Positions 1 through 64,000 of a DNA stretch of 64,000 nucleotides are shown here, in pieces. The notes under the pieces were generated by a model. It saw only the letters and a list, made by a program, of their open reading frames with translations, ran no database searches and was not told the origin of the DNA. Every line of letters starts with the position of its first letter. Within the stretch, counting starts at the first letter, position 1. The translations under genes and the position numbers were made by a program. The stretch comes from Candidatus Sumerlaeaceae bacterium (GTDB lineage: Bacteria > Sumerlaeota > Sumerlaeia > Sumerlaeales > Sumerlaeaceae), in assembly GCA_049968255.1 (NCBI GenBank), contig JBMFRB010000009.1, forward strand, positions 32,001-96,000. The letters are read 5' to 3'.

Positions 1-1512
1 CGGCCCGTGTTCATGGAACTCAACCGCGCGCAAGAGTTCACCAGCTCCCGGACCCGTCACCCCATGCGCATGTGGGTGAAAATGGGTCTAAAGAAAAATG
101 GTGATATCACGGCCATTGATTTTCGTGGGATACTCAATACCGGTGCCTATGGTTCCCACGGGCTCACGGTGCTGACCAACGTTGGCAGCAAATGCCTCGG
201 CTTGCTGCATTGTCCAAATGTGCGATTTGACGGGAAAACCGTCTACACGAATTTGCCTGTCGGCGGAGCCTACCGCGGCTACGGTGCCACTCAGGGCATG
301 ATGGCCTTGGGCCAACTCATTGACGAGGCCGCGCGGGCCATTGGTATGGACCCTGTAGATTTTTGCTTGCGCAACCACATTCGTGCCGGCGAAACGCACC
401 CCATCTTCCGCGCCTTGGGAGAGGGACGCGAGGGCGTGGATATGACCATCGCATCGTGCGGTTTGGCTGAGTGCATCCGCCTTGGTGCTGAACGCTTCGG
501 CTGGAAAAAGCGCCGTGCCCAAGGGGCGAAAATGTCTGGACCTATCAAGCGTGGCGCAGGAATGGTCATTCTCATGCAAGGCTCATCCATTCCCGAAATC
601 GACATGGCTGCCGCCATCGTGAAGCTCAACGACGACGGCTCAGTGAATCTCTACAGTGGGGCCACAGATCTTGGCACTGGCGCGGACACGATTCTTTGCC
701 AGATCGTCGCCGAAACGCTGCACCTACCTGTGGACGATATCATTCTCACTGTGGCCGACACGGATAATTCGCCCTTTGACACGGGTGCCTATGCTTCGAG
801 CACGACCTACCTTAGTGGCGAAGCGGCTCGGCGTGCGGCGGTGGATCTGCTCGAGAACATGCGCCAGGTGGCTGCCGAAGCACTCGGTGTGGCGCCTGAA
901 AAACTCGACGTCGGCGAAAAATGCTTCTACGTCCACGGCAATCCACGCAAAACGATAAGCTACGAAGCCCTTGCGCGACGCGCTCTCTACTCATGCAATC
1001 AACAGCAACTCGTGGGCCATGCTTCGGCCATCTCGCATGTATCGCCACCACCGTTCGCGGCGCATTTCTGCGAAGTGGAAGTGGACACCGAAACGGGCGT
1101 GGTGCGTGTCGTCAAATACGTTGCCGCCGTGGACTGCGGTGTGGCAATCAATCCGACACTTGCCGAGGGACAAACTGAAGGCGCCGTGCTAAACTCGATT
1201 GGCGCAGCCCTGATGGAAGAGTATCTCTTCAACGACGACGGGCGAATGCTCAATCCTACTTTCAACTATTACAAACTCTTCACACCCGGTGAAACGCCAC
1301 TCGTCGAGACGATTCTCGTGCCAACCTACGAACCGACTGGGCCTTATGGCGCGAAGAGTGTCTCAGAAATCAACACAAACGGTCCGCTGCCGGCCATCGC
1401 CAACGCGATCTACGACGCTATTGGTGTCCGCTTGCGTAAAGCGCCCTACACGCCAGAGCGGGTGCTTGAGGCCCTCGAAGCGAAGCGGCGAGCGGAGTTT
1501 CGGGCAACCTAA
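1..1512 (+). CDS. Xanthine dehydrogenase family molybdopterin-binding subunit (5'-truncated by window edge)
   Basis: Frame is open from base 1. Motifs include GAYRGYG, DLGTGADT..Q, VEVDTETG, AINP..AEGQ and GPYGAKSVSE. Confidence 0.9.
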   Translation, partial: RPVFMELNRAQEFTSSRTRHPMRMWVKMGLKKNGDITAIDFRGILNTGAYGSHGLTVLTNVGSKCLGLLHCPNVRFDGKTVYTNLPVGGAYRGYGATQGMMALGQLIDEAARAIGMDPVDFCLRNHIRAGETHPIFRALGEGREGVDMTIASCGLAECIRLGAERFGWKKRRAQGAKMSGPIKRGAGMVILMQGSSIPEIDMAAAIVKLNDDGSVNLYSGATDLGTGADTILCQIVAETLHLPVDDIILTVADTDNSPFDTGAYASSTTYLSGEAARRAAVDLLENMRQVAAEALGVAPEKLDVGEKCFYVHGNPRKTISYEALARRALYSCNQQQLVGHASAISHVSPPPFAAHFCEVEVDTETGVVRVVKYVAAVDCGVAINPTLAEGQTEGAVLNSIGAALMEEYLFNDDGRMLNPTFNYYKLFTPGETPLVETILVPTYEPTGPYGAKSVSEINTNGPLPAIANAIYDAIGVRLRKAPYTPERVLEALEAKRRAEFRAT

Positions 1513-1516
1513 TGGA

Positions 1517-2146
1517 TCACGACGCCCTGCTGCTTAGGTCGTGGTTCTCCGCCACGAGTGGGCGTATATCCACTACCTCCATGCCGGCGGCTCGTGCGGC
1601 TTCGATGCCAAGGTCGGCATCCTCGAAGGCAAGACAAACCGAAGGGTCCACACCTAAGCGTTTCGCTGCTGTGAGGAAGAGATCCGGTGCTGGTTTGCCA
1701 CGCTCGACGTCATCTGCTGTGACAATGGCCCGAAAAACATCAAGAAGTCCCAGTGCCTCGAGCGTCTTGCAGCACGAACTACGTGTGCCGCTTGTGGCCA
1801 CGGCCATCGGTAATTTGCCTGCGTGTTCGCGAATGAGCCGAACCACGGGTTCAATGGGTTTCACTTCAGGCAGCATCCGAAGAAAATGCTCTGATTTGCG
1901 TTTTCGTGTCGTCTCTGGGTCTAAGCGACAACCGTGGCGCTCATTGAGCAAATGAATGATATCGAGCGTTGGCATGCCGGCAAGTTCATAGAAGAGTGCT
2001 TCTGGAAATTTCGCCGCATCTGAGCCTAAGACATGGAGCCACGCCTTATAGTGCAACGGCATCGTGTCGGCGATGGTGCCATCGCAATCAAACACTAGTC
2101 CACGAATGTGAGAGGGTATGTCAATCACACAAATCTCCTCAAGCAT
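1517..2146 (-). CDS. HAD-superfamily phosphatase (YqaB/beta-phosphoglucomutase-like)
   Basis: Motif I FDCDGT, motif II ATS, GKPAPD and FEDADLG. Confidence 0.9.
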   Translation of the reverse strand: MLEEICVIDIPSHIRGLVFDCDGTIADTMPLHYKAWLHVLGSDAAKFPEALFYELAGMPTLDIIHLLNERHGCRLDPETTRKRKSEHFLRMLPEVKPIEPVVRLIREHAGKLPMAVATSGTRSSCCKTLEALGLLDVFRAIVTADDVERGKPAPDLFLTAAKRLGVDPSVCLAFEDADLGIEAARAAGMEVVDIRPLVAENHDLSSRAS

Positions 2147-2266
2147 GCGGTGTGCTTCTGTCGCTTTCGAAGCAACGCAATTTTAGAAACGCACGAGAAA
2201 ACGGGATTGGCCACGCCCCTTCTAATAATGCTAACATGCCAACATACTAATAAATATAGGACCAGC

Positions 2267-4111
2267 TTATGATTTTGGCTCGGCTTCCACGCCTTGGAAC
2301 TCGAGGAACTCGCATCGGATCTTCGCGCGCTCAAGATCAACCGGCACGCCCTCCTGTGTCTGTACGAATCTCCATTGTTTGGCTGTCGCCGCCGGCTGAG
2401 CCTCTAGGTCTATCCGCTGAAGGTAAACGGGACACGAAGCCACAGCGTAGCAGTTATAAAATTCAAAGCAGCGCTCTCCCACGCGCGATTCTTCACGTTC
2501 GACGATGCCCCGAACTTCCTCTTTGCTGGGCACCGATGATGCCAGAGCCATGAGCGACGAATTTGGATAATAGTGCTCCAGGATCTCACGATAGTTCTTG
2601 CCGCGGTAGGCCATCATCGTAGCGCCGACCTGACACATGCCGGCACCGTGTCCCCAACCAGCACCCTTGAGGATCACTGTGGCGATGGTCCCATCCGCAT
2701 TGCGCTCGTAGTTCACAACGAAAGCCGAGCTGTAAAGGAACGACGGACTCAGCGCTTCTCGGATAGAGTATTGCTTGGCGACTGTGCCGAGCACCCATGA
2801 ACCGCGCGTGCCCACGACGCGCAGGTATTCCACGCGTCCCGATGCTCCTCGCGAGATTGGCTCGAGCGCCTCAAGCCGTCCGATATCCACGCCAAGGTAT
2901 TGAGATAGCCGCTCTTCGAGTTCCCGGCGATCGAGCCGAATCTCCCAACGAAAGTAAGGTGCAGAATAACGCAGGTAAGGTGGCACGTCGTCGCCAGTGG
3001 TGTTGCACCACACATCCGGTTTTGCGGCGATAAGCGCCGCTGCGTGCTCCTCCGTGTTTGCAGGGAAGTATTGTTCGACTTCGGAGCCAGCTGGCGCATC
3101 TGGCTTAGCCACGAGATAGCCACGGGGCTCCTCGTTCCACACGCTGTCAAAACTCTCAATGATACCTCCGCACATTTTCGAGTAGCGGCAGTCGCACACC
3201 TCTCCATTGTGCACGAGAACCTCACCTAGTGTGGCGAGAGTCACACGCCGCGAATCGGCTGTTTCGCGCGAGGATCCTCGATAGCATTGGCAATGGTCAT
3301 CTGCGCACAGGTGGAAAGGATCGGCATAATGGTGTTTGCCCATCGTGGCAAAGAGGGTATTGCGTGCGGCGACCGTCTGGGCCTTGAGCAGTTCCTCGGG
3401 CATGACCGACATCATCTCCGACGAGTTCACCGAAAAAAGGTAGGCCTCGGCCGGCAGCTCGTTGATCGCGGTCAGCAGCCCCTTATTGTCGACCCGTATT
3501 TCCACGACACCGCGGAAGCGCTGGCGTTCATAGTGCTTCCAGTGAAAACTCACTCCGACAATCACATCGTGAATGACTGCGCGATCGTTGTCGGGATCGC
3601 ATGGCTCGAACCGAACCCATTGGCCTGCCCGCAGCACGAGGTCCCCCGCGTGCACACGAACCATGCCACGGGGCGCCTCGACGCACTCGGTCATGAGGGA
3701 GACGCGTTCACGTTTCGGCAATCGCGCTTGCAGCGTCGTCGCTTCTTCCTCTGTGCCATAGCGCCGCGAGCAACGCCAGTATTCGACGCTGGAAATTCCG
3801 GCCGCAAACTCGTACCCAAGTCGCAAAGTTTCCAAGGGATCAAGGACAGGATGCGGTGAGCTCACTGCATCGGCGACCTCGCGCTTAGGCGATTTCGCCA
3901 GGACGAGCCGATAGCCAAGCACTGCGGGCCGCGCCTCGACCACAGTGAACCGAAAATCCGCCGCCTCGAGCAAGCGCTCATCTCCCCGTGCGCCCGATGC
4001 CGTGACGATGCGATAGCGGCCCCGCAGCGAAACTCGAATCTGCTGCTGGTGTTGAAGGATCCCGATGCGTACGCGGGGACCCCACCACTCAGAATAACTG
4101 AGTTTCTCCAT
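2267..4111 (-). CDS. SpoIID/LytB domain protein (putative lytic transglycosylase)
   Basis: INELPAEAYL..V..SEM, LKAQTVAAR, CADDHCQCY and GAGWGHGAGMCQ.GA...Y.EIL.HYYP. Confidence 0.9.
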   Translation of the reverse strand: MEKLSYSEWWGPRVRIGILQHQQQIRVSLRGRYRIVTASGARGDERLLEAADFRFTVVEARPAVLGYRLVLAKSPKREVADAVSSPHPVLDPLETLRLGYEFAAGISSVEYWRCSRRYGTEEEATTLQARLPKRERVSLMTECVEAPRGMVRVHAGDLVLRAGQWVRFEPCDPDNDRAVIHDVIVGVSFHWKHYERQRFRGVVEIRVDNKGLLTAINELPAEAYLFSVNSSEMMSVMPEELLKAQTVAARNTLFATMGKHHYADPFHLCADDHCQCYRGSSRETADSRRVTLATLGEVLVHNGEVCDCRYSKMCGGIIESFDSVWNEEPRGYLVAKPDAPAGSEVEQYFPANTEEHAAALIAAKPDVWCNTTGDDVPPYLRYSAPYFRWEIRLDRRELEERLSQYLGVDIGRLEALEPISRGASGRVEYLRVVGTRGSWVLGTVAKQYSIREALSPSFLYSSAFVVNYERNADGTIATVILKGAGWGHGAGMCQVGATMMAYRGKNYREILEHYYPNSSLMALASSVPSKEEVRGIVEREESRVGERCFEFYNCYAVASCPVYLQRIDLEAQPAATAKQWRFVQTQEGVPVDLERAKIRCEFLEFQGVEAEPKS

Positions 4112-4144
4112 CTCATCTCCTCGCGCTGAAATTGAGGGCTAGTG

Positions 4145-5806
4145 TTATGCCTCTTCTGCCACGCTCGCAAAGCGGTCGCTGCTCGCTGAATTCCTGCCGC
4201 AGCGCCGCTCAATGATCGAAAGCAGGTCATCCAGGCTTTCGCGCGAGCATTCTCCCATAAAGCAAATCTGGATCCAGTTGCGCTCAAGTAGGTACTCGCT
4301 CATGTAGCTGAGCAGGAAGCCGGCCTCCTCGAGCTCGCGTCCCACGTCGAAAGAGCGCAGGTGTGGCGGTAGCACCAGTGTGATCACGGCCGGTGCCGCA
4401 TGCTCCTCCGGCGCCAGCACGGTCAGGCCTGCCTGGCGCAGACGCTCGCGAGCCCACGCGGAAATCTCTGCACGTTGCGCGAAAGGCGGATGTGCCTCGA
4501 AGCGTTCTAGAGCGGCCTTCAAAGCACGGATGAGGTTCGATGAGTGGGTGAAGGGCACGCCCTCTTTTGAGGCGTAATAGCCCAGATCGAGGTAGCGCGG
4601 CAAAGATTTTGCTGGGATGACTTTGTGGTTATAAAACACCATCGACAATCCCGGGAATGAGCCAATCCCCTTGCCACTCACCGCGGAAGCAAGGTACAAT
4701 TCGCTCATGTCCAGCGGCACAATGCCAAAAGACGAAATGCAGTCCATGGCCAGCTTAATGCCGCGCTCCTTAGCAATAGCGAGTAATGTCGGCAAGTTGT
4801 TGAGAATACCTGTGGACGTCTCGCAGTGCACCCCCCACATCCAGCCCAGCTTTGGACTTTGCTCCACACGCGCACGCAAGGCCTCGTAGTCAAACGGCTC
4901 GCCATAAGGAGCGTCGAAAACCTCGAAGGCTAGGCCAAAACGCGACGCAGCGTCGGCAAGCCGCCAGCCGAACTCACCGTTGGCGAGAACAAGACCAGGC
5001 CTATTGAGCAGCTTCAATTGCGCACCGACCACATCATTGGCCAGCGTGCCTGAACCGACGAAGATCTCGACATGTCGAGCCTTTGTCAGCCGGCACAGTT
5101 GCACCTTCATGCCCTGAAATTCGCGCATAAACTCCTTGCCGCGATGCGACACAGGTGCCTGCGCAAACGCCGCCTGTACGTCGGGATGAATGTTCACGGG
5201 ACCCGGCAGGAAATTTGCCACACGGGTCTCAGATTCATTCTCCATACCGAGGATTTCCTCCGGACCGAGAACCTGCATGGTGATTTTTTCGAATTCCTTC
5301 TTTGTCATGTACATCGGCTGAAATTGCGCCCCAGGGCTGCCCACAAGCGGCCCAAAAGGCACAAAGCCCAGATGTTGATATAATTTGAGCTGGCGAGTGG
5401 TTCCGCTGATGAGCGCCAGGTCATAACCCTTACGCAAGGCGTAACGGGCTAGTTCCAGTGCCAGGCCGCGGAACACGCGCCCCGTGCGAAATTCTGGCTC
5501 CACTGCCAGCAAGCGAATTTCGCACATGGCATTTGCTGGGGGCAAGAGATCGTCAAGATCCGCTAGCTTCAGATCCAGCGAAAAGGGGCGGCGATCCCGC
5601 ACTGCCAACATTCCCACCACCCGGCCGTCGCATACGCAAATCAGATAGGTGTTTTCATCATGGAAACGATCCACGAGCTTCCCCTCTTCATTCGGCTGAT
5701 GCTGGGGGATCTCTTTGACAAAAGTCCGGTAATTGAGCCTGTGAATCTGCTCGAACTCTTCCGGCTCAGTGGCCACTTTGAATGTAAGCGGCTTATGCGA
5801 TTTCAT
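4145..5806 (-). CDS. Fusion of GNAT-type N-acyl-amide synthase domain and class V PLP aminotransferase
   Basis: N-terminal RLNYRTFV.EIPQH, CEIRLLAV and LYQHLGF. C-terminal FLPGPV, SGTLAND, HCETSTG, DCISS and SGKGIG (PLP lysine). Start placed at the ATG at 5806; the ORF track starts at 5827. Confidence 0.85.
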   Translation of the reverse strand: MKSHKPLTFKVATEPEEFEQIHRLNYRTFVKEIPQHQPNEEGKLVDRFHDENTYLICVCDGRVVGMLAVRDRRPFSLDLKLADLDDLLPPANAMCEIRLLAVEPEFRTGRVFRGLALELARYALRKGYDLALISGTTRQLKLYQHLGFVPFGPLVGSPGAQFQPMYMTKKEFEKITMQVLGPEEILGMENESETRVANFLPGPVNIHPDVQAAFAQAPVSHRGKEFMREFQGMKVQLCRLTKARHVEIFVGSGTLANDVVGAQLKLLNRPGLVLANGEFGWRLADAASRFGLAFEVFDAPYGEPFDYEALRARVEQSPKLGWMWGVHCETSTGILNNLPTLLAIAKERGIKLAMDCISSFGIVPLDMSELYLASAVSGKGIGSFPGLSMVFYNHKVIPAKSLPRYLDLGYYASKEGVPFTHSSNLIRALKAALERFEAHPPFAQRAEISAWARERLRQAGLTVLAPEEHAAPAVITLVLPPHLRSFDVGRELEEAGFLLSYMSEYLLERNWIQICFMGECSRESLDDLLSIIERRCGRNSASSDRFASVAEEA

Positions 5807-5934
5807 AAAGCCTTTCGCTCCTCCCACGTGCTCCCAGGAGCTTGCCCGCGGGGTGCTCGTGAATCGCCTTTGCTATTTTTTTATTTCTCAAGCTGCGTTT
5901 ATCGTATATCTGTTGAAGTGAGTTCAAGCATTGT

Positions 5935-6879
5935 CTAGCAAGAAAACGCTTCGAAAGCCAGTCCTGCCGCGCCAACAATTCCTGCATCTGCGCCGAGCTG
6001 AGCGACACAAATGTGTGCTCGCTCCGCGGGGCGCCGAAAGGCACGCGCACGGGCGAAATCACGCAGCGGCGTAAAAATGAATTCGCCCGCTCCAGTCAAA
6101 GCACCGCTGTAGATCAGGCGCTCGGGATTCAGGATATTAATGACGCTTGCAGCCGCAATGCCAAGAGCTTTGCCCACGTCGTAGAGCACCTGTCTCGCGA
6201 AGGCATCGCCTGCAATCGCTGCGTCGTAGACAATCCGTGCGCCAAACGTTTGCTCTTCACCAGCAGGTATGCATATCGAGGTTTGCACGCCACTTGCCAG
6301 CGCTTCGCGCACGACACGTCGGATTGCAGTGGCACTGGCGTAGGCTTCGAGGCATCCGCGCGAGCCGCAGTTGCAGAGCGGACCGTTAAAATCTATGGTC
6401 ATATGACCAAGCTCTCCTGCCGTATCGTCGGGACCGGTGTAAAGCTTGCCATTGAGGATGAGGCCGCCGCCCACACCTGTGCCAAGTGAGAAAAGCACCA
6501 TGTTCTCACAGCCGCGACCGGCTCCTGCCCAGAACTCCCCGTACGCCGCTGCGTTTGCATCATTGTGAAGGACCACTGGCAGGCCGAGTGCATGTTCAAG
6601 CCGCTCGCGCACGGGCGCATTTTCCCACCCCGGGAGATTTGGAGCTTCATAAACGATGCCGAGCCGCGAGTTCATTGGCCCAGGCACACCCATGCCCACG
6701 CCACGCACGTTGTGGCGCGTAGCCAGCTCACGAGCCGTTTTCGTCACTCGTTCGATAACGCTTTCAAATCCTTCCTGGGCGTGTGTTGGAATTTTCATCT
6801 GCTCCACGATGCGCCCGTCAGCGTCCACGATGCCAAACTTTGTGTCAGTCCCGCCAAGATCGATTCCTAGCATCAGCAT
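5935..6879 (-). CDS. ROK family sugar kinase (glucokinase-like)
   Basis: GIDLGGT, NDANAAAYGE, GTGVGGG, GELGH and the CNCGSRGCLE zinc motif. Start uncertain (6879 or 6930). Confidence 0.92.
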   Translation of the reverse strand: MLMLGIDLGGTDTKFGIVDADGRIVEQMKIPTHAQEGFESVIERVTKTARELATRHNVRGVGMGVPGPMNSRLGIVYEAPNLPGWENAPVRERLEHALGLPVVLHNDANAAAYGEFWAGAGRGCENMVLFSLGTGVGGGLILNGKLYTGPDDTAGELGHMTIDFNGPLCNCGSRGCLEAYASATAIRRVVREALASGVQTSICIPAGEEQTFGARIVYDAAIAGDAFARQVLYDVGKALGIAAASVINILNPERLIYSGALTGAGEFIFTPLRDFARARAFRRPAERAHICVAQLGADAGIVGAAGLAFEAFSC

Positions 6880-6969
6880 AATACCGTCAAGCCAAGGTTG
6901 GGAGCGTTTCATGTCAACGACAATGGACAAAGAGTTTGGGATAAGTTCCTAGCGCATCTCCTGCGAAAA

Positions 6970-7941
6970 TCATCGCACCCTTATCAATGGCGAGCGTTTC
7001 CGCGACCGCCGCCTCTGCCCCTGTTTCCGCCCATAGAAAAGCATACACGGAGAGCTCGAAGCGACGTAGGGCTCCCCTTCGTATGATCCAAAAATTTGCA
7101 CCACTTCGAACCCGGCCCGACGAAGCGCTGCCACGAGCTCGCGCCGACTGTAAAGACGCAGGTAATAATCCGCCACCTCCGTACGGTTTCCCACCGTGAA
7201 ACGTGTGACATTCGAAAGAACTCTGCGCAAGCGGTCGTAGCTAAACTCTTCCTCTATCTCGAAATCCTTTGTGATGAGCCAACGGCGCGGAGCACTCATC
7301 ACGGCTTCGATAAGCGGCCGGGGATTTGGCGCTTCCAGAAGAAGCTGGCCACCCGAAATCAGGACTCGCCCAATCTCCTGAAGCACGAGTTCATTTTCGG
7401 CGATCGGAGCAGCCTGAGCAGCTTCGGCCACATCGGCAGGCGTGTCGCCCGTCTTATAACTGCCGAATTCAGGAGAGACAAGTTTGCGCTCATAAAAGAC
7501 TTGCGGCAGTTTCCACAACTCTCGCTTCACATCGAGCGAGGGGGAGGCCGGTGGTTGTACAAAATAGCCAAAGCTATTGAACAACAGCACAACGGCGTCA
7601 AACGAAGCATCGCGCAATGGCAAGCGTCGCATATCACCTCGGATGGCTGAAAATCGCCCCACCTGACGTCGCGGCATAGTGGCCAGTGCTCGTGCCAGAT
7701 ATTCGTGGTTGTGGTCCAGCCCCACAACCCACGCGTGTCGTGAGAAAATTCGCGCGTGGCGGCCAAATCCGCAAGCGAGGTCCAAAACACGTTTGCCGTC
7801 GAGTTCAAGGATGTGCCGCGCGAACTCTGCTTCCCGCCGTGTTTGCGAAGGCGGCAGCAAATGCCGGCTGTAAAGTTCTCCGTAAAGTTTGCCAAAATAG
7901 CGCTTCGTCCAGTCACCTGGCCCTGGGCCATGCGCCGTCAT
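6970..7941 (-). CDS. Class I SAM-dependent methyltransferase
   Basis: VLDLACGFGRH, GDMR and FDAVV..FNSFGYF. The start overlaps the stop of the upstream radical SAM gene (ATGA). Confidence 0.88.
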   Translation of the reverse strand: MTAHGPGPGDWTKRYFGKLYGELYSRHLLPPSQTRREAEFARHILELDGKRVLDLACGFGRHARIFSRHAWVVGLDHNHEYLARALATMPRRQVGRFSAIRGDMRRLPLRDASFDAVVLLFNSFGYFVQPPASPSLDVKRELWKLPQVFYERKLVSPEFGSYKTGDTPADVAEAAQAAPIAENELVLQEIGRVLISGGQLLLEAPNPRPLIEAVMSAPRRWLITKDFEIEEEFSYDRLRRVLSNVTRFTVGNRTEVADYYLRLYSRRELVAALRRAGFEVVQIFGSYEGEPYVASSSPCMLFYGRKQGQRRRSRKRSPLIRVR

Positions 7942-10403
7942 GCGCTTTGCCTCCGGGCAAGTTCGTCGCGGATTTCGCGTTCGAGAGCTGCATAGTCGAC
8001 GTCCGCCCGCTGATAAGTCTCGTCGAACAGCTTGGCGTGGTGCTCAAACTCGTGAATGTCTTTGTATCCTTCGAGCATGCAATGCTGGCAATCGAAATCC
8101 TCTTCGGGTGTGCTCACGCGACGACGGAAATCCTCATATGCGGGGCCAACCCAAGCCTCGACAAAATCCATGCCGCGGAGCGAGCCGAGGCGCGAATCGT
8201 TGACGCAGCAAGGGCCCAGCGAACCATCGGCATGCACGAGCACAAAACCGTAAGGTTCCACGCACTTGAGCCGTGGCGCGTCTGGCGAATTCTTTCCCTC
8301 GGCCGTGTGCTCATCGGTTTGGCTTGTTCGCTGTTGTCCGAAAAAGCCAGGAAGATAGAGGGCGAGCCCAAGTTCCTCGGCCACTCGTTTGGCGTCGGCC
8401 ATGCAGCGATCCGAAAGCTCCTGATAAAAATAGAGCGACTCCGTGAGCAGCTCGCGGCTGTAGACCTGCAAAAATCCTACGTTCACCGCGTCGGCGCCAA
8501 GATCCTTCGCCATTCTTACGAAATCAGGGAGTTGTTCAATGTTCGACCTTTGCGCCACGAAATTCAAGGCCACGCGCGGACGTGTGCGCTTCAGCTCGCG
8601 TCGCAGCCGGGTGAGAGTTCGCACGTTGTCAATCACGCGATGGAAAAGCTTAGAGCCACGGATTTTTTCAAATGTCTTCGCGTCCACTCCATCAATCGAA
8701 ATCCATAGCTCATGTAGCCCCAATTCGATGAGGCGTCGTGATATCGCTTCCCCAAGCAGCAAGCCGTTCGTGATAATGCGCACGGCACAATGTTCATGTG
8801 GCACCTCGGCCAGCATCTCCATGAGCTGCGGGTGCAGGAATGTTTCTCCACAACCCGTGAAATGGATGAGGTCCATGTAGCGCAGCAGCGGCCGGATTTT
8901 AGCAAACACATCCAGGGAAATGCGTTTGCGCGGACCAGAGAGAACTGTTTGTGTGCACATCGGGCAGCGTAAGTTGCACTCATCCGTCACCTCAATGTAC
9001 ATGCGATGGGGATAGCTAGCTACGCGGCGCAAACCATGCCGATGCTCATAGTTACGGATTTCGGCGTTAAGGCGGCGTGCCACTGAGTCCTTGGCCACTG
9101 CATCAAGAGTTTGCCGCACAACATCAAGGTACTCCATAGGCGGCTCATTGTGGGCTGACTCTTCGTAAGCTGCTAGGAGGTAAGGCACTTCCCAGACGTT
9201 GCGGTTGGCCGGTGCCTGACATTCGTAGCAGTCGCGGGAGAAACACCCCCTGGCTGCCTGCTCACGCAAAGAAATCCAGTCCGCATCGTCCCACTCGTGC
9301 CTAACGTGGCCACGGCGCAATGTTTGTTGCGTGAAGCAGCTCGATGCCATGTTTCCTGCTAGGTGAGCAGACCCGTAAGCTCGCCTATAGAATGCGGGTT
9401 CGTGGCTATCCATGCCCAGGAGAGCAGGGGCGCCGATGAGCTCAATGTTCATGTTCTTACAACGCGCCACAAAGCGCGAAAGAGTTTCCTGCGCTTCTTC
9501 CTGACAAAAAAAGAGCGAACGTGGGATGGCCGCGGCATCCCGCGCGCGTTCCAAAAACAGCGCAATCGAATGAGGTCTGAATTGCGCGTCTAAGAGCGAG
9601 TCTGTTGCAAGCCAGGACAGGTTTTTGCGATTGAGACGCAGCTGCCATCCGAAATGAATCATCTGCCCAGGATTCTCGTGATTCCACTCCCATAGAAATC
9701 TAGTGACTTTGGGGAGCGCCTCGTGCGGCGGCGGCAAGACCTCACCGTTGCCAAAGTCTACGATCAGCGTTTGGCACAAAACGGACTCAAAAAAAGTTTT
9801 CAGCTCGCCAGCTTCCAGCAGTGCCGGATGACGCACGAGCAGACGCGCCGCACAGGGAGCTTGTACAAAATGAGCTCCGAGACTCGCTAAGCACGCGGCG
9901 CTTGGGGCAGGCCAAACATCAGCGACAATGGTGAATTCTCGCGCCCAAAGCAGAACGCTGGCTAGTGCGTTCGACAATTCTCCCTGATCAGCAAGCTGCG
10001 AAAGGTAAAGGACGCCGTGCGTCGGCAGCGATGCGACACGACCTAGCCCTCGATGGAATTCCACTTCTTGCAATGCCGCATTGAGTGCGTGTGCCGCCAG
10101 CGGATCCGAGCACTCTTCGAGGGCCCTGCGCAGGGAGTGCTGAAACTCTCCAAAGTTGTCATGGTTTCCCTTCCGACTCTGCGGAGGCGCTCCCTCGTTA
10201 CCAGGATCAGAAGCTTCCTCAGCAAGCCGATAAAAGGCGCGATAAGCCGCCTGGGCTAATTTCGGATGACGTGCGAGCCATGCAGGCTCCTGCGCCAGCA
10301 AAGCCAGTGCGCGACACGTCAGTTCGCGCATGAGTGGCTGGCGGGCGAATGCTCGCGCAGCTTGATGTGCCAGAGATGGCTGTGAGACCTTAGCATGTTC
10401 CAT
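7938..10403 (-). CDS. Radical SAM protein with SPASM/twitch domain and a degenerate N-terminal duplicate
   Basis: CNLRCPMC (CxxxCxxC), GCGETFLHP, ITNGLLL, ISIDG and C-terminal C..P....V.ADG...PCC...DCQHC. Confidence 0.88.
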   Translation of the reverse strand: MEHAKVSQPSLAHQAARAFARQPLMRELTCRALALLAQEPAWLARHPKLAQAAYRAFYRLAEEASDPGNEGAPPQSRKGNHDNFGEFQHSLRRALEECSDPLAAHALNAALQEVEFHRGLGRVASLPTHGVLYLSQLADQGELSNALASVLLWAREFTIVADVWPAPSAACLASLGAHFVQAPCAARLLVRHPALLEAGELKTFFESVLCQTLIVDFGNGEVLPPPHEALPKVTRFLWEWNHENPGQMIHFGWQLRLNRKNLSWLATDSLLDAQFRPHSIALFLERARDAAAIPRSLFFCQEEAQETLSRFVARCKNMNIELIGAPALLGMDSHEPAFYRRAYGSAHLAGNMASSCFTQQTLRRGHVRHEWDDADWISLREQAARGCFSRDCYECQAPANRNVWEVPYLLAAYEESAHNEPPMEYLDVVRQTLDAVAKDSVARRLNAEIRNYEHRHGLRRVASYPHRMYIEVTDECNLRCPMCTQTVLSGPRKRISLDVFAKIRPLLRYMDLIHFTGCGETFLHPQLMEMLAEVPHEHCAVRIITNGLLLGEAISRRLIELGLHELWISIDGVDAKTFEKIRGSKLFHRVIDNVRTLTRLRRELKRTRPRVALNFVAQRSNIEQLPDFVRMAKDLGADAVNVGFLQVYSRELLTESLYFYQELSDRCMADAKRVAEELGLALYLPGFFGQQRTSQTDEHTAEGKNSPDAPRLKCVEPYGFVLVHADGSLGPCCVNDSRLGSLRGMDFVEAWVGPAYEDFRRRVSTPEEDFDCQHCMLEGYKDIHEFEHHAKLFDETYQRADVDYAALEREIRDELARRQSA

Positions 10404-10469
10404 CGACGATCAGACACAAAACCTATTCTTCGTAAGCTTACCGCAGTGGGCGAAAAACGTTCCGTGAGC

Positions 10470-10513
10470 AAAAGAAAGGGGGCGGATGCCGTGTGGTTGA
10501 GGCAACCGCCCCC
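10470..10513 (-). terminator. Rho-independent terminator
   Basis: Minus strand reads GGGGGCGGTTGCC-loop-GGCATCCGCCCCC followed by TTTCTTTT. Confidence 0.8.
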
Positions 10514-10630
10514 TCATCCATGAGTCCTAGAACCCGGACCAACGTGTTTCTCGACCCTCTCGCTTCTCACTCCCTGTGCCGACTTCGGTGCAGGAGTCTC
10601 GGCAGCTGAGGACTATTCAGTTGTTTCCAA
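10470..10630 (-). ncRNA. Candidate structured small RNA or structured 3' UTR
   Basis: Nested complementary segments (AGTCCT/AGGACT and ACTCC..CCGA/TCGG..GGAGT) end at the terminator. No family recognised. Confidence 0.3.
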
Positions 10631-10684
10631 GAGATGAACATGCGTGCCTACGGTCTGCCTGAGCATGTAAGCACGAAAATTCGG

Positions 10685-13078
10685 TTACACATCCGATGGA
10701 AAAACGATCACTTTCAGCCGGTAGCTGTTGTCCGCTTCGTTGAGCTCGCGGATGCGATTTGTTGCATCCACGCGCACCTCCACCTCATGTTCACCCTCAC
10801 CGAAGGGCGGCAGCTCGACGCCACTGAACGAGTACACGCTTGGGCCATAGAGCGGCGGCACAGCGAACGATTTCACCACGACGCCATCCACAAGAATATC
10901 GGCCTGCGATGCTTTACCCGCCTCCGAAGTCCCCGTGTTCGCGACCGAGAACCACGCATAGACGGGTTGTCCGCTCAACAGCACGTCGGGGAATGGCACC
11001 CAGTCAGTCCGATTGCTTAGACGGAGCGGGCGATATAAATTAGACGGGGGGAGCAGTCTCGCTGCTGCACCAGAGTCGATATTTTTCGCCGCGAAATTTG
11101 GGAAGCTATCCGGTGGGGCAGGTCCCGGAACGATGGCAAGATTCTCCCCCTTTCGGATCTTTCCTATCGCTGCCCAAGCGTCGACGAGGCCAGCTCCTGT
11201 CACTTGGTCAAATCCTGCTGCCGCCCGATCACCGGTCACGTCCACCGCCGTTTGCGAGAGAATCCTCATGATATCCGCCGGCTTGAGCTTTGAATCCGCC
11301 TGCCGGAGCAGGGCCGCCACCGCTGCAGCATTGGGAGCCGCCGCGCTTGTTCCAAAGAAATTCGGAAATGGTGTTCCGTCGTCATAATCGAATCCGAATA
11401 ACAAGGTGTCGCAGCCGTCCACGGCAGCGATGTTCGGGACTAGAGCCACTCGAGGCTTATAACGCCCCTGCGCATTGAAGGGAATCTGAATGTTTCCGCC
11501 GCGCGAAGTGAACCACTCCGGGTCTATGAGTGACGTCGGTCCGTGGCCAACCGGATCATAGGCAGGAGCTTCCTCAAAGCGTACTGCTGCCACACATCCG
11601 GCGCCACTGGCTGTCTGGTGGCCGGTGGTTGTCGGCCCTAGTACGGGCACGATGACTCCATGTTCGTCGGCTCGGTACGCCCACAGCCAAAATTCCACCG
11701 GCGTCCGCCGGTTCTGCGGGATGTGATTCTGGGGACCATGGAAGTGATCGACCGCGACATAAGCTGTGATAGGTTCAGTGCCAGAGTAAGAAATATAGAG
11801 AGTTTCTATGGGATCGCCCATTGGGCTGCCAGCCTCTCCCTGGCTGTCAGAGTAGCTGAACCATAATGACGCTTCGCTGGGAGGCACAGGCTCCGTCATG
11901 AAATAAAGATCGAGGTCTACTTGGGCGCCGCCTGTCGAAGGGGAGAACGTCTCCCACGGTTGGTTCCACTGCAGAACGAGAGTGATCTCCGAGTCCGGCG
12001 TAAAAGTAATCGGAAGGTAGGGGCCATATCCTGATCCCCACACTGCAAGGTCCGCCTCGGTTGCAGGCCAGCTCTCGTTGTCTGTCACGCCTGGATTGGC
12101 ATCCTGGTAGCTAAGGCGGATTCCAGAATCGCTAGAATTCCCAGCGCACGTGAAATATGCAGTCCCTGAGCGGATCACCGACGCAATCGCGGTGGAGACA
12201 GGGCTCTCCATGAACCACGGCTCGTCATAATACGTGTAGTCGTCCGTTATGATCGTGCAACCGGCGGACCGCAGCGCAAGGATTCCCTGTGCCATGCGAA
12301 GAAAGTCCGGCTCAGCCGTGTGGAAGGCAAGCTTTGCCCCCGGTGCAATGTCATAAATGAGTTCCGCCATCGCCTCCCCTTCGTCTCCTGGCGTCCACGA
12401 CGGCCAGAAAACGTTGGCGTCGTCGGCCAACAACTCGACTTCCGCGGGCAGTTCACCCATCAGTTGGGGCTTCGAATTGCGCAGAGTTCCCGGGGTGTTT
12501 TGCGGTGGTTCTGTGTCTGGCCTGCGCACCGGCGGGCCAAAAGCGAACGAGTCGGACAGAATGCCGACCTTCTGCGAGGCGCCGTCGAGAAAGCGTGAAC
12601 TGCGTAACGTATCCACGCGGTGAGCCTTGACACCCTGACTCTCGGCGACACCTACGTTCGAGCGGCCTTTGTAAGCGGGTCGAATTCGCACAACTTCAGG
12701 AATAGCCGCGATAGCTTGCAGGTCTTCGTCACTACCCAAAGCCACCGTGACGACGTTGGAATCCGGATACACGCCTGTGATCTGCGAATTTTTGAGCGCG
12801 AATTTCTTCAGCACCGATTCGTTCACAGCTGTGCACCCAACGATGACGATCGTTCGCTTTGCGGCCCTAGCAAAGCCCTTGCCCGTGCTGACGGTGAACT
12901 TACCTGATTTGACAGCAAACGTTTTTTCGGCCCCTCTTTGCAGCAGCGGCGCAGCCACTTTGCGGGCTAGCGGCGGGGGGAGTGCGCCTACGGTTTTCGT
13001 TAGTGGTGCAGCACTCGAGTCAAAGCAAAGCCCCAGGGCCAGTAGAGTGCCGACCGAACTCCAGGTTCTCCTATTCAT
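10685..13078 (-). CDS. Secreted S8 subtilase-like serine peptidase with C-terminal CARDB-like domain
   Basis: Signal peptide, VGILSDS, DEGEAM (Glu at the His position), AGNS and FFGTSAAAP. C-terminal VDATNRIRELNEADN. A GGAGGT RBS precedes the ATG at 13078. Confidence 0.85.
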   Translation of the reverse strand: MNRRTWSSVGTLLALGLCFDSSAAPLTKTVGALPPPLARKVAAPLLQRGAEKTFAVKSGKFTVSTGKGFARAAKRTIVIVGCTAVNESVLKKFALKNSQITGVYPDSNVVTVALGSDEDLQAIAAIPEVVRIRPAYKGRSNVGVAESQGVKAHRVDTLRSSRFLDGASQKVGILSDSFAFGPPVRRPDTEPPQNTPGTLRNSKPQLMGELPAEVELLADDANVFWPSWTPGDEGEAMAELIYDIAPGAKLAFHTAEPDFLRMAQGILALRSAGCTIITDDYTYYDEPWFMESPVSTAIASVIRSGTAYFTCAGNSSDSGIRLSYQDANPGVTDNESWPATEADLAVWGSGYGPYLPITFTPDSEITLVLQWNQPWETFSPSTGGAQVDLDLYFMTEPVPPSEASLWFSYSDSQGEAGSPMGDPIETLYISYSGTEPITAYVAVDHFHGPQNHIPQNRRTPVEFWLWAYRADEHGVIVPVLGPTTTGHQTASGAGCVAAVRFEEAPAYDPVGHGPTSLIDPEWFTSRGGNIQIPFNAQGRYKPRVALVPNIAAVDGCDTLLFGFDYDDGTPFPNFFGTSAAAPNAAAVAALLRQADSKLKPADIMRILSQTAVDVTGDRAAAGFDQVTGAGLVDAWAAIGKIRKGENLAIVPGPAPPDSFPNFAAKNIDSGAAARLLPPSNLYRPLRLSNRTDWVPFPDVLLSGQPVYAWFSVANTGTSEAGKASQADILVDGVVVKSFAVPPLYGPSVYSFSGVELPPFGEGEHEVEVRVDATNRIRELNEADNSYRLKVIVFPSDV

Positions 13079-13205
13079 AAGCCACCTCCAAGATAGAGTT
13101 CGAAGCAGAGCGGAGGTGAAGGAAGGATAAGGCGTACTGGTGTTTCGCAATCGCCTAGCGCCCTGGTTCGCACTTATTTTCGGAAACGTGTCGCCTCAAG
13201 GCAAC

Positions 13206-13240
13206 AAAAAAGTACGCTGCCCGAAAGCCTCGAGCAGCGT
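13206..13240 (-). terminator. Rho-independent terminator after acr3
   Basis: ACGCTGC/GCAGCGT stem followed by a T6 run on the minus strand. Confidence 0.65.
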
Positions 13241-13276
13241 GATCGAAATCAAGAAAAGGACATAACATGAAAAAAA

Positions 13277-14389
13277 TTATTTCGACGATGCTCCTGCGGA
13301 GGATGTAACTGGCGCGGTATCAGGCCATGGCCATTTTCGGCGTAGCCACAGGGCCAAGTTGACAAGCGAAATGAGAACAGGTACTTCAACCAATGGCCCA
13401 ATGACAGTGGCGAATGCCTGCTCCGACTGGATGCCGAACACGGCAATGGCCACGGCAATGGCCAGTTCGAAATCGTTACTAGCGCTGCTGAAAGCCACAC
13501 TCACGGAAGAACGGTAGTCGGCGCCGAGCCGCCACGACAGCCAGAATGTCACCACGAACAAGATCACAAAATAGAAAGTGAGTGGGATGGCCACCCGCAG
13601 CACATCGAGCGGCAAGCGCACAATCAAATCGCCTTTCAGCGAGAACATGACAACGATCGTGAACAAAAGGGCCACAAGCGTGATGGGGCTAATGGCCGGC
13701 ACAAACGTTTTTTCATACCATTCGTCGCCTTTTAGGGGGCGGAGAATCAGGCGTGAGGCAAGCCCCCCAGCAAAGGGAATTCCGAGGTAAATCAGCACAC
13801 TCTTAGCGATTTCCCAGATAGAAACGTCGAGGAGGACGCTTTTCATTCCGACCAGGGGCAAGAGTACACCCAGGAAAAACCATGCATAGACGGAATACGT
13901 GATGATCTGGAAAAGAGCATTGAAGGCCACAAGGCCGGCCATGAACTCACGGTTGCCGTCTGCAAGGTCGTTCCAGACGAGGACCATGGCGATGCAACGT
14001 GCCAAACCGACAAGTATGACCCCGACCATGTAGCCGGGATGATCGCGCAGAAAGATGATCGCTAAGAGGAACATGAGCAAGGGGCCCACAATCCAATTCT
14101 GGAAAAGGGCAAATCCCACAACCTTCTTGTTGCGGAACACGTTGCCGATTTCCTCATAGTGCACCTTTGCCAAAGGGGGATACATCATGAGAATGAGGCC
14201 AATGGCTATAGGGATGCTCGTGGTGCCAATGCTTAGGCTTGTTATGGCTTTTGCGATAGCCGGCGCATAGACTCCAATGAGAACACCCGCCACCATGGCC
14301 AAAAAGATCCACAAGGTGAGAAAGCGGTCGAGAACAGAAATTCGCTTTGTGACGCCACAGCATGTCTGCTCAATATTGCTCATTGTCAT
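13277..14389 (-). CDS. acr3: ACR3 family arsenite efflux transporter
   Basis: [44 protein letters not shown] and [18 protein letters not shown]. Confidence 0.96.
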
Positions 14390-14811
14390 GCCTCCTTTTT
14401 TGCAGATTTCAATTGCTGGATCAGCGCGATTACTCGGCGCTCAATATCATCCCTTACCTGGTTGAATTGGTCAGCCGGCAGATCGCGTGGGTCTGGCAAT
14501 GCCCAGTCCTCACGGTTTCTAGCGCGAACAAAAGGACAGGCATCCCCGCATCCCATGGTGATGACCCAATCCCAGTTATAATCTGGGATCTCGTCGAGGC
14601 TCTTCGAGCGATGTGCGGAAAGATCCACTCCGCACTCTTTCATTGATGTAATGGCTTTCGGATTCACGCGGCCCGAGGGTCTCGATCCCGCGCTCCACAC
14701 CTCAACGAGATCGCCTCCATGCAGACGTGCAAACGCTTCAGCCATTTGCGAGCGGTTCGAATTCTCAACGCAGACAAAGAGGATGCGATAAGGCGGAGTT
14801 GCGTTGGTCAT
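14386..14811 (-). CDS. arsC: Arsenate reductase (LMW-PTP fold)
   Basis: CX5R P-loop [21 protein letters not shown] and W.LPDP. Lies between arsR and acr3. Confidence 0.9.
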
Positions 14812-15230
14812 GAGGTCTCCTTTCCGGTGGACTGAGTTCTTGGTTGTGTTGACAATGTCCCTTTGCCAGAAGGCGCTGCTTTACGAGCGACAACAGGCCT
14901 GCATGATGGGGCAAGGCGTGCGTACGCAACGCGATCCTTCTCGAGGATCTCGTCGCCCTCGGGGAAATGCGAGATCACTTTTCTCAACCAAGCTCGAAAT
15001 TCGCGAGACACAGAGTAGTGCACCCACTGTTTCTCCTTTCGCGAGCTGAGCAGGCCTACCTGGCGCAGCGGAGCAATGAGTTGCGAAAGAGTGGCCTGCG
15101 GAAGTTTCAGAAGATCTTGTAGCTCGCAAACGCATACCTCGCGCTCCAGCTCGAGCAGCAAATTCACAATGCGCAGACGTCGCTCATTGCTCAACAGCCT
15201 CAGAATCTGATGAAGTCGAAGTTTTGTCAT
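14808..15230 (-). CDS. arsR: ArsR/SmtB family transcriptional repressor
   Basis: RLRIV.LL, EVCVCEL metal site and RKEKQWVHY. Start probably the ATG at 15230. Confidence 0.9.
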   Translation of the reverse strand: MTKLRLHQILRLLSNERRLRIVNLLLELEREVCVCELQDLLKLPQATLSQLIAPLRQVGLLSSRKEKQWVHYSVSREFRAWLRKVISHFPEGDEILEKDRVAYARLAPSCRPVVARKAAPSGKGTLSTQPRTQSTGKETS

Positions 15231-15307
15231 CGTATCGTTCTCATACTCTTTCTCGTATCGCTCGCCCGTTCTCAATGTTGACTATAAGCAGACAGATTCG
15301 TACATTC

Positions 15308-15323
15308 ATATATTCGAATATAT
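15308..15323. promoter_or_regulatory. Putative ArsR operator
   Basis: Perfect 16-bp palindrome ATATATTCGAATATAT upstream of arsR. Confidence 0.7.
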
Positions 15324-15538
15324 CACATCGAGAAGATGCGGCGAAGGTCTGGTCACACGATAGAAACTCTTTTACAGTGCCTGAAGCGAGTAACCACTCA
15401 GAGAAAAGCGCACCAGCTGTGCGCGCAATCTCAGATCGAGGTCAAAACGCATTAGGCTTGTACAAACCCACGCAAATGACACTATGTCGAAACTGCTAAT
15501 CCGCTACGCCATTTCGCCTGGAAGAAGGGGTGTGCCGC

Positions 15539-17125
15539 ATGCCTAAAGCCAAACCAGTGGTAGTCCGTCTTATCCTGATCATGGTGGTGAGCCTCAGCTC
15601 GGTAGGGGACAATCGCAGTCTTGCTGCGAGTGTCACGACAAGCTCCCTGTCGCGACGAAGCATTGCCACTACTGTGACAATGTTCAGTCCTTCACTTGCT
15701 CGCGAGACGACTTACGTTGTGGTCATGCCGGAAAAACTCGCGCGGGGAAAGCGTTATCCAGTGATCTATCTTCTTCATGGGGCGTACGGCTCTTACCGTG
15801 ACTGGCCCGAGAGAACACGACTACTCGAATACGCCGCAGGCCGTCCGTTTCTGATTGTCTGCCCCGACGGCGGGCCGTTTGGGTGGTATGCGGACACGTC
15901 CACCGGCGGACGAATTGAGACCTTTCTCACCCGAGATCTGATTCAGGACGTAGACAAACGTTTCCCAACGGTGAGCCGTCGGGAAGGGCGGGCGATTGCG
16001 GGCCTGAGTATGGGCGGACATGGGGCCCTTTCTCTAGTTGCCCGGTACCCAGACCTGTTTTGTTCGGCGTCGTCCATGAGCGGAATTTTGACCTTAGAAA
16101 ATCACGCGGGAAAATGGCATCTCGACGAGCGTTTCGGAAACATCACGGAAAATCCGGACGCGTGGCGCGCCCACAGCGTTGCCCAGCTCGTCGAGCATTT
16201 CACGACCGCCGCCGTGACGCTTTATTTCGACACCGGCACGAGTGATACCACAGGTGCCGTGGCCGACAATCGCCTCGTCCACGAGCGCATGACTAACCGT
16301 GGTCTTGCCCACACGTACGCAGAATTTCCTGGCGCTCATACGTGGCGCTACTGGGACTGGCGTTTGCCCGCTCATTTAGCGTTTCACTTCGAGCGTTTTC
16401 AGTCGCTTGCTGATCCCCAAAAAGCCCCAGCCGCAACGGGCGTCGTCATTGAAGATTCCGGTCACCAGCTCTATGTGCGCCGCTGCCTGGAATTCGAGCG
16501 GGAGAACGACACCCTGGCACGCAGTGGGATGACATCGCGCCCCGTTGTGCTTCTCGGGAGTTCCAGCATTCAGGGGCTAGACCAGCAAAAGCTTTTCCCA
16601 GAGTACTGGATGCTCAACCGTGGCATTTCGGGTGACCGCATCGGCATCACAAACCGCGGCATTTTGCATCGCCTGCATAGCTCGGTTTTTGCCCTACGCC
16701 CGCGGGCCGTCATTCTTCTCAACGGCACGAACGATCTGAATGCCACGGCGCGCACCGGCCAGCCCACAATCGAGCAAGTGGTTGCCACATATCGTGATGT
16801 GCTTGAACGCATCCATGCCGCACTTCCCGATTGCCAGGTCTTGGCCGTCTCGTGCACTCCAACACGCGAGGCCTACGCGCACATCTCGCCCCTCATCCGC
16901 GAATTCAATGCGCAATTGCATCCCGTCGTTGAGGCGCTTGGCTCTTGGGCTCACTGGGTGGATACTTATTCCCACTGCGTTGATGCCGAGGGGTTCTTGC
17001 GCGAAGAGCTTTCGCGTGACGGACTCCACCTTAATGGTGGAGGCTACAAGATTGTTCAGCAGGTCTTCCGCGAGGCCCTGGCAAAAGCAGGCGTGCCTCC
17101 TGATCGGTTCTCAGATGACAAGTAG
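15539..17125 (+). CDS. Secreted fusion of alpha/beta esterase and SGNH/GDSL hydrolase
   Basis: YPVIYLLHG, GLSMGG and GAHTW.YW, followed by LGSS, RGISG, GTND and DGLH. Confidence 0.85.
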   Translation: MPKAKPVVVRLILIMVVSLSSVGDNRSLAASVTTSSLSRRSIATTVTMFSPSLARETTYVVVMPEKLARGKRYPVIYLLHGAYGSYRDWPERTRLLEYAAGRPFLIVCPDGGPFGWYADTSTGGRIETFLTRDLIQDVDKRFPTVSRREGRAIAGLSMGGHGALSLVARYPDLFCSASSMSGILTLENHAGKWHLDERFGNITENPDAWRAHSVAQLVEHFTTAAVTLYFDTGTSDTTGAVADNRLVHERMTNRGLAHTYAEFPGAHTWRYWDWRLPAHLAFHFERFQSLADPQKAPAATGVVIEDSGHQLYVRRCLEFERENDTLARSGMTSRPVVLLGSSSIQGLDQQKLFPEYWMLNRGISGDRIGITNRGILHRLHSSVFALRPRAVILLNGTNDLNATARTGQPTIEQVVATYRDVLERIHAALPDCQVLAVSCTPTREAYAHISPLIREFNAQLHPVVEALGSWAHWVDTYSHCVDAEGFLREELSRDGLHLNGGGYKIVQQVFREALAKAGVPPDRFSDDK

Positions 17126-17332
17126 AACACGAGTGAGAGCAAAACGTGTTTGCCGCAGCGCGAGCAACGAATTGCGTCGCGCCGTGGATGGATGCTCGTG
17201 ACAGACAGCAGGGGATCTCGCTCTAGTGAACTGTGAATTCTCTTGCAGATTCGTTGCGCTTTTCTGAACTGAAATATAATCTACAGCAGTGGTGCACATC
17301 ATGTCCTTCAATCTGTTGCCCAGGAGGTTCTC

Positions 17333-18022
17333 ATGGAAAACGCAGCAACGCCAGGACGCGCTCTACCCCTCATCGGTGAGAAGGCCCCCGCCTTCAAGGC
17401 CGAAACGACTCAAGGTCCAATCACCTTCCCTGATGACTTCAAAGGCAGTTGGGTGATCTTTTTTTCGCACCCAGCGGATTTCACGCCGGTCTGCACGACC
17501 GAATTCATGACCTTTGCCGCGAAACAAAAGCGCTTCGAGCAGCTCAACTGCAAGCTGCTCGGCCTCTCGATTGACAGCACGTATAGCCATATCGCCTGGT
17601 TGCGCACTATTCGTGAGCGCATTGAGTATAAAGGGATGAAGAACATCGAGGTCACCTTCCCCGTGATCAGCGACCTGACGATGGAAGTGTCGCGCCTCTA
17701 TGGAATGCTTCAGCCCTCGGCCAGCACCACGCAGGCGGTTCGCGCGGTCTTCGTCATTGATCCCCAAGCCATAGTGCGTGCCATACTCTACTACCCTCTT
17801 TCCAATGGGCGAAATATCGAAGAGATTGAGCGCCTACTCATCGCGCTTCAAACGACGGACAAGCACCAAATTGCCACGCCGGCGAATTGGCAGCCTGGCG
17901 ACGACGTGATCATTCCGCCGCCAGGTTCGTGCGGCGCAGCGAAGCAGCGTGTGGAATCGCCTCCGCCTGGGGCGAAGGTGCTCGATTGGTTCCTGACCCT
18001 GGCGCCCTGCCCGAAAGACTAA
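17333..18022 (+). CDS. Peroxiredoxin (Prx6 subfamily)
   Basis: FSHPADFTPVCTTE, GRNIEEI and ATPANWQPG. RBS AGGAGG. Confidence 0.95.
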   Translation: MENAATPGRALPLIGEKAPAFKAETTQGPITFPDDFKGSWVIFFSHPADFTPVCTTEFMTFAAKQKRFEQLNCKLLGLSIDSTYSHIAWLRTIRERIEYKGMKNIEVTFPVISDLTMEVSRLYGMLQPSASTTQAVRAVFVIDPQAIVRAILYYPLSNGRNIEEIERLLIALQTTDKHQIATPANWQPGDDVIIPPPGSCGAAKQRVESPPPGAKVLDWFLTLAPCPKD

Positions 18023-18144
18023 CTCATACACCAAGTGCGGGGCTGGAGCGTTTAGGGCACGCTTGGGCATGTGCAGGAGCAACATGAGGTGGCGATTGCC
18101 GCAGCACGCAGCTAATGTGCGCGGCAGTCGCCCTTCCATGTTCA

Positions 18145-20478
18145 TCACACCGTCCACTGGAGGAGTTCAAAATTCTCTGCCGGAATCCGCATATGAAGCG
18201 GCGCATGGGCTGGCAGCCGTTCAACTTCGCACCCGTCAATTTCCAGCGTCACGAAGAAGTCCAAAGGATCATTTGCTTTGAGGGGCAGCAGGCGCTGCGG
18301 GATTGCGATTTCAATGATTTCGCCGATAGCCACGCGAGCCGGAAGGCGCGCCTGCCCCGCTGAGTCCTTGTCTGCTGTGGATGATATGCTGCTGTTGCCT
18401 TTGGCACCGTTTTTCCCGGTGCCAAAGGTCGCTAACACGTGCGCCGGCTCTGGAGATTTTTTTGCGTCCTTAGTCGCCGCTTGGAAGGTGGCCGTATAGA
18501 CGCGGGCTTGTGTGCTGCGCTCAAGTCCGAGCTTTAGCCGCCACGCGCAGTCGCCGCTTGCAAGATGCAGCGAAAGTTCCACACGAGCCGGTTCGTCTGC
18601 GTGGAAAATCGTCGCGTCGGGATCGATACGATAATACAGATTCTGCGTGTCGAAACCAAAATACAGATGCTGCAAACGCATGCGCCCCGGATGCATCGAG
18701 GTCGAGGCAAGAGCGGGATCATAATGCCCTGCTCCGTACCATTCATAGAAGTGGGTCACGTAGCCATCGAGATTGGGGGAGATATAACACACCGGCGAGG
18801 TCATCTCGCGCGGCGCCGTGTGGCGCGAAATGGGAATGCGCAAAAAACCCGGCGGTTCAAGTCCAACCGCACGGCACGCCGCCGCGAGATGGTCACGGTA
18901 AAGTTGATCGAAAAGATCATCCATGCCACTAGAATGATCTTCGCCATACCACCAGTTCCAGTCGCTGCCTTCTGCAATGTAGAGCGATCGCCACGCCTGC
19001 TCAATCTGCTCAGGGGCCAGCTCGCTGCGATGTTGCTCGATGTGGCGCACGATAAGATCGCGCACGTCATGCAGATAATCCCACGAACGATTGTCTTCGC
19101 GGTGGCCAATCCAAATGCTGAAATCGTGGTTGATCCAGCTTCCTGGGAACAGGCGAGGAATCGTTCGCGTGGGTGGAAACTTATCGAGGTAGTCGGCGAG
19201 CCTCACAGTTTCAATGGCCGCAGAAAGACTGAGCCGCTGATAAAGAGCGCGCAAGAATGTCAGGCCATCGCGTTCATAATGCTCCCAGCAGTTCTCGCCG
19301 TCGAGGATGATTGGAACAAGCCACGGCTGCCCCTCGCGTTCGGCCATCAACGCGATCATCTCCAACCGCCGCACAAGATCCTCTGCGGCATCCTCGGGAT
19401 CCCAGCCCGCGTACTGAAATCCAATGAGGTCGCTGATGTGGTGGTCGCGGAATACCATCTTGAGGCGTGCATCCTCATGTGTGACCCACCAAGGGCCGTA
19501 GAGCAGTTCTGCATTGAGCACATGTCCACGCAGATCACGCCGAATCGGTTGCCCCACGCTGTGGGCAAGGACTTCCTCGTCACTTGCAATCCATTCGATT
19601 CCATACTTGGCGAAAATGGGGATGATGTCGGGCGCAACACTGCCCTCCGCGGGCCACATGCCGCGCGGTGGGCGGCCGAACCATTTCGTGTAGAACTCGA
19701 CGGCCCGACGCACCTGTTCCTCTGCGTCCTCAGGATGCTGAAATCGGCGCTTTGGTAGCGGAATTGCCGGGTGCGCCACTCGGGCAAGATTCGTGTCGCA
19801 TAGTAAGGGGAGAATAGGATGATAAAACGGTGTGGTCGAAACCTCAATTTGGCCCCGTTCCTGCCGCCTCCGATAAGTCGGAATCATTTCGCGAAGGATT
19901 TGCAGGTGCTTGTGCAAGACGTAGTGCTTGTCTTCCTCAGAGAAGCCGCGCCCTTTGCGCAAGAGCTCCTGAAGTTTGTGATCGCTCTCCACGAAAAGCG
20001 GATCAATCCAAACCAGGTTGTACCACACCTGAAGGTCCCGGATCGCCTGGTTATTATAAAGCTGAACCACGGAGCGCAATTCTTCCTGCGAACGCGCCCA
20101 ACCGCGAAGCTCATAAAGTTCGCGGTAGCGTGGGTAAGGCCGGATCATATTCTCGTACTGCGCGTGAAAAAACCGCTCGAGAATGACGCATTTCTCTGTT
20201 TCAGAGAGATCAGAAGGATCAGGCACCGAGAGATCCCAGATAATGTCCGTGGCCCCATGTTCGGCGTAGTCGAGCACCTGTTCCAGGAGCGAGGGGACGA
20301 GGTTTACCGTCATGCGGATATCCGGGAATTCGTCGAGGAGCAGGACCATATCCACGTAATCCTTGGCGGCATGCATCCGCACCCAAGGCATGAAGTACGT
20401 GCCGGTTATCAGGTCCTTGTAATAAGGCTGATGCATGTGCCAAAGAAACGCAACGTACAATGGTTTTTCGCTGCTCAT
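18145..20478 (-). CDS. Glycoside hydrolase family 57 (amylopullulanase-like)
   Basis: WHMHQP, HPILPLL, GMWPAEG, LDGENCWE and AEGSDWNWWYG. Confidence 0.93.
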   Translation of the reverse strand: MSSEKPLYVAFLWHMHQPYYKDLITGTYFMPWVRMHAAKDYVDMVLLLDEFPDIRMTVNLVPSLLEQVLDYAEHGATDIIWDLSVPDPSDLSETEKCVILERFFHAQYENMIRPYPRYRELYELRGWARSQEELRSVVQLYNNQAIRDLQVWYNLVWIDPLFVESDHKLQELLRKGRGFSEEDKHYVLHKHLQILREMIPTYRRRQERGQIEVSTTPFYHPILPLLCDTNLARVAHPAIPLPKRRFQHPEDAEEQVRRAVEFYTKWFGRPPRGMWPAEGSVAPDIIPIFAKYGIEWIASDEEVLAHSVGQPIRRDLRGHVLNAELLYGPWWVTHEDARLKMVFRDHHISDLIGFQYAGWDPEDAAEDLVRRLEMIALMAEREGQPWLVPIILDGENCWEHYERDGLTFLRALYQRLSLSAAIETVRLADYLDKFPPTRTIPRLFPGSWINHDFSIWIGHREDNRSWDYLHDVRDLIVRHIEQHRSELAPEQIEQAWRSLYIAEGSDWNWWYGEDHSSGMDDLFDQLYRDHLAAACRAVGLEPPGFLRIPISRHTAPREMTSPVCYISPNLDGYVTHFYEWYGAGHYDPALASTSMHPGRMRLQHLYFGFDTQNLYYRIDPDATIFHADEPARVELSLHLASGDCAWRLKLGLERSTQARVYTATFQAATKDAKKSPEPAHVLATFGTGKNGAKGNSSISSTADKDSAGQARLPARVAIGEIIEIAIPQRLLPLKANDPLDFFVTLEIDGCEVERLPAHAPLHMRIPAENFELLQWTV

Positions 20479-20843
20479 CCGGCTTTTTCTCGGCGTGAAA
20501 TTTATGTTTGTTGACCTAAATTAGAACGATCCAAACGCATCTGTAAAGAGCAAAAACAAAATCCCTCCCACAAACTCACCCGTCATGTCTTTGCTGTGGC
20601 TTTTCCGACCTGGGCCATTGCGTCAAACCTAATCCTACGCCTTTTGGCCCGCTCGTGGCCACGAGGCAGACGTGCTGCCGCCAGCCATCTTTGCCAAATT
20701 CTTCAGGGATTCGGAGCACGTGAAGTCCGGAAAATTGAGATCTTATGGGTGCGGATGCCAAGCGCTAACTTTTGCTGTCGACGGACATACGCCAGCTCTG
20801 CTCAGCGCGGCAGGAACATCTCTTCATTGTAGCCCGGGGAGCA

Positions 20844-21887
20844 TCAATCTTTATTCGGGATAAGCACAAATTTTCCGATGTGCTCGGCTTTCTCCATGGT
20901 GGCATGGGCCTCACGCACCTGCTCGAGCGCAAATGCTCCTGCGATCTTTTGAAGAAAAATCCCTTGTGCGGCAAGGTTGAGCACCTCGTGCTGGCCAACT
21001 TCCGTTGCCTGCGCATTCTCCAAGAGTTCGCCCAGGACCCAGCCGCGTAAGGAGGCGCGTTTGCGAATGACAGGCGTCACGTCCACCACGCCTGGGCGTT
21101 CCAAAAGCCCATAGAGCCAGATTGTTCCCCCGCGCGCCAAGCACCGAATTTCATAATCGAGATAAGGGCCTGCGGCCACGGGATCAAAAAAGACGTCTAC
21201 GCCCGCGCCATCAGTGACTCGCGCCACATCGCGGTACCAGGGGCGCAGTTGGCCGTTATCGTCGTGCGTCGCGATCACCCAATCGAATTGAGCTTCGGGC
21301 AAAGTCCGAAGCGCTTGAGCTTTGGCCTCCGTGCGCGTCAGCCCCAGGGTCCTCGCGCCAGCCTGGCGCCCGACCTGCGAGGCAGCAAGCCCCACGCTGC
21401 TCGATGCCGCGGGAATCCCAACCACTTGCCCAGCTTGCAATTGCTGTTTCCAAATGAGGCATCCCCACGCTGTGAGGTGCGATAGCCATAAGGTGCCAGC
21501 CGGAGCACGCGGCAACCCAGGGGGAGCTGGCAGTGCGAGTTCGGCCGGCACCACATAGTGTGTGCGATACGTTCCCTCGACCGGGCGCTGCATTCCGCCT
21601 TGGCGCCGCGGTGCTCGCGCATCAAGGACGACGAATTGTCCGATGCGCGACTGCGGAACATCTTCGCCGACTTGGTCAATCACTCCAGCTCCTTCCAAAC
21701 CTGGCGTAAACGGTGGCTCACCAGAGTAAAGTTTATAGTCCCCCCGGCGCGCCATAAGGTCTGCGTGGTTGATCCCTACACTTGTCAGCCGTACGCGAAC
21801 CTCTCCTCGCCCCGGCACGGGATCCGGACGCTCGCAAACTTGCAGCACTTCAGGACCACCAAACTGCTCGACAATCACAATTTTCAT
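20844..21887 (-). CDS. Quinone oxidoreductase / MDR-family dehydrogenase
   Basis: GGPEVL, GINHAD...RG.Y, PGLEGAG, AASSSVG and HIGKFVL. Start at the ATG at 21887. Confidence 0.88.
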   Translation of the reverse strand: MKIVIVEQFGGPEVLQVCERPDPVPGRGEVRVRLTSVGINHADLMARRGDYKLYSGEPPFTPGLEGAGVIDQVGEDVPQSRIGQFVVLDARAPRRQGGMQRPVEGTYRTHYVVPAELALPAPPGLPRAPAGTLWLSHLTAWGCLIWKQQLQAGQVVGIPAASSSVGLAASQVGRQAGARTLGLTRTEAKAQALRTLPEAQFDWVIATHDDNGQLRPWYRDVARVTDGAGVDVFFDPVAAGPYLDYEIRCLARGGTIWLYGLLERPGVVDVTPVIRKRASLRGWVLGELLENAQATEVGQHEVLNLAAQGIFLQKIAGAFALEQVREAHATMEKAEHIGKFVLIPNKD

Positions 21888-21988
21888 GGGTCTGAGTCTG
21901 CCCCCGACCTCACACTCAGGTCGAGAGAAAATCCGCACCGACAACTTTCCATTGACCCACCCCCCTCCTGTCTTCAGCCTGCGGGACG

Positions 21989-22921
21989 ATGGAACTGGGG
22001 CTTTCAACACGGCATGACGCACCGCATGGTTTTCGCATCTGCGTGTTGGCCAGCGGCTCTGCAGGCAATTGTACTCTGCTCCTTGATGGAGAGCAGATCG
22101 TGTTTATTGACGTTGGCCTCTCCGCAAAGACAATTGTGGAAGCCAGCCGTCGCCTTGGTGTGGCGTTGGCCCATCCACGTTATCGTTTGGCCGAGGAGAA
22201 AACCGCTTGCGCGCCGCTGCTGAAGCCGGTGGCCGCGCTCCTGACCCACACACACGCCGACCACATCAATAACGGAGGACTTTCCCTTCTGCCGCACAAT
22301 GACGTGACGCTCTTTGCCCATGCCAGTCATCTTGCGGCGCTCAACGGCCATCAACATATTAGCAAGCTAAAAGACATGCGCCGGGTGGAGCAATTCAGAT
22401 GCGCTCCTTTTCAGCTTACCTCGCGAACGTTTGCGCACCCGCTCGTGCTGTCGCACGATTGTTCGCATACGTTTGGTTTTGTGTTTGTCCACAAAGCGGG
22501 GCGCGGACGCGAGCACAAGTTCAGCTACGTGGCTGATTTGGGAGCCTTTGACGACGATCTTGTCGAAGCTCTTGCCGACAGCGAAGTCCTGGCCATCGAA
22601 TTCAATCATGACGAACACATGGAGCGCATGAGCGGGCGCTCGCCGGCCACGATCGAGCGTGTGCTTGGACCTTACGGTCATCTCTCGAATCGCGATGCAG
22701 CAGCGTTGCTCGAAAAGGTTATTCGCCGGAGCCATCCCAAAAGGCGCCCCCGCGACATCATTCTTTTGCACCTTTCCCGCGACTGTAATACGCCGCGCCA
22801 CGCCTTGCGCGAAGCTCATGCCGCGCTTGCCCGTTGCGGATGCAATAGTCGCGTCTTGGTGGCGCGCCAGGATGAGCCGCTGCAACCGATTTCGCTGCTT
22901 GACGGGGGCTGTCGCGTATGA
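21989..22921 (+). CDS. MBL-fold metallo-hydrolase (YycJ/WalJ-like)
   Basis: LASGSAGN, THTHADH, SHD, EFNHD, GHLSN and HLSRDCN. Confidence 0.9.
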   Translation: MELGLSTRHDAPHGFRICVLASGSAGNCTLLLDGEQIVFIDVGLSAKTIVEASRRLGVALAHPRYRLAEEKTACAPLLKPVAALLTHTHADHINNGGLSLLPHNDVTLFAHASHLAALNGHQHISKLKDMRRVEQFRCAPFQLTSRTFAHPLVLSHDCSHTFGFVFVHKAGRGREHKFSYVADLGAFDDDLVEALADSEVLAIEFNHDEHMERMSGRSPATIERVLGPYGHLSNRDAAALLEKVIRRSHPKRRPRDIILLHLSRDCNTPRHALREAHAALARCGCNSRVLVARQDEPLQPISLLDGGCRV

Positions 22922-23838
22922 GCGTGGCGTCGCAAGCTCCACTCGTCAGCGTTATTGTGCCAGTGCTCAATGGCATGCCAACACTTGCCATGCTGCTTGC
23001 TCAGTTGGATCAACAAACCTATCCTCGCGAGAAGTGGGAGATTATCGTGGTGGACAACGGCTCGACCGACGGCAGCCGAGAGCTCGTCGAGCAGTTTGTC
23101 GCTGAGCGGCCGTGGGCTCGGTTGGTGCACGAGCTGCGACGAGGCCCAAGCGCCGCACGCAATGCAGGTGTCCGCGCCAGCCGTGGACAAATTCTTACCT
23201 TCATAGATTCCGATTGTATCCCGGGACCCCAATGGTTGGTGGAACTCGTTGGCGCGTTTAGCGATCGCACTGTTTGGGCTGCGGGCGGACTCCTCAAGTC
23301 GGCCGCCCCGAGTACCCTCACCGAGGCATTTTCGGCGCGCCAGGAAATCCTCAATCAGGAGGATTTTTTCAAAGAGCGCCCTTACAAACCCCCATTTCTC
23401 CTCACCGCAAATTTCGCCGTGCGGCGACCCGTGTTTGAGCGTGTCGGATTCTTCGACGAAACCTTGTGTGTGGGAGAAGACGCGGACTTCTGCTGGCGGA
23501 TCCTTGAAGCTGGTGGCAAGCTCGCACTCGTGCGCCGAGCCATCGTCGCCCACCGCCATCGCTCAACTCTTCGCAGCTTTGCTCGTCAGATGTTCCTTTA
23601 TGGCATTGGCTCGGCGACAACCTTTGCGCGACATCGCGAATTCATTGGCCACAAGGTTTGGCTCGATGTGACTTCCTATCGCTCCTTGCTCAAGGCCATC
23701 GTGAAGGCCTTGCTCTATCCTATCATCAAGCGGGATCCCTACCTTCGGCGCGAAGGCTGGCTCGAGCTAGTCCGCTATGCGTGTTTTCTTGCCGGACGTT
23801 TTGTGGGGTCGTGCCGCAACAGGGTGGTGTGCCTATGA
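22918..23838 (+). CDS. Glycosyltransferase family 2
   Basis: VSVIVP, VVDNGSTD, ARNAG, FIDSD and GEDADF. Confidence 0.92.
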   Translation: MSVASQAPLVSVIVPVLNGMPTLAMLLAQLDQQTYPREKWEIIVVDNGSTDGSRELVEQFVAERPWARLVHELRRGPSAARNAGVRASRGQILTFIDSDCIPGPQWLVELVGAFSDRTVWAAGGLLKSAAPSTLTEAFSARQEILNQEDFFKERPYKPPFLLTANFAVRRPVFERVGFFDETLCVGEDADFCWRILEAGGKLALVRRAIVAHRHRSTLRSFARQMFLYGIGSATTFARHREFIGHKVWLDVTSYRSLLKAIVKALLYPIIKRDPYLRREGWLELVRYACFLAGRFVGSCRNRVVCL

Positions 23839-25235
23839 AAACTCGGCGCGTGGTGGCTCATACAGTGTTGCGGACGACCGCGCCTGCGCCAAAGTGGCGA
23901 CGATGGCTGTGGCTACCGCTTCAGCTCATCGTTTTCCTCACGCTTTTGCTTTTGATTCCAGTGGCGACGGGGCTACGGCGCCTCGTGCTTTGGATCGCTC
24001 GCTATCGGCCGCAGCGGGAACTCCAGAGCGACGATTTCGACGTGATCGCCGTTAGCCACGTCCCATGGTCGCACATCTGGCAGCGTAATCACCACACCAT
24101 GACCCGTCTGGCACGCGCGCGGAAAATTGTCTACGTCGAAGATTTCGCGACGAGCTATCTCCATATTTTTGCGCGCTGGGTTCCCGGAAGTTTTTATGCC
24201 TTTTTCATGCGGCATCCGGCGGTCGTCATCCGTCATCCGCTGCTATTCCCCGGCGAATCGCGCAGTCATTGGGTGCGTCGCCTTAACCGCTGGCTTCTCG
24301 ACACGCATATTCGCTGGTACGAATGGCGCTTCGGCCTGCGCAATGTGGTGCTTTGGTTCTATTATCCTGCCGGCGTCTATGTGCTCGAAAGCTACTCGCC
24401 GGTGGCCGTCGTTTACGACATTCAGGACGAGTACAGCGCTTTTGCGTGGGCGCCTCGCGATATTTCTCAGCGCGAGCAAGAGTTGCTTCGTCGCGCCGAT
24501 GTGATCTTTGCTGGTACCCATGCCCTTTATCAAACCAAATGCTGTCACGCATCTTGCCCCTCGTATTTCTATCCTTGCGGGGTAGAGTTCGACCATTTTC
24601 ATGCCGCTGCACCAAATGCCGAATTGCCGCTCGCCGAGCCGCGTGAGCTTGAGGGTGTCACACATCCGCGGCTTATCTACATGGGGCTGATCGATGCCCG
24701 CGTTGACGGCCGCCTCATCGCCGAAGTCGCCAAAGAGCACCCCGCCTGGCAGATTCTCATGCTGGGGCCCGTGGATATTGGCCAATTCAAGGATTTCGAC
24801 GCACTGCTTGCCCTGCCCAATGTGCACTTCTTCGGCTCGATTGCTTACCGCCGCCTTCCCGCTTTCCTTGCCCACAGTGAGGTCTGCATCATGCCATGGA
24901 AAGTCAATGAGCTTACGCGTCACATTAATCCCACAAAAACGTTGGAATACCTTAGCACAGCGCATCCCGTTGTCAGCATCCGCCTTCCTGATCTTGAGAA
25001 TTTTTTCGGCGAGTGCGTGGGGCTGGCTGATAACGCCGCGGAGTTCATCGCCGAATGCGAGGCAGCGCTGGCGGGCCACTATTCGCAACGCATCGCCAAG
25101 GGGTTAGAAATGGCGCGTTCCTTCTCGTGGGAGAAAGTCGTCGGAGAAATGGAGGAACATGTGCGTGAGGCTATCCGACGGCGGCGGTCCCGCACTCAAC
25201 AATCCCGTGCGCAAATGCTCTCAACAGGAGGCTAG
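23835..25235 (+). CDS. GT-B glycosyltransferase (TuaH-like) with N-terminal membrane segment
   Basis: WQRNHH, VVYDIQDEY, GVEFDHF, MG.ID.R.D and NPTKTLEYL. ATGA overlap with the upstream gene. Confidence 0.85.
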   Translation: MKTRRVVAHTVLRTTAPAPKWRRWLWLPLQLIVFLTLLLLIPVATGLRRLVLWIARYRPQRELQSDDFDVIAVSHVPWSHIWQRNHHTMTRLARARKIVYVEDFATSYLHIFARWVPGSFYAFFMRHPAVVIRHPLLFPGESRSHWVRRLNRWLLDTHIRWYEWRFGLRNVVLWFYYPAGVYVLESYSPVAVVYDIQDEYSAFAWAPRDISQREQELLRRADVIFAGTHALYQTKCCHASCPSYFYPCGVEFDHFHAAAPNAELPLAEPRELEGVTHPRLIYMGLIDARVDGRLIAEVAKEHPAWQILMLGPVDIGQFKDFDALLALPNVHFFGSIAYRRLPAFLAHSEVCIMPWKVNELTRHINPTKTLEYLSTAHPVVSIRLPDLENFFGECVGLADNAAEFIAECEAALAGHYSQRIAKGLEMARSFSWEKVVGEMEEHVREAIRRRRSRTQQSRAQMLSTGG

Positions 25236-25237
25236 CC

Positions 25238-26047
25238 ATGAAAGGTTTCGATTGGTCGCGCAAAGTCATGATTGGCATGGTGCACTTACGGGCGTTGCCA
25301 GGCACGCCGCGCGCGTCACTCACCATGCGTGAGATATGTGCGACAGCTGTGCGCGAGGCTGCACTTCTCCGCGAGGCGGGATTCGATGCCGTGCTCATCG
25401 AAAATATGCACGATGTTCCTTACGTGCGCCGCAATGTTGGTCCCGAGATCACAGCGGCAGTAACAGCAGCCCTCTGCGCGGTGCGCCAGGCAGTGGATTG
25501 TCCCATAGGAGTTCAGATTCTTGCCGGCGCGAATCAGCAAGCACTTGCGGCTGCATTCGCGGCTGATGCTCAGTTCGTGCGCTGCGAGGGATTTGTCTTC
25601 GGCCACATTGCTGACGAGGGCTGGATCGAGTCCGATGCGGGCGAGCTCCTGCGCATGCGCAAAGCAATCGGTGCCCACCACGTTGCCGTTTTCGCGGATG
25701 TGAAGAAAAAGCATTCAAGCCACGCCGTCACAAGCGACGTCTCGCTGGGGGAAACAGCTCAGGCTGCCGAATTCTTCGGCGCAGATGGAATCATTGTCAC
25801 AGGGCGCGCGACCGCAGAGCCGACCGCTGGCTCCGACCTGCAGCAAGTGCGGCAAGCGACGCAACTGCCCGTTCTCGTCGGCTCCGGAACTACTCTTGAA
25901 ACTCTTGCTGAGCATTGGTCCAACGCCGACGGATTTATCGTGGGATCGTGGCTCAAGTCTCACGGTCGCTGGGATGAAGAGATAGACCCCGAACGGGTCG
26001 CCCTGCTTATGGCCGCGGCCCGCCGCCTGCGTGAGGCGACGCCTTAG
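25238..26047 (+). CDS. BtpA/SgcQ family protein
   Basis: IGMVHL.ALPG, IENMHD.PY, ADVKKKHS, IVTG..T and VLVGSG. Confidence 0.92.
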   Translation: MKGFDWSRKVMIGMVHLRALPGTPRASLTMREICATAVREAALLREAGFDAVLIENMHDVPYVRRNVGPEITAAVTAALCAVRQAVDCPIGVQILAGANQQALAAAFAADAQFVRCEGFVFGHIADEGWIESDAGELLRMRKAIGAHHVAVFADVKKKHSSHAVTSDVSLGETAQAAEFFGADGIIVTGRATAEPTAGSDLQQVRQATQLPVLVGSGTTLETLAEHWSNADGFIVGSWLKSHGRWDEEIDPERVALLMAAARRLREATP

Positions 26048-26421
26048 TCCTCGACCACCACATCGATGGGATGGATGCCACGACCTCCGGTAACAATACA
26101 GGGTTCGCCGCATTGGGCGCATTCCACGACGGGCTCCGCTTGATGGCCATCAGCATCGCCGACCCCGACCGTGCCGGTGTAGCCACATTTGCGACATTTG
26201 TATTGAGCAGGGACTATTTCGAGCTGGAGCTGTGCCCCTTCGAGCAAAGTATTTTTCGTCAAAACTTCGAACGCCTGTTTGAAACTTGCCTCTGAGTGGA
26301 TGTCGAGCGCGCCAATGCGCAGAACGATTTCTTTCACAGCGCCAACCGTCGAAACACCTTCGCGTTCGAGGCTCTTTTGCAAGCTTGCTACCACGTCTTC
26401 CATCAAACTGTATTCATGCAT
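26044..26421 (-). CDS. hypA: Hydrogenase maturation nickel metallochaperone HypA/HybF
   Basis: N-terminal MHE motif, two CxxC motifs (CRKC, CAQC) and TGGR. Confidence 0.85.
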   Translation of the reverse strand: MHEYSLMEDVVASLQKSLEREGVSTVGAVKEIVLRIGALDIHSEASFKQAFEVLTKNTLLEGAQLQLEIVPAQYKCRKCGYTGTVGVGDADGHQAEPVVECAQCGEPCIVTGGRGIHPIDVVVED

Positions 26422-26478
26422 CGTTTGCCTCCTCAGCCAAAATGTAGGGAGCGCGCTTCCACCACGCACCGACCCTTC

Positions 26479-27771
26479 CTAGGGCCGCCCGATGCTAAAG
26501 TACTCGAAGCCGTACTTGCGCACCCGCTCTGGCTGGTAAATGTTACGCCCGTCGAAAATAATCGGCTGGCGCACCTTCTGGCGCAGCTTTTCCAGGTTCA
26601 GCAGCTTGAACTCGTTCCAGTCGGTTACGATGACAACAGCATCTGCTCCCTCGGCAGCTTCGTAAGCGCTTTTGCAAAAAACCACATCGCGAAGAACCTT
26701 CTCCGCGTTCTCTATAGCTACCGGATCGTACGCTCGGATTTTTGCTTTCTTTTCCTGGAGCAGTTGGATAATTTCGAGACTTTTGGCTTCGCGCAGATCG
26801 TCGGTATTGGGTTTAAAGGCCAGGCCGAGGATGGCGAATGTCTTGCCTGCAAAATCGCCCAACCGCTCTTCCATGCGCCGCACGAATCGCGGCACACGGT
26901 CTTCGTTGATTGCTAGCACAGCGTCCAACAGCGAACTGTCCTCGCCAAGCTGACGCGTGACGTGGCGTAGGCTGAGTGTATCTTTCGGAAAGCACGAACC
27001 GCCAAATCCGAGTCCGGCCTGCAGGAACTCTGCTCCGATTCGTTTGTCATAGCCCATGCCCTTGGCCACCAGCATGACGTCGGCCCCTGCCTTTTCGCAA
27101 ATGTTGGCGATTGCGTTGATGAAAGAGATTTTCGTCGCCAGGAAAGCGTTCGACGCATATTTGATCATCTCGGCGCTTTCCACGTCTGTAATGAGCATCG
27201 GCACTTCCAGCGGGGCATAAAGCTCGAGCAACGCCATGGCCACGTGTTGGCTGGGGGCGCCGATGACGATGCGGTCCGGATGCATCGAATCATAAACCGC
27301 TGAACCCTCCTTCAAAAATTCCGGGTTCGACACGACGTCAAAATCCACGAGGCGGCGCCGATGCTGCTCGATTATGCGTCGCACAAAGTCGCCGGTTCCC
27401 ACAGGCACAGTGCTCTTGTTCACGATAATTTTGTAGCTGTCCATGTGGTAGGCAATTTCTTTCGCCGCTGCTTCCACCTGGCTCAGGTCGGTCTCGCCGT
27501 TGTCTTTTGGCGGGGTGCCAACCGCGATGAAAATCACGAGGGAACGCTTGACGCCTTCCGCAATGTCGGTGGTGAACGCAATGCGGCCCTCGTCGAGATT
27601 GCGCCGCACAATTTCTTCCAACCCCGGCTCGTAGATCGGCATGTCGGCGCGCTTCAAGCGCTCGATCTTCGATTCATCCTTGTCCACGCAAATCACATCG
27701 TTGCCAAGATCAGCAAAGGTGGCGCCTGTCACAAGGCCCACGTAGCCGGTTCCAATGACGCAAACGTTCAC
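26479..27771 (-). CDS. ugd: UDP-glucose 6-dehydrogenase
   Basis: GTGYVG, KSTVPVGT, SNPEFLKEG, KYASNAFLA and GFGGSCFPKD. Confidence 0.95.
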   Translation of the reverse strand: MNVCVIGTGYVGLVTGATFADLGNDVICVDKDESKIERLKRADMPIYEPGLEEIVRRNLDEGRIAFTTDIAEGVKRSLVIFIAVGTPPKDNGETDLSQVEAAAKEIAYHMDSYKIIVNKSTVPVGTGDFVRRIIEQHRRRLVDFDVVSNPEFLKEGSAVYDSMHPDRIVIGAPSQHVAMALLELYAPLEVPMLITDVESAEMIKYASNAFLATKISFINAIANICEKAGADVMLVAKGMGYDKRIGAEFLQAGLGFGGSCFPKDTLSLRHVTRQLGEDSSLLDAVLAINEDRVPRFVRRMEERLGDFAGKTFAILGLAFKPNTDDLREAKSLEIIQLLQEKKAKIRAYDPVAIENAEKVLRDVVFCKSAYEAAEGADAVVIVTDWNEFKLLNLEKLRQKVRQPIIFDGRNIYQPERVRKYGFEYFSIGRP

Positions 27772-27897
27772 TCTCGCCTTTCCTTTCTCGTTGTCAAAGC
27801 TCGCCTACTTGTCGCAAATGCACCGGTCAGAAAATTTCCGCTGAAATTCTGTCCGGCAAAAAACACCTCTCATCGCAAAAGCAAGTTGCAGGAGCGT

Positions 27898-30201
27898 TCA
27901 AGGATTATATTCGCGGCTTACTCCATGGAACGTTTTGCCTTCTGGAAATTCTCTCTCCCATGCCCGCCGGAGACGTCGGCCCAGCCGCAAACTGTTACTA
28001 ACCACACTTACGCTGCTGAGTGCCATCGCGGCGCTAGCAATCATCGGGTTCAAAAGAATTCCAAACCTCGGATAGAAAGCACCAGCAGCCAGCGGAATGC
28101 AGGCCGCATTGTAGGCAAAGGCAAAAAAGAGATTTTGCCGAATTATCGCCATGGTGTCACGAGAGACATCCAGAGCGTGCGCGAGTGACCACAGATGCTT
28201 CCCAAGAAGAGTGACGTCGCCTGTCTCGACGGCAACGTCGGCCCCACTTCCCATCGCAAATCCTACGTCAGCCTGAGCAAGCGCCGGCGCATCATTGATG
28301 CCGTCGCCAACAAACCCCACTCGTTTGCCTTCCATCTGCAAAGCCGCTACATGTTGTGCTTTGCCAAAAGGGTCCACTTCGGCGGTCCACTGTTCGATTC
28401 CTACTTTCTCTGCCACGGCACGTGCCACTTCACGACGATCGCCCGTGACAATCCAAACGGCATACCCACGCGAGCGAAGAACTCGCACCAGATCTGCACT
28501 TTCCGGCTTCAATGGATCCGCAAGCGCCAGCACGCCCGCGCATTCATTTCCGCTGGCGACAGCAAGAGGGGTCGCACCCTCCGAAGCGAGTTCGCTCATC
28601 ACCGGCGCTGCCCGTTGAACGTCAAGACCAAGCTGCTCGAGTAGGGCTAATGAGCCCACACAGACGTGGCGCGCCGTGCCTTCCGCCAGGATCCCTTTGC
28701 CTGGGATTGCCTCAAAACGTTCGGGCGCTGGCTTCGGAATTTCTCCGGCCACTGCAGCCACGACGGCCCGTGCGAGCGGGTGCTCGGAGTGCTGTTCGGC
28801 CCAAGCCGCGAGCCGGAGAATCTCTTGCTCTGGCCAACGCTCGGCATCAAAGGAGATGACCTTCACTAGCGTGGGCCGGCCCTCCGTAAGTGTGCCCGTC
28901 TTGTCCAATACAATGGCGTCGAGCTGACTAGATCGCTCCAGCGCCTCAGCTCTCCGGAAAAGAATGCCCCGCTGTGCGGCCTGACCGCATGCCACAATGA
29001 CCGCTGTTGGCGTGGCAAGCCCAAGCGCACAAGGGCACGCGATCACCAGCACCGACACAAACGCTTGAATTGCGTGGCCTAATTGCTCCTTGCCGCCGAA
29101 TAGGAGCCAGCATGCGGCCGAGACCATGGCGATGGCCAGGACGGTCGGAACGAAGATCGCGCTCACGCGATCAGCAAGTCGGGCGATCGGCGGCTTTGTT
29201 CCCTGAGCCTCGCGCACGAGTTTTACAATTCGCTGGAACACTGTTTCGGCACCAACATGCGTTGCGCGAATCGTCAAAGCTCCTGTCGTGTTGAGTGTCC
29301 CACTCACAACCTGCTCGCCCGCGCGTTTTTCCACAGGAACAGGTTCACCCGTCAACAGCGATTCATCCACCCAGCTCGTGCCTTCCACCACAACGCCATC
29401 CACGGGCACCAGTTCGCCCGGCCGCAGAAGCAGGACGTCGCCAACTCGCACGGTCTCAAGAGCCACCGTTTCAGCTCCTTGCGTTGTGAGGCGAGTCACT
29501 GTTCGTGGAGCCCGCGCAAGCAAAGTGCGAACGGCGTCGCCGGTGTGTACCCTCGCTCGTTCCTCCAAAAGACGCCCAAACGCCACGAACACACAAATCA
29601 CCGCTGCCGCCTCGAAGTAAGTGTGTGGCGCGATCCCAAGCCGCTCCCAGAAAACTGGCGCCAACACAACACTGGCGCTAAAAGCATAGGCAGTGCAAAC
29701 GCCTAAGGCTACCAGCACATTCATGTCGGCTGTGCCGCTGCGCATCGCTTTCCACGCACCCACGAGAAAATGGCGCCCCACCAAAAGCAAAACTATGGTG
29801 GTGGCTAATAAATTAACACTTTCTCGATAGGGCCAGGCAACATGGGTCATGCTCAGGAACGAAACAACAAGGGCGAGGAACGCTCCGATGCCCAATTCGA
29901 ACATACGCCACTGCAGGGCACGGCGCTGACTGTGTGATTCCGAGTCCGTTACTTCCCACGTTGCCGCGGCAGGCTTGGCTTCGTAGCCGATCTCGCGCAG
30001 GCGGGCAAAAATCTTCTCCGGCGAAACGACCTGGGGATCGTAGGAGATTCGGCCTTCGCGCGTAGCAAGATTGACGTTGACCTCGTGTACCCCTGTCATG
30101 GCGCCGACTATTTTCTCGATACGGGCCACGCACGAAGCGCAGTGCATTCCTTCGATTTCGCATAAGAGCGTGGCGGGTGTTTGTCCGGTGCCCGAGCTCA
30201 T
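27898..30201 (-). CDS. copA: Copper-translocating P1B-type ATPase
   Basis: GMHCASC metal-binding domain, [30 protein letters not shown] and MALSS. Confidence 0.93.
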
Positions 30202-31961
30202 TATGCCTCCAGTTCGATAGCTTCGCTGAGCAATTGGTGCCCATAAAGCGACGCGTAAAGCCCGCCGAGGGCGACGAGCTCCTCGTGCGTGCCATATTCA
30301 ATGAGACGCCCTTCGTCCAGGACCGCAATGCGATCGCAGTGCATGACTGCCGAAATGCGGTGAGCGATCACGATGCTTGTCCGCTGGCGCATGATTTCAC
30401 GTAGCGAAGCAATGATTTTAGCCTCCGTCTCGGTGTCCACGGCCGAGAGAGCATCGTCGAGCACAAGAATTCTTGGGTCACGGATGAGCGCACGCGCCAA
30501 GGCCACGCGCTGGCGCTGACCTCCACTCAGATTGATTCCGCGTTCGCCGAGCAGGGTGTCGTAGCCGTTGGGAAAGTTCTCGATTTCCTCTGCAATATGC
30601 GCAAGGCGAGCGGCTCGTGCGATTTCTTCGCGCGTCGCTCCCGGTTTCCCCAGCGCAATGTTATTGGCTATCGTATCGCTGAACAAAAGTGGTTCCTGCA
30701 GCACGAGACTGAGCATATCTCGAAGTTCTCGTGCCGGAATATCGACAATATCCGCACCGCCAATGAACACACGCTCACGCCGCACTGCGTAGAGCTTTGC
30801 AAGTATGACGGCAAGCGTGGTCTTGCCACAACCAGTTGGCCCAACTACGCCAAGCGAGGCACCATCCGGTATTTCAATGGAGATTTCGCGCAACGCTGGA
30901 TGGCGATCGGGGCCGTAAGAAAAAGTAAGGTGTCGAATTGATATGCTCGCGTCGCGCAGCTCGATTTGCCTGCGTGCGCCATCGCACAAAGCAGGATCGT
31001 CGGGCTCGCGTAGCACCTCTTGAATACGTTCCATGGAGGCAGCACCGCGCTGCAGCAGGCTCACGGTCCAGCCGAAAGCCATCATGGGCCAGAATAACAT
31101 CATCTGAATGAGCGACATTTCGACGAGCTGCCCAACAGTGATCCGTCCCCGCACGACAAACATGGCACCGCTCGCGAGGAGCGCCACCACCGACAAGCCA
31201 GCCACCATGTGCAAAACCGGAAAAAAGATGGATTGCAGACGCGCCAGCTGCATATTTCTCGCCACGTTCTCTTCGTTGAGTTTGCTGAAGCGCTCTATCT
31301 CCAATGGCTGCTGGCAAAATGCTTTCACCACGCGTATGCCGGCCAAGTTCTCCTGCACCATTGCGCTGAGTGTGGCAAAGTGATCTTGCACGGCGCGGAA
31401 GCGCTTGTGGATGTGGGCGCCAAAAAAGTTCACCAGCCAGGGAAGCAACACCAGGGGAGTGAGTGTGGCTGCGGTAAGCCACGGATCAATCGTGACCATC
31501 TGGACGATAGCAATGGGAAAAAGCAATGCCGAATTCGAAAACTGTAAGACGCCGGGACCCAAAACCATGCGCACAGCCTCCACGTCGTTAGTGGCTTTGC
31601 TGATAAGGTCCCCAGTGCGCTGTCGATCATAGAAAGCGGGCGGAAGCGACAAAAGTTTGCGAAAAATATCATTGCGAAAAGCAAACTCGATGTCGCGTGA
31701 GGCCCCCACAATCCATAGGCGCATGAAAAGCCGTGCCACAGCCACGATCATTGTGAGTCCGATGACGAGTACTGCATAGCGAACAAAGGTTCCTGCACTA
31801 GCGTTTCCCGATTTCATGGCGTCCGTGGCCACCCCCACCACTTGCGCCACGCGCACCTGGAAGTAGTTGGCAACGGCAAGCAGGGCCACTCCGCCCATGA
31901 TGCGCCAGCGGTGGGCGCGAACGTAAGGCAGCAACCCGCCGATAAGTGAGCGATATCCCAT
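30201..31961 (-). CDS. ABC exporter, fused permease and ATPase
   Basis: N-terminal transmembrane domain, [16 protein letters not shown] and LDDALSAVD. Confidence 0.93.
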
Positions 31962-32048
31962 GATTGCTGTGATGTGTTATCGAAAAACCGCTGTGGGGGA
32001 TGAACATTCGTTGCCGGCAATGTTTGCCCGAGTCGGTCACGGCAACTC

Positions 32049-32495
32049 TTATCGCTGATCGATCAGCTCAAGCAGCTCATGGATGCGCTGGAAATGTCCA
32101 ACAAGCTCTTCTCGCTCCTCGGGGCTGAGTTTTGAAAGGATCTCGCGGAAACGCCGCTCGTGAACACGATTCAATTGCCTAACCACAAGCCGTCCCTTCG
32201 GTGTAAGGTCCACTCGCACCACGCGTCGGTCGCTGGGATCTGCCGAGCGTTTCACGAGCTTGCTTTCGACTAGTTTTTCCACGGTAATCGTCGCTGCGGG
32301 GAGTGACACACCCACCAGGCGCGCGATGTCGGACATCCGCTGGGGACCTTGCAAATCCAAATAATAAAGAATGCGTTTCTGCGCACCGGTCATCTCGTTG
32401 AGCGGACGTGACGACGATGGGGAAAGAAAAATCCGGCTCAGCACCCGCAGAAAGAGGTAATTCAGCGAAGTTATCTCGCGAACATCGAGTCTCAC
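32049..32495 (-). CDS. MarR family transcriptional regulator
   Basis: HTH followed by LV.R..DPSDRR...V.LT..G. Confidence 0.9.
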   Translation of the reverse strand: MRLDVREITSLNYLFLRVLSRIFLSPSSSRPLNEMTGAQKRILYYLDLQGPQRMSDIARLVGVSLPAATITVEKLVESKLVKRSADPSDRRVVRVDLTPKGRLVVRQLNRVHERRFREILSKLSPEEREELVGHFQRIHELLELIDQR

Positions 32496-32775
32496 TTTAT
32501 CCTAAAAACCATTTTGTTTTCTAAATATGCTTTCAACGTCGTCGCCTGTGCAAGCTAGTTAGTCTCAGTCCACGATGCAAACAGGAAATGCGACTGCTCT
32601 TTTCGTCATGATCACCTAAACCGAACTCCGGCTATCCGAGCGCTTGTCCGTCGTGGGTGCTTATGCGGTGGAGCTTTACTCCATGTGAGGCGCACCGCTC
32701 GCCGCCATCGCTCGAACCCAATGATTTCAGTCGCGAGAGTTCCTTGCAGCTGGGAGCACGGTAAGCGCGCCCGAA

Positions 32776-35394
32776 TTATTTATCGTCTTCGCTCTCGCTA
32801 CGCGTAAGTGTAGGCGCGATCTCTTCCAACTTATAAGCTTCGATGATGTCACCTTCTTTGATGTCATTGAAGTTCTCGATCCCGAGGCCACATTCTTCGC
32901 CTGCGCGCACGACTTTCGCATCGTCCTTGTAACGCTTCAGGCTCGCCAGCTTGCCTTCGTAAATGATCACGTTGTTTCGCAGGACGCGCACTTTTGCGTC
33001 GCGCGGGACTTCCCCCTCCGTAACGAAGCAACCGGCCACTGTGCCAACCTTGGCAATCTTGAATAACTGGCGCACCTCGGCATGGCCAAGCACCTTTTCT
33101 TCGTACTTCGGCTCGAGCATGCCCACCATAGCCCTTTCGACTTCGTCGAGCAGGTCGTAAATAATGCGATAGGTTTTGATCTCCACGCCGCGCTGCGCGG
33201 CAAGCTCTGCTGCTTTGGTATCCGGCCGCACATTGAAGCCAATGATAATCGCATCCGAGGCATCTGCTAAATTCACGTCGCTCTCGATGATGCCGCCTAC
33301 GCCGGCATGAATAATTCGGACCCGGATTTCCTCGGACGAGAGCCGCTGGAGAGCTTCGGAAATAGCCTCGACGGAACCTTGAACGTCCGCCTTTAGCACG
33401 ACATTGAGCTCTTTGACCTTGCCTTCGCTCATCAGGGCACTCAGCTTCTCCAGGCTGATGTGCTCCGCAGGCTTGGCGTGTCCCATGCGGCGACGTCGCT
33501 CTCGGCGTTTTTCGGCGATATCCCGCGCGATGCGCTCATCGGGTACGACCACAAACGTTTCCCCCGCCGATGGTGCTCCATCCAGTCCGATGATCTCCGC
33601 CGGAAACGAAGGCCCTGCTTCCTTGATCTGGCGCCCGCGGTCGTCAATCATGGCGCGCACACGACCACTGATCTCGCCCACAACGAACACATCGCCCACC
33701 CGCAGGGTTCCTTTTTGGACGAGAATGGTGGCTACCGCGCCGCGCTGAGGATCCACGTGGGATTCAATAACAGTGCCCACTGCATTGCACGTCGGGTCAG
33801 ATTTCAGGTCAAGAATCTCAGCCTGCAGCGCCAGCATTTCGAGCAAGTGGTCCACGTTCTTGCCGTGCTTGGCGCTGATATCCACGAAGATTGTATCACC
33901 GCCAAACTCTTCTGGCACCAGCGAATACTGCAGTGCTTCCTGACGGATGCGTGCTGGGTCGGCGCCGGGCAGGTCAATCTTGTTCACAGCAACCAGGATG
34001 GGCACCTTCGCCGCCTGTGCGTGGTGAATCGCTTCTACTGTTTGGGGCTGGAAGCCGTCGTCGGCAGCCACAACAAGCACGACGATATCCGTGACCGACG
34101 CCCCGCGTGCACGCATGGAGGTGAAGGCCTCGTGGCCAGGTGTGTCGAGGAACACAATGTCGCCTTTTGGCGTACTCACGTGATAGGCGCCGATGTGCTG
34201 TGTGATGCCTCCGAACTCGCCTTCAACGATGTTTGATTTGCGAATGCGGTCCAGCAGTGTGGTTTTGCCATGGTCCACGTGGCCCATAATCGTGACCACG
34301 GGTGGCCGCCGCTTCATGTTCTCCGGCTTTTCCTGCGGCAGGTACTTAGAGATATCGTACTCGTCGGTATCGAGCACGAATTCTAGCTCGACGCCGAAGT
34401 CCGTGGCAATGAGCTCCATAAGCTCGGGTGTCATGTCCTGAGTCACTGTCAGGCGTTCGCCGAGCAGGAGAATCTTTTTCATGATTTCCGTGGCGGGAAC
34501 CCCGAGCTTTTCTGCGAACTGTCCCACAGTGAGGACGGAGTCTACCGTGAGCTTGCGGGCCTTAGGCTGCGGAGGTGCCACCGGTTTGGGCGGGGGCGCT
34601 TCGAGCACTGGCACAGTAGGCGCTTTGCCGCCCTTTTTCACCGGCGGACGGCCTGTGGTGATTTCTTCCTCAAGCTCGAAAATTTTGGTTGGGCGAGGCT
34701 TATCGCCGCGACGTCGATCTGGCGTCTTGCCCTGACGTGCGGGCTTATCTGTCCGCCGTGGCGGAGTCGTCGTCGGCATCACGCGCAGAAGATTCTTGAG
34801 CTGGTTCTCATCGAGAACAGGCACGGGTTTGGGGCCTGCGGCTTGTTTGCCGCTGCGCTCGGGTTTGCCATGGCGCCTCGGCTGCTCCGCACGCTTAGGA
34901 AGAAGATGTGGCTGGGTGGCCTGAGGTGCGCTGACGGGGGGTTGTGCCTGGGTTTTTGCGGCTTCGCGCTTGTGCCGCTCTTCTTCTTCACGCCGCCGCC
35001 GTTCTTCCTCTTCGCGGCGTTTGCGTTCCTCTTCTTCGCGTTTGCGCCGTTCTTCTTCTTCACGCTGCCGCCGTTCTTCCTCTTCGCGCTTGCGCCGTTC
35101 TTCCTCCTCACGGCGTCGGCGCTCCTCTTCCATCGCACGCCGTTTTTCCTCAAGCTTGAGCCGGCGCTCTTCCTCTTTGCGCTGCCGCTCTTCCTCTTTG
35201 CGGCGCTTCTCTTCCTCTTCTTTGGCCTTGAGTTCCTGCTTATATCTTTCGATTAGGGGCCAAAGTTTTTTGACTTCCTTGTCATCCAAACTGGCGCTCG
35301 CGCTTTGCTTAACAGCAAGACGGTGCTTTTTGGCGATCGCCAAGACGTCCTTGCTCTGCAATCCAGCCGCTTTTGCTAACTCGTGTACCCGCAT
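32776..35394 (-). CDS. infB: Translation initiation factor IF-2
   Basis: MRVHELAK start, [29 protein letters not shown] and KADVQGS. Confidence 0.98.
34966..35130 (-). repeat. Imperfect 24-nt coding tandem repeat (about 7 copies of EEEERRKR) within infB
   Basis: Translation [55 protein letters not shown]. Confidence 0.85.
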
Positions 35395-35775
35395 TCGTAC
35401 CCCACAGATATTTGTGCGGGGCGCAACAACGCTCCCGCCATCTTTCGAATGAAAATAATGCTGGCAGACAGTGCTTAGCGGGGGAGTCGGGGAAGGGACT
35501 GCACACTGTGAAGAGAAGGCCGACTTTAGCACCTCCGCGTGGTTTCACCACGGAGGATTCAACGAGCGGATATCATCCGTTGCGAATGTCGTGTCAACTT
35601 CTCATCGTTTGCTGCCCTCGCTCGACTTTCCCGCAAGCCTTGCTCGCGCATTCATTCCGTGAACCTTTACCGACTGGCGCTATCTCTCTTCACAGAATCT
35701 CCCCCCAGCCGATTGTTCGTCCTTGCTTTCTCCCTGCGTGTCCTGTGCCAGTGAGACGATATTTCGCACGTCGAG

Positions 35776-37512
35776 GTGGCCAGTTTGCTTTTTCAAAATT
35801 CGCAGCAAAGCCTTCCATCAGCAGAAATGTCGTGGGAACCTGCTCATGCGTCGTCGCCTTCACGCCTGCGGATCATTCCGCTGGGAGGTCTGGGCGAAGT
35901 TGGCATGAATATGATGGTTTACGAATACGACGACGACATTTTCGTCGTGGATTGCGGACATACCTTCCCCGAGGACGACCTCCTGGGAATTGATCTTGTC
36001 ATTCCCGATCTCACCTACCTTGAAGAGCGCGCTTCGCGTCTGCGTGGTGTCGTCATTACCCATGCCCACGATGACCATTTAGGAGCGCTTCCTTACTTTC
36101 TGCGCAAATTCAACGTGCCTGTTGTCGGCACGCCGTTGGTCTGCGGCATTCTCCGCGAGCGTCTTGGGGAATTCGAGCTTGATTTTGAGCCAAAACTCCG
36201 GGAAGTTCAGGCCGGTGAGACGTTCGAGCTTGGCAAAGCGCAAATCGAGTTTATTCACGTCACGCACAGTGTGCCTCAGAGTGTCGCCCTGGCCATTCAT
36301 TTGCCCATAGGCACGATTGTTCATACGGGCGATTACAAAATAGACACGAGCCCCATCGATGCACGGCCCTTTGATTTCTATGCATTTGCGCGTTTAGGCC
36401 AGCGCGGCGTTCTCGCCCTACTCGCTGACTCGACGAATGTCGAGCGGCCGGGGCGAACGCCATCAGAACGGACGCTTTATCAGCCGTTGGACGAAATTTT
36501 CGAGCAAGCCCCGCGCACAATTTTTTTCTCGTGCTTCGCCAGTGCCCTGCACCGCATGCAGATAGTGCTCGACCTGGCGGAGCATCATCGGCGCAAGGTG
36601 TTCGTTGCCGGCCTCAACATGAACCGCAATCTTTCCGTGGCGCGTGAGTTGGGGGTCATCAATCGCGCTACCGGCGTGCTCGTCGACCTTGGCCACTTCA
36701 AGAAGGTTTCACCCGACAAACGTGTGGTGCTCACCACGGGTAGTCAGGGCGAACCGCTAAGCGCCCTTAGCCGCATCGCCGTAGGAGAGCACCGTGAGGT
36801 CAAAATTCACAAAGGCGACGTCGCCGTGTTGTCGTCGCGCATCATTCCCGGCAACGAGCGGGCCATTTACCATGTGATCAACCACCTTTTCCGTCGAGGG
36901 GCCGACGTCTATTACGAAGGCGTCGCCAACGTCCATGTGTCCGGACATGCCTATCGCGACGATATGGCCACGCTCATCGCCCTTTGCAAACCGAAGTTCC
37001 TTATCCCCATTCATGGCGAGTTGCGCCATCTCGTGCTGCACAAGCGCCTTGCTGTGGAGATGGGATATCCCGAAGAGAACGTGTTTATCCTGCAAAACGG
37101 TGATGTGCTCGAACTCGGCCGCGAACACGCCCACTATTGCGGACGCCTGCAAGTGAGCCGCGTGTTGGTCGATGGCTACGACGTCTCGAGCTTTGACGAA
37201 GTGGTCTTGCGTGATCGCCGCCGCCTCAGTGAGGACGGAATGCTCTTGGCTGTGTTGGCAGTCGAGCAAAGCACGGGTAAACTCGTGGCAGGCCCTCACG
37301 TTGTCTCGCGTGGGTTTTTGCGCGAAGAAGAAAACGAAGAGTTCTTCAAACAATGCGAAGCCGTTGCCCGCGCCGCCTTCGAGGAATGTGCCCGCGAGGA
37401 AAAGCAGGAGTGGAGCATCGTGAAAGAAAAAGTACGTGCGAAACTCAAACGCTTCATCAAAAACGAAACCGGACGTTACCCCTACATTCTCCCGGTGGTT
37501 CTGGAGATCTGA
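35776..37512 (+). CDS. rnj: Ribonuclease J
   Basis: PLGGLGEVG.N, THAHDDH, HTGDYK, DSTN, TGSQGEP, HVSGH and PIHGE. Start may be 35827. Confidence 0.96.
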   Translation: MASLLFQNSQQSLPSAEMSWEPAHASSPSRLRIIPLGGLGEVGMNMMVYEYDDDIFVVDCGHTFPEDDLLGIDLVIPDLTYLEERASRLRGVVITHAHDDHLGALPYFLRKFNVPVVGTPLVCGILRERLGEFELDFEPKLREVQAGETFELGKAQIEFIHVTHSVPQSVALAIHLPIGTIVHTGDYKIDTSPIDARPFDFYAFARLGQRGVLALLADSTNVERPGRTPSERTLYQPLDEIFEQAPRTIFFSCFASALHRMQIVLDLAEHHRRKVFVAGLNMNRNLSVARELGVINRATGVLVDLGHFKKVSPDKRVVLTTGSQGEPLSALSRIAVGEHREVKIHKGDVAVLSSRIIPGNERAIYHVINHLFRRGADVYYEGVANVHVSGHAYRDDMATLIALCKPKFLIPIHGELRHLVLHKRLAVEMGYPEENVFILQNGDVLELGREHAHYCGRLQVSRVLVDGYDVSSFDEVVLRDRRRLSEDGMLLAVLAVEQSTGKLVAGPHVVSRGFLREEENEEFFKQCEAVARAAFEECAREEKQEWSIVKEKVRAKLKRFIKNETGRYPYILPVVLEI

Positions 37513-37623
37513 ATAGCCAGAGGTGTTGCACGACGCGCAAACAGAACTTGGCTCACAGTTCGGTAAATCATTGCAAGCACCCATGGCACGCAATTAGATT
37601 TTTAGGCTAAGGAGTACCAACAA

Positions 37624-38685
37624 GTGGAAATAGCGGATCTCTTACGTCAGACTGTAGATCTTGATGCCTCGGACTTGCATTTGGCAGTGGGGCGCCCACC
37701 GGTGGTGCGCGTGCACGGCAAGCTGCGCAATCTCGAAGGGCCGCCGCTCACCGCGGCGGATACTCGCCGGCTTGTTTATGGCATCCTTACCGATTCGCAA
37801 AAACTGCGCTTTGAAGAAAATCGTGAGCTCGATTTTTCCCTCAGCATTTCGAGTATTAGCCGTTTCCGCGTGAACGTGCATTTCCAGCGCGGCAGCGTTG
37901 CCGCAGCGTTCCGTGTCATTTCCGCCGCTATTCGCTCTTTCGAAGAGCTGCACCTTCCTGTCAAGGTTTGCGAACGCTTTGCCCGTCGGCCTGCAGGACT
38001 TGTGCTTATTACGGGACCGACGGGGTCGGGAAAATCGACCACGTTGGCCGCTCTTGTTGACCTGATCAACAGCGAGCGCGAATGCCACATCATCACGATC
38101 GAAGACCCGATTGAATACCTGCACTCCCATAAAAAGGCGCTTGTCGAACAGCGCGAGGTCGGCGAGGATACTCTCTCCTTTGCCAATGCACTCAAATACG
38201 TGCTGCGCCAAGACCCTGATGTCATTATGGTCGGCGAAATGCGCGACCTAGAAACGATCGGCGCCGCGCTGACTGCCGCCGAAACGGGTCACCTCGTCTT
38301 TTCAACCCTTCACACTGTGGACGTGCCGCAGACCATTGACCGCATCATCGACGTGTTTCCGCCCCACCAACAGGAGCAGGTCCGAATTCAGCTCGCTGGG
38401 GTGCTCGAAGGCGTGATCTGCCAAACATTGCTCCCGTCGGCCTCCGGCCGGGGACGCGAACTGGCATGCGAAGTCATGGTTTGCACCGACGGCATACGTA
38501 ACCTTATCCGCGAGGCAAAAACGCACCAAATCTACACTCAGATCGAGGCAGGTGGCGCGCTGGGAATGCAGACGATGGACCGTGCCATTGCCGACCTCTT
38601 CAAGCGCGGCCGCATTTCACGTGAGACAGCGTTCCTTTACGCACGCAAGCTCGATGAGTTCAAACGCCATGTGTCGGTGATCTGA
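37624..38685 (+). CDS. pilT: Type IV pilus retraction ATPase
   Basis: ASDLHL, GPTGSGKSTT, TIEDPIEY, LRQDPD, GEMRD, ETGHLVFSTLH and GIRNLIRE. Confidence 0.93.
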   Translation: MEIADLLRQTVDLDASDLHLAVGRPPVVRVHGKLRNLEGPPLTAADTRRLVYGILTDSQKLRFEENRELDFSLSISSISRFRVNVHFQRGSVAAAFRVISAAIRSFEELHLPVKVCERFARRPAGLVLITGPTGSGKSTTLAALVDLINSERECHIITIEDPIEYLHSHKKALVEQREVGEDTLSFANALKYVLRQDPDVIMVGEMRDLETIGAALTAAETGHLVFSTLHTVDVPQTIDRIIDVFPPHQQEQVRIQLAGVLEGVICQTLLPSASGRGRELACEVMVCTDGIRNLIREAKTHQIYTQIEAGGALGMQTMDRAIADLFKRGRISRETAFLYARKLDEFKRHVSVI

Positions 38686-38712
38686 ACAAAGCAAGTCCCG
38701 AAAGGGGGCTCG

Positions 38713-39240
38713 ATGATGAACGAGGATTTCAGACGAGTCGAACTCCGCGAGATCCACATCTTGCAGGATCCCACTAGCCCTCAGGTTATCGTTCTTGCAG
38801 AAACAGAGGGGCCACGGAGTTTTCCAATTTTTATCGGTGCCAATGAGGCCGCAATGCTTGACATGGCCGTGCGAGGACACACTTCGCCGCGCCCGCTGAC
38901 GCACGATCTCATCCTTAACGTCCTGGAAGGCTTGGGCGCTCAATTGCTTCGTGTGCTCGTGACCAAGCTCGAAAATGACACGTTCTATGGGGCACTCGAA
39001 GTGCAGTCAGCCGATGGCTCCATTGTGAGAATTGATGCACGGCCCAGCGACTCGATTATCCTCGCCACGAAATGTCAGGTTCCGATACTTGTCGCGGAGC
39101 GAGTGCTCGATGAAGTCGGAGTGATTGCGGGCGACGAGGAAGACGACGAGATGACCTTCGACTCCGATGAGGACTCAGACTTAGGCTTCAACGAGGACGA
39201 CGAGCCGGAGGATCCCGATTTTCCTGATGAGCAGCGGTGA
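38713..39240 (+). CDS. Bifunctional nuclease family protein (DUF151)
   Basis: PIFIG..EA, RPLTHDL and IDARPSD, with an acidic tail. Confidence 0.9.
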   Translation: MMNEDFRRVELREIHILQDPTSPQVIVLAETEGPRSFPIFIGANEAAMLDMAVRGHTSPRPLTHDLILNVLEGLGAQLLRVLVTKLENDTFYGALEVQSADGSIVRIDARPSDSIILATKCQVPILVAERVLDEVGVIAGDEEDDEMTFDSDEDSDLGFNEDDEPEDPDFPDEQR

Positions 39241-42200
39241 TATTTCTGCGCGGACCCAACGAGGTGTGCTGTCTGTGCGGCTTCTCGCGTTTCTTGTGTG
39301 CTCTCTCATGGCATCTGTGGTTCTTGCGCAACGCCATCGCGTCCTGCCCACGCCCTCTCCCGCCCCTGCTCTCCAGTTGCGCATTGTGGGTCAGAGTCAG
39401 GTCTTCATCGGTTCGATGGTGATTGCCAACGCTCCTGCTAACCGTCGCCCCCTTTTCCAGAGTTGCCGTTACGGCCGCGATTTTCACTACGTGCTCGATC
39501 ATCTTGCTCCCCATCAACAACTGCGCATTGAATTAGGCTTTGCAGAGCTTTTTGCCGAAACGGCCGGTGAGCGTGTGATGGCAGTCGAGGTGAACGGCCG
39601 TGTGTTTCGCGACAATCTCGATATTATCGCTGAAGCGGGAGGACCGCGCAAAGCGCTTGTCCTGAGCTGCGACATAGAGCCGACTGCACGGCTCGACCTT
39701 CGCTTTGTGGGAATAAAAGGTGAAGCGCTTATCAACTACGTGCGCGTGGAAGGCGCTGGCCAGGAAATTGTGATTGGCCCTGGCGCAAAGCTTCTGCTTC
39801 AGCCTGACAACGGCGCTTCCTACGATCTCGCGCACGGCGAGCTTTGCGTGGACGACAAACTCGTGGCCCCCATCCACGGTATGCCTTTGGGCGGCATCGG
39901 GACCGGCTCTTTCGAAATTCTGGCCGACGGCACATTTGCGAACCTCACGATCGGCAATTCGTGGGCGCAGGCCGTGCGCGGATTGCAGGGCTCGTTCCTG
40001 GCGGTCAGAGCCAAGCTTCGCTCATTTTCCGGCGAGGCACGAATTCTCTCAGTGGGGGCGCGCTCTCATCCCTTTGCAAATGCCCAACCCATGACGGCGA
40101 GCCGCTACCGCGCACGTTATCCCTTTTGCCAGATCGAGTTCACCGATCCGACTTTTCCTCTCGAAGTATCAGTGGAAGCTTTCGTCCCCTGTGTTCCTTA
40201 CGATCTCAATTCGTCTTCCTTGCCGGTGGCTATTGTATTTGTTCAGGTACGCAACCCCAACACGTACCCCGTCGCGGCTAGTGTCGCACTCTCTTGGGAG
40301 AACATTATAGGCCGTGGCACCCTGGGATTTCCGCCGCAGGTTTTTCCGCAGTCTAGTGCAGTTGCCCACAATGATGCGGGGTCCGGTGAGCTTCTCGGCG
40401 TGCATATGAGCTCGCTCGAGGCCCCTTTGGGCGCACGTGCCACTTTCCTGGGCGATCAATTTGTCGGCACTGTGACGACAGGTGTCGTTGTGTCGCGATT
40501 GCTCTTCTGGGATCCCTCCGCGCCGACGATTCCGTGGTGGAGGGAATTTATCCGCTCCGGACGCTTAGGGCATCGGCCCGAGCGTTCAGAATTTTGGAGC
40601 ACGTCGCTCGCGCGGGAAGGCAACTGCGCGGCAGCTGTGGCCGCAGCCTTCAACCTTGCCCCAAGGGAATCGCGGCGCATTCCCTTTTTTATTGCTTGGT
40701 ACTATCCTCACGTTGCAGCTCCTGACGGCAACTCGATGCACACCAATGCCTATGCTCAACGTTTTGCCTCGAGTGTGGGCGCTGCTGTCTACGCGCTGAG
40801 CCGCTTGGAGTGGCTAGAGTCTCACTCACGCGCCTGGCGCGATGCCCTTGTAGAAAGCGACCTTCCTGGCTGGTTCACGCAATCGCTGCTCGATGCAGCG
40901 GCGCGCAGCGCGGCCAACACAGTGTGGTGGAAGGGCGAGCCTGTACGCTGGTTTGCCACGGTCGACAATGGCAAGCTCGAGTTTGCACCCCCATCACTTG
41001 ATCCTTTAGTCCACGCTTGGGCCGACACGTTCTTCCCCACTCTTGGCTTACCATCCGGCAGCCGTCCCACTGCTGCACTGAATGCGGGAACCTCGTGCCC
41101 GTTGCAAAAATCGCAAGGAAATGCATACGAATCCGATGCTCACGCTGGCGTCGAATTGTTAGCAGCTCAGGCCTCACGAGCTTGGGCGTATGCGAACTTT
41201 ACTGGCGAGAGTGCGGCAATCAACGAAATGATTTCGCCTCTCGAGACAGCTTTCCAGAAGCTTGTGCAACACCCGAGCTTTACCTCGCCGAACGCTGAAG
41301 GTACACTCTTTTCGGATTGGCCCAGCACGATTGCGGCAGACCTGCGCCCCTACAAGGCCCTTTATGCCGCAGCAACCGCAGAGTTGCTAGCCGAGCTTGC
41401 ACAAGCAACAGGTGACCAGAACCGTGCACAGCTTTGGCGGCAGCAACGGCGCGCGTGGGAGAAAAACGCCCAAACCGAATTCGCCTCCATCGAGCACACC
41501 TGGCTTTCTTCGAATTCTCGAGCAGGACGTAGTTTTGCCACCTATTTTGCGGCGGATTGGCTGCTGCGCAGGGCGACGGGGAGCGGACTTCTTGGCGAGT
41601 CGCTCAGCTCGCTCGTGCAGCAAACTGTGGCGCGCCATCTGCCTTCGGACACAATAATTCCCATCGAAACGCCGCCGGCCACTGCCGGTCTCACAGCACC
41701 GCCCCTTCTTCACGCTTGGCTTGCCGCGGAAGCAATCGCAGCGGGGCTGCCCAATGCCGGATTCGAGCTCTCAGCGCGCTTGGCACAATTGCAGCAGGGG
41801 CGCGCAAATCCTTGGGGAAATGCGTTCTTCTATGACGAAGTGACGGCCATGCCCGCGGGCGAAAACAATCACGCTGCTGTCGCCAGCGTCTGGAGCGTTT
41901 TGCACGCGATTGTCGGGGTTCACTACGACCGCCAGCGCGAAACACTCATTGTGGCGCCGAGTCTGCCGTTTGAGCTGGGCAATCAAGTTCTCCTACCCGT
42001 TTTGACCCCCTTCTTCAACGGCTGCCTCGATTTCGATGCACAAGAACACGAGTGGACTCTTTCGATCACTCGCGTGGCCGCAAGATTCGAGAATGAGCCC
42101 CTAAGGGTGCGAAGGTTATGTGTCCAGGACCCGGATTATCCAGGGGCGCGCCGTCAAATAGAGCTTCCAGCGCCGATGGGGCTTTGCGCCGGCGACGAGC

Positions 42201-42304
42201 TCCATTATTATTCCGGGCGCTGCGAACAAAAGTCAGCTTCCTCAAGCACTCCGGCAATAACTGTGACTGCGCCGGTTAGGCTTGGAGCTGCCGTGGCGCC
42301 GTAA
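39227..42304 (+). CDS. Secreted malectin-domain, GH116-like glycosidase
   Basis: Signal peptide; malectin-like LGFAEL...GERV...VNG...LDI..EAGG; GH116 N-terminal GMPLGGIGTG and SSLPVA. The C-terminal helical region is divergent. Confidence 0.72.
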   Translation: MSSGDISARTQRGVLSVRLLAFLVCSLMASVVLAQRHRVLPTPSPAPALQLRIVGQSQVFIGSMVIANAPANRRPLFQSCRYGRDFHYVLDHLAPHQQLRIELGFAELFAETAGERVMAVEVNGRVFRDNLDIIAEAGGPRKALVLSCDIEPTARLDLRFVGIKGEALINYVRVEGAGQEIVIGPGAKLLLQPDNGASYDLAHGELCVDDKLVAPIHGMPLGGIGTGSFEILADGTFANLTIGNSWAQAVRGLQGSFLAVRAKLRSFSGEARILSVGARSHPFANAQPMTASRYRARYPFCQIEFTDPTFPLEVSVEAFVPCVPYDLNSSSLPVAIVFVQVRNPNTYPVAASVALSWENIIGRGTLGFPPQVFPQSSAVAHNDAGSGELLGVHMSSLEAPLGARATFLGDQFVGTVTTGVVVSRLLFWDPSAPTIPWWREFIRSGRLGHRPERSEFWSTSLAREGNCAAAVAAAFNLAPRESRRIPFFIAWYYPHVAAPDGNSMHTNAYAQRFASSVGAAVYALSRLEWLESHSRAWRDALVESDLPGWFTQSLLDAAARSAANTVWWKGEPVRWFATVDNGKLEFAPPSLDPLVHAWADTFFPTLGLPSGSRPTAALNAGTSCPLQKSQGNAYESDAHAGVELLAAQASRAWAYANFTGESAAINEMISPLETAFQKLVQHPSFTSPNAEGTLFSDWPSTIAADLRPYKALYAAATAELLAELAQATGDQNRAQLWRQQRRAWEKNAQTEFASIEHTWLSSNSRAGRSFATYFAADWLLRRATGSGLLGESLSSLVQQTVARHLPSDTIIPIETPPATAGLTAPPLLHAWLAAEAIAAGLPNAGFELSARLAQLQQGRANPWGNAFFYDEVTAMPAGENNHAAVASVWSVLHAIVGVHYDRQRETLIVAPSLPFELGNQVLLPVLTPFFNGCLDFDAQEHEWTLSITRVAARFENEPLRVRRLCVQDPDYPGARRQIELPAPMGLCAGDELHYYSGRCEQKSASSSTPAITVTAPVRLGAAVAP

Positions 42305-44255
42305 TCTGTGCCTCCCGCTCCTCCATAGAGCGAATCTCGATAATGAACCGTGCTCCGCCAGTGGCAACGTTTTCCGCTGTCACCCGCCCGCCGTGAAAAC
42401 TCTCCACGATTGTGCGCACCCAAAAGAGCCCAAACCCCTCAGAAAAATCCGATTTTGTAGAATACCCGTGGTGAAAAATTTGCTCGATTTCACCGCGCTC
42501 CAAAAGACGTCCGCTAGCGTCGCGAATGCCTGGCCCATTATCCTCAACCTCGATGCGGAACGTTTCGCGTTCGGCCTCATAGCGTGTACGCACCACGACC
42601 CATGGCGGCCGCTCAGATTTTCTGCGCTGGGACCGAAAGGCATCTATCGCGTTCGTAAGGACGTTAAAAAGCGCAAGCATAAGCAAACGCCTCTCCACCA
42701 CTGGCTGGGGCGAACCAGCTGCAAGATCGCGTTCGAATGTCACCCCTAACGATGTCGTTCGATCGAATTTTGTTAACAAATCGCTCACGATGGCGTCAAT
42801 GGACCAGCGTTTGTATTCGGGGCGACGCAATGAGCCGAACGAACCATAGAGGTCCACAATGTCCTGCATCAGCCGCATTGTATCTGCGATGGCCACCACC
42901 CCCTCGCGTAGCAGTTGCCACTGTTGGGCATCCAGCTCGTGAGGCTCGCGTTCCAAAATATCCCGCGCTGTGAGTGTGTCGAGACGGACCGACGCCAGCA
43001 CGTTTGTCAAATCATGCGCTATGCAGCGGGCTAGCGAGATGTTTGCTTGGCGTCGCTGTTCGGATATGGATTGCTCGAGAGCTGAAAATGCCAGCAACCC
43101 TCGCGCGATAGCCTCACAGCCCAACCGCAGACCCTCGAGACGCGTTGCGGGATCTAGCGCCGGGTGTTGGAGCTCACCCTTGATAACGACGATACTCGGC
43201 CCAACATTGGCCGCGAAACGAAATTTCCCATGTTCACCTGCAACGAAATTGCTGACCCTTGCCGTGTCGGGCAAGAGCGCCCGGGCGGTTTCGGGCCACG
43301 TTTGTGCAGAGTGCTCAGCATCCGAACTCACAGAACGATTCTCGGGCGGATAAGCAAGTGTGCGCGCGAGCAGAAGGTCGTCGCCTTGGTGCGACAGCTC
43401 AGCTAGTGTCAGCGAGCTAGCCCCGAAACCCGTGGCGAGAAGTTCCAAACCGCCAAGCAGAATGGCAGGCTCAACCACAGGCTGGTTGGTTCTCCGCAGC
43501 AGCTCGCTCATCGTCTCGTCCAACTCCTGAATAAGTGCCCGACGGGCCATTTCGTTGTAAGCAGCCTCGAGACCAGCTGCGGGCTTGGCGATGAGCTGCG
43601 GTCGTGCCTGCTGTGCCCCTTGCAGGTGCACGGTCACGTTATGCATTGGCCGCAAAATGTAGCGATAGAGGAAATAGTAGCCCACTACCCACAGCGCGAC
43701 CAAAGCAGCCGCGATCATCCAGTAGCGGCGTGTGAGCTCCTCGATGGGTGGGTAATGAGCCGGTGTCGTGTAACGCGCCACGAGTCGCCCACTGCCAGGC
43801 AGGCCGCGCTCACGTTTCACCCCCAGGTCCGTGATTCTCTCGAAATTGCGCAAAAAAAGACTGTTGCGCCACGTCTGTAAACGCCGCGGTTTGTCGGGAT
43901 CGACCACCCGCAAATTGTCCACAACCTGACGATTCGCATCAAGAAGCTCGAAAAGGAAAATGCTTGTCGGCCCTTCGACGATCTGCTGCATTTCTTTGCG
44001 CAGACGTTCCGCAGCCAGTTTGCGACTGGCCGGTGTCGTGGCGAATAACACATCGCCTGCGTACTCCGCCAAGGTATCGGGTAAGTTGAAAATTTCCCGG
44101 AAATGTTCGCGAATCAGCGCTTCCTTCTCGCCCGTGTAGTGCTGGCGGTCCAGCTCGTAGAGCACTAGCGCAAGAATGAGAAAGTACAGCGCCGTGACGA
44201 CCGTGTTGAGGATGCGAGTGCGTCGGCTGTAATCAAATTTCGCTGTTGAGTGCAT
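42276..44255 (-). CDS. Membrane-bound sensor histidine kinase
   Basis: Two TM segments, H-box IAHDLTN, N-box NVLTNAIDA, G1 EDNGPGI, IF..GYSTK and G2 GFGL. Confidence 0.88.
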   Translation of the reverse strand: MHSTAKFDYSRRTRILNTVVTALYFLILALVLYELDRQHYTGEKEALIREHFREIFNLPDTLAEYAGDVLFATTPASRKLAAERLRKEMQQIVEGPTSIFLFELLDANRQVVDNLRVVDPDKPRRLQTWRNSLFLRNFERITDLGVKRERGLPGSGRLVARYTTPAHYPPIEELTRRYWMIAAALVALWVVGYYFLYRYILRPMHNVTVHLQGAQQARPQLIAKPAAGLEAAYNEMARRALIQELDETMSELLRRTNQPVVEPAILLGGLELLATGFGASSLTLAELSHQGDDLLLARTLAYPPENRSVSSDAEHSAQTWPETARALLPDTARVSNFVAGEHGKFRFAANVGPSIVVIKGELQHPALDPATRLEGLRLGCEAIARGLLAFSALEQSISEQRRQANISLARCIAHDLTNVLASVRLDTLTARDILEREPHELDAQQWQLLREGVVAIADTMRLMQDIVDLYGSFGSLRRPEYKRWSIDAIVSDLLTKFDRTTSLGVTFERDLAAGSPQPVVERRLLMLALFNVLTNAIDAFRSQRRKSERPPWVVVRTRYEAERETFRIEVEDNGPGIRDASGRLLERGEIEQIFHHGYSTKSDFSEGFGLFWVRTIVESFHGGRVTAENVATGGARFIIEIRSMEEREAQITAPRQLQA

Positions 44256-44360
44256 GACTACGTCTTGAGTACTCTCGTGCGCAGCAAAAGATTGGCTGGG
44301 CTGTTGATGCGCCGCCTCTATCCTTTAAAAGGCCACACTCGGCGTGCAAGGCTGAAGCAT

Positions 44361-44777
44361 ATGATCGAAGACAGCATTTTCGAGTACCTTGAAAGGACAA
44401 AGGCTGTGGACTACACGCTCGGAGTCCTGGCCATCGTCGGCCCGCTCATTGTGGCCGCGATCTTACGCTGGGGCCAAGGCCGTGCCTTTGTTGAGAATCA
44501 TCGGCCTGACTGGTGGCTAGGACTTGTGGCCGGTCCATTGGTCTACGTCTTGTGGCGCGTTTACAATGCGATTATGGATGCGTTTGGGCTCGACAGTGTT
44601 TACGCCCTAGTGCTCAACGCGTCAATTTTTCTTTGTGTGGGGCTTGCCCTCGCGTTGGCCCGAACTTGGCTTTGGCGGTCCACCAGAGGAGCGCCTCCTG
44701 CTAGGATTTCTCCCCAGCAGCGAGCGGCTACTTCTGACGACGGCCCCACGGCCGATTTGCGTGTAAAAGGTGAATGA
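44361..44777 (+). CDS. Hypothetical membrane protein (about 3 TM segments)
   Basis: Hydrophobic segments and overlap with the next gene's start. Start placed at the ATG at 44361. Confidence 0.6.
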   Translation: MIEDSIFEYLERTKAVDYTLGVLAIVGPLIVAAILRWGQGRAFVENHRPDWWLGLVAGPLVYVLWRVYNAIMDAFGLDSVYALVLNASIFLCVGLALALARTWLWRSTRGAPPARISPQQRAATSDDGPTADLRVKGE

Positions 44778-45822
44778 AATGATCTTTGCAAAATCACTGC
44801 GGCGAAAACAACGGTATGTCGTTGTGGCGACTATGTGCCTCTTCGCCGTCTCCGTTGGCTTGGCGCAACGCCAGGGGAGCTCTCTCATTAATGGCGTGGA
44901 AGTAGTGGCAGAACTCGACAAAACCGAGCTGCTCGTGGGCGAGCCCCTTTTTCTAAAAATCAGCGTGGCAAATCGCAACGCCCCCTTGGTGATTGGCAAT
45001 TTTATCTCCGCCCTGCACTTTCCCGAGGGCGGCGACATCGAACTTTACGTGCAGCCGCCCAATGAACTCGCCTATCGCTACCAAGCCCACGAAGATCCTG
45101 CGGTGTTCGCTACCGTCGAGATCGGAAACAAGAAGGGCGCCTCCACTCATTTCGAGCTACCGATCATCTACGAACGAAAATCACCCACCGGCTACCTTTT
45201 CGATAGGCCGGGCGATTATGTCGTGTCTGGGAAAATTTGGCACAGCATCATGCGCGATCCCACGCGCACGTTCACGGAGATCCCGCCGACAAAAATCACC
45301 GTGCGGTCACCCGAGGGCGACAATCAGCAGGCGTTCCGGTTGATCGACGGCAAAAAGTATGCACTCGCGCTTCAAGAGCAGGTCACCGACGACAAAGACA
45401 TCATCGAAAAATGTCTCGCCGTGGCGAAAAGATATTCACATTCGGTTTACGCCCCGATGTGCGCGTATGTGGCAGGGGCGTCGATGGTGCTTGACAAGCA
45501 GAGGCTCGAAGAGGGCGTCACGCTGCTTCGCGACTTTGCCAAGCGCTTTCCCACTCATCCAATGGTGGGCAATGGCATCTACTCCATTTTCTTCGGCTAC
45601 CACATGGCCGGGGATCAAGACCGGGCCCGTGAATGGTTCTATTACCTTATGGATTTCGACCCGTCTTATCGCCTTCTGCGCGAGGAAAACAAGTTAGCAT
45701 CATATTATTATTTTGGACGCATCGAGGAATTGCAAAATCGCCGTTGGTGGATGTACGACAAGCCGTGGCTCCTTCCGAAAGAATTGCCCGTGCGTAAAGA
45801 AACTCAGGGAGTGCCTCAGTGA
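44770..45822 (+). CDS. Hypothetical exported protein (beta-rich N-terminus, TPR-like helical C-terminus)
   Basis: Signal-like N-terminus, 350 aa, stop overlaps the folP start. Confidence 0.7.
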   Translation: MNEMIFAKSLRRKQRYVVVATMCLFAVSVGLAQRQGSSLINGVEVVAELDKTELLVGEPLFLKISVANRNAPLVIGNFISALHFPEGGDIELYVQPPNELAYRYQAHEDPAVFATVEIGNKKGASTHFELPIIYERKSPTGYLFDRPGDYVVSGKIWHSIMRDPTRTFTEIPPTKITVRSPEGDNQQAFRLIDGKKYALALQEQVTDDKDIIEKCLAVAKRYSHSVYAPMCAYVAGASMVLDKQRLEEGVTLLRDFAKRFPTHPMVGNGIYSIFFGYHMAGDQDRAREWFYYLMDFDPSYRLLREENKLASYYYFGRIEELQNRRWWMYDKPWLLPKELPVRKETQGVPQ

Positions 45823-46673
45823 CCGAATGGCCGTGGATTGTGCGCGGTCGGCGCGTCCTGCCCGCTGGCCGCTCGCTCGTGATGGGGATCCTCAATGTTA
45901 GCCCCGATAGCTTCTCTGATGGCGGACGTTTTCGCGATGCACAAGAAGCCGTGGACGCCGCGCTAAAGATGCTTGCCGATGGGGCCGACATCATCGACGT
46001 CGGTGGAGAAAGCTCGCGTCCTGGCCGCTCGGGGCCTGTGCCCGCGCAGGAAGAATTGCGCCGCGTTCTGCCTGTGGTGAAGGCGCTGCGCGAAAAGGCG
46101 CCTCAGGCGCTCATTTCCGTGGACACCTATAAAGCCGAAGTCGCCGAGCAGGCGCTCGATGCGGGGGCGGACATCATCAACGATATTTATGCTCTCCGCT
46201 ATGCCCCGAGCGTCGCTGATCTCGTCGCGCGTCATAAAGCTGGACTTGTTCTCATGCACATGCAGGGCACGCCCGAAACCATGCAGGTGAATCCGACTTA
46301 CCAAAACGTCGTCGTTGAAATAAAGAATGAGTTGCGTCAAGCTTTACAACTGGCGCTTGAACGCGGGGTGCCGGAGGAAGCCATAGCCATCGATCCCGGT
46401 TTCGGTTTTGGAAAAACCGTCGAGCACAACGTCGAACTGCTAGCCCAGCTCGAGTATTTTCGCCTACTCCAGCGACCCATTTGTGTCGGCGTGTCGCGCA
46501 AGCGTTTTCTTGGTGCTCTGTGTGGCGGGCTGGATGTCGATGAGCGCGAGGAGGCTACCCTCGCTGCAGTGACCATTGCAGTTCTTCACGGTGCAGCAAT
46601 TGTTCGCGTGCACAACGTCAAAGCCGCCAAACGCGCCTTAGCTGTGGCGGATGCCGTGTTGGCGCGTTTGTAA
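45819..46673 (+). CDS. folP: Dihydropteroate synthase
   Basis: MGILNVSPDSFSDGG, DVGGESSRPG, SVDT, DPGFGFGK, SRKRF and RVH. Confidence 0.97.
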   Translation: MTEWPWIVRGRRVLPAGRSLVMGILNVSPDSFSDGGRFRDAQEAVDAALKMLADGADIIDVGGESSRPGRSGPVPAQEELRRVLPVVKALREKAPQALISVDTYKAEVAEQALDAGADIINDIYALRYAPSVADLVARHKAGLVLMHMQGTPETMQVNPTYQNVVVEIKNELRQALQLALERGVPEEAIAIDPGFGFGKTVEHNVELLAQLEYFRLLQRPICVGVSRKRFLGALCGGLDVDEREEATLAAVTIAVLHGAAIVRVHNVKAAKRALAVADAVLARL

Positions 46674-46908
46674 ATCATCGTCCTCGTTCTGTCAATCCCA
46701 GCAACGGTCTGGTTTCCCCCTGGCCTGTTTCTTCCCGTCGCTCCAGGCACTCGCTCGGGCTTTTCATTTGTCATTACGTCATTTGGGTGCCGTTGTTACA
46801 TCATCAAAAGAAAGACTTGCAATCGGAACCGGTTTTCGTCTATATGGCAAATTGGCCTGCGAAAAGGCGAGTCGCTATTGGACCTCATGGCAAAGGAGGA
46901 AAACTACC

Positions 46909-47727
46909 ATGAAAAGGATCGCTTTGGCAGCGATGATGCTGCTTGCATCAGTGTCAATGTGGGCGGCGAAAACCTACACCGTGCCCTACACGACTCAAAC
47001 GATTACGCTCGATGGCGTGGCTAGCGAAGTTGCTTGGGCAGCTGCCGCCATCGCAGGCGGAGATTTCGTTGCCCACGATTCGGGAGTCCCTGGAACACTG
47101 TCCACACAGCAGACAACTTTCAAAGCGCTGTGGGACGACAACAATCTTTACATCTATGTGCAGACTCAGGATCTGGCGCCGGTTTTCGACGTGAACCTCA
47201 CAACAAACAACCAGACCCTGACATTCTCCAAGGACGACTTCGAGTTTTTCCTGGACCCGATTTCGGCGCGCAACAACGAGCCCAATCCCACGCACAAATA
47301 CCAGCTTGTCATTTTCCCCCAGACCGATGCGGCTGGTTTGATGTCGAATCCTCCGGCGGCGTTCAAGTGGGTTGCGGCGGGCAACACCGACTTCCCCTTC
47401 CCACCGACAAGCTGGCCCTCAGGCGTGAATATCCAGGTCGCAATAGTTCCGGTTTCTTCGCCTGCCGGCTATGCGGCTGAGCTCGCAATTCCGTGGAGCG
47501 TATTTGATGTTGCGCTCGTCAACACGGAGCCCTTCAGCCTGCCACCCCTCAACGGTGACACATGGTCCGTGCAAGTGTGTCGCCTCCATGATTCCGGAAA
47601 CAACACGGCGGCGAGTAAATGGAATCCTACATCAACAGCTGGCTTCCGCACCAAGCCATGGGGACTTTGGATCTTTACTGGCAAGCCAGCACCTACGCGC
47701 GCCGTGGATTGGCAACTTCTCGAGTAG
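46909..47727 (+). CDS. Secreted CBM9/DOMON-like sugar-binding protein
   Basis: AAGGAGG RBS, signal peptide MKRIALAAMMLLASVSMWA, LDG..SE.AW, ALWDDNNLY, DDFEFFLDP and ELAIPW. Confidence 0.8.
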   Translation: MKRIALAAMMLLASVSMWAAKTYTVPYTTQTITLDGVASEVAWAAAAIAGGDFVAHDSGVPGTLSTQQTTFKALWDDNNLYIYVQTQDLAPVFDVNLTTNNQTLTFSKDDFEFFLDPISARNNEPNPTHKYQLVIFPQTDAAGLMSNPPAAFKWVAAGNTDFPFPPTSWPSGVNIQVAIVPVSSPAGYAAELAIPWSVFDVALVNTEPFSLPPLNGDTWSVQVCRLHDSGNNTAASKWNPTSTAGFRTKPWGLWIFTGKPAPTRAVDWQLLE

Positions 47728-47759
47728 CAGCGCAACGCCACAAATCACCCAAAAAGACG

Positions 47760-47803
47760 GCAGCGAGGCGCTGAAGTTCAGCGCTTCGCTGCTTGCTACT
47801 TTT
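47760..47803 (+). terminator. Strong hairpin or terminator between convergent genes
   Basis: GCAGCGAGGCGCTGA/TCAGCGCTTCGCTGC stem of about 15 bp followed by a T-rich tract. Confidence 0.7.
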
Positions 47804-47930
47804 CTAACACATTAAATCTAATTCACATTAAAACGTGCCGTCAAGTGACTCGTGCAGCAAGCCCCGAAGCGCTGACTTGCGAACCTACGTGAAGGCAAAC
47901 GTGGTGGGCAGCGAACGTCGCGTCTCGGCC

Positions 47931-48842
47931 TCAGGGATCGAGCTGTCGGTCCACCACCCAGACGTCAGGCTCTCGTGGGGCACTGCTGTAACGCGGCGCG
48001 TGGGCGAAAGCTCCCTCGTCACTGAGCAAGGGAGCGAGAGTCGGATTTTGCAGGAGTGCAGACAGGCGGTGCAGCTTGCCATCAACGAGCACATCGTTAG
48101 CCACAAGGCGAATGCCGTGGCTATAGTCGGCATACGTGGCCTTGTGCACCAGCGACAGCGGTTGGATCGCCGTCCCGACGGGAAGATGCCATCCGTAAAT
48201 TGCAACGCGCGGGGGCGATGAACGCTGCCACAGCTGGGGTGTTAGCACGATATCTTTTTTGACGCCGCTCACCAACAGACCAAGCGCGCACTCGGCCTGC
48301 GTCCTCTGCTCTTCGATCATCAGCTGATGCCTGAAAAACGTTTCGACCGTAACCATCTCCGGCGAAGGGGGAAGCGGTCGTGGGAGAGCTCTCCACGCTG
48401 CCGCATTGCAGATCGCATCGACCATCGTGCGCGTCGGAAGCGAACAGTCCGTGCGATCACAAATCCACTGAGCGAGATGCGGCGTCGCGGGGATGCGCAG
48501 AAAATCTTCGTCGCTGCCCACCGCAAGGTAGTCGGGCGTCACGGCGAACCGCACCGTAGATTTCGCGCCATCGGCCCATACCTCTCTTTCGACCGGGGCA
48601 AGCCAACGCAAGAAATTGGGAACATTACCTTGCGCCACCTCGCGGTAAATTTGGCGCTCGCGCTCCTCGAGCGAAAGCAAAGCAAACTGCGCAGCAAGAG
48701 CTTTTCCACCCAAAGCATGGGCCGGACGAGGGGGCAGGATCAACTGGGCGCGGGGCAGAAGCTCCGTCGCAGCTCGGACCTGCCACGTGCTTGTGAGAAC
48801 AAAAAAAAACATGCCAACGGCTAGCCACTGGAACCGTTTCAT
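47931..48842 (-). CDS. Hypothetical secreted protein
   Basis: Signal peptide; motif-like segments GVKKDIV, AIYGWH, IQP and H...YADYSHG.RLV. Confidence 0.75.
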   Translation of the reverse strand: MKRFQWLAVGMFFFVLTSTWQVRAATELLPRAQLILPPRPAHALGGKALAAQFALLSLEERERQIYREVAQGNVPNFLRWLAPVEREVWADGAKSTVRFAVTPDYLAVGSDEDFLRIPATPHLAQWICDRTDCSLPTRTMVDAICNAAAWRALPRPLPPSPEMVTVETFFRHQLMIEEQRTQAECALGLLVSGVKKDIVLTPQLWQRSSPPRVAIYGWHLPVGTAIQPLSLVHKATYADYSHGIRLVANDVLVDGKLHRLSALLQNPTLAPLLSDEGAFAHAPRYSSAPREPDVWVVDRQLDP

Positions 48843-48970
48843 CTTCCCGCCCCTTGCCGAATGTTGTCGCCATCAGGGGTAGGCAACAAGAACGCTGCAG
48901 CCCCCGAGGCTTGATAATGCGCCTATGTCCTCATCCAAACCAGCTGTTCGGCAAACTTGCAAGGAGTCAT

Positions 48971-49669
48971 TCATTCGGCATCGGGGGCACTCGCGGCCTG
49001 CGAGTTTCCGCTGCGCATGATCCGTTTGTGCACGTATACGTATGCAACGAAAAACATCATGCAGCCAAGGAAAATCCAGAGAAGGTTTTGGTGAATGATC
49101 TCTTTGCCGTGATGGACCAGCTCGGCATAAGTCATGTGTGCGGTTTTTCGTCCGAAGTAGTAGCCGATCCCTGTCAAGATCGCGACCCAAATTCCTGCAC
49201 CGAGACCCGTGCAAATCGTAAATGTCCGCAAGCGCATTCCTGCAATGCCGGCCGGAATCGAGATGAGTTGGCGAATCTCAGGCAGCATGCGACATACGAA
49301 GGTAATGCCCGCGCCATATTCGCGAAAGAGCTCTTCTGCACGTTGCAAGCTCTCCGGCTTCAGGAAAAAAAACTTGCCATATTTGTAGAGAAACGGTCGC
49401 CCCAGCCAGCGTGCAAGATAGTAGTTGACGAAGGCGCCGGTCAGAGATCCGAGCACACCTACAAAAACGGCCATGGCTGCGTCCAGGGGCGGGTTGTGAA
49501 AGGTCAACGCCAGCCGGGCTGCGAGGAAACCTGCGGGAATCATGACCACCTCGCTTGGGAACGGAATGAACGAGCTTTCGATGGTCATGAGCACAAAGAT
49601 AATGACATAACCCCATGTTGGGGCATGCTGAGCGGCCAGCTCGATGTAGCGAATGAGCAGTTCAGTCAC
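48971..49669 (-). CDS. DedA family membrane protein
   Basis: IESSFIPFPSEVVM, G..V.Y..AR..GR and R.LP..RQLISIPAG. Confidence 0.92.
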   Translation of the reverse strand: MTELLIRYIELAAQHAPTWGYVIIFVLMTIESSFIPFPSEVVMIPAGFLAARLALTFHNPPLDAAMAVFVGVLGSLTGAFVNYYLARWLGRPFLYKYGKFFFLKPESLQRAEELFREYGAGITFVCRMLPEIRQLISIPAGIAGMRLRTFTICTGLGAGIWVAILTGIGYYFGRKTAHMTYAELVHHGKEIIHQNLLWIFLGCMMFFVAYVYVHKRIMRSGNSQAASAPDAE

Positions 49670-49910
49670 AGGGTTGTCCTCACGCGTGATTGCGCATTCT
49701 GACTCACTAAATGCGTCAGCACTCGATGATATTCTCCAAAATCGATCAAGAGAATCTCAACTCGTCGTCCTTTTCGCAGCTACTTAGAGCGTTTGACATG
49801 CGTACAATTTGGTGCGTTATTCGACGAATTCGTACACTCAAACCAGAGACATTCCGGCGAACAAGTCCGTAAGTCAATGTTTGTCAATAATCCAATTTGT
49901 TTTTTTCCGC

Positions 49911-49926
49911 TGGCACACGTTGTGCA
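49911..49926 (+). promoter_or_regulatory. Sigma-54 (-24/-12) promoter
   Basis: TGGCACACGTTGTGCA has exact GG-N10-GC spacing and lies 45 nt before an ATG with a GAAAGGAG RBS. Confidence 0.65.
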
Positions 49927-49970
49927 AATCTCTAGCGACAGCACACTCTTACTGAAAGGAGTACCGAAGA

Positions 49971-50231
49971 ATGAGAGCAACCACTCTCGCAGTTGCAGCA
50001 GTTGTCGCGTTGACCGTTGCGGCTTGGGCTGGACCGGGTGCGGGCCAAGGCGGTGCGGATGGCCAAAGGAAAGGTCGTCCTGATGCAGCATGGAAGCATG
50101 GCGCGGCGAGCGATAGCTCGACGACTTGCCCGGCCACCCATGAGCGCAAGCACAAGCGCGAGCATAAGCGCCAGCAAACGCAGACTCAACAGCAGTCTGC
50201 TCAACCGTCTGGCGTGCAGCAAAACCAATAA
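49971..50231 (+). CDS. Small secreted low-complexity protein (Gly-rich, His/Lys/Arg-rich, Gln-rich)
   Basis: RBS AAAGGAG and signal peptide MRATTLAVAAVVALTVAAWA. Confidence 0.7.
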   Translation: MRATTLAVAAVVALTVAAWAGPGAGQGGADGQRKGRPDAAWKHGAASDSSTTCPATHERKHKREHKRQQTQTQQQSAQPSGVQQNQ

Positions 50232-50263
50232 GTAGCACAAATCTGAGTCGAGGAGATGATCCT

Positions 50264-51058
50264 ATGCGGTACGTTACTCTCACAGCGGTGTGCGTCCTTG
50301 CAGCGAGTTCTCTACTCGCTCAACCTGGTGCAGGACGCGCGGAAAGGCGGGGAGAGGCTGGACGCGCTCGGGCAGCGGTGCGGGCTGATCGCGAAACAAC
50401 GCGTCCGCGAGCATGGGAACCGGGCGAGCGAATGCGGGCATTTGCCCAGCGGCGCGATGTTCCCACCTCGCGAATTTTGCAGCGGATGAAAGATTTCCTG
50501 GCTTTGACTCCCGATCAGGAGTCAAAGGCACGTGAAATTCTTGAAAAAGCAAAATCCGAGGTTGGTGAAAGCGTAGGATCACTTCGCGAGCTCGGAGAAA
50601 AAACGCGTGAAAAACTTCGGGAGATTCTCACGGAAGAGCAGCGCATCAAATTGGACAAGCTCCGCAAAGATGCGCGCGAAGTCGGAGCGCAGATGATGCA
50701 GGAGCGCGGCCCACAAATGCGCGAGGCCTTGGGACGGGCCGGAGAAGAAGCACGCTTGCGGATGGCTTTGCGGGCTGTCAATCTCACCGAAGAACAGCGC
50801 AAAAAGGTCCAAGAAATCGAAAAAGAGACCCACGCAAAGCTCCAAGCTATCCAGAACGAGGTCCGACCGAAGATAGAAGCGACACGAGAAGAAGCCAAAA
50901 AGAAGATCGAAGAGATTCTCACGCCTGAGCAGCGAGAACAGCTCAAGAAGGAGCTCGAAAAACTGCCCAAAGCCATGGAGCCTGCTCGCGGTGGTCCGGC
51001 GCACATGCCCGGTCCTCCTGCTCACCCACCTGCGGGTCCGCAGGAACCGGCCATCTAG
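50264..51058 (+). CDS. Spy/CpxP-like periplasmic protein with LTxxQ motifs
   Basis: Signal peptide, GAGGAG RBS, and LTPDQ, LTEEQ, LTEEQ, LTPEQ motifs. Confidence 0.78.
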   Translation: MRYVTLTAVCVLAASSLLAQPGAGRAERRGEAGRARAAVRADRETTRPRAWEPGERMRAFAQRRDVPTSRILQRMKDFLALTPDQESKAREILEKAKSEVGESVGSLRELGEKTREKLREILTEEQRIKLDKLRKDAREVGAQMMQERGPQMREALGRAGEEARLRMALRAVNLTEEQRKKVQEIEKETHAKLQAIQNEVRPKIEATREEAKKKIEEILTPEQREQLKKELEKLPKAMEPARGGPAHMPGPPAHPPAGPQEPAI

Positions 51059-51525
51059 GCCTCTCAGTTGCAGCACAAATGCTTGGGCCGTCTGCTAGCC
51101 CTCGCAGCCAATGAGGCCAGAGCATATCGGTTCCAGAGAATCGCCGGTGGTGCAGGTTGCGCTCCAGGTGACGTTATGCCGGCACCACCGGGGAAGATGC
51201 CGCCCGCGCCGCGTGCGGAGCGACGACAAAAGGTTGCTGACTGCGGTGGCATGCGGGTCTCAGTGCCGTAGGATCGTTGGCCGGCACGGCAAGGTCTTCG
51301 CAAGGTTGCGGTGGAATGTGTTGCATGAAAATCTCCCCCGAGCATCCTGAGTGCTCGTCCCCGCCAAACTGCCCCGGCTCCTCCCACCGGGGCAGTCTCT
51401 TTTAACTCTGTCCGTGGAGGTGAGTCGGGCACGCTTTTTACTTGTCCGTTCCAATACATTTCACTTACGAACATCACCACATTGGGTCGGCAGTGCCGAC
51501 GTGGTAGTTATGGCCCCAACGCCTC

Positions 51526-52497
51526 ATGGGAAGATTCTCAATCATGCGATTTTTCGAACAGACCCGTAAGCTGATTTGCTTGGGTGCCTTTTTTGCCTCG
51601 CTGGTGGAAGGCCTTGCGGTCGTGTCGCCTCATGATGTGGAGCTGGGCGCCCCCGCCGCGCCACTGCAGAACATTGATTGGGTTACGACACCGCCCGCCT
51701 CCCTCGAGTGGGGCAAAATCGGAAAAATTGCCATCGTAGAATTCTGGGCCACCTGGTGTGGGCCATGCCGCATTAGCATTCCGCACCTCGCAGAACTCCA
51801 ACGCAAGTATGCCGCGCAAGGAGTGACAATTGTCGGAATCTCCGACGAGCCGAAAGACACAGTCCAGCAATTCGTTGCCACCCAAGGCGTCAGCATGCCC
51901 TATGCCGTTGGGGTTCAGGCCACGCGGCAGCTTTTCAGATCGTATATGGGAGCGTTCGGGGTTCGCGGTATTCCTCACGCTTTTATTGTTTCGGCTGACG
52001 GCAGGATTCTCTGGCACGGCCACCCCATGATGATGGACAAACCGTTGGAAGACATTATCAGCGGGCGTTATGATTTGGAAAAAGCCCGCCTTGCTGATCG
52101 AGCCCAGCGCGCTCTTAGCAAGCTCCAACATATTCTCACGCGCGGTCCTGCGAGCCAACGCGAGGAGGCGTTGAATGCCATGGCGCAACTCGCCGAGCAG
52201 TTTCAAAGAGATCCCGCCTACGTATCGGAGCTCGCAAAGATCTTACGAGCCACCGCTGTGCTCAATCCTGGACTCTCAGCGCGTTACGTCGACATTGCCC
52301 GCCAGATCTATCGGCGCAATCCCCGTTTGGTAGATGTGGCGGAAGTTTATACCGAGCTTCTTCGCCGCGACGGCCGCACCACGGAAGCCGACCAGATGAC
52401 ACGAACGGTTGTAGAAATGCGAACGAAAAGCCTCGTCCGGCCAGTTCTTCCGCGTCCTGTGGCAAGACAAGAAACTTTTATGTCTCAGTCGCGGTAA
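51526..52497 (+). CDS. TlpA-like thioredoxin/disulfide reductase with helical C-terminal domain
   Basis: VEFWATWCGPC, GIPHAF and W.GHP. Confidence 0.88.
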   Translation: MGRFSIMRFFEQTRKLICLGAFFASLVEGLAVVSPHDVELGAPAAPLQNIDWVTTPPASLEWGKIGKIAIVEFWATWCGPCRISIPHLAELQRKYAAQGVTIVGISDEPKDTVQQFVATQGVSMPYAVGVQATRQLFRSYMGAFGVRGIPHAFIVSADGRILWHGHPMMMDKPLEDIISGRYDLEKARLADRAQRALSKLQHILTRGPASQREEALNAMAQLAEQFQRDPAYVSELAKILRATAVLNPGLSARYVDIARQIYRRNPRLVDVAEVYTELLRRDGRTTEADQMTRTVVEMRTKSLVRPVLPRPVARQETFMSQSR

Positions 52498-52650
52498 TTT
52501 GTTTTCTTCGCGCTGAACGCCGGCGCCTCCTTTCACAGGTTCCCCCTGGCTTTTATCGGTTTCCGAAGATTTCGCTTGCCAAATTTCCTCCCACTGCCTG
52601 CACAATGGCGGTGGTTCTTTTTACGAATGCTCCGAGTGGAGGACAGACGT

Positions 52651-53769
52651 ATGCGTAGGTTTGGCTATGCCGTGGGAATTCTCGCAATTGCCAGTGTCAG
52701 CTTAGCGCAGCAGACGCTTGTGCCGAAAAAAACTTCTCCGATTCGCTCCTGCGAATCGGCGTGGGCTTATCGCCCGCAGGTTGCTGTCTGTCCTCCGGGT
52801 GATAGCAAGGCTCCGATCCCAGTCGAGGAAACGCGCCGCGTGCTCAATGAAATCATGGGCTCGCCGCTGCTCAGCAAATCCATCGCAGAATGGGTGGACC
52901 TCGGCCTTGGTGCTTGCCATGGGCTGAACAAGGAAGATGTGGCGGTGGCGTACTTGCTCATCTCACGCGAGAATCACGGAGCTCCCCATTTGGGTCATTT
53001 CCGTGGCGAAGAGCCAATGTATGCTTCGAGCATAGCCAAGCTCTTCTACGCTGTTGCGGCGTACAAGAAAATGCAGGATCGCTGCATTCGCGACTCGAAG
53101 ATTGAGAGCGATATTGTGGCCATGCTGCGCGACGATGACCACGAGGCGGCCAACCGTGTGGTGGATTTCATCAGCGGCACCGAGTCGGGCAATGAACTGT
53201 CCGGAGGCGATTTCCGCGCCTTTGCTCGTAAGCGCAATTGGGTCAATCGGTACTTTGAAAGCGTCGGTTTCGAAGGCCTCAACGTAAACCAAAAGTTCTG
53301 GATGGACAAGCCGAGCCCGCGCGATCTCCAACTGCTCGGTACGAAGCTCAATCAAAATTACGAGAACAGCAACCGTGTGACCGCGGCGCAGGCCGCTGAG
53401 CTTCTTTACCTTGTTTATGCCGATGCCATCGTCTCCCAACACGCCTGCGAGAAAATCAAAAAGGCAATTGAGCGGCGGGTTGACGATGCGAAGATTGGAC
53501 CCCTGCAAGGTATCGCGGCTGGTTTGCCTAGCGGTTCCAAGATGTGGAACGTGAAGGGTTTCACCTATCAGAACTTCAACGAGGTGGCGCTCGTGGAGCT
53601 TCCCAACGGCCAACTCTACGTGCTGAGCGTGCTCACCCGCTACGCTGATCACGTGAAAAATTTTTCCACTCAGGTCAGCCGGGTCGCCGCCCATCGGGCG
53701 ATGGTACACACGGCTGATGACGATGTGAACAACGCCTATCTGCTTTCGACCCGATCAGGTGCCCAGTGA
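52651..53769 (+). CDS. Serine hydrolase of class A beta-lactamase-like fold (divergent)
   Basis: Signal peptide, MYASSIAKL (SxxK), N..TAAQ.A.LL and GLP.G. Start at the ATG at 52651. Confidence 0.75.
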   Translation: MRRFGYAVGILAIASVSLAQQTLVPKKTSPIRSCESAWAYRPQVAVCPPGDSKAPIPVEETRRVLNEIMGSPLLSKSIAEWVDLGLGACHGLNKEDVAVAYLLISRENHGAPHLGHFRGEEPMYASSIAKLFYAVAAYKKMQDRCIRDSKIESDIVAMLRDDDHEAANRVVDFISGTESGNELSGGDFRAFARKRNWVNRYFESVGFEGLNVNQKFWMDKPSPRDLQLLGTKLNQNYENSNRVTAAQAAELLYLVYADAIVSQHACEKIKKAIERRVDDAKIGPLQGIAAGLPSGSKMWNVKGFTYQNFNEVALVELPNGQLYVLSVLTRYADHVKNFSTQVSRVAAHRAMVHTADDDVNNAYLLSTRSGAQ

Positions 53770-53950
53770 GTAAACTTGGCGCTGTGCTGGGCTGAGTCCG
53801 TGTGCGGCAAATCGCCGACATGGCAGCGGGTGTCGGTTTGCTGGCCCGCCAAACATAGTGCGTGAGCAAGCCGCAACATGGGTGACTCCCCTTGCGCGAG
53901 ACACGCGGCATTGTCGTTGTGCGGCACAGGCCACGAGTGGTTTGGTCTCA

Positions 53951-54424
53951 TCATGATGGCAAATACGTGCCATTTTCCTGCAGCAGGACGCGCACCTCGT
54001 GGCTGAACTCGCTCACGTCACGGAACTGGCGGTAGACGCTGGCGAAGCGAACATAAGCCACTTCGTCCACTTCACGTAGTTTCCTGAGTACGATCTCGCC
54101 AATCTTGAGCGAGCTCACTTCCTTTTCCATGCTGTTGTAGAGTTGCTTCTCCACAAATTGCACGATCCGCTCGACCTGTTCAAGCGTGACGGGGCGCTTT
54201 TCGCATGCGCGGAGGATACCCGCAGCGATTTTTTGTCTGTCGAAAGCCTCACGCTTACCGTCGCGTTTGATGACGACGATGGGAACTTTTTCGACAACTT
54301 CGAAAGTTGTGAATCGGTGTCCGCACTGCAGGCATTCGCGGCGCCTGCGGATGGAATCACCCCGCGGGCTTTGCCGCGAGTTCACAACCTTGCTTTCCGT
54401 GTGGCCGCAAAAGGGGCACAACAT
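53951..54424 (-). CDS. nrdR: Transcriptional repressor NrdR
   Basis: CPFC...SR...IRRRREC..C..RFTTFE, ATP cone VIKRDG.RE.FD and VAYVRFASVY. Confidence 0.97.
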   Translation of the reverse strand: MLCPFCGHTESKVVNSRQSPRGDSIRRRRECLQCGHRFTTFEVVEKVPIVVIKRDGKREAFDRQKIAAGILRACEKRPVTLEQVERIVQFVEKQLYNSMEKEVSSLKIGEIVLRKLREVDEVAYVRFASVYRQFRDVSEFSHEVRVLLQENGTYLPS

Positions 54425-54462
54425 CTATAATCACCTGGGCTCAGTAGGTACAAGATAGGGTA
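54417..54462 (-). promoter_or_regulatory. Tandem NrdR-box-like sites
   Basis: CACAACATCTATAA (54417-54430) and TACAAGATAGGGTA (54449-54462) are offset by 32 bp. The first overlaps the nrdR start codon. Confidence 0.6.
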
Positions 54463-54495
54463 GTTCCGTCAAGCCAATTGTTTCTGGTCAAGGCT

Positions 54496-54548
54496 TTTTC
54501 CACAGAAAGGCGCCCTCCTGTGGAAAAGTTGTGGATGAGTGTGGATAT
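54496..54548. promoter_or_regulatory. Cluster of four DnaA-box-like 9-mers
   Basis: TTTTCCACA (54496), TGTGGAAAA (54519), TGTGGATGA (54530) and TGTGGATAT (54540), each one mismatch from TTATCCACA/TGTGGATAA. Confidence 0.65.
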
Positions 54549-54689
54549 TTCTCACTGCTTTGTCACTTCTCGGGCATAGGCGTTTCGCGCCTGCCTCATC
54601 GAATGAGAGAAAGTTTGCCCCGACCCGACGACAGAGCGCGCGTCGTCGGGTGCAGCGCGAGCCCTGCGCTCGGGGCCGAACGTGCGCCT

Positions 54690-55994
54690 CTATTGCTCCA
54701 CAGCGCAAGCGGGGGCCGCTTTGCGCGTGGTCGGCATGCGATCGAGCCGTCCGAACGCGCGCAGTTCAGGGAAGATTTTTGCGCACACAGCCACAACGAC
54801 AAGCGTCCCGATCCCACCGAGCACCACGGCCGGCACTGTTCCAAAGAGGTGTGCCGTCACACCTGACTCGAACTCGCCGAGGTTGTTTGACGCACCTATG
54901 AAAATGAGGTTTACTGCGCTAACACGTCCTCGCATTTCAGGAGGCGTGACGAGCTGAACCACAGTGTGTCGGATTACTACGCTCACCATGTCCGCCGCAC
55001 CCAGAACCATGAGCGCCGCCATAGAAAGTGGAAAACTTTTCGATAGGCCAAAGACGATCGTCATGAGCCCAAATACGGTGACGGCGCGGAGCATAGCTTT
55101 GCCCGCTTGCTGCATGGGAGGCAAATGCGCGAACACAATGGCCATGACACCTGCGCCGACCGAGGGTGCCGCTCGCAACAGGCCATAACCCATTTCTCCA
55201 ACGCAGAGAATGTCCTTTGCGTAAATCGGCAGCAAAGCCACGGCTCCTCCGAGCAACACTGCAAACAGGTCCAACGTCATGGCCCCCAAAATGATTTTAT
55301 TTTGCCACACATAGCGGAAGCCGGCGAAGAGCGTATCGCACGAAATGGGAGCCTGTTCGAGCCGATCAAGCCGCGTGCGAATGGATGCCATGAAGAAAGC
55401 AGCCGTCAGAGCAAAACCTGCATCCCAAGCATAAACGACCGCGGGATTCTTGAAGAGAGCTAATAGTAATCCCGCAAATGCGGGTCCGGCGATGGAGGCG
55501 AATTGCCACAACGAGGAGTTCCATGCCACCGCATTGCTGAAAATCTCGGTAGGAACAAGGTGCGGCAGCAGCGCTTGGCTAGCTGGTCCAGCGAAAGCAT
55601 GCGCGGTTCCAATAAGAAAAATCAGAGCAAAAATCAGGGGCACTGTGATCAGTCTGGTGTGCGTCAAGACCACCATCGTTGTGGAAAGCAAGGCCAGCAC
55701 GCTCATGCATGTGGCCACGACAAGTTTGCGGTCGTAGCGATCGGCCACGTGACCGGTGACGAGAATCAGCAAAACCGCGGGGAGAAATTGCACCAGGCCA
55801 ATAAAACCCAACGCCAACTTGCTGGAAGTCATCTCGTAAATTTGCCAGGCAACGGTCGTCCCCTGCATCTGCCAGCTTATGACGAAAAGCAGGCGGGCTA
55901 GTTCGAACCGACGAAAATCAGGATAGCGAAACGCAGCAAAGCCTCGGCTCTTAGCCGAGGCACTCGATGATTGGTCACTCGACGGCTCGGGCAT
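54690..55994 (-). CDS. MFS transporter
   Basis: About 12 TM segments, motif A GHVADRYDRK, LDLFAVLLGG and P.EMRGRV. Confidence 0.92.
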   Translation of the reverse strand: MPEPSSDQSSSASAKSRGFAAFRYPDFRRFELARLLFVISWQMQGTTVAWQIYEMTSSKLALGFIGLVQFLPAVLLILVTGHVADRYDRKLVVATCMSVLALLSTTMVVLTHTRLITVPLIFALIFLIGTAHAFAGPASQALLPHLVPTEIFSNAVAWNSSLWQFASIAGPAFAGLLLALFKNPAVVYAWDAGFALTAAFFMASIRTRLDRLEQAPISCDTLFAGFRYVWQNKIILGAMTLDLFAVLLGGAVALLPIYAKDILCVGEMGYGLLRAAPSVGAGVMAIVFAHLPPMQQAGKAMLRAVTVFGLMTIVFGLSKSFPLSMAALMVLGAADMVSVVIRHTVVQLVTPPEMRGRVSAVNLIFIGASNNLGEFESGVTAHLFGTVPAVVLGGIGTLVVVAVCAKIFPELRAFGRLDRMPTTRKAAPACAVEQ

Positions 55995-56100
55995 TTCGCC
56001 AACACTTTACCATGGTGAAAGCATTTCGTGCGAACATGAGCGTTGCGCAACACAAGTGGCGCGAGTTCACAGGAACCATTACTAGTCTTTTTCCCGCGAA

Positions 56101-57165
56101 TCAGAACGGCATAGCCTCGTCAGGTGGTCCGACCTTTAGCTCGCCAGCAAACCCCGGATAAATCAGATAAATCCTGGGGATCGTGGCTTTCTCGACGTAA
56201 CAGGTTACAGGAGCAGTCTCACGTGAGGACGCTGTATCGCGCAAAAAATGGTAAATTCGTTCCACGCCATACTGCTCGCGCCGATCTTCTCCGATGTATT
56301 TCAAGCGTCGTGAAAGCGTGCGTTTTGAGCCCAGGATCTTATAGTCAGCCGTAAGTTCATAAAAAACCTGGCCGTTGTCTTCCGTCACGGTGGTGAGGGC
56401 CACAGTTCCATTGCCGACTTTCAGTCCGTGCCATCGCCACTGCGAGAGTTGGCTATAATCAATTTGGGGAGCGTTTTCCTTCGCAGCAGCGCGCTGCTTT
56501 TCTTGCTCTTCTTCATCATCGGCCACAGGTAACACGCCCAGGCGCTCGCCGATGATTTCTTCATCCATGATGATGTTGGCACTTTCCTTGAGTTTGGTGA
56601 GCACCTGCGACGCTACCTCGCGCAAGCTTTCGCGCACGCCGATGCCTTCTGTGGCCACCGCTTCGAACTCTGCGAATCGCCCGAGGGGATTGAGATGCGC
56701 CCGCAGTTCTTCCACGGGCAGCGCGTTGGGTAAATCCCGCTTGTTATACTGCATCACGAAGGGAACTCGGTCCAAGCTCAAGCCGTACTCGCGCAAATTT
56801 TCCTCGAGGTTTGTCAGGCTCTCAATGTTGTCCTGGAGCCGATCAGCTTGGGAATCAGCCACGAAAACGATGCCATCCACACCGCGAAGCACCAACTTGC
56901 GTGTCGCATTGTAAAAAACCTGACCAGGCACCGTGTAGAGTTGAAACTTCGTTTTGAACCCTTTGACGTCGCCGACATCCAGCGGCAGGAAATCAAAGAA
57001 CAACGTCTGATCCTGTTCGGTTGCCAGCGACACAAGCTGTCCCCGATGTTTTTCTGGAACATTGCTATGCACGAACTGCAGGTTTGTCGTCTTGCCCCCA
57101 AAGCCGGGGCCATAGTAAACAATTTTGCATGCAATTTCACGAAATGCGTAGTTGATGTTGGCCAT
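56101..57165 (-). CDS. mglA: MglA-family small GTPase with C-terminal extension
   Basis: [45 protein letters not shown] and QYNKRDLP. Confidence 0.85.
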
Positions 57166-57243
57166 AATTGCGCCTCGCGCTTGATGCGCTACCTTATTTC
57201 AATTCGATTCAACTAGCAGGGCGACGGTAGTAAAGCGCAAAAG

Positions 57244-59016
57244 ATGAAATCAAGAGACGATAAAGACTCGAACTGTTTGGAATTACAGTTTCCGGAGAGT
57301 TCGACGGGGCTGCCTCATCCGTTGGCCGATTATCCGCTCGTGCGCGATTGGTTGGCTGGCGATGACAAGGCGCTGGAATTGTGCGAACCTTACGACCCCA
57401 CATGGCAGCGGGCGATTGAACGGCGTGACCGAAACTCGCCCGAACCACTTTCTCCGGCCGAAATCCAAGAGCTCACACAGTTCAATCTTGCCTACGGCAA
57501 TGTTGCTGGCGCGGCGCTCATTCCTGCGCTTGGCGTAGCGGGAACCCTCGCGGTCGTTGCTGGTCAACAGCCAAACCTCCTGGCCTCACCGCTTTTTATC
57601 CTCGTCAAAGCCATCGCCACGGTCGACCTCGCCAGGCAGATTTCGCAAAGGACAGGACGTCGCGTCGTGCCGATTTTCTGGGTGGCCTCTGATGACCACG
57701 ACTTTGCGGAACTGGCGCAATGCTATGTGCTAGGGCGCAGTGGTGCTCTGCGGAATCTGGCCGTTCTCGTGGTGCGCCACGGTGCGTTCGCAGAAGCCTC
57801 GCCGGCATTCGCATGGAATCTTGATCCTGTTGCGCCAGCCATCACGGCCGCCCTGCGTGGCGAATTGCCCACGGGGGTCGCGCGGGCGAACACTCTTGAT
57901 GCTGTGGAAAAAGCGCTCGTTGGCCCCGCCACATTCGAGAGCGTTTTTTGCCGCCTGCTTGCGGCGTACCTCGAAGATCATCCCATTATTTTTGTCGCGC
58001 CTCGCCTTCGATTCCTGCGACAGCGCCAACGTCCGCTTCTCCAAAAAGAACTAGAAAATTTCGAAAAGACAAACTTGGCCGTTGCAGAAGGCGGACGCAA
58101 TCTGAACCGCCACGGTTACCGGCCCCAGGTGCATCGCCGCGTCCACGACCTCAATTTTTTCTACATGCTTGATTCATTGCGCTGCCGCCTCGTTCACCGC
58201 GGCAAACGCGTGCACGTCGAGCATCCTCTGAAAAAGCAGGTGTTGAGTACTTTCCTTGTCGACGATCTACTCGGCCATGCTGAACGGCATTGGGAAAATT
58301 TTTCGCCGAATGTCGTTTTGCGTCCCCTGGTTCAGGATTATGCTCTGCCGACAGTCGCCTATGTTGCAGGACCGGCTGAGTTTACTTATCTCACCCAAAT
58401 TCGCCCAGTCTACGAGCTTTTCGGTGTGGAGCCAGCGCCGCCGGTGCTTCGGCCTATGCTCACGTTGCTCAGCAGCGCGACTCGGCAAACACTCGAGAGG
58501 CTCGGTGCTTGGGAAGCTTTTTTGCGCGGCGGGCTCTCGGCTGTTGTCGAGCATGTCGTCGAGGGTGATGCCCAGTTTGGGGAGACGCTGCGCCGCCTTC
58601 GCGCTCACGAAGACATGCTGCAGCGGGAGCTTTCGGCCCTTGGCACTAACCTGACGTTGCGCCATGCACATCTGGCTGTTGCGTTTGAAAAAACACGCCA
58701 TCACATTTCGACCGGCCTAAAAAAGCTTCGCCATCGAATTTTGCGACAATTCCGGCCACCCGACGACGACATGTGCCGCGACCTGTGCAGCGTATTCACC
58801 GAAGTCGCTCCTATGGCGACGGTGCAAGAGCGTGTGCTGAGTCCCCTGAGTTTTGGCAACGAGCTCGACCCACGGCAACTGGCAAATGCCATTGCAACTC
58901 TGCTCAAGAACTGGCATCCAACGGCAGACCCGCACGTTGGGGCAATCACTCCGCCTGGCTCGACACGCCGCAAAATTGCGCCAACGCCAACAAGTCAAGC
59001 CCTGACCACAGAATAA
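57244..59016 (+). CDS. bshC: Bacillithiol biosynthesis protein BshC
   Basis: VAGQQ, VPIFWVASDDHDF.E, FSPNVVLRPL.QD..LPT.AYVAGPAE..Y and QER. Confidence 0.85.
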   Translation: MKSRDDKDSNCLELQFPESSTGLPHPLADYPLVRDWLAGDDKALELCEPYDPTWQRAIERRDRNSPEPLSPAEIQELTQFNLAYGNVAGAALIPALGVAGTLAVVAGQQPNLLASPLFILVKAIATVDLARQISQRTGRRVVPIFWVASDDHDFAELAQCYVLGRSGALRNLAVLVVRHGAFAEASPAFAWNLDPVAPAITAALRGELPTGVARANTLDAVEKALVGPATFESVFCRLLAAYLEDHPIIFVAPRLRFLRQRQRPLLQKELENFEKTNLAVAEGGRNLNRHGYRPQVHRRVHDLNFFYMLDSLRCRLVHRGKRVHVEHPLKKQVLSTFLVDDLLGHAERHWENFSPNVVLRPLVQDYALPTVAYVAGPAEFTYLTQIRPVYELFGVEPAPPVLRPMLTLLSSATRQTLERLGAWEAFLRGGLSAVVEHVVEGDAQFGETLRRLRAHEDMLQRELSALGTNLTLRHAHLAVAFEKTRHHISTGLKKLRHRILRQFRPPDDDMCRDLCSVFTEVAPMATVQERVLSPLSFGNELDPRQLANAIATLLKNWHPTADPHVGAITPPGSTRRKIAPTPTSQALTTE

Positions 59017-59201
59017 CCGAGAATAAATCTGCAAACGGCGGATATTATGGCTTTCGCTGCACTTTGCCTAATGCGCAGAGGTAAAGCTCCTATTACAGCA
59101 CAAATCGTTAGAATAACACCACTTCAAAGAAGCCAACGCGCGTTCATGATGCCCAACAGTTGCTCCAGAAGACCCGGAGCGCCGAGGAGGATTTTTGCCT
59201 A

Positions 59202-62200
59202 ATGGTCAAACTAACCAACCGTAGCCTTCCCACCACACCCACGGGTCGCGTCAATTTCTCCCGTCTTAAGGAGGTTCTCGATGTTCCCTACCTGCTTGAG
59301 ACGATGAAGAAAAGCTACGACGAATTTCTGCAGGCGCATGTGCCGCCCGATATGCGGGAAAACGTGGGTCTCCAGGCCGCCTTCACGAGTATTTTCCCGA
59401 TCAAAGCCGCTAATTCTGAGACCAGTCTCGAGTTTGTGGAGTACACAATTGGCCGGCCCAAGTACACCGAGCAGGAGTGCTTGGAGCGAGGGTTGACCTA
59501 CGCGGCGCCTCTGCAGGCTAAGCTCCAACTGTGCGTGCGAGAGCGCAACCCTGAAACTGCCGAAGTGGACATTCGCGACATTCGCGAGCAGAACACCTAC
59601 ATTGGGGATATCCCGCTGATGACCGATCGGGGCACGTTCATCATCAATGGGGCCGAACGTGTCATCGTGTCGCAGTTACATCGTTCGCCGGGCGTGGCTT
59701 TCGGTTCGACGGTTCACTCCAATGGCAAAACCCTTTACGAAGCACGCGTCATCCCGAATTACGGGGCATGGATCGAGTTCAAAGTGGACATCAATGACGT
59801 CATGTACGTCGAGGTGGACCGCAAACGTAAAATGCTGGCCACGACCTTCCTGAAGTGTTTCGGGATGAGTGACAACGACGAAATTGCGCGGCGCTTCTTT
59901 AGGCTCAAGAAAGTACCCCTGGACGACTTCTCCCAGGGGGCTGTCCTTGTTGCTGAAGCCGTTGAAAAATACCTTGGCGCTCATTTTGTGGAGGATGTCA
60001 TCGATCCAAAAACGGGCGAGCGCCTCATTGAGAAGGGGGCGAAAGTCACAAAAAAGGCCGTCCAGCTTTTGCAATCGCATGGCATCAAGAAAGTGCATCT
60101 CGATGTGGCGCCTGCCTATGAGGGACTCATCGGCGCAGTGCTTGGGGCCGAAGTTGTTGATAAAAAAACTGGCGAAGTTTTGGGCGAGTGCTTCGAGAAG
60201 ATCACCACGACGCATCTGCGTCAGTTTGCGCTCGCTGGGGTGAAAGAAATCACCATCATCGACGTCCTCGAAAACGAAACCAACGTCATGCTTGCCACGG
60301 TGATCAAAGATAAGGTCACCACACGCGAAGAAGCTCTTGGCGAGCTGTTCAAACGTATGCGTCAGGGCACGCCCGTCACGCCTCAGGGAGCTCGGCGGCT
60401 ATTTGAAGAATTATTTGAAAATCCGCGGCGCTACGACCTCGGCTACGTCGGCCGTTATAAACTCAACAGGCGTTTTGGCCTCAACGTGCCCGAAGATTGC
60501 CGGTTGCTCACCGTCGACGACGTGGCAGCCATCATGAAGCATCTTGCGCAAATGGCTAAGGAAGGGCTCGAGGAAGACGATATCGATCATCTTGGCACTC
60601 GCCGCGTGCGCAGTGTTGGCGAGCTCTTCCAGAACCAGTTCCGTGCCGCGCTGGCGGAGCTCGAGCGCACAGCACGCGAAAAGATGAATCAGGGTGCTGA
60701 GCTTGAAAATCTCAATCCTCAGAGCCTGATCAATGCCAAGCCGATCATTGCTGCGGTTCGTGAGTTCTTCGGCCGTTCACCGTTGAGCCAGTTCATGGAC
60801 CAGATCAACCCGCTGAGCGAGCTTACCCATAAGCGGCGTCTCAGTGCGTTGGGACCAGGCGGCCTCAGCCGTGAACGCGCTGGCTTCGAAGTGCGCGATG
60901 TCCACCACACCCACTACGGCCGTATTTGCCCCATTGAGACGCCCGAGGGTCCAAACATCGGTCTGATTTCGTCGCTCTCCACCTATGCCCGGATCAATGC
61001 TCTTGGATTCATCGAGACGCCATATCGCCGCGTCGTGAAGGGCGTTGTGACCGATGAAATCGTTTACATGACCGCGGACGAAGAAGACAAATATGTCGTG
61101 GCCCAAGCCAACGCACCAGTGGATGAACAGGGGCAGCTGCTTGGCGAGCTGGTGTTGGCTCGTCGCCGGGGCGATTTCGTCGAAGTGCCTCCGCAGGAAG
61201 TGGATTTTATGGACGTGTCGCCAAAGCAGCTTGTCTCGGTGAGCGCTGCCCTTATTCCCTTCCTCGAGCACGACGACGCTAACCGCGCTCTCATGGGGTC
61301 GAACATGCAACGCCAGGCTGTGCCCCTTCTACGCACAGAAGCCCCCATCGTGGGAACTGGCCTCGAACATCGGGCTGCAGTGGATTCGGGTGCGTGCGTC
61401 CTCGCCCGCAACGATGGAATCGTTGAACGCGTCACAGCCAGCGAAATCGTTGTGCGCAACGAACTTGGGCAGCTCGATTACTACCCCCTGCTCAAGTACC
61501 GCCGCTCAAACCAAGATACCTGCCTGAACCAAAAGCCCATCGTCAACGAAGGCGATCAAGTGGAGGCAGGACAGGTCATTGCCGACGGTCCGGCTACGGA
61601 CCATGGCGAGCTGGCGTTGGGCCGCAATCTCCTGGTGGCCTTCATGCCATTTGGTGGCTACAACTTCGAAGACGCCATTGTCATTAGTGAGCGCGTGGTA
61701 AAAGATGACGCTTACACCTCGATCCACATCGAAGTCTTCTCCCACGATGCGCGTGAAACCAAGGCCGGCAAAGAGGAAATCACTCGCGACATTCCTAATG
61801 TGGGAGAAGAAAAACTCCGCAACCTCGATGAGAACGGCCTGATCATCATCGGCTCCGAGGTGAAACCGGGCGACTATCTCGTGGGCAAGGTCACGCCACG
61901 GCCTGAGCAGGAGCGTGGCCCTGAGGATCGCCTGTTAGCCGCCATCTTTGGCGACAAGAGCCACGACGTTCGGGATGCGTCATTGAAAGCTCCAGCGGGG
62001 TGCTATGGCACAGTCGTGGACGTGAAAATGTTCAGCCGCAAAGAGCGCTCTGCACGCTCGGACAAGCTCGACAAACAGGAAATTGAAAAAGTCGAACAGG
62101 AAAAAATGCGGTTGCTCGAAGATGAAGAAACAAACTTTAGCCGTCGGCTGACGGAGTTGCTCGCCAAAATCTCAAAGCCCATTGTCAATTATGAGACCGG

Positions 62201-63398
62201 CGAGGTTGTTCTCAAGCCCGGCCAGCGCGTGACCGAGGCAGCGGTCGATTATGTCAAACGCAGTCTTGCCGTCGGCGGCGTGATTCCCGTAGAAGGCGAG
62301 CTGGGTACGCGGATCAAAATCGCTTACCAAACCTACTTCACTCGCAAGCAGCAGATCGAGGAAGATGCGCGCAATCGTATTGACCGCATCAAAGCCGGCG
62401 AAGAGTTGCCCATGGGCGTCCTCAAAACCTGCAAAGTCTATGTGGCGGTGAAGCGCAAGCTTCAAGTGGGCGACAAGATGGCCGGTCGCCACGGAAATAA
62501 GGGGGTGGTAGCGAAGATCGTGCCGGAAGAAGATATGCCTTTCCTTGCAGATGGGCGCCGAGTGGATATCGTCCTCAACCCCTTGGGTGTGCCGTCGCGC
62601 ATGAACGTCGGCCAAATTCTCGAGACGCACCTCGGTTGGGCCGCTCAGGCACTTGGCTTTAAAGTGGCCACGCCGGTGTTCGACGGCGCCAAAGAGGATG
62701 AAATCCGCGAATTGCTCATCAAGGCACGCAATGAAAAACTCCGGCAAAGTGGCGACCATCGTGCGTTTGAAGAATTGTCGGATGCCGAGAAGATGCTAGA
62801 CCTGAATCCCACAGGCCAGGTTACGCTTTTCGACGGGGCGACAGGTGAACCCTTCGATACGCCGGTTACCGTGGGCTACATGTACATGATGAAACTGGCC
62901 CATCTCGTGGACGACAAGATGCATGCTCGCGCCACCGGCCCGTACTCGCTTGTCACGCAGCAACCGCTCGGCGGCAAGGCACAAGCGGGAGGCCAGCGCT
63001 TCGGCGAAATGGAGGTGTGGGCACTAGAAGCCTATGGCGCGGCTTACACCCTCCAGGAGATGCTGACCGTCAAGAGCGACGACATCGTGGGCCGCACCAA
63101 GATGTACGAGAATATCGTCCACGGGACGAACTTCCTCGAAGCAGGAGTCCCCGAAAGCTTCAACGTCCTTGTCAAGGAGCTCCAGGGCTTGTGCCTCAAC
63201 CTTGAGCTCCTGTGCGAAGAGGAAGAACTGCCCACCGTGAGCACGGCACTTGACGAAAGCATTCTCGCTCAGCGGCGCGAGGCCGGTGACTTCGACAGCG
63301 ACGATGATTTGGCCTCGACGTTTGCCGCGGCCGATGCAGAGGATGAAATCGAAGGCGAGCTCGATTCGGATGACTCGAACTCCGACGACGAGTTATAA
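59202..63398 (+). CDS. rpoB: DNA-directed RNA polymerase beta subunit
   Basis: [57 protein letters not shown] and [20 protein letters not shown] lies upstream. Confidence 0.99.
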
Positions 63399-63498
63399 GT
63401 TTCACGCCGACGCGAGAGAGGCTAAAGACCGGCTTGGCCTTGTCTTGACGAATCTCGAAAGCCGGTAAACGCATTCAAAAACTAACACAAACCCGTAA

Positions 63499-64000
<502 letters not shown>

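Follow-up and report, generated by a model that had tools for sequence, protein, structure and literature searches.

A two-domain gene and its product

We analysed a 64,000-nucleotide stretch of DNA (the window) from a Candidatus Sumerlaeaceae bacterium, in which a reverse-strand open reading frame at 4145-5806 starts with an ATG at 5806 and encodes a protein of 553 aa. The same frame can be read from an upstream GTG (5827..4145, reverse strand), giving 560 aa. In the homologue alignment, ATG 5806 marks where homologues begin, and the sequence contains a GGAGG at 5824-5820, 13 nt ahead of this ATG; the alternative GTG at 5827 overlaps the GGAGG. Because 5721 of the 8000 candidate proteins scored matched the product at E ≤ 0.001, with 53-100% identity among the best 120 of these homologues, the ORF is, on sequence grounds, a real gene and not a chance ORF. 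Promoter and terminator scans around the gene revealed nothing useful, and an Rfam scan of the window gave no matches. The features of the locus are as follows.

5820..5824, reverse strand: GGAGG, a ribosome-binding-like site, read from sequence
4145..5806, reverse strand: coding sequence of the predicted bifunctional N-acyl synthase/aminotransferase, 553 aa (ORF, Pfam, homologues); stop codon 4145-4147
5252..5806, reverse strand: N-terminal FeeM/PF13444-type N-acyl synthase domain, residues 1-185 (Pfam, AF2 model, structural matches)
5519..5521, reverse strand: codon of Glu96 in CEIRLLAV, invariant in 25/25 aligned homologues and kept in Gemella
5225..5251, reverse strand: inter-domain linker, residues 186-194 (low pLDDT; length varies among homologues, gapped in the alignment)
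4196..5224, reverse strand: C-terminal class V (AGT/SGAT/PhnW-type) PLP aminotransferase domain, residues 195-537 (Pfam, sequence and structural matches)
4742..4744, reverse strand: codon of Asp355, invariant among aligned homologues
4670..4672, reverse strand: codon of Lys379 (SGKG), invariant and kept in Gemella
4280..4282, reverse strand: codon of Arg509 (RNWIQ), invariant and kept in Gemella
4148..4195, reverse strand: unconserved C-terminal tail, residues 538-553 (low pLDDT; homologues do not align there)

The N-terminal domain matched FeeM (PF21926; residues 20-161, 42.9 bits, Pfam cut-off 27), which was its best Pfam match, and Acetyltransf_5 (PF13444; residues 24-115, 33.0 bits, cut-off 22.4), and the C-terminal domain matched Aminotran_5 (PF00266; residues 218-396, 25.5 bits, cut-off 21.5). 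An earlier reading made from the sequence only had described one ORF joining an acyltransferase, with Glu96 in CEIRLLAV, to an intact class V PLP aminotransferase, and had proposed a search with the PF13444 and PF00266 models; both models exceeded their cut-offs, and the description is borne out by the Pfam matches and the invariant residues. In the predicted structure, pLDDT fell below 50 at residues 185-194 and 540-553.

The AF2 model of the N-terminal domain (pLDDT 89.1, pTM 0.84) was compared with solved structures. The AHL synthases and FeeM aligned over 164-178 of 190 residues with Z scores of 16.5-17.6 (BjaI, Z 17.6 over 173 residues; LasI, 17.2 over 178; FeeM, 16.5 over 164), and plain GNATs aligned over ∼140 residues with similar Z scores (SACOL1063, Z 17.4 over 142). 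The two types are thus tied in Z score, and aligned length alone favours the FeeM/AHL-synthase type. That the domain is FeeM- or AHL-synthase-like and not a plain acetyltransferase is suggested by its best Pfam match and by the aligned length, with no separation of the two types in Z score. FeeM and the AHL synthases (LasI, BjaI, and TofI) share fold and Pfam family with the domain but stand alone, take amino acids or SAM ready-made, and are only 14-19% identical to it. By analogy with these enzymes we take Glu96 to be the catalytic base.

The nearest curated and solved relatives of the C-terminal domain are of the AGT/SGAT and PhnW types, none of which discriminates its substrate. These class V aminotransferases resemble the domain in fold (target-normalised TM-scores of 0.76-0.85 at 19-28% identity), whereas the domain reaches no curated equivalog cut-off and is fused to an acyltransferase. 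Lys379 in SGKG aligns with the SQKG motif of 1vjo, one of the best solved relatives (E 3.8e-23), at the presumed place of that enzyme's PLP lysine, and is presumed to form the Schiff base with PLP. On the basis of the fold type, Asp355 is the presumed partner of the PLP pyridine nitrogen, and Arg509 is presumed to bind the acid group of the substrate, either phosphate or carboxylate.

Relation to the Gemella enzyme and the predicted reaction

The characterised hm-NAS N-acyl serinol enzyme is reported to have two domains (Cohen et al., Nature 549:48, 2017). The likeness of the window protein to this Gemella type, claimed before any database search, was confirmed by a full-length homologue with the same domain order: BLASTP against the Gemella sp. 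protein P0276 (WP_371452497.1-type) gave 37% identity over 537 columns with an E value of 2e-127. The Gemella protein keeps 92 of the 119 family-invariant columns, including Glu96, His221, Arg222, Asp355, Lys379, and Arg509. A second comparison used P0205 (524 aa), the representative of a 1246-member cluster that contains WP_371452497.1 (Gemella sp.) and WP_294683618.1 (uncultured Gemella sp.); it was 38% identical (E 4e-101), with window residues 8-537 aligned to P0205 residues 2-522. The two enzymes thus agree in domain order, in length class (524 versus 553 aa), and in end-to-end alignment. We infer that this Gemella cluster, compared here through proteins of Gemella sp. and uncultured Gemella sp., represents the characterised G. 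haemolysans nas gene. The window enzyme differs in coming from an environmental Sumerlaeaceae-like genome rather than a human commensal, and its product is predicted only. Moreover, the Gemella protein lies in the opposite half of the midpoint-rooted family tree, and with identity of only 37% the product specificity of the window enzyme could differ.

When expressed in E. coli, the G. haemolysans nas gene alone yields N-oleoyl serinol, whereas wild-type E. coli has no detectable N-acyl amides (PMC13012048); of the family, only this Gemella gene is documented as giving N-acyl serinols on heterologous expression. Transamination of DHAP to serinol phosphate is established for RtxA of Bradyrhizobium elkanii (PMC3222319), in line with what the sequence-only reading had stated for its N-terminal domain, and for Cj1437 of Campylobacter jejuni (PMC11800397). 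Both resemble the window enzyme in the chemistry proposed for its first step; RtxA is instead fused to dihydrorhizobitoxine synthase, and Cj1437 feeds capsule decoration and not an N-acyl synthase.

The reading we favour, at a probability of about 0.6, is that the window enzyme transaminates DHAP to serinol phosphate and then N-acylates it. The protein would be a soluble, cytoplasmic, two-step enzyme. In the first step the C-terminal domain would make an uncommon amine, the likeliest reaction being that of DHAP and an amino-acid donor to serinol phosphate. In the second, the N-terminal domain, acting through Glu96, would transfer a long acyl chain to this amine, with acyl-ACP the probable donor. 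This would yield N-acyl serinol phosphate, which unspecific dephosphorylation might convert to N-acyl serinol. As a distant full-length relative of the Gemella enzyme, the protein probably makes a lipid similar to N-acyl serinol.

Genomic context and the PlsY paralog

The sequence-only reading had put forward the HAD phosphatase encoded at 1517-2146 as a candidate for the dephosphorylation step. This proposal did not survive comparison. The two genes lie together only in two closely related genera, both of which retain the rSAM-MTase-ROK-fusion-SpoIID-HAD block in full, HAD orthologues with 63-67% identity occur in three family members that lack the fusion, no HAD gene was found among the neighbours at 80 related loci, and the Gemella gene is reported to suffice alone in E. 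coli (PMC13012048). The nearby HAD phosphatase is not a specific partner of the fusion enzyme. The SpoIID and ROK neighbours are syntenic only inside the window organism's own family of genomes; a ROK gene also lies near the enzyme gene in two verrucomicrobial loci, on the opposite strand. Further recurrent neighbours were rhodanese (12 loci), EamA (5), and MFS (3) genes, together with epimerase, DnaX, and GlgC genes, and all were set aside as not lipid genes or as rare.

The enzyme family is very large, environmental, and uncharacterised. Clusters at 50% identity that match the window protein at E ≤ 1e-30 number 467, and of 600 candidate stretches scanned in species-representative genomes, at least 574 contain a gene for a relative. 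Within its own phylum the gene is patchy, with carriers amounting to 7 of 75 genomes (6 of 43 of high quality).

At 62 of 81 loci the gene immediately upstream, on the same strand, encodes a divergent PlsY paralog; 17 loci have none there, and two have too little DNA. All four genomes tested carry, besides this adjacent PlsY, a canonical PlsY with a better score, and the fusion-adjacent copies form one group in a quick tree (SH-aLRT 98). PlsY-NAS-AT triple fusions were found in P0109, P0127, P0138, and P0175, and on a plasmid of Bacillus toyonensis plsY and the fusion gene overlap by 4 nt. Long ORFs at two further loci, 767 aa at L018 and 765 aa at L073, resembled PlsY fusions but were discarded as read-through artefacts of ORF calling. 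The coupled modules occur in Verrucomicrobiota, Chloroflexota, Planctomycetota, Acidobacteriota, and Bacillus/Cytobacillus, with an orthologous enzyme 50-56% identical to that of the window. This coupling and occasional fusion to a dedicated PlsY paralog in most relatives marks the family enzyme as lipid-building, acting on a look-alike of glycerol-3-phosphate. This strong link, which the sequence-only reading had not noted, suggests a role in membrane-lipid synthesis, either in place of or in addition to one in signalling.

OlsB and GlsB offer a parallel, as aminolipid N-acyltransferases in which N-acylation of the PF13444 type is the first lipid step (PMC11631085). They differ in acylating free amino acids with 3-hydroxyacyl chains and in having a PlsC-type O-acyltransferase, OlsA or GlsA, as partner, whereas in the family studied here the partner, where present, is of the PlsY type and the aminotransferase is built into the enzyme. 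Profile searches for an OlsBA/GlsBA-type PlsC partner revealed no acyltransferase family in any of the six neighbouring genes scanned in the window.

The window genome differs from the PlsY-coupled modules. No PlsY was found within 1.5 kb upstream of the 4145-5806 gene, and no PlsY paralog was found adjoining the gene or elsewhere in the genome. Its single PlsY, encoded on another contig, is canonical, clusters with the canonical copies in the tree, and scored 110.9 bits against the paralog profile versus 249-324 bits for the paralogs. For this reason the lipid context of the relatives may not apply in the window organism. Five verrucomicrobial genomes also keep the enzyme without the paralog, and thus it is evidently useful without it.

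These observations bear directly on whether a phospholipid with a serinol-phosphate backbone is made here too, through a route in which a PlsC or the genome's one canonical PlsY O-acylates either N-acyl serinol phosphate or serinol phosphate itself ahead of head-group synthesis. The window protein is nested in the family tree among the PlsY-paralog-coupled enzymes (weak FastTree supports of 0.69-0.81), and the coupling and fusions in relatives also speak for such a route. Given that the only PlsY is of the canonical kind, that no acyltransferase adjoins the gene, and that the verrucomicrobial genomes above retain the enzyme without the paralog, we consider this outcome improbable for the window organism. 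Under the favoured two-step reading, the organism would have a stand-alone version of the enzyme without a PlsY paralog, as presumably does Gemella.

Alternative amines and wider meaning

The aminotransferase domain could instead make a common amino acid (alanine, or else glycine or serine from glyoxylate or hydroxypyruvate, respectively), which the N-terminal domain would acylate to a commendamide-like or serine-lipid-like product. The top-ranking relatives of the domain among solved and curated proteins include alanine-glyoxylate and serine-pyruvate aminotransferases (1vjo), the invariant Arg509 suits a carboxylate as well as a phosphate, and amino acids are described as common substrates of PF13444 enzymes (PMC11631085). 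It is hard to see, however, what would be gained by fusing an aminotransferase to supply an amino acid that is already abundant, and the Gemella homologue is reported to yield serinol amides in E. coli despite plentiful glycine and serine (PMC13012048). The conserved partner of the family is, moreover, a paralog of glycerol-3-phosphate acyltransferase, which fits a glycerol-3-phosphate-like acceptor. An N-acyl amino acid synthase is, on balance, quite improbable.

Synthesis of N-acyl 2-aminoethylphosphonate, with the C-terminal domain acting as PhnW/AepZ on phosphonoacetaldehyde, would agree with the best NCBIfam match (PhnW-AepZ TIGR03301, E 5.4e-42) and with the PhnW structures among the top structural matches, but is scarcely credible: the TIGR03301 score of 144.4 bits is far below the cut-off of 360.8 and below the 154.5 bits of an unrelated SGAT-like paralog of the same genome, and the route was rejected because no PEP mutase was found above cut-off in the window genome (4% unassembled; best match 111.9 versus 319.55 bits) or in five other carrier genomes. 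The best match to the PEP mutase model in the window genome is a PrpB-like protein beside isocitrate/aconitase-type genes.

The favoured reaction of DHAP transamination followed by N-acylation can be extended to the family. The true product may be N-acyl serinol phosphate, which resembles lysophosphatidic acid but is amide-linked, and the family may found an undescribed class of serinol-phosphate membrane phospholipids; we regard this extension as unlikely. Were it correct, the aminotransferase and the N-acyl synthase would stand in for GpsA and PlsC, respectively, and sn-1-type O-acylation would fall to the PlsY paralog. In the Sumerlaeaceae-like window organism, which lost the paralog or never had it, the housekeeping PlsY/PlsC would complete the lipid. 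Our search for literature on the fusion, serinol lipids, or the PlsY link found nothing relevant aside from gut-microbiome work, and the words serinol, aminotransferase, and PlsY are absent from a 2026 aminolipid review.

The one family member studied so far belongs to a human commensal, and the lipids it produces act on host receptors; the window places the enzyme in an environmental phylum. The question of its product is directly testable since the family has cultured carriers (Limisphaera spp., Cytobacillus spongiae, and Bacillus toyonensis). That the enzyme is repeatedly coupled and fused to a second PlsY suggests lipids with an amino-glycerol backbone in many bacteria of soil and water; if this is true, the membrane lipidomes and biomarkers of these bacteria would have to be read differently.

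Domain architecture and Gemella relatives

The fusion gene lies in an open reading frame on the reverse strand (5827..4145), and its start is most plausibly the ATG at 5806, which gives a protein of 553 residues; we preferred this codon because it coincides with the starts of homologues and has GGAGG 13 nt upstream. The surrounding base composition shows nothing unusual. The two-domain build proposed in the sequence-only reading was borne out by Pfam, with the following families all above cut-off on one protein.

Residues 20-161: FeeM (PF21926), 42.9 bits
Residues 24-115: Acetyltransf_5 (PF13444), 33.0 bits
Residues 218-396: Aminotran_5 (PF00266), 25.5 bits

No NCBIfam model exceeded its curated cut-off, the top one being PhnW-AepZ (144.4 bits versus 360.8). 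Across 25 aligned homologue sequences with 53-85% identity to the window protein, 119 columns were invariant, including Glu96 of CEIRLLAV, His221-Arg222, Asp355, Lys379 (SGKG), and Arg509. The AlphaFold model of the whole protein had a mean pLDDT of 86.0 and a pTM of 0.64, with low confidence in the linker (residues 185-194), and its C-domain resembled the class V enzymes PH1308, PhnW, and AGT (target-normalised TM-score of about 0.8). The N-domain, modelled separately (pLDDT 89.1), matched the acyl-homoserine lactone (AHL) synthases BjaI, LasI, and TofI as well as FeeM with Z of 16.5-17.6 over 164-178 residues, whereas plain GNATs gave comparable Z with only about 140 residues aligned. Structural ranking alone is a tie, in which only aligned length favours the FeeM/AHL type; with FeeM as its best Pfam match, the N-domain does not appear to group with simple acetyltransferases, a grouping that would have spoken against the sequence-only reading.

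A HMMER search with the fusion protein over 1.84 billion cluster representatives matched 4553 proteins at E ≤ 0.001, of which 2148 reached E ≤ 1e-10 and 467 reached E ≤ 1e-30. From the best 150 of the 4553, the ten full-length matches with the most AT-rich amino-acid make-up were looked up in their clusters. One of these (P0205; 524 residues, 38% identity, E 4e-101, residues 8-537 of the window protein aligning on 2-522) represents a 1246-member cluster that includes proteins named by NCBI as Gemella sp. 20925_1_85 and uncultured Gemella sp. By BLASTP, the window and Gemella proteins share 37% identity over 537 columns (E 2e-127); their Pfam domain order is the same, and the Gemella protein keeps 92 of the 119 invariant columns, including all of the residues named above. 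The Gemella N-acyl serinol enzyme characterised by Cohen et al. in 2017 is said to be two-domain. In one study, the Gemella haemolysans nas gene alone gave N-oleoyl serinol in E. coli, and N-acyl amides were undetectable in the wild-type host (PMC13012048); a table in a review lists serinol and N-palmitoyl serinol for the Gemella hm-NAS (PMC11271093). We infer that the cluster matched here corresponds to the characterised G. haemolysans nas gene, which is the more credible because one gene has to provide both serinol and acylation. Also among the best 150 matches, P0210, P0211, P0214, P0220, P0229, and about 15 more representatives (344-399 residues, 38-50% identity) cover only residues of about 195-540, with their starts right where the two domains meet. 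It seems that the aminotransferase half occurs as a stand-alone gene too.

Genes neighbouring the fusion

1517-2146: HAD phosphatase, beta-phosphoglucomutase/YqaB subfamily (NCBIfam)
2267-4111, reverse strand: SpoIID/LytB-domain protein, 614 residues, beginning 33 nt past the fusion gene
6970-7941, reverse strand: class I methyltransferase weakly resembling RiPP (daptide-type) methyltransferases, overlapping the radical SAM gene by 4 nt
7938-10403, reverse strand: 821-residue protein with radical SAM/SPASM confined to residues of about 460-775
10685-13150, reverse strand: another 821-residue frame, encoding a subtilase S8 that ends in a CARDB domain

The HAD phosphatase had been put forward as a candidate for the dephosphorylation step. 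The gene order radical SAM-methyltransferase-ROK-fusion-SpoIID-HAD recurs in a genome of the same genus, whose fusion is 91% identical, and in a second genus of this family (71%), but a genome from another family of the phylum (56%) does not have it. Family members that lack the fusion have the SpoIID orthologue with neither ROK nor HAD within 1.5 kb, and they carry HAD orthologues elsewhere (63-67% identity in three genomes, 49-52% in three more); moreover, HAD adjoins the fusion in 0 of 80 related loci. In view of this distribution and gene order, the proposed partnership is not upheld and we treat the adjacency as lineage synteny rather than a functional link.

No terminator-like site was found between the fusion and SpoIID genes, and a second, shorter SpoIID-like gene is present on contig C2 of the genome. 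The first ~460 residues of the radical SAM protein matched no Pfam family; its gene and that of the methyltransferase are syntenic in two related genera. The 10685-13150 frame is no paralogue of this radical SAM protein. A PrpB/methylisocitrate-lyase-like gene 5 kb ahead of the window (L003, G000:C9:25101-28676) is flanked on one side by a homoisocitrate/isocitrate-dehydrogenase-like gene and on the other by one for a homoaconitase-like large subunit. None of the three scores above an equivalog cut-off.

PlsY coupling in relatives

A scan of species-representative genomes gave at least 600 candidate stretches, at least 574 of them encoding a fusion relative; we retained the 80 best, at 50-85% identity. 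By label these are in the majority Verrucomicrobiota, with Planctomycetota, Chloroflexota, Methylomirabilota, Acidobacteriota, and Desulfobacterota-type MAGs, and they include one Sumerlaeaceae MAG. Contigs labelled Bifidobacteriaceae or Saccharimonadales (L021, L029, L076, and L023) carry verrucomicrobial-type copies of both fusion and plsY; these MAG labels look unreliable, and label-based phylum counts need care.

A first neighbour survey by crude ORF calling and clustering yielded a sole strongly recurrent neighbour, PlsY (PF02660), directly upstream of the fusion on the same strand. In a cleaner test, the 1.5 kb ahead of each fusion gene was translated in six frames and searched with a profile of adjacent PlsY copies. 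Of the 81 loci, made up of the 80 relatives and the window, 62 have PlsY there, and in every such case its end coincides with the fusion start. PlsY was not found in 17, the window and the Sumerlaeaceae MAG among them; upstream DNA was too short in the other two. In each of the four carrier genomes tested, the PlsY next to the fusion comes in addition to a better-scoring copy elsewhere (129-139 versus 151-186 Pfam bits). On the paralog profile, adjacent copies reach 249-324 bits and distant ones 104-127. In a quick ML tree, a single branch (SH-aLRT 98) has all 65 adjacent PlsY rows on the same side, and four proteins (P0109, P0127, P0138, and P0175) are true PlsY-NAS-aminotransferase fusions. 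The pair also occurs in cultured Bacillota. In Bacillus toyonensis it is carried by a conjugative plasmid of 290 kb (L122, NZ_CP126528.1, 5453-7590), and plsY and the fusion gene overlap by 4 nt. In Cytobacillus spongiae it is on a replicon of 690 kb (L123, NZ_CP089998.1, 4622-9446), with plsY upstream of the fusion gene; here a TIGR02206 membrane protein is encoded ahead of the two genes, and the LTA-synthase-family gene that follows them overlaps the end of the pair. From these copy counts, profile scores, tree, fusions, and Bacillota pairs, we conclude that the PlsY beside the fusion is a dedicated second copy; its presence with the fusion on large extrachromosomal replicons indicates that the module is mobile.

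In the genome carrying the window (3.12 Mb, 95.75% complete), both the fusion and PlsY are single-copy. This PlsY, on contig C2, scores 182 Pfam bits but just 110.9 bits against the paralog profile, and it groups with canonical copies in the quick ML tree. The fusion is patchy in the phylum (7 of 75 genomes, this one counted, and 6 of 43 high-quality ones), and PlsY was found within 1.5 kb at none of its fusion loci. A midpoint-rooted FastTree of 174 family rows nested the window and Sumerlaeaceae proteins within PlsY-coupled verrucomicrobial-type enzymes, at supports no better than 0.69-0.81, and put the Gemella proteins in the opposite half. A nested verrucomicrobial clade of nine likewise lacks adjacent PlsY, and all five of its tested genomes have a single PlsY, 32-36% identical to the paralog. 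The fusion has thus been retained without the PlsY paralog in several lineages. One Planctomycetota-labelled genome of 6 Mb (G005, locus L015) carries the fusion without adjacent PlsY, and no PF02660 PlsY was found genome-wide, so that it must begin phospholipid synthesis differently.

Predicted chemistry and significance

The most economical account would be a two-step reaction in which the C-domain would convert DHAP by transamination into serinol phosphate and the N-domain would then N-acylate the amine of that product. As the 2-amino analogue of glycerol 3-phosphate, serinol phosphate would account for the dedicated PlsY paralog in most relatives. Conversion of DHAP to serinol phosphate has been shown for RtxA of Bradyrhizobium elkanii (PMC3222319) and Cj1437 of Campylobacter jejuni (PMC11800397). 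The sequence is also compatible with an N-acyl amino acid synthase, but this reading seems unlikely to us, as it sits poorly with what the Gemella enzyme makes and with the coupling to PlsY. A role for the C-domain in the aminoethylphosphonate route fails, since no PEP mutase above cut-off was found in this genome or five other carrier genomes and another, unrelated class V enzyme encoded here, a paralog, does as well against the PhnW-AepZ model.

In the literature, we found the fusion described only in gut-commensal work, and found no description of a natural serinol-backbone phospholipid or of the link to PlsY; a 2026 aminolipid review is silent on all three. The enzyme type is already known, and the window gene is a new representative of it without PlsY. 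The cultured Bacillota that carry the plsY/fusion pair are experimentally tractable hosts.
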